Made by a program: the position numbers and the translations under genes. A DNA stretch of 27,333 nt from the NCBI GenBank assembly GCA_964388035.1, contig CAYLZE010000048.1, positions 1 to 27,333 of the forward strand, given 5' to 3'. Of this stretch, positions 1 to 27,333 are shown piece by piece. The stretch's first letter is position 1, and every line of letters begins with the position of its first letter. Below the pieces are notes generated by a model that was given only the letters and a program-made list of their open reading frames with translations, was not told the origin of the DNA and searched no databases. This DNA is from an uncultured archaeon. GTDB lineage: Archaea > Asgardarchaeota > Lokiarchaeia > Sigyniarchaeales > SOKP01.

Positions 1-1457
1 TTCATTAATTCCTTCGTAACTGGCGTGCAACCTAAGCAATCCTTGAACTGTCGCATGAATTCCATATCTATTGGTTCATTGGCATCTTTCCAGCACTTTT
101 TCAATAATTCGTCTGCTTTATCCGGTGCTTCCTCAATAATATTTTGAAGTAATTTAGGATCCTTATTCACGTCATAAAGGTTTCCTTCTTCAGTATCCCA
201 AATATACCCGTTGTACCAAAAATCTCCGTCATAAACGGCTACAGAGCCACCCCAAGCCACTGTGACATGATCGTAATACGATAATCCTTTATCTTGAACT
301 AAAGGTAAAAGATCTTTCCCGTCCATGTTATTCGTCGATACGCCGCATGCTTCCCCGATTGTTGCGGAAATATCTTGATGATAGCAAAATTTATCACAAG
401 TCTTACCACTTCCCTCCCCGCCCGGAAATCGAATCATTGCAACGAGATCAGCGACTTCACGTCCTAAAGGCATTGCGGCTTTCGCAACGAGGCCGTGTTC
501 TCCTAGCATATGTCCGTGATCGGATACCACAGCGATGATCGAGTCATCCCAAATGCCAATCCTCTTGATATAATCTATAAAATAGCCAAACCAAGTATCA
601 ACAAGAGATACTTCACCAGCGTATTTAGTTTTCAAGTTTTTAAGTTCTTGTTCGGTTAGGATGCTTGCGGGACCGTAAAGTGAATGCGAAATCTTTCTGC
701 ATCCCTTTTCCCAATCCGGGTCTTTTTCATACATGCGAATATAATGGAGGGGTGGATTCCATGGTTCATGAGGGTCAAATGACTCCACTGTCATGAATCC
801 CTTTCCTTTAGTTAGGACGTCATAATTCATATCCAGCCATTCTCCAGCCGCACGGAACACTTGAGCTGGGAAGCTATCACTTTCGGAGCGCCACCAGTGA
901 GTGTTTTGCAGGAATTGGCGCATCATGACTTGGGCAAAGACTGAACCTGCAGTAATCCCATCTTTCTTAGAAGTGAGATACTCATTTAAAATTTCATCGG
1001 AAACACGCGGTCCAGAAAGAAATGCATCTTCTTCTTGCCCACGGATCCATTGCCATTGAGTAAATCCACGCTGAAAATTATATCCCGGTTTGAATTGGTG
1101 ATATACATCCGAAAATAAGGCCGATCTATATTTCTTTCGATTAAACCTCTCTGCCAATGTATCTTGTTTTTCTGAAATACAGCCCCATCCCGGTGCTCCA
1201 AGTGCATCCCCTATGAAGTCCCCTCTTCCCGCTTTTGTTATACCGAGTTTATCATCCGTAAAAGGAAACATTCGCTTCCCTGTATAGAGTGCCTTTCTCA
1301 CGGGGAGCGTTGGTAAGGAATCTGGATACATTCGGGTGAATTTAACCGATTCTTGCGCAAATTTATCCAAATTAGGGGTCCTGATCCAGGTATTCCCATA
1401 ACATCCCACATGGTCTTGCCTTAAAGTATCCAACACGATTAAAATTGCATTTACCAT
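1..1457 (-). CDS. Sulfatase-like hydrolase (alkaline phosphatase superfamily), 3' end beyond window
   Basis: Absent from the ORF track because it runs off the left edge. Manual translation from ATG 1457: MVNAILIVLDTLRQDHVGCYGNTWIRTPNLDKFAQES...SLPTLPVRKALYTG...FDPHEPW...YAGEVSLVDTWFG...VSDHGHMLGEHG...NLYDVNKDP. These are typical sulfatase-fold motifs (DTLR, TPNLD, DPHEP, SDHG). Confidence 0.9.
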   Translation of the reverse strand, partial: MVNAILIVLDTLRQDHVGCYGNTWIRTPNLDKFAQESVKFTRMYPDSLPTLPVRKALYTGKRMFPFTDDKLGITKAGRGDFIGDALGAPGWGCISEKQDTLAERFNRKKYRSALFSDVYHQFKPGYNFQRGFTQWQWIRGQEEDAFLSGPRVSDEILNEYLTSKKDGITAGSVFAQVMMRQFLQNTHWWRSESDSFPAQVFRAAGEWLDMNYDVLTKGKGFMTVESFDPHEPWNPPLHYIRMYEKDPDWEKGCRKISHSLYGPASILTEQELKNLKTKYAGEVSLVDTWFGYFIDYIKRIGIWDDSIIAVVSDHGHMLGEHGLVAKAAMPLGREVADLVAMIRFPGGEGSGKTCDKFCYHQDISATIGEACGVSTNNMDGKDLLPLVQDKGLSYYDHVTVAWGGSVAVYDGDFWYNGYIWDTEEGNLYDVNKDPKLLQNIIEEAPDKADELLKKCWKDANEPIDMEFMRQFKDCLGCTPVTKELM

Positions 1458-1920
1458 TCTAATTCTCCAACTTTTCTATTCTTATAATTAATTGAGTTAA
1501 CTTGAATATAAGAGAGAAATAAGCTTAAAGTTCTCTTCTTTGTTATCTGTAAAAATTGTAAAGCAGTATCCTATATTCATATTAACAATTATATAATTTT
1601 TATAATTAATTGAAATTAAAAAAAACCTAAGATTTTATTAAAACCTTTTTTCAAGCAATCGATTAAGTCTCTGCTTTCAAGAAGAATGCCTGTTTAATAA
1701 GATATAAGGGGATGAAAAAGTGAATGAGACGAGGATATAACAATTATATTGAGTTAATCCATTATAAATCTGTTTTATGACGATAAAATCAAGACGTGCT
1801 GAGAATAATTACCTTATATTTATCAAATGAATAAATAGAAAATAATGCTTTAAGAGATTAATATCCCCGACAATTAATTATAAGAGAGAAAGATACAACA
1901 GCTAACAAGCAACTAAACTA

Positions 1921-1933
1921 ATAAAGCTTAAAA
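1921..1933 (+). promoter_or_regulatory. Putative archaeal BRE/TATA promoter
   Basis: ATAAAGCTTAAAA about 30 nt upstream of ATG 1963; the AT-rich background makes this weak. Confidence 0.3.
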
Positions 1934-1962
1934 CTTTTTGAGGATATCCTCTTTATTGACAT

Positions 1963-2187
1963 ATGATAAAGAAAATCATTAAATCTAATCTTAATATTAT
2001 TATTTTTATCATAATAGCCATTAATCTATTAATTATTCCGTCCTATGTACTATTCAATACAAAATTGGTGGAATTAGACATTCCTTTAAATTCAATCATT
2101 CTTATTTCATGGTTGGCAACTTTTATCGTTTCTATTCTTTTGATGATTCTAATTCGGGTTTTAGAACGAGAGAAAAAGAAAGAATAA
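1963..2187 (+). CDS. Small 2-TM membrane protein, hypothetical
   Basis: 74 aa, two hydrophobic helices, basic N-terminus and charged tail (EREKKKE). Confidence 0.6.
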   Translation: MIKKIIKSNLNIIIFIIIAINLLIIPSYVLFNTKLVELDIPLNSIILISWLATFIVSILLMILIRVLEREKKKE

Positions 2188-2472
2188 AGCTTCATTTAAT
2201 TTACGTGAACTTTTCTTACCTTTCATTATACAAGCTGGAAAAGTTAAAATTCTCGTGCGTTTACTTTTTGGTTTAATTTGAAAAGAGGAAAGTATCTTAA
2301 TTTTTGAGGATCCACATACTTTTGACCAATGGTTGATATGCATTTATTTTAGATTAAAATGCATTGATTATAAATGATCCAATATTTACATGAGCATGAT
2401 TATTATTAAATATATATCATAAATATAAAAAGACCAAAAAGATAGAAAAAAATAAGAGGAGCATTTCATAAC

Positions 2473-2910
2473 ATGGAAAATAATAAAATTGAAATAAAAA
2501 ATTTGACAAGGCTTTACACGCTCGTTTTATTAAAATTTAACAACATTATTTCGGGATATTCCATATTAAAACTTTTGGAAAAGGATCTTGGAAAAACCGC
2601 AAGTCCTACATATGTATATGATTTTCTAAATAAACTCGAATCGAATGGATATATTAAAAATTTAAAGCCATCAAAATCAAAGCGTTCTAAGGGATTCCAA
2701 CTCACATCAACGGGTAATGAATTTGTTAATAGTATTTTAACCCGATTCGATAATTTAATACAAGTTGCAATACAATCCAAGTTAAAAATATGCGTTAGCT
2801 GCGGAGTTAAATTGTATGAAGACTATTATTCGGAAAAGATAGGAGACAAGGAATATTATTTCTGTTGTGTGCACTGTGCTAAGGCATATAAACAAAATCT
2901 CAATCAGTAG
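2473..2910 (+). CDS. PadR-family winged-helix regulator with C-terminal TRASH/YHS-type metal-binding domain
   Basis: PadR-like ISGYSILKLL...SPTYVYDFLNKLESNGYI...FQLTSTG; C-terminal CVSCG-x17-YFCCVHC; SD-like GAGGAG upstream. Confidence 0.85.
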   Translation: MENNKIEIKNLTRLYTLVLLKFNNIISGYSILKLLEKDLGKTASPTYVYDFLNKLESNGYIKNLKPSKSKRSKGFQLTSTGNEFVNSILTRFDNLIQVAIQSKLKICVSCGVKLYEDYYSEKIGDKEYYFCCVHCAKAYKQNLNQ

Positions 2911-3039
2911 GTTTGATAGAATATCTTCCTAAATATAAAAAGAATAATTCTTCTTATTTAATTTCTCAAATAAACTTAAAGATAAAAAATTCGGTAATAA
3001 ACGTAATTTAAGTAAAAGAAAAAAAAATTGTATTCTGAA

Positions 3040-4473
3040 TCAAGAATGTAAATCTTTAATATCTATCCGCTCAGAATTATTCTTAAAAAATAACTTTTTT
3101 AGGGGTTCCAATGCTTTTTGATTCAATTCTTGTACCTTTTTTTCGTATGTGTCTCGAAAATGCTTTATTTCTTTTGGTAGAATTATATTAGGACTTTCTG
3201 GGCATACGATTCCATTATTCCTAATGATCCACCCTCTATGTTCGAGAGATGTAAGATTTTTTTCAATGATTGATTGCTCGATATTTAATGAGTCTATCAA
3301 TAATTCTTTTTTAGTTTCTCCTAAGGAAATTAACGTTGCATATAATTGTATTTGTAAATCCGTCAAATTTAAATATCTCAAGGTCATTAAGGTTTCTTCA
3401 TCGAAGTTTGAGATTCTTAACTTCTTTCGTGAAGAAGCTTTCTTTATTTTAGAAAGATCTGCTTCCAGATCAATTGTTATCGAGCCCTCTTCGAGTGCAG
3501 TATTAAATACCCTTTCCCCGATGTTATTTCGTATTATCACGCTATTCCAATTATCGGAAGGAGCCCCCGTGTTTCCCACGGAAATATCTGCATATTCTGC
3601 CGTATAATCCTTGCAATCCTTACAAGTAGACCATTCATAAGGTAAGATTTCCTTTAAAGGTACTTTAATGGACGTACCGTCATTTTTTAAGAGAATAAAT
3701 TTTCCCCGAGAAATATCCATCTTAGTAATGTCAGAGAGACTCAGATTTAATTTCTTTTTTATGAAAGTATCCAAAAGGTCATTGGAAAAATTTGCAGAGC
3801 AATAGAGACCGATAATTAGAGTAAAACTACTTAAAAATTCAGAAAGTGGGGGATAAACTTGTAATTTTCGCACAGCTTTTATTTGGCAAGGCATTCCAAC
3901 AAAAGCTAATTTTTTAAGATTGTATTTTTCAATCGCTTCTCTATATGGTACTAACGATGGAGCTATGGTATATTTAGAACCCATTGCAGATAGAATCTCT
4001 TCAGGAGTCTGGGCAATAATAGGCTTAGGTTTCCAATCCAGACCTCGATCGGTAAGAAGCACACCATCAATATAGCCCATTTCCAAGGCATGAATAAGTA
4101 ATGTGCTCACGATACCTCCATTCTGAGCTGCTTGTAAAATTCGTTTATGGGTGCTTTTTGCAATAACTATTTTTCTATAAGTTCCTAATAAAACATCATT
4201 TTTTGCTCCATCCTTAAAAAATTTGGCTTGCACGATGTCTTTAGGGAACTGGGTTCTTGCACAATATCGAAAGCATAAGGAACATTCGGGATCATAATCT
4301 TGAAGTGAAGGTTGTTCCTTAACTAACTCAATTCGAGGACATAAGGAAGAACATAATCCACATAATATGCAATTTTTTTCATCTACTACTAATTCTTTCA
4401 AATCTTGAAATCCTACTCCAAGATGGAAAGCTTCAAAGGAGTTATTTTCCTTTTCTTGGCATTTTTTCATCAT
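3040..4473 (-). CDS. Coenzyme F420 hydrogenase/dehydrogenase beta-subunit (FrhB/FdhB/FpoF family) with N-terminal ferredoxin and C-terminal TrmB-like wHTH
   Basis: CILCGLCSSLCP and CSLCFRYC; FrhB motifs QNGGIVSTLL, GSKY, VGMPCQ, IGLYC, CKDCKDYTAEYADISVG; about 120 extra C-terminal residues (LRYLNLTDLQIQLYATLISLG...LTSLEHRGWI...) resembling the TrmB N-terminal domain. Confidence 0.88.
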   Translation of the reverse strand: MMKKCQEKENNSFEAFHLGVGFQDLKELVVDEKNCILCGLCSSLCPRIELVKEQPSLQDYDPECSLCFRYCARTQFPKDIVQAKFFKDGAKNDVLLGTYRKIVIAKSTHKRILQAAQNGGIVSTLLIHALEMGYIDGVLLTDRGLDWKPKPIIAQTPEEILSAMGSKYTIAPSLVPYREAIEKYNLKKLAFVGMPCQIKAVRKLQVYPPLSEFLSSFTLIIGLYCSANFSNDLLDTFIKKKLNLSLSDITKMDISRGKFILLKNDGTSIKVPLKEILPYEWSTCKDCKDYTAEYADISVGNTGAPSDNWNSVIIRNNIGERVFNTALEEGSITIDLEADLSKIKKASSRKKLRISNFDEETLMTLRYLNLTDLQIQLYATLISLGETKKELLIDSLNIEQSIIEKNLTSLEHRGWIIRNNGIVCPESPNIILPKEIKHFRDTYEKKVQELNQKALEPLKKLFFKNNSERIDIKDLHS

Positions 4474-4558
4474 TTTTTTTAGCCTTGTATCGATTGTTAT
4501 TTACGGACCGAGCTAAAAATCCAACCATGAATCTTTTTCAGATAAACTTTTATTACCA

Positions 4559-4687
4559 AGCGAACAAATCCAGAAAGAGTATCAGAAAAAGATCAAGCGG
4601 ATTTGTTTCGCTCATAAAATAATTACTACAATAATTTCGATGATCCTTGATAACAAGGAATTATTTAATATCGATATTGTAGAATTA
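4559..4687. repeat. Two tandem imperfect inverted repeats (hairpins) upstream of the frhB-like gene
   Basis: AGCGAACAAATCC (4559-4571) pairs with GGATTTGTTTCGCT (4599-4612, one bulge). AATT(A)CTACAATA(ATT)TCGAT (4621-4641) pairs with ATCGATATTGTAGAATT (4671-4687 region) and encloses TCCTTG-ATAA-CAAGGA (4644-4659). Confidence 0.6.
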
Positions 4688-4725
4688 CTCAAAATGATCA
4701 CTTATCATAAATATAATTTTGGACA

Positions 4726-4740
4726 TTTATAAATATTTTG
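4726..4740 (-). promoter_or_regulatory. Putative BRE/TATA promoter for the frhB-trmB-like transcript
   Basis: Minus strand reads CAAAATATTTATAAA, an A-rich BRE-like element followed by TTTATAAA. Confidence 0.35.
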
Positions 4741-5024
4741 ATTATAATGTTATATTTTTAACATTTATAGAATTTTCAAGAGTAAATATTATCAATTCAA
4801 TAAAAAAATATTCATAAAATAATTTAACAAGAGGAATAAATCACTTTTACAATTCATATTGACAGATGTCTTGCATGTTAAAATTTAATAGTTTCAAGAA
4901 TACTCCTATATTAAAGCCCCAATCCGAGCATGCTTTTAAATTAGATTCATGCGAGTTATTAAGTAATGATATCTTTTTATTAACATCCTATTCTAAATTG
5001 AAGTACAAAAAAAATCAAATTAAA

Positions 5025-6128
5025 ATGGTCATTAAAAAACCAACTATAGTAATAGACAAAGGAATAACCATTAGTAAGATAACTGAAATGGCTAATAAAG
5101 CCAAATTGAGCGCAGCAAGATTTAGACCACATTTCAAAACGCATCATTCTGCCGAGATCGGAGAGTGGTTTAGACAAGCAGGCGTGTCCTCAATTGCAGT
5201 TTCGACTTTAGATATGGCTGAATATTTTACACAATATAATTGGAAAGACATCATGATTTGCATTCCCATCAATATTCTTCAAATTAAAGAAATCAATGAT
5301 TTAGCCAAGCGAGTAAATTTACATGTTCTTATTGATTCTATTAAAGTTATTGAACACGTTGGAAAGGAATTAAACAATAATCTCAACATTTGGATTGAAA
5401 TCGATGTGGGCTATAAAAGGACGGGAATATCCTCTGAAGAAATTGATAAAATCTTACGGGCTGCTCATTTAATTCAAAATCAAGACAAGATGCATTTAAA
5501 AGGGATCCTCACCCATTCAGGACATGCGTATCATGCTCATTCTATAGAGGAGATAAAAAGTATCCACGCAGAATCAATTCATAGAATGAGAAATATTAAA
5601 AGGATTTTAAATGAAGGGGGTTTTTCTAATATTGAGATTTCAATTGGTGACACTCCCTCGTGTAGTATTATCCAGCAATTTGAAGAGGATATTGATGAAA
5701 TTAGACCGGGTAATTTTGTATTTTATGATCTTGCGCAATTTAGAATTGGTTCTTGTTCAATAGAAGAGTTATCCATGACCGTTGCTTGTCCTATCATTTC
5801 AAAACATTCCGAAAGATCAGAAGTCATAATTTATGGAGGAGGAACTAGTCTTGGGAGAGAATTTTACGTATCGAAAGAAGGGAACAAAATATATGGATTG
5901 GTTTGTAAGGGAGCGGATGATGGACATTGGACGGAGCCGATGGAGAACGTATTCTTAAGTTCTTTATCTCAAGAACATGGAAAGGTAATCGGACCTTCTG
6001 AAATCATACGTCAACTCAAAATTGGAGACATTTTATATGTTCTTCCCGTACATGCTTGTCAAGCTGCGACGCAACATGGGCATTATCAATTAACAGACGG
6101 CACCATTTTGAGCAAGTTTAGACCATAG
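5025..6128 (+). CDS. Fold-type III PLP enzyme, D-threonine aldolase / D-serine dehydratase family
   Basis: RPHFKTH (PLP lysine), EIDVGYKRTG, SIGDTP, EIRPGNFVFYD, SLSQEHG, LPVHAC. Start placed at ATG 5025 (MVIKKPTIVID); the 53 upstream codons in the ORF track look non-coding. Confidence 0.88.
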   Translation: MVIKKPTIVIDKGITISKITEMANKAKLSAARFRPHFKTHHSAEIGEWFRQAGVSSIAVSTLDMAEYFTQYNWKDIMICIPINILQIKEINDLAKRVNLHVLIDSIKVIEHVGKELNNNLNIWIEIDVGYKRTGISSEEIDKILRAAHLIQNQDKMHLKGILTHSGHAYHAHSIEEIKSIHAESIHRMRNIKRILNEGGFSNIEISIGDTPSCSIIQQFEEDIDEIRPGNFVFYDLAQFRIGSCSIEELSMTVACPIISKHSERSEVIIYGGGTSLGREFYVSKEGNKIYGLVCKGADDGHWTEPMENVFLSSLSQEHGKVIGPSEIIRQLKIGDILYVLPVHACQAATQHGHYQLTDGTILSKFRP

Positions 6129-6164
6129 ATCTGAATTTCTAATGAAAAAAAATTCTTGCAATTA

Positions 6165-7319
6165 TCAATTCCATTCTCGATATCTTTCCTTGGCATATCG
6201 CTGATAAACTTCTGGCATTCCCTTTTCTGGAACTTCTTGAGATACTTTTTCTATTTTTAAGTAATTTGTTGGGCAATTCGAAGCGCATAAGCCACAACCA
6301 ATACATAAATCCTTATTGATTTCAAAATTAAGGGTATCTTCTTTATTTGGCCAAGTTAAAATAGCATGAGTAGGGCAAACATCAAAACATCGATAACATT
6401 TTTTACATTCAACGTTCTCATCTATAACAGCTCTGAAATTCGAGGTTGCAAACATTCCTGGACGATGGAAAGTGGTTAATGCCCTGAGAATCCCACAGCA
6501 GTCCGAGCAACAATTGCAAATAAAATTCGTATCTTGCCCGTTCAATGCGGTATGAACCAAGCCTTTTTTCTCACAATCCTTTAATAATTCCAAGGTTTCT
6601 TCCCTTGTTAACCTTCTTGCCATTCCATTTTCAATGAAAAACTCTGCATTGATATCAAAGGAAATACAGGTTTCTTTTGGCTTATCACATCCCTTCCCCA
6701 GAATCTCGTGATGGACCCTACAAGAACAATTCATCACGCTGAAGGAATTCTTGCTGTTTACTATCGCTTTTATTTCTTCAAAAGGTAATACTTTTTGGGA
6801 CACATCGCCGATATCTTCATTGATATTGATTATTTTTTCTGAAGTTGTTGAAGGAATGACTCTTTGAAAGGGATAGGTAGATGCGGATATTATCGGAAAA
6901 AGAGTTCTTTCTTGATAATGTTCGAATAATTTTGCGACTCTTTTTTGCGTTTTTTCAGGCCAGATTTTAGCATTGCTAAAAAAAAATTCAAAAATGCCGA
7001 TAACAACTGGCCAGATTGCAAATTTTGCCCGTTTACGTGATTTACCTATTCGAAAAATTAATCCCTTATCCGCCAAGGAGTTCAAGGTATCTACTACATA
7101 ATCTAAAGGCTTGTTGCTTCTTTTAACAATTTCGATGGGAGAAACTCTGTCAGTAAGAGGGGCTTTAAAATGAACTAATAACTCGGCTTCTTCTTTAGTA
7201 AATAATTCTTGCAAGATTTGAATTATATCCCTTGATTTTGGAGCCCGTGTTGGCCAGCGATCCATTTTTTGTCTTAATTGTTCATATACTTCATCCGAAG
7301 GAGTACCAGTTGTAGTCAA
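6165..7319 (-). CDS. Fe-S protein: N-terminal HTH-like region, Cys-rich CNCCxxCC domain, C-terminal 2x[4Fe-4S] ferredoxin
   Basis: CSCR...CDKPKETC...ICNCCSDCCG; CKKCYRCFDVCP and CIGCGLCASNCP; TTG start. Confidence 0.85.
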   Translation of the reverse strand: MTTTGTPSDEVYEQLRQKMDRWPTRAPKSRDIIQILQELFTKEEAELLVHFKAPLTDRVSPIEIVKRSNKPLDYVVDTLNSLADKGLIFRIGKSRKRAKFAIWPVVIGIFEFFFSNAKIWPEKTQKRVAKLFEHYQERTLFPIISASTYPFQRVIPSTTSEKIININEDIGDVSQKVLPFEEIKAIVNSKNSFSVMNCSCRVHHEILGKGCDKPKETCISFDINAEFFIENGMARRLTREETLELLKDCEKKGLVHTALNGQDTNFICNCCSDCCGILRALTTFHRPGMFATSNFRAVIDENVECKKCYRCFDVCPTHAILTWPNKEDTLNFEINKDLCIGCGLCASNCPTNYLKIEKVSQEVPEKGMPEVYQRYAKERYREWN

Positions 7320-7555
7320 GTATATTCACGTAGATATTCTTATTAAATTAGTCTATTTGGGCATTACAAAAAAAATTATCCTTTTTATTTCTCAATAGAG
7401 CATATAAAATCATTATATAATATATTGGGGAATTATCATTTTCTTTTACTATAATTTAACGTGAATTTTTGAAGAGTTTGAATTCAATTTGAACCATATT
7501 GAATTAGAGGTTAATCGAAATATCTATCAAAATGAGAAAAAAAAAGATTTAAGAT

Positions 7556-8443
7556 TTAGGGCTTTTCTTGTTCGGGGTGATACCCAAGGTGACCACGAGT
7601 TAGAAAAAGAATCAAGAGTGCCGGAATACCAAAACAGATGAGAGTCGCCAAGAACATGTTGGTAACACTTACGGCTGGAAAGAGTGGTATTAAAACAACT
7701 TGAGGCATATTTACACTAGTATGAGCCAAAATTGCAATAAAGACGCTTCCTTTGGTATGGTTGAAGATCCATGTAAACACTATTGCAATGCTTAAAATCA
7801 TCAAAATGAATATAGGAAAATTTATGTAAATGGAAGTTATTCCTGAACCGGGTCCTTCCCCTTGATATTCGGGCATTAAATAATCCGGTAAATGCCAGAA
7901 TGCCCATAAGATACCCAATAACAGGGTACCCCATAAAGGTCCATAGCGTGACTGTACGCGAGGTAAGGCAAAACCACGCCAGCCAGGTTCTTCACCCAGA
8001 GGGCCACCCCCAAAAAGAACAATAACGAAATAGATTAGATAACTCACTAGTGTCACGATTGTAAACCCTTGAATACCCACAAGCGTTCCTGGTTGGATTA
8101 TAATCCCAAGTACAATCATTATTGGGATGCCAACCAAGGCGAATAAATACCATGGCCAACCAACACGCCACAGCCTTATGCGTTTTTGCAAACGATGCAG
8201 GCCTTCTTTTCCCTCAGTAACGTTAATAACGATGATTGCAGCTAAAGCTGGTCCAAATGTACGTAAGGTAGCAGATATTAGCGCAATTCCCTCTGGAACA
8301 GCGATCCATCCCGAGAGAACATACGGGATTACGAAGATCCACGATATCACGTATGTCAGAAAAAAATAGAAGAATATTGGATGTTTTTTCATCATTTTTT
8401 CAGAGTTATTGGGGGAAGCGTCTGGTATACTCGATGCAGACAT
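7556..8443 (-). CDS. CPBP family intramembrane glutamic endopeptidase (type II CAAX protease/Abi/Rce1-like)
   Basis: GEEPGWRG (EExxxR), WAFWHLP, AILAHTSVN (HxxxN); multi-TM. Confidence 0.92.
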   Translation of the reverse strand: MSASSIPDASPNNSEKMMKKHPIFFYFFLTYVISWIFVIPYVLSGWIAVPEGIALISATLRTFGPALAAIIVINVTEGKEGLHRLQKRIRLWRVGWPWYLFALVGIPIMIVLGIIIQPGTLVGIQGFTIVTLVSYLIYFVIVLFGGGPLGEEPGWRGFALPRVQSRYGPLWGTLLLGILWAFWHLPDYLMPEYQGEGPGSGITSIYINFPIFILMILSIAIVFTWIFNHTKGSVFIAILAHTSVNMPQVVLIPLFPAVSVTNMFLATLICFGIPALLILFLTRGHLGYHPEQEKP

Positions 8444-8940
8444 TATAAAAAACCTCTCATGATCATAAACTCATGTGGCTTAAAATACTTTCACTATTCA
8501 CTTAACTTTTGCATATCAATTATAACGATTCCATCGAAATATCGCTGGATCATTCGCTATCTGAGAAATATATCCATATTGCTCCAGATTGGAAAAAATA
8601 ATATTGAAACACTAAGCACGGAAAAGAGGAATACCGGCAGGGATATCTTGTTAGCAAATCTTCTCTTTCCTAAGATATGCCCTTTACCTCTACCTTTCTA
8701 CTAAATCTTATTATAAGGAAACACATTAATAAAGGAGTAGCTACAATTCTAAAAATCATGGAGTTTTAAGTTTTTGTTAGAATTCATGGAGTAAAAAGAT
8801 AAATTTGTCATGCTAAATTTAAAAAAGAATTAACGACGGGGAATTTAACCATAATTCATTGTTCTTTATTTAACACATTATACTTATTAGTAAATTGCAG
8901 AGAAATGGTATAATTTCATTCATATTAGAAGAGGGAGCGT

Positions 8941-8952
8941 AAGGTTTAAAAT
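8941..8952 (+). promoter_or_regulatory. Putative BRE/TATA promoter
   Basis: AAGGTTTAAAAT about 20-30 nt upstream of ATG 8969/8978. Confidence 0.3.
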
Positions 8953-8968
8953 AAATGAAATATGACAA

Positions 8969-11026
8969 ATGATTATCATGAAATCTATTGATAAAAAATT
9001 TAACAAAATTTATTCCGAACTAATTTTAGTATCCTTGATACTTTTAATCTTCTTTCAATTAATTTCAGATCTCGTGGAGACGATTTATATCAAATGCCTT
9101 TTATCTAATTCATTGAATGAAAACGTATTAGGAATATTAGCTCTTCTCTCACCTCTCGTTGTTTTTATTATTGGAAAAGGAAGGGATTTTTCTGATAAAG
9201 GAGTGATTGCAATCGGACTAATCATGGTGGGTTGTAGAGTTGTCGAGGCGTTCTTGACCATGGAAGCGAAAATTCTTTTTTCTGGAATTGGGATTGCGTG
9301 TTTCTTTATTTATTTCCCTCTTTATTTTCTTAAAAAGGATGCACAAGAAGGGGAAAAGAATGGATTGATATTGGGGCTTGGATTGGCATTTGCAGTTTCA
9401 TTATCCGTCCTTTTACGAGCTTGGGGATCTTCCTTGGATATTTCCACTTATGGATTATTTCAATGGATCGGATGGATAATAGCATTTTTCGCAGCGATCA
9501 TGATTATAGAAAATGCCTTACAAATCCCGGCACTACCTACGCAAGAAAAAAGCGATCGAGTACCTAGTAGTAAAAAAAAAATTCTAGGACTTACCTTAGG
9601 TTTAATTGGAATTTTAATTGTAGGCTATTTCGCTTTTAGCAGTCCCACTGTAATTGCAAGGTGGACAGAGATGAATTATTTCGTGGTGATTATCCTTTTA
9701 GTGATGATGATCACCATATTTGTCGTTATCGCCTCTTATAAACCAGAATTAATAAGTAAATTGAATCGCAAAGTTCTACTAATTTGGAATGCTCTTTTCG
9801 TGCTTTTCTTAACCTTAACAATCGCAGTAAATCAAGTAATATTCATAGATGATCCTGCATATTATCCGATCGTAGTTCCAGCAACAAGCATCTGGCAACA
9901 ACTTCCCGCCATCGTGATGTTAATTCTTTCACCAATACTATTCATTGATTTCACGCTTTTTTCAAGAGAATTAATAAAGGGCAGGCCTTCTCCACGAACC
10001 TTAGGGGGAAGCTTTACAATTGCGACCTTATTTTTCTTGCTAATGATTTTTGCCAATATCTTTACCGCAGTATGGGATTATATTCCTGTGGTGGGAGGAT
10101 TTTTCAGGGACTTGTATTGGGTGGTCTTCATGGTTGCGGGATTGGCTGTTGCCCTACCTTCTCTTCTCATAATGAAAAAAACGCTTAGATTTAAAATGCC
10201 TGCTTTTAACGTGAAGGATAGAGTGAAAGTCATCATAATAATTGTGATCATCAGCGTTGGAACGATTACAGGGATTTTTGTAGTTAATGCTAGGCCAATA
10301 ACACCAATGGGAGCTAAAAATACTCTTACTATTTTTACTTATAACGTCCAACAAGGGGTAAATGAGCCGGGGGTAAAAAATTTTGAGGATCAGATCCAAT
10401 TAATAAAAAGTATTGATCCTGACATTCTTGGCTTGGAAGAAACGGATACTGCGAGGATTGCAGGTGGAAATTCTGATCTCGTTAGAAAATTCGCTGATAG
10501 CCTAAACATGTATTCATATTATGGGCCCAAGACAGTAACATCAACCTTCGGAGTAGCATTATTATCCAAATATCCTATTAAAAATGCAGAAACCTTTTAC
10601 ATGTACAGTCTTCAAAAGTGGTCTCATACTCGAGAGCAAACGGCTTGTATCGAAGCAGAGATAACCATCGGGGCGATAACATATACCGTATTTGTTACAC
10701 ATCTTGGAAATGGCGCCCCTATAATCGAACAACAAGAAATATTACAAAGGGTTGCACAGAAATCGAATATTATCCTCATGGGTGATTTTAATTTTAAACC
10801 TGATTCCGAGCAATATAAGATAACAACACAAGTTTTAGTAGAATGCTGGGATGTTGCAAAAGTTAAAGTAGTAGGGGCAATTCCCGTTGATAGCGATCCC
10901 ATACCCGCACAAAGAATCGATCATATTTTTATATCCCCGACATTCAAGAACGACGTGGCATATTGTGAATACTTTGGTGGTACCATATCAGACCATCCCG
11001 CATGCTATGCAATATTAAATATATAA
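8969..11026 (+). CDS. Multi-TM membrane protein with C-terminal EEP (endonuclease/exonuclease/phosphatase) domain, Cwh43/PGAP2IP-like
   Basis: About 13 TM helices, then the EEP motifs TYNVQQG, ILGLEE, THL, MGDFN, RIDH, SDH. The segment GLEETDTARIAGGNSDL...LNMYSYYGP...FGVALLSKYPI resembles the Cwh43 C-terminal domain. Confidence 0.85.
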   Translation: MIIMKSIDKKFNKIYSELILVSLILLIFFQLISDLVETIYIKCLLSNSLNENVLGILALLSPLVVFIIGKGRDFSDKGVIAIGLIMVGCRVVEAFLTMEAKILFSGIGIACFFIYFPLYFLKKDAQEGEKNGLILGLGLAFAVSLSVLLRAWGSSLDISTYGLFQWIGWIIAFFAAIMIIENALQIPALPTQEKSDRVPSSKKKILGLTLGLIGILIVGYFAFSSPTVIARWTEMNYFVVIILLVMMITIFVVIASYKPELISKLNRKVLLIWNALFVLFLTLTIAVNQVIFIDDPAYYPIVVPATSIWQQLPAIVMLILSPILFIDFTLFSRELIKGRPSPRTLGGSFTIATLFFLLMIFANIFTAVWDYIPVVGGFFRDLYWVVFMVAGLAVALPSLLIMKKTLRFKMPAFNVKDRVKVIIIIVIISVGTITGIFVVNARPITPMGAKNTLTIFTYNVQQGVNEPGVKNFEDQIQLIKSIDPDILGLEETDTARIAGGNSDLVRKFADSLNMYSYYGPKTVTSTFGVALLSKYPIKNAETFYMYSLQKWSHTREQTACIEAEITIGAITYTVFVTHLGNGAPIIEQQEILQRVAQKSNIILMGDFNFKPDSEQYKITTQVLVECWDVAKVKVVGAIPVDSDPIPAQRIDHIFISPTFKNDVAYCEYFGGTISDHPACYAILNI

Positions 11027-11028
11027 AC

Positions 11029-11037
11029 TTTTTTTTT
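11029..11037 (+). terminator. Oligo-T archaeal terminator candidate
   Basis: T9 run immediately after the stop of 8969..11026. Confidence 0.4.
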
Positions 11038-11204
11038 AATTTAATTCATTTCTTCATTTTATTTGAATGTTTGGTTAAGTTAGATAATTCGAGATGAAGT
11101 TCCATAATTAAAAGATTCCCTAATTCTATGAACTCCATGGGATAAACTAGTAAAAGTTATTTATAACTCAATAAAAAAACTAAAAAAAATGAATAAAAAA
11201 AAGA

Positions 11205-12599
11205 TTAGGGCTTTAAACGGCTAAGCTCATCTCTCATGGAATCTAATTTTCGACCGTGCAAATCATATGATTTTAAAAACACTATAGCTATGACTAAGGC
11301 TATTGCGGGAAATAAGAACATCAGGAGTTTTAAACCAATCATCACGTCTACTCCAGGATTCGGGTTATAACCAGCCCATCCTGCTCCGGTGAAAACTATC
11401 GCGATAGTAGAAATTATAAGAATGATATGTAATCGATGAACAAATGCATTGGTTCCGTAGAAGCTGGCTGATCTTTTGACGCCGTGAGTTAATTCATCTT
11501 GGTCAATCACATCTCCTAGCATGATGTCAAAATAAAACATGTTTCCGCTGATACCAAATCCCACGATAGCAGCAAATAATATTCCTAATGCCATCATTCC
11601 TTCCCCTAATAATAGAAAGGGGAATAAAGAAACAATCCAAACTAGCTCGGAAATAATAAATGCTTTTCTCATGCCAAATTTCATTCCCATTTTTCTATGG
11701 ATGGGCATTGTAAGTGCTGCTACAATAAAAGCCATCATTAATGACATCCCAATAATAAGAGAGCCCCTCCCAACATCTAACACGTGTAAGCAATACAGAG
11801 GCCAAATGGTAGTCATCATGGTTAATACGTACCAATTCATGGTATTTGCAAGAACTAGCTTAACGAACGTGCGATTCCTAAAGCTCAATTTCAAGGAAGC
11901 AAAAAATGATGGACGAAGTTCAAACTGTTCTTGTAGTTCCTCTTTTTCTTTCACTCCATACTTAATGAATAATATCCCGGTTATGATGGTTATAATTGCG
12001 AATACAATGCCAACAGAAACGTACATCGAAGGAATTCGGGCTATTTCTTCAGGAGTACTATCGGGTAATGGAGCCATGGGAGAAATTACAAAGGTGGGAA
12101 ATACCATGGCAAATAAAATAGCAATAATCGTAATTACTCTTAAAACAAGGTTAGCAGATGCTCTTTCTTCTTCATTGGGCCACATTTCTGGAAATATTGC
12201 CTTGGTATTTACATCAAAGAGTGTATATATTAGCTCAAAAGTGAGGATAATCATCAGAAAATATACAAAATCCATACCTGCGGGAACCGTGAAGAGTAAA
12301 ATCATCCATAGACTTAATGGACCAATTGCAATGATCATAAAAAATCTTCGCTTCCCTAATTTTCCATATTTTTTTCTATCGGATAATGCCCCAAGCATAG
12401 GATCATTTGCTGCATTCCAAATACCCCAGATAACATATGCCAGCCACATTAAAAACATACTGATTCCTACAACCGCAAAATAGTACGTGAATACAAGAAA
12501 GGAAAAAGCTTGATATGTCATCAAGTCAGGAAATCCATTTAATCCAAAAAAGATCTTATCTTTTAATGTCCTTTTTAAAGTGTGTTTTTCTTCACTCAT
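11205..12599 (-). CDS. MFS transporter, GPH (MelB/Mfsd2-like) family
   Basis: IWNAANDPMLGALSDR...GKRRFF, EEERASAN, LGDVIDQDEL..GVKRSASFYG; 12-TM pattern. Confidence 0.92.
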   Translation of the reverse strand: MSEEKHTLKRTLKDKIFFGLNGFPDLMTYQAFSFLVFTYYFAVVGISMFLMWLAYVIWGIWNAANDPMLGALSDRKKYGKLGKRRFFMIIAIGPLSLWMILLFTVPAGMDFVYFLMIILTFELIYTLFDVNTKAIFPEMWPNEEERASANLVLRVITIIAILFAMVFPTFVISPMAPLPDSTPEEIARIPSMYVSVGIVFAIITIITGILFIKYGVKEKEELQEQFELRPSFFASLKLSFRNRTFVKLVLANTMNWYVLTMMTTIWPLYCLHVLDVGRGSLIIGMSLMMAFIVAALTMPIHRKMGMKFGMRKAFIISELVWIVSLFPFLLLGEGMMALGILFAAIVGFGISGNMFYFDIMLGDVIDQDELTHGVKRSASFYGTNAFVHRLHIILIISTIAIVFTGAGWAGYNPNPGVDVMIGLKLLMFLFPAIALVIAIVFLKSYDLHGRKLDSMRDELSRLKP

Positions 12600-12729
12600 T
12601 TATATCTTCAAACCATATAGTAATTGATGTAGTTATATAAGAATAGGTTTTGTACCATATAAATCCATGACAATTTTCTACATCGAATCTAAAGAAGAGA
12701 GAATGTTGAGTGAAATAATAGTGAAAAAA

Positions 12730-13782
12730 TTATAAGGAAAAGATTTGAGCCAACCGATAGGTTCCTATTAAGGAAATTATTATTCCAAATATAATAGATA
12801 TTGAGTATAAATAGAATGCATAGGAACCAAGGGTAATATGATACCTTTTTCCTTTTTCAGTTTTATTTAATAGCGGAATACCAAAAAACGAACCTATAAG
12901 AATTAGTATCATGGTAATCAGCCCAATTATGCCGTGTAAGGAATAAAATATGCTTCCTCTAAGTTCAAAAGTTACGATTACCCAATAAATGAAGGTTGCT
13001 AAGGCCCCCGAAAAGAAAAGAATAGAAAATAACGCATGGAACCTTTTAGAGATAAAGTTAGGTAGCGCTATAAAGTCCGTTTTCCGACCACTAAATTTGC
13101 GTCCTGAAACAAACGATAATCCCGCAAAAATGAAAGTAATGGAAAAAAGATATGCGTGTACTATCCAAGCGGAAAAATTGGTTCTCATAGCTTGATCACT
13201 CCATCCTCGTTGTTCCCAATATCCGATATAATCATAATTAACAACTTCAATCTTGGTAATCCATTTTACCCATTTATACCCATAATGATCGGGACAGACT
13301 AATCTAAGAGGGAAGCCTTGTTCCTTAGGTAAAGGAACGCCATTCATATTATATGCCAATAAAATGTTTTCTGCAGAAGCTTCTCTGAGATTAAGTGAAT
13401 CAGCATATCCATCCGTAGCATAAAAAACAATATCATAGCTTCCTTCCTTCAAACCCGCCATATTTAAAAGTATGATTAAGGGCACTCCCTCCCATTCAGC
13501 AGTTCCGGTATATCCCTCCACACAATCTAACGTAGCTATCTCCTTTTTTGATTCTAATTGAGTGAACTGTTCATAATTATAGTGGAGTTTGTATTCAATA
13601 TTCCCTGTTATATCTAAGGACCATTCTTCTTGATTTATATTAGGAATCGCTCCTTTTTGAAGGACGAAAAATTGATCATTAGGTGTCATGAACGATCGTG
13701 AAAGGTGCATTAAACCTACGATCATTAATGGGAGAAATAATAGAATGAGGGTTTTAATCAAAATGGAATAGGATTTTTGCAT
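12730..13782 (-). CDS. Sulfite-oxidase-family molybdopterin oxidoreductase (MsrP/YuiH-like) fused to a 4-TM cytochrome b-like domain
   Basis: N-terminal TM/signal; TLDCVEG (Mo-ligating Cys), AEWEGVPL, DGYADSL, LAYNMNGVPLPKEQGFPLRLVCPDHYGYKWVKWI, GYWEQRGWS; four C-terminal TMs each carrying a His (IVHAY, RFHAL, SLHGI, RYHIT). Confidence 0.85.
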   Translation of the reverse strand: MQKSYSILIKTLILLFLPLMIVGLMHLSRSFMTPNDQFFVLQKGAIPNINQEEWSLDITGNIEYKLHYNYEQFTQLESKKEIATLDCVEGYTGTAEWEGVPLIILLNMAGLKEGSYDIVFYATDGYADSLNLREASAENILLAYNMNGVPLPKEQGFPLRLVCPDHYGYKWVKWITKIEVVNYDYIGYWEQRGWSDQAMRTNFSAWIVHAYLFSITFIFAGLSFVSGRKFSGRKTDFIALPNFISKRFHALFSILFFSGALATFIYWVIVTFELRGSIFYSLHGIIGLITMILILIGSFFGIPLLNKTEKGKRYHITLGSYAFYLYSISIIFGIIISLIGTYRLAQIFSL

Positions 13783-14075
13783 TTTAACTTTTTTTTTTAC
13801 TTTTCAGAACTTAACATCCATAATATCTTAGAATGTTATTAAAACTTCCTCTTATGTTAAAAAAGTATTATCGGAATCTATGGCATGAGTTAAAAAAGTT
13901 CCTTAATAATGATTCTGAATCCAACTATTTTAAGCAAGAAATAAATGTGGACATGAGGATAAACCATATCTATGTTATTTCAAATAATTAATAAAGAAGT
14001 ATTAAGATATTGCATTTAAAATCATAGTTTAGGTTTGAATTTTTTTGGAATTCAAATTCATTAATAATAACAACG

Positions 14076-14693
14076 TCAGAGATCCTTAGATCCATCATAT
14101 CTGAGTGAATGAATGGAAATCAATATCACGTATAGTATGAACATTCCTATTGCGAACCATTCAAGGATGAAAACTGCATACAAGAACGCACCATAGATGA
14201 AATTGATTGCTGCACTCACTAAACCAAATATAGCAAGAAGTTTAAGTGTCTTGAGAAGTCTTAATAAGATCGTTGCCGAAAAGGTTAGGAAAAAACCAGC
14301 GAAGATAATGTGGATTTTGCCCGAAACCTCATGGACTTGTGTTTGTACCCCAAGGGGAAAGAGCGCGGTTATGATTAGAGAAATCGCCGAAATAATATTC
14401 GACACTTGGGCAATCGCTAATAAAACCCCACGTTTCTTCTCTCCATTGTCCCATATCCGAAGTCCGAGGCTAAAAACAATCAGAGAGAGCCCTGCAATAA
14501 TGCATCCCAAGTTGTATAAAAGAGCCCCATTTGTATTGACAAGGGGATTTCCCAAATCGCTAAGCCAATTGTCGATCGGATTGTATGAAATGGGATACAA
14601 GAGATAAGCGATTATCGCAAAAACCAGGTAAGAGGCACTTCCCGTGAAACCAGCCATCCAAACTAACTTATTGTTTATTTTATTAGCTTTCAT
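14076..14693 (-). CDS. DUF998-family membrane protein
   Basis: YPISYNPIDNWLSDLG, ALFP...VHEV, ILEW; about 6 TMs. Start placed at ATG 14693 (MKANK); the ORF track starts at TTG 14732. Confidence 0.75.
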   Translation of the reverse strand: MKANKINNKLVWMAGFTGSASYLVFAIIAYLLYPISYNPIDNWLSDLGNPLVNTNGALLYNLGCIIAGLSLIVFSLGLRIWDNGEKKRGVLLAIAQVSNIISAISLIITALFPLGVQTQVHEVSGKIHIIFAGFFLTFSATILLRLLKTLKLLAIFGLVSAAINFIYGAFLYAVFILEWFAIGMFILYVILISIHSLRYDGSKDL

Positions 14694-14785
14694 AAGTAGT
14701 TCTTTTCTTGCAAGGATAATAAAATTATCCAATTTATTAACTTTTATTTAAAAATCGAGGTAATTTTCCAATTTAATTTTACTCG

Positions 14786-15697
14786 TTAAATGTGTCTTGT
14801 ATTAAAAATATCAGAAACAAACCCCCAGCTTTTTAAAATATTTTCCGCTTCCCCCATCAGATTTTCAATTACTTCTTTCAGAGGAAGCATTTCACTAACG
14901 TGACCAATTGCCGTAGAAGGGGCCATGAAATTTTTAGTATTGTAATGATAAATTTTTGTATAAAAATCCTCAGAAAATATATTTTGATTAATCCATTTCA
15001 TTTTTACCTTTAGAGGGGCCGGACATTCTAAAGTGGTCATCAATGCTGTCCCAAGACACGTTGCTTCTGCTCCCATAAATAAAGTGCTTAAAAATCCCCG
15101 CCCATCTCCAATTCCACCAGCAGCTATAATGGGAATGGAAAGAAGTTTTTTTCCCATGGTGATGTTAACTAAGGTGGTGTTAGTAAGAGGGTGCTTGAAA
15201 CCCGTTCCTTCCAATCCAACGACGGAGACGGCATCTGCACCTTCCATTCCAGCAGAGAGAGCGTGTTTCATTAGCACGCATTTATGAATCCAAATTCCTT
15301 CTGATTCATGTATTCTTTGTCCAATAAAAGCCGCTTTATATCCCGAGGTAGTAAAAATATTCACTCCTTCATCTAAGGCAATTTTTACATATTGAAGATA
15401 GTCTTCTTTCGATCTCGTTTTCTTACTTGAGCTTCCTAATTTCGAATGGGGGAGAGATAGATTGACCCCAAAGGGTTTATTTGTTAATTGTTTCATGGAT
15501 TTCAAGTCTTCTCTAAAATCCTCAAAATCAGGAAAATTTAAAGCAGCAATGATTCCTAACCCTCCCGCATTCGAGAAGATTGATGCGAATTTCGATTTCC
15601 CCCAGCCTCCGAAGGCACCCATAATTAGAGGATACTTAATTTTAGTGAGTTCCGTTATTTTAGTTTTCCAAATCATTGAATTTAATTCCACTGTCAA
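14786..15697 (-). CDS. Nitronate monooxygenase / FabK-like FMN-dependent oxidoreductase
   Basis: KTKITELTKIKYPLIMGAF, NAGGLGII, TNKPFGVNL, GADAV, PIIAAGGIGDGRG, LGTALM; start TTG 15697 or ATG 15676. Confidence 0.88.
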   Translation of the reverse strand: MTVELNSMIWKTKITELTKIKYPLIMGAFGGWGKSKFASIFSNAGGLGIIAALNFPDFEDFREDLKSMKQLTNKPFGVNLSLPHSKLGSSSKKTRSKEDYLQYVKIALDEGVNIFTTSGYKAAFIGQRIHESEGIWIHKCVLMKHALSAGMEGADAVSVVGLEGTGFKHPLTNTTLVNITMGKKLLSIPIIAAGGIGDGRGFLSTLFMGAEATCLGTALMTTLECPAPLKVKMKWINQNIFSEDFYTKIYHYNTKNFMAPSTAIGHVSEMLPLKEVIENLMGEAENILKSWGFVSDIFNTRHI

Positions 15698-15707
15698 GTA
15701 GTTTTAA

Positions 15708-15878
15708 TTAATGGTCATATTCCGCAGGTCCTTTCTCCTTCCCTTCTTTGATGAAATTAGGCTTATGAGTAGCTTCACATTTCCGTCGGGAAGCCCAATT
15801 TTTCCATATAATATCTAATTCTCGATCATTATCGTTATTGCAATTCTTTTTTGGATGTTTTTCTATCTTTTTAGGCAT
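15708..15878 (-). CDS. Small hypothetical protein
   Basis: MPKKIEK...IIWKNWASRRKCEA...EYDH; ends 10 nt before the NMO-like gene on the same strand. The ORF track starts at 15923. Confidence 0.45.
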   Translation of the reverse strand: MPKKIEKHPKKNCNNDNDRELDIIWKNWASRRKCEATHKPNFIKEGKEKGPAEYDH

Positions 15879-16037
15879 ATATTCTCTATTTTTGAATAAT
15901 TTTAGATCGATTAAATAATCCATTATATTCTTCGTTTCAATTAGATTATACTTATAAAAATACTTTTTTCAATTAAAATTTAAAAATTTTTTATAGCCAC
16001 CTTTAATTCTTAGAGATAAAGTGAATTTGTAAAAATA

Positions 16038-17345
16038 ATGAAAGAAGACTATTCTAGGATTCTAAACGAACAAGGATCCCAGTTAAAGAATAAATTAGCA
16101 GAACTTTGGCGACAAAATAGTGTCCGCGGAACATTATTTTTACATTCCCTGTACATATTTTTGGGATTAGTCATTACCCTTTTCTTTTTGCGGGATCAGA
16201 ACGATTTTATTGTCTTCATGAAAGCAGGGGAAATCTTTCTTACTAAACCAAATGAATTGTATAATCAAGAATATTATTTATGGGATTTTCGATATTTTCC
16301 CGTGGTAGCTATCCTTTTCATTCCTTTTTATTTATTGGGTTTTGATTGGGGGTTTATTATTTTTAATTTAATGAGTTTAATTCTAAATGTTTTAATTTGT
16401 ATTTTAATATATAAGCTGATTTTATTGGTTAGAAATCCCGATCAAGAGACTGATACGAAACGACCTCTTTTATATAGCTGCTTTTACCTAATGGGAGTTC
16501 CACACGTGTTCAATTACGTTTTAGGGCAATTTAATATACCTTTTATTTTTGTAATTTTACTCTCCCTTTATCTATTTTTGAAAAAAAAAGGATTAAAATG
16601 GGAATTTGTGGCGGGGCTATTAATTGGAATAAGCATCATTTTAAAACCCATTGCTCTTACTTTAGTTCCTTTTATACTCATCATTCACCTTGATTTAAAA
16701 AGGAAGAAACTTAACATTAATTATTCGAAGAGTATTGTAAGATTAATGGGAGTAATCGTGCCAAACTTGTTTAACATCTTACTATTTATTCTCTATCCTC
16801 AAATGTTCAATGGTTTCATGGAAACTAACTTCACGGGGTCTACTCCTATAAGAATCAATTTTTCTTTTAGTGTTACGAAACTTATTTTGAATTTTTGTTA
16901 TATTGCAGATATTCCCTTCAATCAATTAACTATCCTTTTTGTAGTAGGGGTGATTTTTGCAGGAATAGCATTTTTTACTTACATAATTGGAGATGAAAAT
17001 GAATATAAAATTATTTATGGGTTTACTTTTGGCATTTTAATCCAATTGTTGGTTTTTTATGATTCATGGGATCATCATCTTTTAAATCTGACTCCTTTAT
17101 TGATATTGATAATCTTCAATTTACCCCGCCATTCTAAACTGGCTGCACCCTATTTTAAGAAGGGATTTTTCTTTCTGAACTTTTTTGATTTACTTTTCAT
17201 GAGTTTTTGGTTCTTGACGGCACCTTATTTTCCTTTCAATTACTATTCAACCGTGTTTTTAATCATAATTTTTATTGGAACGTGCAAATGCAGCATGTCA
17301 TTAAATAGCGTGCTGAATCTTCGAGAGAAAGAGGGGATCAAATGA
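16038..17345 (+). CDS. GT87/DUF2029 family GT-C glycosyltransferase (PimE-like)
   Basis: NDFIVFMKAG...LY...FRYFP, LGQFN, GISIILKP, SWDHH; about 11 TMs. Confidence 0.85.
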   Translation: MKEDYSRILNEQGSQLKNKLAELWRQNSVRGTLFLHSLYIFLGLVITLFFLRDQNDFIVFMKAGEIFLTKPNELYNQEYYLWDFRYFPVVAILFIPFYLLGFDWGFIIFNLMSLILNVLICILIYKLILLVRNPDQETDTKRPLLYSCFYLMGVPHVFNYVLGQFNIPFIFVILLSLYLFLKKKGLKWEFVAGLLIGISIILKPIALTLVPFILIIHLDLKRKKLNINYSKSIVRLMGVIVPNLFNILLFILYPQMFNGFMETNFTGSTPIRINFSFSVTKLILNFCYIADIPFNQLTILFVVGVIFAGIAFFTYIIGDENEYKIIYGFTFGILIQLLVFYDSWDHHLLNLTPLLILIIFNLPRHSKLAAPYFKKGFFFLNFFDLLFMSFWFLTAPYFPFNYYSTVFLIIIFIGTCKCSMSLNSVLNLREKEGIK

Positions 17346-18103
17346 AAAGGAGGCAAATTTCTCTTACCATTTTACTGGTATTATTTTTCTTTCTCGTGGT
17401 TCTGACTCCTCTCAGTCTCGCTATTACCTATAATGCAGATTTTAAGGAAAATGATGTAATGATCTGGAGATGTAATGTATGCGATGAAGAGAAAATGGAA
17501 CAAGTTTTTGGAGAAACGTGGCAAACTCATTTCGAATTATTTCATAACATTAAAGCAGGATATAAAATGAAATGGGTTATAACAGGAGTAGATAATAATG
17601 CTTTAAAATATAGTGGAAAAACAAAAAGCAAAGTGGGAGCTATTAGCATTACTTATGAGTATTGGATGTGGACTGAAAACGAATGGGAGGAGAAACCTCA
17701 AGAAGACAATTTTTTCTTCTACAAGAATTCAAGTTATTTTAATGATAATTTACTTTTTGCTAATTTTGTGCCTTTATGGTTTCCCGCTCCAACTCGAGAA
17801 TATCTTAGAAGTTTAGATACCGTACTATATAAAGGGTATCAAGTGGATGTAACCTATTTATTAACACTTACATGTGAAGTAAATGCAGGAGATAATCTGG
17901 GAGGAAATCCTTCTGAATATATTAAAGTATTAGCAATTTATGATAGTCACGGAATCTTGTCATCGTACAAATTATATATTAAAAATCATTACGTTCTAAT
18001 CGATATTTCCATTGATAATAGCTTTGAATATCAATTACCCGTATTCATTATATTAACAACAGCATTTACAGTGGTAACCATCTACTTTTATAAAAAAGTA
18101 TGA
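17342..18103 (+). CDS. Exported protein with signal peptide and C-terminal TM anchor, hypothetical
   Basis: MKRR plus hydrophobic signal ending SLA; soluble domain with CNVC; C-terminal TM followed by KKV; 4-bp ATGA overlap with the GT87 gene (translational coupling). Confidence 0.8.
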   Translation: MKRRQISLTILLVLFFFLVVLTPLSLAITYNADFKENDVMIWRCNVCDEEKMEQVFGETWQTHFELFHNIKAGYKMKWVITGVDNNALKYSGKTKSKVGAISITYEYWMWTENEWEEKPQEDNFFFYKNSSYFNDNLLFANFVPLWFPAPTREYLRSLDTVLYKGYQVDVTYLLTLTCEVNAGDNLGGNPSEYIKVLAIYDSHGILSSYKLYIKNHYVLIDISIDNSFEYQLPVFIILTTAFTVVTIYFYKKV

Positions 18104-18158
18104 ATATCTACGACAGAAAAGGCTAAATGAATAGGAATTGAGCAATAAAAGTAAGAGA

Positions 18159-19064
18159 TCATCCATATAAAAGTGGCCATAGGATAAAAGGAAATGATAG
18201 ATTTAATCCAATAAGGAGAATAATGATCATTATTCTATATCGCTGACGCCATTTTAAAGTCTTGATATGTTCTAAAAAAATGAGAATTAATAATCCTTCA
18301 AACAATAATTGAGCCGTTTGGAAAACTTGCCAAGAAAATAAGTAGATTACTAATAAGATATTGAAGCTATCCGATTGAATTTCCATGTAGGTCCAATTGT
18401 AATACATGCTGAGAAAATACTGGGGAAAAACCATGTAAGGAATGCATGAAATAACAAGCGGGGTAAAAAAGTAAATGAAAGCCTTTATATTTATCTTCTT
18501 TACGATTAACAACATGAAGGGGAAAATAATTAAAATGATTTTATATGTACCTAAGGAAAATAATATACCCGAAAGCCACTTTTTATCCTTAATCCATGCA
18601 TAATACGATAAAAATAATAATAGTTGGATTAACCAATTGTTATTATTCAAGTAGGCGTCAGCAAAAAAACCCAATCCCGCTAATATGAAAAAAATCACTT
18701 TATCCGTGCTGTTTTCAGAGATAATGTTAATTTTTTTAGCCACATAAATGCAAGAAATGATTCTAAGTACATCCCATGCATACACACCGATATTAATCGG
18801 AAGGAGATAGATGGGATAAAAAAGGAAATACCAAAAATAAAGATAATAAGCTCTAAACCCACCGATAGATCCCGTGTTATAATAATTTGCGAGTCCATTT
18901 TCCATGAACACGTATAATGTTTTAAAATCTATATCGCGATTATAGGAAAAAAAAGAATCTTGATAAAAGTAAAAGATTATTCTTAAGATTGTGAGAAATA
19001 TTGCGATTATGATAATCGAATAGATATAATATACATGAATGGGAGTAGATTTCTTTTCTTCCAT
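18159..19064 (-). CDS. Short GT87-like GT-C membrane protein
   Basis: TM1 followed by RDIDF, YYLYFWYFLFYPIYLLP, DAYLNNNN, GILFSLGTYK (Lys at the position conserved in GT87). Confidence 0.65.
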   Translation of the reverse strand: MEEKKSTPIHVYYIYSIIIIAIFLTILRIIFYFYQDSFFSYNRDIDFKTLYVFMENGLANYYNTGSIGGFRAYYLYFWYFLFYPIYLLPINIGVYAWDVLRIISCIYVAKKINIISENSTDKVIFFILAGLGFFADAYLNNNNWLIQLLLFLSYYAWIKDKKWLSGILFSLGTYKIILIIFPFMLLIVKKINIKAFIYFFTPLVISCIPYMVFPQYFLSMYYNWTYMEIQSDSFNILLVIYLFSWQVFQTAQLLFEGLLILIFLEHIKTLKWRQRYRIMIIILLIGLNLSFPFILWPLLYG

Positions 19065-19114
19065 GATATAGGGTTGTATTAATTTTTATTAATAGAATAT
19101 ATTTCCAACTTCAT

Positions 19115-21364
19115 CTAAATAACCCAGTAATAGGGTGTCTCAACGCCATTTTCGTCTTTAGAAGAATGGACTTTATTTAAATAATCTAAATGATAATATT
19201 GCTCTTGTTGCTCCTTAGAGAGATGGCCATAAACTTGCCATCCTACATTTAAAAAGTAAAAATTATCTACTATTATATATACATCAGTACCGTACTGTTG
19301 CTTTAATTTTTGTAGTTGATTCACTCCATTTACTATTTGATTTTCAGGAGGAAAATAATTTTCTTCAAAACTGATAACGATGATAATATCTGAATCTTTT
19401 ATAGACTTATTATCTTCGTTATAGGGGTAATCATAATAGAGAAAAACATAATCATGCCCGAATTCCGTATGCATGGCTATTTTTCCCGAAGTATATTGAG
19501 CAAGCCATTGGAACGAATGAACTTCGCGATGCTTCATCGAGAAATTGGAAATGCCAACATGATCGTAATAAGCAGTTGCTGATATCGAGAAAAAAATTAT
19601 AAATAATAGGAGGACTTTATACTTCATTCGGTGTATATAACCTGTTTTTTTTAATTTATAAATATAGGAGAGAAATCCAATGATAATAGCAACTGAGCCT
19701 AAATAAAGGACTCTTGTCCATACTTTCTCGTTTACGGTTAATAGATCCACGAAAAATACACCTAAAAATATGAAATTAATCGATAATGCCCACATGGTTA
19801 TTGGTTTTCCTCGTGGTTTCTTTTGAAAAATGGCAAGCCCCCAAAAGGAAAAGGAGAAAAAGGCAAATATATCAAAGATTAAAAAGAAAAAAGAAATATC
19901 CAGATTAAGAATTAATATATTTGCAATTAAAAAGGCGATAATAATAGTTATTAAAATTACCGTGATAATGGGTATTATGAACTTGTCTTCTATTTTTTTT
20001 ATGAACGTGCTTTGTTCTCCCATTATGGCTTTCTTATACCGTCCCTTGGTGAAAAGTAAGGATTTCTTAAATCTCCAAATGATCCATGCCCCGCCAGCCC
20101 CTACGGGGATAAAAAGATACCATGGTAAATTGAAAGGTTGGATAAAGTAATAATGTCCGTATCCCAAACCAGCAAAAGTGAGAATTAAATAAATTCCCAA
20201 TAGTAATATTAGTAAGATGAAATCAATCCCACGTCTATAACTCTTCAAAAAATAGACCAAATAAGTACTAACTAAAGGTAGTAATAAGATAATAGTAGTG
20301 ATCGCATGAGTAAAGGCACTACTAATAAATAGAAAAATAATTAAACTATAAGAGAATTTCATGGAAGTGACCATTTGCTGCTTATCGGGAGGGCGGAGTA
20401 GGATGAAATTTTGAAGCCGAGAATAAAATAAAAAGAAGATTTCTAAGCCGATAATGAATGCTAATCCGGAAGGCCAAAATTGGAGCATCATGTAAGAGAA
20501 CCCAAGCATGGAAAATTCCAAGATGAATACTCCCAAAATAGATAAATTCTGATTTTTAAAAATTAGCATGAGGATGTTGTAGAGAATGAGAGCAGATATG
20601 AAATAAGTAAAAAACACAAAATATCTCGGTATGTAGAGATAATCCACGCCCGAAAAGAATTGAATTACAGCTCCAAATACATGAAATCCTAACTCATTAT
20701 GATAATCCAGCAGGGGTAAATAATGCATTTCAGTGATCTTTTTTATTATTGTGAGATGATACCAAGGATCCGTGCCGAAGAAGTAAGGATTTCTCGCCAA
20801 ATTTAAAAGGCAAACAAGCAGAATAAATATGATTAAAAAAAATGCATTTTTCGACACTTTACCAGTTAATTGAGTAAAAATAGTGTGCACGTTAGTCTCG
20901 TTTTCATGAATTTCATGAGTTTTAATAAAAACCTTTTCCCCTCCTCGATATTGCTGGAAAATTAAAATAAAGATCAAGAGGAGATATGAGAGGGAGGATA
21001 CTACAAAAAAATAAAGTCCCGTGATTGAGATCCCAATATAAAAACCAATATATCCAGTAAGAATATAAAAACCAGTATTAGTAACTATGGTTATACTTAA
21101 TTTCTCTAAGACATTAAAATCTTTTTTCTTTACTATTAGGAAAAAAAGAGGATAGCTTGGTAAAAATAATATAACAAAAATTGTGCTAATTATTACAAGT
21201 GTACGGAATATGAATAAGAAAAAAGAATTCATTGAACTCCCAATTATAATGGTAATCTGAATTAAATTTAGGAAGATAAAAAAGAGTGAAATGAGAGAAA
21301 TAATCAGAATGCAGGTATTCTTTCGCGATCTTGCCTGAGAGCATAATCTATTTAACAAATTCAT
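19115..21364 (-). CDS. Large GT-C fold membrane protein with STT3/AglB-like layout
   Basis: Many TMs, loop motif FGTDPWYH, then YHNELGFHVF; soluble C-terminal domain beginning SFQWLAQYT...HTEFG. Confidence 0.7.
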   Translation of the reverse strand: MNLLNRLCSQARSRKNTCILIISLISLFFIFLNLIQITIIIGSSMNSFFLFIFRTLVIISTIFVILFLPSYPLFFLIVKKKDFNVLEKLSITIVTNTGFYILTGYIGFYIGISITGLYFFVVSSLSYLLLIFILIFQQYRGGEKVFIKTHEIHENETNVHTIFTQLTGKVSKNAFFLIIFILLVCLLNLARNPYFFGTDPWYHLTIIKKITEMHYLPLLDYHNELGFHVFGAVIQFFSGVDYLYIPRYFVFFTYFISALILYNILMLIFKNQNLSILGVFILEFSMLGFSYMMLQFWPSGLAFIIGLEIFFLFYSRLQNFILLRPPDKQQMVTSMKFSYSLIIFLFISSAFTHAITTIILLLPLVSTYLVYFLKSYRRGIDFILLILLLGIYLILTFAGLGYGHYYFIQPFNLPWYLFIPVGAGGAWIIWRFKKSLLFTKGRYKKAIMGEQSTFIKKIEDKFIIPIITVILITIIIAFLIANILILNLDISFFFLIFDIFAFFSFSFWGLAIFQKKPRGKPITMWALSINFIFLGVFFVDLLTVNEKVWTRVLYLGSVAIIIGFLSYIYKLKKTGYIHRMKYKVLLLFIIFFSISATAYYDHVGISNFSMKHREVHSFQWLAQYTSGKIAMHTEFGHDYVFLYYDYPYNEDNKSIKDSDIIIVISFEENYFPPENQIVNGVNQLQKLKQQYGTDVYIIVDNFYFLNVGWQVYGHLSKEQQEQYYHLDYLNKVHSSKDENGVETPYYWVI

Positions 21365-21641
21365 TCTGTTTCTCAGTTACCTCTTATTTTAGTTTCACAT
21401 TCATAAAAAGCATATATGAGATCAATTTTCTTTCTTGATATTAATTGGAAACGCAAAGAGAATATTAAATATTAATTCAATTTATTGATTATTTAAATAA
21501 TAATTTTATATGTTACATTTCTAATAATTATTAAGGTGTGTTTTCTAATCGAATTAAAAACAATATTAATCTATAGAATAAAAGAATTTAAGAAATGTTT
21601 CATTCTATTGTACAATATAAGGTGTAAATCAGGTTAATTAT

Positions 21642-22577
21642 ATGGAAGAATATACTTGTGAAGTTTTAATTATTGGTGCAGGTCCAGCAGGCTTAACAGC
21701 GGGCTTGTATTGTGGCAGGTCTAATAGAGATACCATTATTCTTTATGGAAAACAGATTTCTGCGTTAGCAACAGCAAAAGAGATTGGGAATTACCCGGGA
21801 TTTGCTGATATTCAAGGAAATGATTTATTAGAAAAATTTAAGGAACAATTAAAGGATTATCCTACAGTTAAAATCATTCCTGGAGATGTTATCTCGTTAC
21901 TTGTAGGGATGGGAGCAAACATGATATCTACTAGAACAGCAAATATCACTGCAGATGTGGTTATCATTGCGACGGGAAGGGGGCAGAGAAAAGAACAGAT
22001 CAAGGGAGAAGAATCACTTATTGGATATGGAGTTTCTTACTGTGCTCTTTGTGATGGACCTTTATATAAGGAAAAGGTGGTATACATGTATGGTTGGGAT
22101 GAGGAAGTGCTAGAGGATGCCTTGGTATTACAACAAATGGGTTGTATTGTAAAAATTTTAACAAAAGTACCGCTAAGTCAACTTCCTGGAAAAATTAATG
22201 AAGTTAAAGAGAGTGGAATAGAAGTGATAGATCAAATGGAAATTACTGAAGTCATTCCCAATAAAGAAGGAATTATTCAAAAAATAGTCGCTAAAACTAC
22301 AAATCCCGAGAATTCAAATCTCGTGAAAGTGTTTGAATTAGATGCTCTTTTTATCTTGTCTCATCTTCCCTCTAATACGATATTTAAAAAAGCTGGGATC
22401 GAATTGGATGAAAGAGGAAATATAAAAGTAGATGCTGAACAACACACTAATATAGAAGGAGTATTTGCAGCTGGTGATGTAACAGGAGGAGTATTTCAAG
22501 TCGTATTTGCTACGGCAGAAGGAGCCCGAGCAGGAATTAATGCGAATAAATATGTGCGTCAAAAGAAAAAAGATTAG
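21642..22577 (+). CDS. trxB: Thioredoxin reductase-like flavoprotein
   Basis: IIGAGPAGLTAG, IIATG, GVSYCALCDG, TNIEGVFAAGDVTG, ATAEGARAG. Confidence 0.88.
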   Translation: MEEYTCEVLIIGAGPAGLTAGLYCGRSNRDTIILYGKQISALATAKEIGNYPGFADIQGNDLLEKFKEQLKDYPTVKIIPGDVISLLVGMGANMISTRTANITADVVIIATGRGQRKEQIKGEESLIGYGVSYCALCDGPLYKEKVVYMYGWDEEVLEDALVLQQMGCIVKILTKVPLSQLPGKINEVKESGIEVIDQMEITEVIPNKEGIIQKIVAKTTNPENSNLVKVFELDALFILSHLPSNTIFKKAGIELDERGNIKVDAEQHTNIEGVFAAGDVTGGVFQVVFATAEGARAGINANKYVRQKKKD

Positions 22578-22681
22578 AATTAAACTTATAGAATCAATTT
22601 TTATTTCTTTCTTCTCATTTCTTGTATCACCGGGATATCACATCCTCTTTACTATTCGGATTGGTATATTATCACCATATT

Positions 22682-23599
22682 ATGAACGGCGTGAAAATAT
22701 CAGATGTAATGGAAGATTTCTTGATTGCAAAGGAAATTGAAGAAGGATGTTCCTCTGCGACTATAAGAGCTTATCGATACGATTTAAATAAATTTATTGA
22801 TTTGATTGGGAACCTTGAGATTGATTCTCCTCTCATGCGCCAGAAAATTAGATTATTTTTAAAAAAACTTAAAGATAAAAATTATACTAAAAGAGCATTA
22901 AGTAGAAAAATAGCCTGTTTAAGAGCTTTTTTTAAGTTTTTAACTCTAAATGAATTCATGACGATTAACCCCATGGATAAAATTAAATCACCAAAAATAA
23001 GAATAGAAGAAAATTTACCGAAATTCTTGACAATAAATGAAATGCGCTTAATTTTAAATAAAATTAATAATGCACAGCTGTTTAATTCAAAAAAAAGCCA
23101 GAGATATTACCTTCTTGTGAGGCTTCTCTATTCTACTATGGCAAGAGTGAGTGAAGTGTGTAATATTAAGATTAGGGATGTAGATTTTAGTAAAGGATAC
23201 ATAAAACTAAGGGGAAAAGGAAACAAAGAGCGAATAGTGCCGGTTGATTCCAAAACCTTGCAGATTATTAAACAGAATTTAACAGACCGACTTATATATG
23301 AACCAGACGATTATTTATTGGTGAATACTAGAAATGAGAAATTAACACCCAGAGTTGCGCAAAATGATATTAATAGTATAAAAGAAAAATGTGGATTTTC
23401 TGACTCGAAAATTATCACCCCCCACGTTTTTCGGCATACCGGAGCCACGCATTTAAGACGCTCGGGAATGGATATAAGTGAATTGCAGGATATCTTGGGG
23501 CATAGCAGCCCTAATACGACAAGAATTTACGCAAAAAACGATATCACCAAACTCAAGGAATCTTATACATTGATGCATCCCTTAAATAAAGAATTCTAA
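22682..23599 (+). CDS. xerA: Tyrosine recombinase XerA (XerC/D family)
   Basis: N-terminal SAM-like domain (SSATIRAYRYDL, RKIACLRAFFKFL, NPMDKI..PK...LPKFL); catalytic R (ARVSE), K (GKGNKER), HxxR (HVFRH), LGH and Y (TTRIY). Start placed at ATG 22682. Confidence 0.88.
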   Translation: MNGVKISDVMEDFLIAKEIEEGCSSATIRAYRYDLNKFIDLIGNLEIDSPLMRQKIRLFLKKLKDKNYTKRALSRKIACLRAFFKFLTLNEFMTINPMDKIKSPKIRIEENLPKFLTINEMRLILNKINNAQLFNSKKSQRYYLLVRLLYSTMARVSEVCNIKIRDVDFSKGYIKLRGKGNKERIVPVDSKTLQIIKQNLTDRLIYEPDDYLLVNTRNEKLTPRVAQNDINSIKEKCGFSDSKIITPHVFRHTGATHLRRSGMDISELQDILGHSSPNTTRIYAKNDITKLKESYTLMHPLNKEF

Positions 23600-23720
23600 T
23601 CTAAATTCTATCTCCTTGTTCTTACCTCATTATTCTTTAATCAAGCTTAATTCAATCGATTCCACACTTCATGAGAAGTATCAGAGAATAATGGGAAATT
23701 GAATCTTTATTTTAGAAAGA

Positions 23721-23751
23721 AAAAATCTAAATCTTATTGATTTAGATTTTT
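23721..23751. repeat. Perfect 13-5-13 inverted repeat
   Basis: AAAAATCTAAATC-TTATT-GATTTAGATTTTT. Confidence 0.85.
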
Positions 23752-23835
23752 AAGGAGTTATTTTAAATACTTGCTAAATGATAAGAAGTTCAAGAAAATC
23801 AATATTTTGCTATTTAATACATAAAAAGTGAGATC

Positions 23836-24546
23836 ATGTCTACCAATAAAAATTTAGAAGCACAAGCAAAAGAGGAAAAGAAAGAAGGAGAGATAATTTA
23901 TTTAAGAAGCTATTCCAAGTTAATATATTTCTTTCCTTTATTCTTTACAACCATCATTTTATGGATACTACAATACTTCTTAAGCCCATCGGGACAACCA
24001 TATCCTTGGTTGGGATTTGTATGGGTATTGATATTTTTTATTAATGTTCTTGCCATCGGATTTGATATTTCTACAACGAAGCTTTTTATTCTCATTTTAA
24101 TCATTGCCTTAGCTATTGTACTATCGTTGTTTCTAATCCTACCCTCAATTCTCCAAGCATTTTATCAACAAGTTGGAATTATAGCTTTCAATATTGGGAT
24201 GAGTGAAGATTTTTACTTCGTAATCACCGCTATTTTAGGTATTGTTCTACTTATTACCCTTATAGCACCCCGCTTTAATTATTGGAAATTAGAACGTAAT
24301 GAGATTATTCATAAAAAAGGCATTTTTGTAGAAGCTGATAGGTACCCAACGAAGGGACTAAAGTATAGGAAAAAAATTCCCGATGTTTTAGAGTTCTTTT
24401 TGTTGGGTGCGGGCTCCATAACCTTAATGTTAGGCAAAAATGATGTTGAGCATTTAAGTACTATTTTGCGAGTAGATAATAAGGCAAGAAGAATAGACTC
24501 CCTCTTAAGTGAAGTGGAAGTTGAAGTAGAACCAGATAAAAAATAG
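23836..24546 (+). CDS. 4-TM membrane protein with C-terminal bacterial PH-like region
   Basis: Four TMs, then NYWKLERNEIIHKKGIF...DVLEFFLLGAGSITL, resembling the bPH_2 pattern. Confidence 0.7.
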   Translation: MSTNKNLEAQAKEEKKEGEIIYLRSYSKLIYFFPLFFTTIILWILQYFLSPSGQPYPWLGFVWVLIFFINVLAIGFDISTTKLFILILIIALAIVLSLFLILPSILQAFYQQVGIIAFNIGMSEDFYFVITAILGIVLLITLIAPRFNYWKLERNEIIHKKGIFVEADRYPTKGLKYRKKIPDVLEFFLLGAGSITLMLGKNDVEHLSTILRVDNKARRIDSLLSEVEVEVEPDKK

Positions 24547-24656
24547 ATATACAAATACTTTCATAATTTAAATTCCTAATCCTATTTTTAATAATTTTTT
24601 TCATTTTTCTTCTTTCAAATTTAAATAAATACAATTTTCCATTGAATCAATAGTAT

Positions 24657-24680
24657 CCCCCCATTTTTTGCAAGTCACAA
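24657..24680 (-). promoter_or_regulatory. ORB-like element with G-string upstream of cdc6
   Basis: Minus strand TTGTGACTTGCAAAAAATGGGGGG resembles the ORB consensus (TTCCAxTxGAAA..GGGG); it lies in an otherwise very AT-rich 324-bp intergenic region. Confidence 0.4.
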
Positions 24681-24870
24681 ATTCGAATTTTTCAAAAAAT
24701 CGATTTTCGTATTAAATTCTGAAATCTTTAAAGTCAAGTAATTATTCATTCGCAATAATCCTTTGATTTTCAGTAAATTATAGAGATAATATATGAACTT
24801 TTAAAAGAGCTAAAAATATATTAGAAATATTAGATTACCCTTTAATTAGCTTATAAAAAATATTTTTCAT

Positions 24871-26067
24871 ATGAAAATGGATGAGGATGAATTTAGAGCC
24901 CAGTTTACGGCTAAATCAGTGTTTAGACAAGCGAGTTCTCTAGATCTTAGTTTTGTCCCCGATAAACTTTTGTGCAGGGATGAAGCCATAAAAACTCTAA
25001 TCATCAATTTTAGAAGGATTCTCGAAGAAAAAGAACAGCCTTCTATCAACTGCTTGATCTTAGGTAAAGGAGGCGTGGGTAAGACAGTGACAGCAAGATA
25101 TTTTGGGAAGAACTTCAAAACTATTGCTTTAGAGCATGATGTGAACCTATTCATAGAATATTTTAATTGCATTAATTTTCGCAGTAAATCCAAAATTATT
25201 AGAGAGCTTCTGGCCAAATACACGCACGGATCAGGGCGAGGGTTTAGTGATGATGAGGCTATTAAATTAATCCTCACAAAATTAATAAATGAACAAGGGT
25301 ACATGTTACTCGTGATCGATGAGGTACATCTTCTAAAAGCTGAAGAAGTGTTGGCATTTTTAGATATTGCCGAAACTTTTGGGCATCAAAATGCAAAATT
25401 ATCTGTTCTCCTGATTTCTCGAATCCATGACTGGATGCGAATAGAAACGGAAAGGATATTAAGCAGAATTAATGAAAAAGTAAAGTTAAAACCTTATAAT
25501 TTGGAAGAAAGTCTTCAGATTTTAACCTATAGGAGTGAAATGGCATTTAAAGAAAGTCTTGATGAAGATATTTTAGAAATGATTGCTCAAATCGTTGTAT
25601 CGCATGAAAACATGCGCCATGGTATCGAGATATTAAGAAAGTGTGGACTATACGCCGATAAAGAAGGATTAAGTTATATTAATGCAGATATGGTAAGATC
25701 GGCTTCACAAGATGTATATCCAACTTTTCGAGGGGATATTGTGGATAAACTCAAGGATCAAGAATTATTGGCACTCTATGGGATTGCTCGCTCATTAATT
25801 AATAATGATGAACCTTATACTTTAGTAGATGATGCATTCATGGAATATGAGTCTTCATGTGAAACTTTTAATCAAGAACCTCATGTTAAAATGAGTTTCC
25901 GAAAATATATTAGACAATTAAAAAAGTTGAAAATAATTACCTCAAAAACGGAAAGAATAGATGATGCCGAGCGCGGAAGGCATTTAAGAATCACCCTATT
26001 AGATATCCCTCCTCAAACATTAATAGAATTTTTAGAAAAAATATTTGCTAAAAAGTTTGGAGAATAA
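24871..26067 (+). CDS. cdc6: Cdc6/Orc1 replication initiation protein
   Basis: LSFVPDKLLCRDE, Walker A GKGGVGKT, YFNC, Walker B LLVIDEVH, RILSR, LKPY, C-terminal winged helix (YIRQLKKLKII...RGRHLRI). Confidence 0.93.
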   Translation: MKMDEDEFRAQFTAKSVFRQASSLDLSFVPDKLLCRDEAIKTLIINFRRILEEKEQPSINCLILGKGGVGKTVTARYFGKNFKTIALEHDVNLFIEYFNCINFRSKSKIIRELLAKYTHGSGRGFSDDEAIKLILTKLINEQGYMLLVIDEVHLLKAEEVLAFLDIAETFGHQNAKLSVLLISRIHDWMRIETERILSRINEKVKLKPYNLEESLQILTYRSEMAFKESLDEDILEMIAQIVVSHENMRHGIEILRKCGLYADKEGLSYINADMVRSASQDVYPTFRGDIVDKLKDQELLALYGIARSLINNDEPYTLVDDAFMEYESSCETFNQEPHVKMSFRKYIRQLKKLKIITSKTERIDDAERGRHLRITLLDIPPQTLIEFLEKIFAKKFGE

Positions 26068-26247
26068 AGGACATTTTTTTCTTTCTTACATGGAAAGAGG
26101 ATGTTAAAATAAGTTAATTAGAATGAGAACTATTTTATAACATAATATTTTTCATAAATTAATTTTCGTAATGAAAACGTAAATACCACTAATATAATTT
26201 TTCTAGAGAGAAGTTTATTACCCTTTTTTTTAATCAATCCTTACTTT

Positions 26248-26478
26248 TTAGTATTTCTCTTTTTCAGCTTTTGACTGACTATACCACGCTAACCAATCTT
26301 TCCTTTTCTGTCGTTTTTTTTCCATCTCGTCAGCATCTCCAATATTCTGCTCTCTAACAGACTTCCAATAATTATCTAATTCGTATTGCGTTAAGGATAA
26401 CCCACATGACTGACAAACAGACCTTTTTAAATCCGATTGCCATTTGAGTTTTCCTCCGCACTCGGGACATCGTGCCAA
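26248..26478 (-). CDS. Small Zn-ribbon protein
   Basis: CPECGG-x15-CQSCG followed by a charged helix; TTG start. Confidence 0.8.
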   Translation of the reverse strand: MARCPECGGKLKWQSDLKRSVCQSCGLSLTQYELDNYWKSVREQNIGDADEMEKKRQKRKDWLAWYSQSKAEKEKY

Positions 26479-26759
26479 TTTTTTTAACGAAAAAACTTTT
26501 TTTAGCTTTTGTTGATAAAAATTGTCATTATCAAAAAGTTTTTGCTTTATACTTTAAGAATTCCTTATTATTTTACAGTGATGTAATTAAGTTAAATACC
26601 ATGCAACTTATTTTTAATTAGGTGAATTTATTACAAACTCCCCCATTGGTTTTAGGTTTGAACAACTATAATCATTTTCTTTAAATTATAAAATTCATTA
26701 GATTATCAAAATAGAAGAGAAAATCATTAATCTAATTAAAATAAAGCGAAGGTAATAAG

Positions 26760-27333
26760 TTGAAATCAGAGGTATATTTTTTCACGGCAAGAACGGCTTC
26801 GAAAGATGAGAGCATGTCAAGCGTTAAGGGCCCTTTAGCTTTAGATAAATTGGGAATTAAGGACAAAGTAAAGCCAGGAGATAATGTCGTTATCAAAACG
26901 CATTTTGGGGCTTTAGAAAATGTGAGATATTTGAGACCCTCCTATTTACGCTTTTTATGCGATTATATTAAAGAATTGGAAGGAGTGCCCTATGTAGCAG
27001 AATCTTGTGGATGGGGTGCTCCCGAGAGTATCACGGGAAAACACACGGAATATAGTGGTAGAGGAAATGAAAGAGAGTACTTGGATGTAGCATTAAAGCA
27101 TGGTTTCACAGAAGAAACCATGGGAGCAAAACTTTTAATGCTTGATGGACCGGATGGAACGGATTTCGAACTACAACCCATAAGGGGGAAGAATTTTAAA
27201 GAGGTTTTAGTTGCCGGTCGATTAAGAGAATTCGATCATCTCATATTAGCTTCTCATTTCAAGGGTCATGCAGGGGCGGGTTTTGGAGGAGCAATAAAGA
27301 TCTTGGACACTACAAGTGGTAAGCATCTGCTTG
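26760..27333 (+). CDS. DUF362 domain protein (putative Fe-S protein), truncated by window end
   Basis: Absent from the ORF track. Manual translation from TTG 26760: MKSEVYFF...PGDNVVIKTHFG..ENVRYLRP...SGRGN...ALKHGF...DGPDG...ASHFKGHAGAGFGGAIK. Confidence 0.85.
   Translation, partial: MKSEVYFFTARTASKDESMSSVKGPLALDKLGIKDKVKPGDNVVIKTHFGALENVRYLRPSYLRFLCDYIKELEGVPYVAESCGWGAPESITGKHTEYSGRGNEREYLDVALKHGFTEETMGAKLLMLDGPDGTDFELQPIRGKNFKEVLVAGRLREFDHLILASHFKGHAGAGFGGAIKILDTTSGKHLL

Follow-up and report, generated by a model that had tools for sequence, protein, structure and literature searches.

The window, i.e., the whole stretch of 27,333 nucleotides that was analyzed, carries on its minus strand an open reading frame for a 477-aa FrhB-family protein with a TrmB-like tail, and a 5' leader that contains a short upstream open reading frame (uORF) and a hairpin. 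The features are as follows:

3040..4473, minus strand: whole open reading frame (P0001), 477 aa, FrhB-family protein with TrmB-like tail
4204..4413, minus strand: N-terminal ferredoxin-like Fe-S domain, residues ~21-90 (Pfam Fer4, invariant columns, 8riu_B alignment)
3952..4167, minus strand: FrhB_FdhB_N, residues 103-174 (Pfam 3.2e-23; alignment to FrhB 3zfs_C)
3472..3915, minus strand: FrhB_FdhB_C, residues 187-334 (Pfam 1.1e-38; invariant columns)
3400..3471, minus strand: end of the FrhB fold and linker, residues 335-358 (alignment to FrhB and 8riu_B)
3193..3399, minus strand: TrmB-type winged helix-turn-helix (wHTH), residues 359-427 (Pfam, AF2 model, profile and structure matches)
3076..3192, minus strand: long amphipathic helix, residues 428-466 (AF2 models, conservation, superposition on TrmB)
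4612..4701, minus strand: conserved uORF in the 5' leader (GTG start, 29 codons)
4560..4611, minus strand: conserved leader hairpin, arms 4611-4599 and 4571-4560, beginning right after the uORF stop

The encoded protein thus combines, in this order, a ferredoxin-like domain, FrhB_N, FrhB_C, a TrmB-type winged helix and a 39-residue amphipathic helix. In the Pfam analysis the Fer4 match was weak (residues 29-46), while FrhB_FdhB_N (PF04422, 82.1 bits) and FrhB_FdhB_C (PF04432, 132.9 bits) scored above their gathering cut-offs of 22 and 23.3 bits, respectively, and TrmB (PF01978, residues 365-421) was recognized marginally with 27.3 bits versus a gathering cut-off of 25.6. In the genome search the tail scored 31.4 bits with PF01978, and related fusions reached 30.9-43.9 bits. 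The wHTH and the following helix occupy residues 359-466 of 477 and hence not the N-terminal position found in TrmB regulators, and Pfam gave no match in the 477-aa protein to the effector domain PF11495, an effector domain usually being C-terminal in these regulators. A full-length AF2 model was obtained with a pLDDT of 83 and a pTM of 0.79. Open reading frame, Pfam matches, AF2 model and conservation of the architecture all confirm what the earlier note had read from the sequence, an in-frame ferredoxin and FrhB module followed by a TrmB-like tail of about 120 aa.

A chimera at about position 3400, which the earlier note had considered, or another misassembly is ruled out by contigs of four other runs (salt-marsh), which cross the junction at 3400-3420 with zero differences, and by the existence of full-length homologues; independent contigs span 2900-4070 of the window. 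The same architecture was found in more than 150 full-length relatives, mostly from Asgard archaea, so that the fusion is not unique to this assembly, and the same three Pfam domains are present in more than 120 full-length homologues. The ethane oxidizers Ca. Argoarchaeum and Ca. Ethanoperedens (P0139 cluster) are non-Asgard carriers and rule out strict Asgard specificity. Within the phylum the distribution is patchy, with 19-20 of 201 sampled genomes carrying the fusion, which excludes a universal Asgard core gene and would suit an accessory enzyme and an accessory regulator alike. The short matches to the tail profile (119-229 aa) did not reveal the tail as a protein of its own: they turned out to be fusion fragments, several of them beginning inside the FrhB C-terminal region. 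The tail is absent from a Bathyarchaeia homologue (L079, 364-aa open reading frame), and in a close paralogue (L045) the place of the tail is taken by a polyferredoxin, indicating that modules do get attached there. No description of an FrhB-TrmB fusion was found in the searchable literature, in agreement with the earlier note, whose author knew of no such protein. The fusion apparently represents an undescribed, conserved variant of FrhB with a domain from a transcription-factor family.

The redox part of the protein is strongly conserved. C35, C38, C41, C45, D61, C64, C67 and C71 are invariant in the ferredoxin-like domain, as are C196, C225, C284 and C287 in FrhB_C (53 sequences), giving a total of 11 invariant cysteines in the alignment of 53 sequences. 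The four cysteines of FrhB_C align with those of FrhB and 8riu_B and presumably serve as [4Fe-4S] ligands of the FrhB core. Likewise, R349-K350-K351 is invariant and aligned with the ...KK at the end of FrhB and of the 8riu_B core. Mean column entropy amounted to 1.10 bits in the FrhB part versus 1.69 bits in the wHTH. A phmmer search matched residues 95-351 to the M. marburgensis FrhB (3zfs_C, E 1.4e-60), and Foldseek aligned the model with 8riu_B (E 6e-28, TMt 0.79) and with the FrhB chains 9r51_B, 6qii_B and 4ci0_C (TMt 0.82-0.84). The score for the NCBIfam model PRK09325 (FrhB subfamily) lay barely above its cut-off (270 versus 269 bits), that for the equivalog of FrhB proper, TIGR03289, stayed below it (254.8 versus 331.5 bits), and the NCBIfam FpoF models were far from being reached (168.5 versus 444 and 167.1 versus 475 bits).

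Some members of the FrhB family, such as HCAR (5dqr), do not use F420. Judging from homology, F420 is a plausible substrate of the fusion protein. CofH is encoded in the same genome (469.7 bits versus a cut-off of 374.1), and CofD and CofE scored above their cut-offs in all five fusion-bearing genomes tested. In family f16 (Borrarchaeum) CofH was not found, but the presence of CofD and CofE means that F420 use there is not contradicted, and it counters the idea of a fusion operating without F420; FO salvage is possible in this family. The gene product would accordingly belong to the FrhB family as a soluble electron-transfer enzyme with flavin and iron-sulfur centers. Its N-terminal ferredoxin-like domain would feed an FrhB core containing FAD and a [4Fe-4S] cluster, and this core would most likely exchange hydride with coenzyme F420. 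With a ferredoxin domain and an F420-linked core, the protein would act either on its own as an oxidoreductase of the F420(H2):ferredoxin type or as an F420 module that plugs into other enzymes.

In the full-length AF2 model, three helices and a beta-hairpin wing are followed in the tail by a single helix formed by residues 428-466, with the recognition helix at residues 400-412 and the short wing at 416-425, and a model of the tail only reached a pLDDT of 89. TrmBL2 took the top Foldseek rank for the tail, and structure comparison aligned the tail model with TrmBL2 (5bpd_A, residues 2-119) with a Z of 11.3 over 114 residues (rmsd 3.3) and with the P. furiosus TrmB (3qph_A) with a Z of 10.0, so that the tail indeed models as the proposed TrmB-type wHTH plus coiled-coil helix. 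At the sequence level the tail profile matched TrmBL2 and TrmB with E of about 1e-4, the match reaching profile position 101-102. Helix 428-466 superposes on the helix of TrmB and TrmBL2 and displays a near-invariant hydrophobic stripe with a spacing of 3-4 residues (431/432, 436, 439, 443, 447, 450, 454/455, 458, 461/462), and P428, E435, N465 and N466 are invariant. In TrmB the coiled-coil helix mediates dimerization (PMC4158304), and according to the models helix 428-466 is the equivalent of this dimerization helix, through which we infer that the fusion protein forms homodimers. In support of this, the closest solved relative, the zeta subunit 8riu_B, has a dimerizing extension located C-terminally at the equivalent point (PMC11493965). 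Taken together, we give about an even chance to the reading that the fusion is an F420/ferredoxin electron-transfer module dimerized or docked via an exapted TrmB domain. The C-terminal 120 residues would then be derived from the N-terminal wHTH and coiled coil of a TrmB/TrmBL2-type protein and be exapted as a structural element, in which two chains would associate as a homodimer via the long amphipathic helix. The winged helix would be kept as a folded scaffold or as a surface for docking and would not read DNA sequence. The retention of a folded wHTH of 70 residues across lineages counts against this reading and remains unexplained by it, since dimerization would require no more than the coiled coil.

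The earlier note had favored a different role for the tail, that of a DNA-binding domain in a one-component regulator or trigger enzyme coupling F420/ferredoxin redox state to DNA binding. In such a regulator the redox state of the flavin/Fe-S module of FrhB, set by the F420 or ferredoxin pool, would alter how the dimeric wHTH is oriented or how accessible it is, and the wHTH would then bind promoter DNA and tune redox genes by analogy with PutA and Rex. The tail does belong to a DNA-binding superfamily by both sequence and fold, and it is kept in all members over wide divergence. However, the defining DNA-recognition residues of TrmB proteins, Tyr50 and Asp51 (PMC4158304), are replaced by Glu404 and Lys405, and a Tyr at the Tyr50-equivalent position occurs in only 11 of 157 members of the fusion family. 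Lys or Arg at position 402, a conserved Arg in the TrmB paralogues of this genome, was present in 9% of the family. The caveat raised in the earlier note, that the recognition helix EQSIIEKNL (residues 399-407) lacks the usual residues, was therefore correct and is true family-wide. The wing segment of the fusions always comprises 16 residues with a net charge of about +0.5 and has no basic motif, being always 3-8 residues shorter than the wings of the 12 canonical TrmB paralogues in the same genome, which comprise 19-24 residues and mostly carry +3 to +4 (range -1 to +4). The mean net charge of the whole wHTH in the fusion family is likewise only about +0.2. Orthologues with an overall identity of 45-60% differ most, within the tail, on the surface of the recognition helix. 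Entropy in the domain peaks at the exposed positions of this helix and of the wing (2.5-3.1 bits), whereas buried wHTH positions are at least 96% conserved. The same losses of DNA-contact features were seen in the fusions P0139 (Argoarchaeum) and P0140, whereas the nearest free-living relatives have retained the Tyr and the R-P-K wing. From these features we infer that specific DNA binding by the tail is probably absent.

On the other hand, basic positions flanking the recognition helix have been kept (K376 in 91%, K397 in 81% and Lys or Arg at R413 in 86%), and MreA is a working TrmB-family regulator that also has no Tyr (PMC4158304). DNA binding by the tail is therefore possible, and both observations count against the structural reading. 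The catalytic features, in contrast, are fully kept, as in a working enzyme. On balance, we consider a redox-sensing regulator rather unlikely, and with the TrmB DNA-reading residues lost, a role of the tail in pairing the enzyme into dimers appears more likely than that of a gene switch.

In 45 orthologous upstream regions there was no enrichment of a TrmB-like short-spacer operator dyad. Matches to AAATGATCATTT with at most 2 mismatches occurred in 22 of 45 loci compared to a mean of 8.6 in shuffles, but only the right half of this motif, GATCATTT(ATAT), is conserved, so that AAATGATCATTT was rejected as a palindromic operator. The conserved half adjoins a TATA-like sequence or the start of the uORF, and hence no clear dyad is left. 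With the exception of the leader stem, repeats in the intergenic region of the window were AT-rich chance matches. Thus, of the earlier proposal of an F420-redox-sensing transcription factor the architecture and the wHTH fold have stood, while recognition residues, a basic wing, a conserved DNA-facing surface and a short-spacer operator shared by the upstream regions did not come out of the analysis.

The strongest conserved upstream features are instead RNA-type, namely the uORF and stems with G-U pairs, which also speaks against a regulator acting on a DNA operator here. The uORF of the window is the orthologue of a 28-codon uORF present in at least 17 Asgard loci and has an Ile/Leu/Val-rich C-terminus, and the leader had no match to an Rfam family. 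Expression of the gene appears to be controlled in cis by this conserved uORF-plus-hairpin leader, which is noteworthy in itself, as there is little documentation of control by leader peptides in archaea. A true trigger enzyme, in which the redox state of the flavin, dependent on F420 and ferredoxin, would switch a dimeric, atypical wHTH on and off promoter DNA or its own leader, is in our view unlikely. A non-specific association with nucleic acids, either as a TrmBL2-like nucleoid tether or as a binder of the leader RNA of its own gene, would tolerate the variable recognition helix and would agree with TrmBL2, a non-specific chromatin protein, being the best structural match, as well as with a structured leader that always accompanies the gene within one large clade. 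Nonetheless, wHTH and wing have a low net positive charge, TrmBL2 retains the Tyr50 (PMC4158304) that is lost in the fusion, and there is no evidence that TrmB domains bind RNA, making such an association very unlikely.

The gene is monocistronic and has no fixed partner. The earlier note had pointed out that partners of the Frh, Fdh or Fpo type are absent, which is correct for the window and is extended by the lack of an FrhA above cut-off in the genome (96.7% complete; best frhA match 134.5 bits, cut-off 392.5). It does not apply to the family as a whole, as genes for Hdr, MvhD, FrhB paralogues or GlcD occur at a distance of up to 5 kb in about 22 of 47 Asgard loci, although no fixed operon partner was found across them. 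Neighbors were annotated by representatives because single-linkage clustering had chained Fe-S proteins together. They include MvhD-FrhB and DUF7347-HdrA-MvhD fusions, and in several loci the gene is divergent from an FrhB-paralogue or MvhD-FrhB gene at a distance of about 190-240 bp. This layout is typical of a regulator and its target and counts against the structural reading; the frequent position beside and divergent from FrhB, MvhD or HdrA-type genes would thus fit a regulator, as would the finding that another Asgard redox enzyme, HdrA-MvhD, likewise bears a wHTH (DUF7347) in the same neighborhoods.

The proximity to redox genes could also indicate that the tail is a heteromeric docking adapter, which would recruit the F420 module to a partner such as an HdrA/MvhD-type bifurcating complex, another redox protein with a wHTH or a TrmB-like protein with a long coiled coil, and would replace the gene-cluster-encoded docking of other FrhB paralogues. 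FrhB-family modules plug into CODH and Fwd in Ca. Ethanoperedens (PMC11493965), and FrhB paralogues of ANME cluster with PFOR, CODH and HdrA (PMC9012536). In addition, the invariant E435, N465 and N466, otherwise unexplained, could mark a specific interface, and the genome encodes two giant proteins with TrmB-wHTH and coiled coil. However, no partner is consistently adjacent and none is present in the window, and the solved zeta subunit docks by its N-terminal ferredoxin domain and not by its C-terminus (PMC11493965), so that we regard an adapter as quite unlikely.

FrhB-type modules are the archaeal link from coenzyme F420 to other redox enzymes, and electron-transfer metabolism of Asgard archaea is still mostly inferred from genomes. 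If the structural reading is true, a DNA-binding domain has been recycled as a structural or dimerization part, and caution is required in calling such fusions regulators by Pfam matches alone. If, less likely, the protein is a regulator, it would be the first F420-linked one-component regulator, and a trigger enzyme would connect the F420 pool with gene expression in a single protein in Asgard archaea and ethane-oxidizing Methanosarcinales.

Among known systems, FrhB (3zfs_C/4omf, 9r51_B, 6qgr_B) comes closest to the fusion core in pairwise sequence comparison, but it has neither an N-terminal ferredoxin domain nor a tail and acts within FrhABG. TrmB and TrmBL2 (3qph, 5bpd) share with the fusion tail the wHTH followed by an amphipathic dimerization helix (PMC4158304). 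Unlike in these regulators, the domain in the fusion is C-terminal, is not accompanied by an effector-binding domain and has a short wing without a basic motif of the R-P-K type. In PutA a flavoenzyme and a DNA-binding domain share one chain, and the redox state of the flavin governs DNA binding, while the wHTH protein Rex senses NADH/NAD+; in both, the DNA-binding surfaces are conserved and basic, and the operators are known. Neither is homologous to the fusion, in which a conserved basic surface and an operator were not seen. The winged helix of DsrD is associated with or C-terminally fused to a redox enzyme subunit (DsrB-DsrD) and acts via protein-protein contact, not DNA binding, although it belongs to an unrelated wHTH subfamily without a coiled-coil helix and to another enzyme. 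Similar to the fusion, the zeta subunit of the F420-reducing CODH/ACDS (8riu_B) and FwdI (8rja_E) from Ca. Ethanoperedens thermophilum possess an N-terminal ferredoxin domain and an FrhB-type core, an F420-reductase domain harboring FAD and a [4Fe-4S] cluster (PMC11493965). A profile search matched residues 21-355 of the fusion to 8riu_B with an E of 4e-82, the sequence identity being about 30%. Zeta binds to CODH and its gene accompanies those of CODH, in contrast to the monocistronic fusion gene without a fixed partner. It likewise carries a C-terminal add-on after the same ...RKK core end (residue 351 in the fusion), and this extension, with about 20 residues compared to the 120-residue wHTH and coiled coil of the fusion, forms the homodimer interface (PMC11493965).

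The fusion gene consists of a single intact reading frame, with the following features:

3040-4473, minus strand: fusion ORF of 477 aa, intact, in a single reading frame
residues 29-46: 4Fe-4S motif (Pfam, weak)
residues 103-174: FrhB_FdhB_N (Pfam)
residues 187-334: FrhB_FdhB_C (Pfam)
residues 365-421: TrmB, PF01978 (Pfam, 27.3 bits, barely above the gathering cut-off of 25.6)

In NCBIfam the fusion core only just passes the FrhB subfamily model (270 bits vs a cut-off of 269) and falls short of the frhB equivalog and FpoF models. In the full-length AlphaFold2 model, built on an alignment of 53 homologues (pLDDT 83, pTM 0.79), the FrhB fold gives way to a tail made up of three helices, a wing of two strands and one further helix (428-466). 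Foldseek matched the body of this model to the zeta subunit of the F420-reducing CODH of Ca. Ethanoperedens (8riu_B, E 6e-28) and to several FrhB chains, and its tail part to TrmBL2. TrmBL2 was also the top Foldseek match of the tail modelled alone (pLDDT 89); structure comparison gave a Z of 11.3 over 114 residues (rmsd 3.3) for TrmBL2 and of 10.0 for P. furiosus TrmB, Lrs14-type proteins being matched as well, and sequence profiles connected the tail with TrmBL2 and TrmB (3qph residues 5-105) at E about 1e-4. Since the Pfam, model, Foldseek and profile matches agree, an earlier note, which had described an FrhB module joined to a TrmB-like winged helix and a coiled-coil-like helix, was right in all structural respects, the structure search with the tail having returned a winged helix of the TrmB/TrmBL2 type. 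The note knew of no described protein of this architecture, and no description of an FrhB-TrmB protein was found in the searchable literature either.

The fusion is genuine and not a chimera of assembly, as independently assembled contigs from four other salt-marsh runs cross the FrhB-tail junction with zero differences. It is also not unique to one assembly: over 120 relatives of full length (469-499 aa, 45-60% identity) came up in a word-indexed search, nearly all with the same three Pfam domains, and all those that were named belonged to Asgard archaea. In a species-level genome collection, the matches that reached the tail were all Asgard (Promethearchaeota, Hodarchaeota, Borrarchaeum, Sifarchaeum or Hermodarchaeota), and relatives from Bathyarchaeia, Methanomassiliicoccales and bacteria stopped near residue 355. 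Within the phylum of the window the distribution is patchy, with 19-20 of 201 sampled genomes positive (13/41 in family f1, 4/4 in the Borrarchaeum family f16, 1/22 in family f5), a figure obtained with the tail profile as well as with the full-length one. Further, divergent fusions emerged when the tail profile was searched exhaustively; below them ranked TrmB/TrmBL2-sized proteins of 245-290 aa matched at their N-terminus, and it is from such ordinary proteins that the tail probably came. Short matches to the same profile were rejected as stand-alone tail genes, being pieces of the fusion. An FrhB-TrmB fusion of 471 aa (TrmB 30.9 bits) was also found in the P0139 cluster (P0271-P0284) of Ca. 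Argoarchaeum ethanivorans and Ca. Ethanoperedens, ethane-oxidising Methanosarcinales (GoM-Arc1).

The FrhB part is the best-conserved region of the protein (mean column entropy 1.10 bits vs 1.69 in the winged helix). Eleven cysteines are invariant in the family alignment; C196, C225, C284 and C287 line up with cysteines of FrhB and 8riu_B, and C35, C38, C41, C45, C64, C67 and C71 make up, with D61, the N-terminal ferredoxin-like domain. Since CofH exceeded its cut-off in the window's genome, where a CofG-like gene adjoins it, and since CofD and CofE were present in all five fusion-bearing genomes tested, Borrarchaeum included, F420 would, by homology, be a reasonable substrate. Neither FrhA nor Mer was found over its cut-off in the window's genome, which contains 12 FrhB_C-type frames, only that of the window carrying the tail. 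Two short frames of this genome with similarity to the C-terminus of the FrhA model (C114:16038-16136, minus strand, and C90:1628-1729, plus strand) each carry one in-frame TGA and may encode VhuU-type selenocysteine-containing small hydrogenase subunits. The Borrarchaeum genomes G041 (whose contig C4 is the Ca. Borrarchaeum weybense contig of locus L013) and G050, both of f16, possess the fusion, CofE and five CofD-like frames each; together with these genes, the absence of CofH at E <= 1e-60 points to salvage of FO or to an unusual set of F420-related genes.

The earlier note had further proposed that the protein is an F420-redox-sensing transcription factor. TrmB, TrmBL1, TrmBL2, VNG1451C and MalR recognise DNA through Tyr50 and, to a lesser degree, Asp51 of the recognition helix, MreA being an exception in the TrmB family with Ser/Leu at these positions (PMC4158304). 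When the tail was aligned with 12 canonical TrmB paralogues from the window's genome, the paralogues displayed a recognition helix of the form (R/K)-x-x-(I/V)-Y-x-x-L, a basic R-P-K type wing motif (9/12) and a wing segment of 19-24 residues with a net charge of mostly +3 to +4 (range -1 to +4). In the fusion family (n=157), Tyr occupies the recognition position in 11 members and is replaced by Glu404 in the window, confirming the suspicion that the recognition helix may be degenerate; K/R occurs at the paralogues' Arg-equivalent position in 9%, the wing segment is invariably 16 residues long with a net charge of +0.5 ± 1.6, and the entire winged helix has a net charge of +0.2 ± 2.5. The Argoarchaeum and P0140 fusions exhibit the same loss of DNA-contact features, and the closest free-living relatives, e.g. 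protein P0141, have kept both the Tyr and the wing motif.

Orthologous transcription factors normally conserve their recognition surface best. The fusion tail has the opposite pattern: buried residues (Y378, L381, S383, L384, L392, L407, L410, W415, P428) are at least 96% conserved, and variability peaks, at 2.5-3.1 bits, on the solvent-exposed side of the recognition helix (400-402, 404-405, 408-409) and in the wing (417-419, 422, 424). Per-column entropy of this kind is what a structural domain would be expected to show. The amphipathic helix after the winged helix of TrmB is a coiled coil that drives dimerisation (PMC4158304), and helix 428-466 of the fusion keeps hydrophobic residues at a spacing of 3-4 residues, with P428, E435, N465 and N466 invariant. 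We therefore rank as most likely, ahead of a redox-sensing regulator and with about an even chance of being correct, a functional F420/ferredoxin-type electron-transfer module whose TrmB-derived tail would serve dimerisation or docking. Of the regulator proposal the complete winged-helix fold stands, but the Tyr is lost in most members, the basic wing motif is missing and the recognition surface is poorly conserved; since that fold is kept, some basic residues flanking the recognition helix are conserved, and MreA, which lacks the Tyr (PMC4158304), shows that this residue is not strictly required, a regulator is an unlikely though real alternative. Two giant proteins of the same genome, C130 (L119:386-2887, minus strand, 833 aa) and C8 (L120:88-2805, minus strand, 905 aa), combine an N-terminal TrmB-type winged helix without the Tyr with an apolipoprotein-like coiled coil that runs for hundreds of residues, and look like a further exaptation of the TrmB domain.

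The genomic neighbourhood suits an enzyme and a regulator of the Hdr/F420 network equally, and thus cannot separate the two. Across 47 Asgard loci the fusion gene is monocistronic and has no fixed neighbour; in the window it is accompanied by genes for a sulfatase, a PadR-TRASH protein, an Fe-S protein, a CPBP protease and a divergent D-serine-dehydratase-like gene, the last being common only to L001, the closest relative. Redox-module genes occur within 5 kb in about 22 of the 47 loci, among them HdrD-like CCG proteins, FrhB-GlcD fusions and a DUF7347(wHTH)-HdrA-MvhD fusion of 849 aa, and in Loki-type loci the fusion gene has an MvhD(FlpD)-FrhB fusion (about 623 aa) as its immediate neighbour:

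L022:136-2685, plus strand: DUF7347-HdrA-MvhD fusion
L041:103-2652, plus strand: DUF7347-HdrA-MvhD fusion
L004:12146-13437: Asgard redox fusion
L035:2876-4747, minus strand: MvhD-FrhB fusion

With DUF7347-HdrA-MvhD beside FrhB-TrmB, a winged helix has been placed on a redox enzyme at least two times in Asgard lineages. Near the fusion in 11 Asgard loci (including L035:6480-8794, minus strand) lies a gene pair encoding a 561-aa protein with an Mpt_N (methylene-H4MPT dehydrogenase N-terminal) domain and a 209-aa protein that matched no family. In the window, the small PadR-type winged-helix protein with its C-terminal metal-binding TRASH domain (2473-2910, plus strand) is convergent with the fusion gene, and a 384-aa protein (6165-7319, minus strand) has a 2x[4Fe-4S] ferredoxin domain towards its C-terminus (residues 297-355), after about 300 N-terminal residues that gave no Pfam match.

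Enrichment of k-mers and dyads in 45 orthologous upstream regions revealed no palindrome with a short spacer as in TrmB operators. The same test uncovered a conserved 5' leader with a uORF of about 28 codons, whose C-terminus is rich in Ile/Leu/Val and whose stop codon is immediately followed by a stem of 13-14 bp (GCGAAACAAATCC...GGATTTGTTCGC), a second stem within the uORF and a further conserved block downstream. In the window it reads:

4560-4701, minus strand: leader, with uORF from a GTG start at 4701 to 4612 and stem 4611-4599 / 4571-4560

The leader also precedes the fusion in L001, L002, L003, L005, L007, L010, L011, L014, L015, L019, L023, L028, L037, L040, L043, L049 and L051. RNAalifold supported both stems with G-U and compensatory pairs, which indicates RNA pairing rather than a protein-binding inverted repeat, and no Rfam family matched the leader. 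The uORF resembles bacterial ilv leader peptides in style, and the leader is possibly an archaeal leader-peptide attenuator. A AAATGATCATTT-like upstream motif was likewise enriched and is conserved in its right half only. At about -105 to -155 upstream of the fusion, a GATCATTTATAT(G) box follows an A-rich stretch and is conserved in L021, L022, L024, L026, L029, L032, L033 and L034; a promoter element of the BRE/TATA type is its probable identity, and an apparent short uORF (M-x-I-D-H-L-Y) at these loci may just be the box itself in translation.

The FrhB core is a modular one that takes attachments at its C-terminal site: a close Asgard paralogue of 588 aa (L045) has a polyferredoxin at the position of the tail, and FrhB-GlcD and MvhD-FrhB are further FrhB fusions near the fusion gene in other loci. 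A variant of the electron-transfer reading, in which the tail would dock the module heteromerically, is in our estimate rather improbable. The closest solved relative of the fusion is the zeta subunit of the Ca. Ethanoperedens CODH, in which an N-terminal ferredoxin domain fastens the module to its partner and a C-terminal extension forms the homodimer interface (PMC11493965); because the end of the zeta core (...SRKK) aligns with the invariant R349-K350-K351 of the fusion, the TrmB tail is located at the exact site of zeta's dimerising extension.

Follow-up and report, generated by a model that had tools for sequence, protein, structure and literature searches.

A whole-length relative of PGAP2IP/Cwh43 in a Lokiarchaeia genome: a predicted 13-helix membrane protein with a C-terminal EEP domain

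The analyzed window is a stretch of 27,333 nucleotides from contig CAYLZE010000048.1 of an uncultured member of the Lokiarchaeia. An open reading frame on its forward strand (8969..11026) is predicted, from the ORF list and translation, to give a product of 685 aa. In this protein, two sets of six transmembrane (TM) helices, with a K/R-rich central loop between them, are followed by a thirteenth helix and then by an EEP domain. The features of the locus are as follows:

8969..11026, + strand: the whole gene (P0001), 685 aa, predicted MFS-fold domain plus TM13 plus EEP phosphodiesterase domain (ORF, translation, homologues, AlphaFold2 model)
9005..10168, + strand: TM1-TM12, residues ~13-400, predicted MFS-fold domain of 6+6 helices with a cytoplasmic K/R-rich TM6-TM7 loop (Foldseek, VIA-align, topology)
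9788..9934, + strand: TM9-TM10 stretch with N274 and P322 (invariant alignment columns, identical in P0264 and P0266)
10061..10120, + strand: outward loop and start of TM12, residues 365-384, FTAVWDYIPVVGGFFRDLYW; Cwh43 counterpart YAFVPGGPLLRER (hhalign)
10211..10285, + strand: TM13, residues 415-439 (AlphaFold2 helix 415-439)
10322..11023, + strand: EEP domain, residues 452-685, with the full catalytic set (PF23226, PF03372, invariant columns, Foldseek)
10430..10579, + strand: block GLEETDTARIAGGN...YYGPK...ALLSKYPI, residues 488-537 (translation), aligned to GLLESDNQRIIMGN...FGPGP...ALLSKFPI of P0264
11205..12599, - strand: MFS_2/GPH-family transporter, convergent, 179 bp downstream (Pfam MFS_2, 5.9e-44)

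Judged by its homologues, the ORF is a real conserved gene. We recovered 97 full-length homologues (30-77% identity) and 826 representatives at E<1e-30 in a library of 1.84 billion proteins, and the best 150 of the full-library HMM matches are all close family members. A first reading of this DNA from the sequence alone had described about 13 TM helices and a C-terminal EEP domain. The 13 helices are backed both by hydropathy with the positive-inside rule and by an AlphaFold2 model (pLDDT 90.8, pTM 0.92). The predicted topology, derived from hydropathy and the positive-inside rule, has the N-terminus inside and the EEP domain outside, with the positive-inside signal ahead of TM13 coming from a KKTLRFK loop. 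In the model and this topology, the MFS domain ends on the cytoplasmic side, and TM13 brings the chain back across the membrane to the outer face.

On the basis of the predicted structure, TM1-12 is an MFS fold. All top Foldseek matches of this region in the PDB were MFS transporters, and in a wide VIA-align comparison 330-366 residues (model residues 5-407) were aligned at Z 13.1-19.5, with the top 50 rows consisting entirely of transporter-fold membrane proteins, nearly all of them MFS. The MFS Pfam models (MFS_1, MFS_2) had no match to the 685-aa protein at E<=1, and MFS_1 matched a single one of 61 relatives. A language-model feature search with the TM region was uninformative (best score 0.83). 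N274 and P322 are the sole invariant residues of the TM domain in the family alignment, and the conserved TM residues are located in outward-facing loops that adjoin the EEP domain.

The C-terminal domain is placed among EEP proteins by its match to the generic model PF03372 (56.3 bits, 4.9e-15, residues 457-676) and by its canonical metal-binding and catalytic residues. PF23226, the PGAP2IP-type EEP model, scores higher, at 78 bits (cut-off 27, E 8.8e-22). This match places residues 452-620 on profile positions 3-171 of 239, so that the C-terminal third of the model stays unaligned, and all 61 aligned relatives match the model as well. As had been read from the letters, the catalytic set is complete in the translation (N459, E491, H578, D606, N608, D651, D675 and H676), with N459 in the motif TYNVQQG, GDFN at 605-608, RIDH at 649-652 and SDH at 674-676. 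All eight positions are invariant in the 61-sequence family alignment, and the catalytic columns are retained in every prokaryotic group examined. The top Foldseek matches of the domain among solved structures are EEP structures, the mannosyl-6-phosphatase BT3783 (a Bacteroides EEP) being among the closest, and a PDB sequence search with the 685-aa protein gave a best E of 0.45, with no specific sequence-level membership. Judging from its conserved residues, the domain is apparently an active, metal-dependent phosphodiesterase.

The Pfam architecture PF23022, PF23021 and PF23226 is found in mammalian PGAP2IP (gene CWH43) and, in fungal Cwh43, over the C-terminal two-thirds. The sequence-only reading had proposed a relationship to these proteins beyond generic EEP likeness, and this proposal holds: the archaeal protein is genuinely related to them over its whole length, albeit distantly. 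The eukaryotes in all our sequence comparisons are two yeast-type Cwh43 proteins (P0264 and P0266) that came from a profile search; a single-sequence search for longer homologues recovered no eukaryotic proteins. When the family profile was aligned with this pair, hhalign gave a probability of 99.4% (E 9.8e-22, 222 columns) for a match through TM11-12, TM13, the linker and the N-terminal half of the EEP domain up to the EEP His. The match is continuous across the TM-EEP junction, and thus represents the sequence homology expected from a single fusion event. In the ESM-Atlas fold search, in which both sides are predicted models, a chordate PGAP2IP cluster superposed over 617 residues (TM-score 0.82 by query and 0.80 by target, rmsd 3.2) and two fungal Cwh43 clusters reached a TM-score of 0.81. 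Residues 488-537 form the stretch best conserved with Cwh43. This is the block GLEETDT...LLSKYPI quoted in the sequence-only reading, which is present as described except that it ends at 10579 rather than 10578. The motif pattern and the catalytic degeneracy that the sequence-only reading ascribed to yeast Cwh43 were both seen in the two yeast-type proteins.

In the TM region, both yeast-type proteins carry the same residue as the family at nine of 30 conserved columns, against 1 of 29 and 2 of 28 for unrelated MFS control pairs, and the residues in common include W232, N274, P322 and R380. Within the junction motif (365-384), R380 is identical, and Y371 and F379 are similar. On the other hand, the TM-only hhalign comparison is weak (probability 5.4%, P 0.007) and modestly better than that with an unrelated MFS family (P 0.027). 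The profile search suggested at the outset was positive for PF23226 and negative for both TM models. PF23022 (the first six TM helices) matched neither the 685-aa protein nor any of the 61 relatives, and nothing in its own genome at E<=10. PF23021 (the second six) had no match at E<=1 to the protein, nor on its gene in the own-genome search, and matched six of 61 relatives at collinear positions, one of them (P0260, 27.8 bits) just above the cut-off. PF23021 also weakly matches an ordinary MFS_1 transporter in the same genome (L085, 21-23 bits), which is consistent with the MFS fold and is no evidence of membership.

The family is patchily distributed in Asgard archaea (112 of 301 genomes, 28 of 71 genera), where its members are diverse and include deep paralogues and split forms. 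As the sequence-only reading had anticipated, bacterial homologues exist: Anaerolineae and other bacteria also carry the family. EEP domains of the same type are elsewhere fused to Polysacc_synt and PF01663. In neither a careful EEP tree nor the two quick full-length trees does the eukaryotic pair come out as the sister group of the protein's Asgard clade. It attaches near the core family's base by a very long branch (4.5-6.4 substitutions per site), with bacterial sequences and other long branches beside it, and the core Asgard clade falls within an Anaerolineae grade or is sister to it. Forcing the two yeast-type sequences into the protein's Asgard clade cost 5.6 lnL in an AU test on 23 rows (p-AU 0.064), which neither rejects nor supports that placement. 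With these trees, and with the family so well represented in Anaerolineae, vertical descent cannot be claimed. The earlier suggestion that the protein is a possible ancestor of Cwh43 was not upheld; the sequences place it on a side branch of a family common to Asgard archaea and Anaerolineae, and ancestry of the eukaryotic gene is not demonstrated.

The best solved relatives of the convergent MFS_2 neighbor are the MFSD2A lysolipid symporters (7e-17, vs 1e-5 for MelB). MFS_2 genes lie within 7 kb in 16 of 83 family loci, eight of these within 240 bp, and are confined to one Asgard subclade; a functional link with the MFS-EEP gene is possible. In the same subclade, GPH-family transporters, an enolase-superfamily enzyme, BKACE, a 3-hydroxyacyl-CoA dehydrogenase and an SDR occur beside the gene. 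No conserved operon was found, as apart from MFS_2 in this subclade no neighbor occurs in more than 11 of the 83 loci, and those recurring in up to 11 are general metabolic genes or Arf GTPases. One paralogue in the same genome is followed by a GDPD gene, and an Rce1-like CPBP protease adjoins two of the three paralogues there. This protease was set aside as a partner: the genome has 26 CPBP genes, and other loci gave one CPBP match, ~4.9 kb away (L079). We also rejected a nearby DUF998 gene (14076-14732) as a Frag1-like second half of Cwh43. Its hhalign comparison with the Cwh43 Frag1 domain, based on thin alignments, gave P 0.79, and DUF998 is present in 18 copies in the genome and near the family in just three of 83 loci. 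The genome, which is 96.7% complete, encodes an inositol-1-phosphate synthase. Searches of it for the core GPI genes PIG-M, GWT1 and GPI8-type C13 peptidase gave no match (the GWT1 control matched nowhere), and the Frag1 profile gave sub-threshold matches only, all on DUF998 genes.

Our preferred reading, to which we give a probability of roughly 0.55, is that the protein is a prokaryotic whole-length relative of the PGAP2IP/Cwh43 core in which the MFS-fold domain presents a lipid-type substrate to an EEP phosphodiesterase on the outer face. The thirteenth helix would place the metal-dependent EEP domain on the outer membrane face, directly above the MFS domain. The latter could bind a membrane-embedded or lipid-linked substrate, perhaps an archaeal polar lipid or a lipid-linked glycoconjugate, and offer its phosphodiester head group to the EEP site, which would cleave the head group by canonical EEP chemistry or possibly transfer it. 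Such a reaction may be phospholipase C/D-like or sphingomyelinase-like. The architecture, fold, predicted topology, complete catalytic set and homology to Cwh43/PGAP2IP are what the data show; that the protein is catalytically active, that its substrate is of a lipid type and that its two domains cooperate is what we infer. The phospholipase C-like or head-group exchange activity on inositol lipids put forward in the sequence-only reading can likewise only be inferred, and that reading as a whole is partly supported. We lean toward lipids and their head groups because Cwh43 exchanges the GPI lipid, swapping the DAG/PA moiety for ceramide (PMC4962981), and because sphingomyelinases are among the structural neighbors. 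The recurrent MFSD2A-like neighbor, the GDPD gene after one paralogue and the inositol-1-phosphate synthase lean the same way. The preferred reading is weakened because the sole characterized EEPs of the same cluster, the GlcNAc-PDases, act on sugars, not lipids; these bacterial EEP phosphodiesterases are soluble and take PC/PE off GlcNAc-6-P (PMC10704324). Also counting against it are the mannosyl-6-phosphatase among the closest solved structures, the missing PF23022 and PF23021 matches, the weak TM-only profile comparison and the loss of most catalytic residues from the yeast-type EEP domain.

The GlcNAc-PDases are also the model for an alternative that we consider rather unlikely, namely a scavenging ecto-enzyme whose EEP domain would trim phosphodiester-linked groups (for example phosphocholine, phosphoethanolamine or sugar phosphates) off extracellular or surface glycoconjugates, the product being imported by the MFS domain or the MFS_2 neighbor. 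The sugar specificity of these characterized relatives, the Bacteroides EEPs (including BT3783) at the top of the solved structural neighbors, and the full MFS transporter fold in TM1-12 all fit this alternative, as do the GPH-family transporters, enolase-superfamily enzyme and catabolic genes that adjoin the gene in one subclade. However, the neighbor association is limited to that subclade (eight adjacent and 16 within 7 kb, of 83 loci), the protein has no MFS Pfam match, and the characterized GlcNAc-PDases are soluble and single-domain. Moreover, the conserved TM residues adjoin the EEP domain on outward loops and are common to a lipid remodelase, Cwh43. That the resemblance to Cwh43 is itself convergent, with MFS and EEP domains fused independently in prokaryotes and eukaryotes and only the EEP domains specifically related, seems to us very improbable. 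The lack of PF23022 and PF23021 matches to the protein, the weak TM-only alignment, the PF23021 match to an ordinary MFS_1 transporter and the other fusions of such EEP domains could be taken that way. Against it stand the significant match that runs unbroken from TM11-12 into the EEP domain, the retention of N274, P322, W232 and R380 in Cwh43-type proteins, at a level that the MFS controls do not approach, and a whole-length TM-score of 0.8, to which the same extra TM13 and the same placement of the domains relative to each other give rise.

Whole-length homology also underlies the idea that Cwh43/PGAP2IP was inherited vertically at eukaryogenesis from an archaeal protein already engaged in GPI-like or inositol-lipid remodeling. 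The diversity of the family in Asgard archaea agrees with such direct ancestry, as do the inositol-1-phosphate synthase, the tree forced to join eukaryotes and the core Asgard clade, which was not rejected, and the Asgard affinity of GPI synthesis genes in general reported in a 2026 Nature paper (PMC12872458). We nevertheless hold it to be improbable given the long eukaryotic branch away from the Asgard clade, the position of that clade within or sister to the Anaerolineae grade, the patchy Asgard distribution, the GPI genes not found in the genome (with Frag1 matches sub-threshold) and a nearby DUF998 without similarity to the Cwh43 Frag1 domain. The fuller version, in which prokaryotic MFS-EEP proteins are a catalytically competent ancestral GPI remodelase that acts on inositol-phosphate-linked lipids and passed from Asgard archaea to eukaryotes, which later lost EEP catalysis, appears to us no less doubtful than direct ancestry.

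Cwh43/PGAP2IP is genetically implicated in GPI-anchor lipid remodeling, and the literature on hydrocephalus names human CWH43; to our knowledge, Cwh43/PGAP2IP has no solved structure. Prokaryotic relatives, which are whole-length and intron-free and have an intact EEP active site and an MFS-fold domain, should be easier subjects for biochemistry and cryo-EM, and could reveal how a transporter-fold domain passes a lipid head group to a phosphodiesterase. For eukaryogenesis, the MFS-EEP family adds one membrane-lipid-related protein common to Asgard archaea and eukaryotes.

Among known systems, TM1-12 superposes on MFS transporters including NorA, VAChT, SotB, Spns1, MFSD2A and LtaA, with which it has in common the 6+6 topology and the central cytoplasmic loop; unlike them, the archaeal protein continues into a thirteenth helix and an enzyme domain fused behind it. 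For the EEP domain, the nearest solved structures come from sphingomyelinases, both neutral and bacterial, and from EEP phosphatases of Bacteroides such as BT3783 (PDB 8j2f, 5uvg, 7cne, 4c1r, 3mpr and 3g6s; Foldseek E 5e-9 to 1e-6, target TM-score 0.47-0.70). These enzymes act on phosphoesters of lipids or sugars and not on nucleic acids; their sequence identity to the domain is only 13-19%, and the domain context is different. The GlcNAc-PDases belong to the same EEP sequence cluster and are likewise metal-dependent with an intact catalytic set, but they are secreted single-domain proteins of 219-357 aa without TM segments, whereas 13 TM helices precede the EEP domain of the archaeal protein. 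In the 2023 JBC paper, Cwh43p and PGAP2IP have an “Asgard/Chloroflexus group” as their neighbor; the paper noted that this group differs in size and domain organization, and set it apart from the characterized Clostridia group (PMC10704324).

The closest likeness considered here is to PGAP2IP/Cwh43 itself. In the archaeal protein and its eukaryotic relatives alike, a 12-TM (6+6) domain and one additional TM helix precede a C-terminal non-cytoplasmic EEP domain. They are of similar length (685 aa vs 699 aa for the PGAP2IP cluster representative), and have in common the block GL.E.D..RI..GN...YGP...LLSK(Y/F)PI in the N-terminal half of the EEP domain. The archaeal protein has neither a Frag1/PGAP2-like N-terminal domain nor a detectable GPI pathway around its gene. 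The two yeast-type proteins keep only the equivalents of E491, D493 and H578, whereas the archaeal protein keeps the whole EEP catalytic set; the D675 equivalent is alignment-dependent, being kept in one alignment and not in both proteins in another. Because the yeast-type EEP domain has lost most catalytic residues, function cannot simply be transferred between Cwh43 and the archaeal protein in either direction. The loss of catalytic residues in these two proteins, and their retention in all prokaryotic relatives, call for caution in treating Cwh43 as a conventional EEP hydrolase.

The open reading frame at 8969-11026 (+) is uninterrupted and encodes 685 residues, among them N459, E491, H578, GDFN (605-608), RIDH (649-652) and SDH (674-676). 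The sequence-only reading had described a multi-TM protein ending in an EEP domain with a full motif set, and translation, hydropathy and AlphaFold2 modeling (pLDDT 90.8, pTM 0.92) confirmed this. The 50-residue block that it likened to Cwh43, ending in LLSKYPI, corresponds to residues 488-537 (nt 10430-10579). Hydropathy combined with the positive-inside rule and the AlphaFold2 model agree on the layout below, and the N-terminus is predicted to lie inside and the EEP domain outside.

Residues before 186-201: first six helices, followed by a K/R-rich cytoplasmic loop (186-201)
Residues before 403-409: second six helices, followed by a K/R-rich loop (403-409)
Residues 415-439: 13th helix
Residues 452-685: alpha/beta EEP domain

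As modeled, the transmembrane domain is an MFS fold. When residues 1-445 were modeled on their own (pLDDT 90.9), Foldseek matched MFS transporters only, and VIA-align gave Z-scores of 13-19.5 with 330-366 residues aligned, spanning residues 5-407; the matches include NorA, VAChT, SotB, Spns1, MFSD2A and LtaA. This fold explains a weak match (21-23 bits) of PF23021 (6TM_2nd_PGAP2IP) to a bona fide MFS_1 transporter on another contig of the same genome (L085:463-1968 (-), contig C161), consistent with each PGAP2IP transmembrane domain representing one MFS half. In the window protein, the domain's strongly conserved residues are concentrated in loops on the outer side of its C-terminal half (226-233, SSPxVIARW; 365-384), where, judging from the topology, they could touch the EEP domain or the substrate path.

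A word-indexed search recovered 97 full-length homologs at 30-77% identity, all annotated solely as “endonuclease/exonuclease/phosphatase family protein.” Their named sources are Heimdall-, Hod-, Hel-, Loki-, Thor-, Hermod- and Promethearchaeota, together with Chloroflexota (Anaerolineae, Caldilineae) and a few other bacteria, so the earlier caveat that bacterial homologs probably exist was justified. The same taxonomic mix was seen among 80 loci in a species-genome scan, and a profile search of 1.84 billion representatives returned 826 matches at E<1e-30. Among 301 genomes sampled from the same phylum, 112 had a match (28 of 71 genera) and per-family counts were very uneven; thus, the gene is common yet patchy in Asgard archaea. 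The window lies on contig 48 of a 5.47-Mb genome (96.7% complete) that encodes three full-length paralogs and one split pair (contigs C3 = L002, C56 = L003, C74 = L004). In the split pair, the reading frames of a polytopic protein of 426 aa and an EEP protein of 269 aa overlap by 8 bp. A GDPD (GDE-like) gene comes after the C56 full-length paralog, a very divergent copy in this genome. Other arrangements include a bacterial protein (P0243) in which a PGAP2IP-type EEP is fused to a Polysacc_synt (flippase-like) membrane domain, and fusions of a PF01663 type-I phosphodiesterase with a PGAP2IP-type EEP (P0261-P0273, P0245 and P0246 as listed; ~790-820 aa, Omnitrophica/Sumerlaeota-type). Hod/Heimdall-labeled genomes carry a deep-branching paralog (~25% identity to the window protein) in tandem, ~1 kb upstream of the core-type copy:

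L010:5091-7028
L017:5072-7000
L019:5071-6999
L023:5057-6997

For comparison with eukaryotes we obtained two Cwh43-type proteins, P0264 (964 aa) and P0266 (960 aa), both with the architecture Frag1 + PF23022 + PF23021 + PF23226. One is encoded on an 88-kb contig beside eukaryote-type genes (Ctr copper transporter, seryl-tRNA synthetase) and is therefore most likely from yeast. Searches of the window protein with PGAP2IP/Cwh43 profiles gave a divided answer: the PGAP2IP-specific EEP model PF23226 scored 78 bits versus 56 for generic PF03372, an order that holds in all 61 relatives tested, whereas PF23021 and PF23022 found no match on it in either protein or own-genome searches. PF23021 did match six of the 61 relatives at collinear positions, one above the cut-off. 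Profile alignment (hhalign) of the family’s last four transmembrane helices plus EEP with P0264/P0266 reached a probability of 99.4% (E 9.8e-22, 222 columns) and runs unbroken through TM11, a loop motif (YDYIPVVGPxFRD in the family, YAFVPGGPLLRER in the Cwh43-type pair), TM12, TM13, the linker and the first half of the EEP domain; the block singled out by the sequence-only reading falls inside it. The whole model also superimposes on an ESM-Atlas “PGAP2-interacting protein” cluster from Chordata (699 aa, all three PGAP2IP Pfam domains; TM-score 0.82/0.80, 617 residues, rmsd 3.2) and on two fungal Cwh43 clusters (TM 0.81). Thirty transmembrane-region columns are conserved in at least 85% of the prokaryotic members. 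P0264 and P0266 both carry the identical residue at nine of them (L44, P62, L65, G211, W232, N274, P322, R380 and P443), including the family’s only invariant transmembrane residues, N274 and P322; unrelated MFS_2 pairs treated identically gave 1/29 and 2/28. Alignment of the transmembrane regions alone is weak (probability 5.4%, P 0.007, collinear over 339 columns) and only slightly outperforms the comparison with an unrelated MFS family (P 0.027, 56 columns). Weighing six lines of evidence against three contrary results, we conclude that the fused MFS-TM13-EEP protein is homologous to PGAP2IP/Cwh43, but distantly. The suspected link to Cwh43 beyond a generic EEP domain thus stands.

Residues N459, E491, H578, D606, N608, D651, D675 and H676 are kept in all prokaryotic groups examined (core family, deep Asgard paralogs, split EEP, fusions and the bacterial PF01663-domain group), whereas P0264 and P0266 retain only counterparts of E491, D493 and H578, with SYLV in place of GDFN and RISR in place of RIDH. 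The C-terminal half of the EEP domain is less securely aligned, and the D675 equivalent is alignment-dependent, being kept in one alignment but not in both Cwh43-type proteins in the other. The degenerate Cwh43 site described in the sequence-only reading is accordingly borne out for these two proteins, which have lost most catalytic residues.

The further suggestion that the window protein represents a possible Cwh43 ancestor gained no support. The EEP-domain tree built with the careful setting (58 rows, LG+C20) puts it in a starred Asgard clade. In that tree the branch leading to the two eukaryotic proteins is 4.5 substitutions per site long and attaches outside the 21-row Asgard clade, at a polytomy with bacterial members that is left unresolved. 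In the quick full-length trees (of 42 and of 23 rows) the same two proteins (branch 4.8-6.4) join close to the core family's base, next to the other long branches, those of deep Asgard paralogs; the Asgard core clade is either sister to an Anaerolineae grade or nested within it. When eukaryotes were constrained to group with that core clade, the log-likelihood dropped by 5.6 units (p-AU 0.064), so ancestry is not supported, though not firmly rejected; long branches and a eukaryotic sample of two sequences limit what these trees can show.

The only recurrent neighbor across 83 loci is an MFS_2/GPH-family transporter (16 loci, all in the Asgard subclade containing the window protein). It lies within 240 bp in eight, seven of them tandem, upstream and on the same strand, and within 7 kb of the PGAP2IP-like gene in the other eight. 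Its best solved relatives are eukaryotic MFSD2A lysophosphatidylcholine symporters (E 7e-17, full length; MelB 1e-5). Some loci have two copies of the transporter, one on each side of an enolase-superfamily gene.

Window 11205-12599 (-): MFS_2 gene, convergent, 179 bp downstream of the PGAP2IP-like gene
Other loci, MFS_2/GPH transporter:
L008:6558-7928
L011:6519-7928
L012:5866-7281
L014:3969-5423
L016:3088-4458
L022:6557-7927
L006:16-759

The other neighbors are either genes of general catabolism or Arf-family GTPases. The latter occur 2-7 kb from the PGAP2IP-like gene in 11 Asgard loci (e.g., L056:8466-9044), probably because such GTPases are abundant in these genomes. Rce1-like CPBP intramembrane protease genes adjoin two of the three full-length paralogs in differing orientations (window 7556-8443 (-); L002:34-1029 (-)); the genome has 26 CPBP genes, and the sole further match in other loci examined is ~4.9 kb away (L079).

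Searches of the window’s genome for PIG-M, GWT1 and C13/GPI8 found no match; it encodes nine generic PIG-L-family deacetylases and one inositol-1-phosphate synthase. A DUF998 gene (14076-14732 (-)) lies 3 kb downstream, one of 18 genome copies, and a DUF998 gene accompanies the family at only 3 of 83 loci. Similarity between this gene and the Cwh43 Frag1 domain was not detected; Frag1 gave only sub-threshold matches, on two other DUF998 genes (contigs C91 and C29), and DUF998 and Frag1 thus look distantly related.

Elsewhere in the window, two GT87-family (polyprenol-phosphate-mannose-type) glycosyltransferase genes adjoin 749-aa and 253-aa ORFs without a Pfam match, a tyrosine recombinase ~1.3 kb upstream of Orc1/Cdc6 could mark an integrated element or origin region, and there are two unusual fusions:

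16038-17345 (+), 18159-19064 (-), 19115-21364 (-): GT87 region
22622-23599 (+): tyrosine recombinase (phage-integrase family)
24871-26067 (+): Orc1/Cdc6
3040-4473 (-): FrhB/FdhB (F420 hydrogenase beta) with C-terminal TrmB-type HTH
12730-13782 (-): molybdopterin oxidoreductase domain with DUF4079/cytochrome b561-like membrane domain

Overall, the analysis points to a predicted outward-facing metal-dependent phosphodiesterase that would be tethered above its MFS-fold domain. The main rival to a lipid-type substrate is scavenging of glycoconjugates, because, within this EEP cluster, biochemical work has covered only soluble GlcNAc-6-PC/PE phosphodiesterases that are specific for sugars (PMC10704324). 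We favor a membrane lipid or lipid-linked phosphodiester as the putative substrate since the homolog Cwh43 is a lipid remodelase (PMC4962981), sphingomyelinases are among the structural neighbors, MFS proteins handling lipids are known, the neighboring transporter is MFSD2A-like and a GDPD gene sits beside one paralog.

Our literature search found no paper on whole-length MFS-EEP homology or on the contrast between intact and degenerate active sites. An “Asgard/Chloroflexus group” of EEP domains has been placed beside Cwh43p and PGAP2IP in a 2023 JBC paper (PMC10704324), which remarks on its differing size and domain organization but does not pursue the group. The window protein is a real and well-supported, if distant, prokaryotic variant of the PGAP2IP/Cwh43 core.
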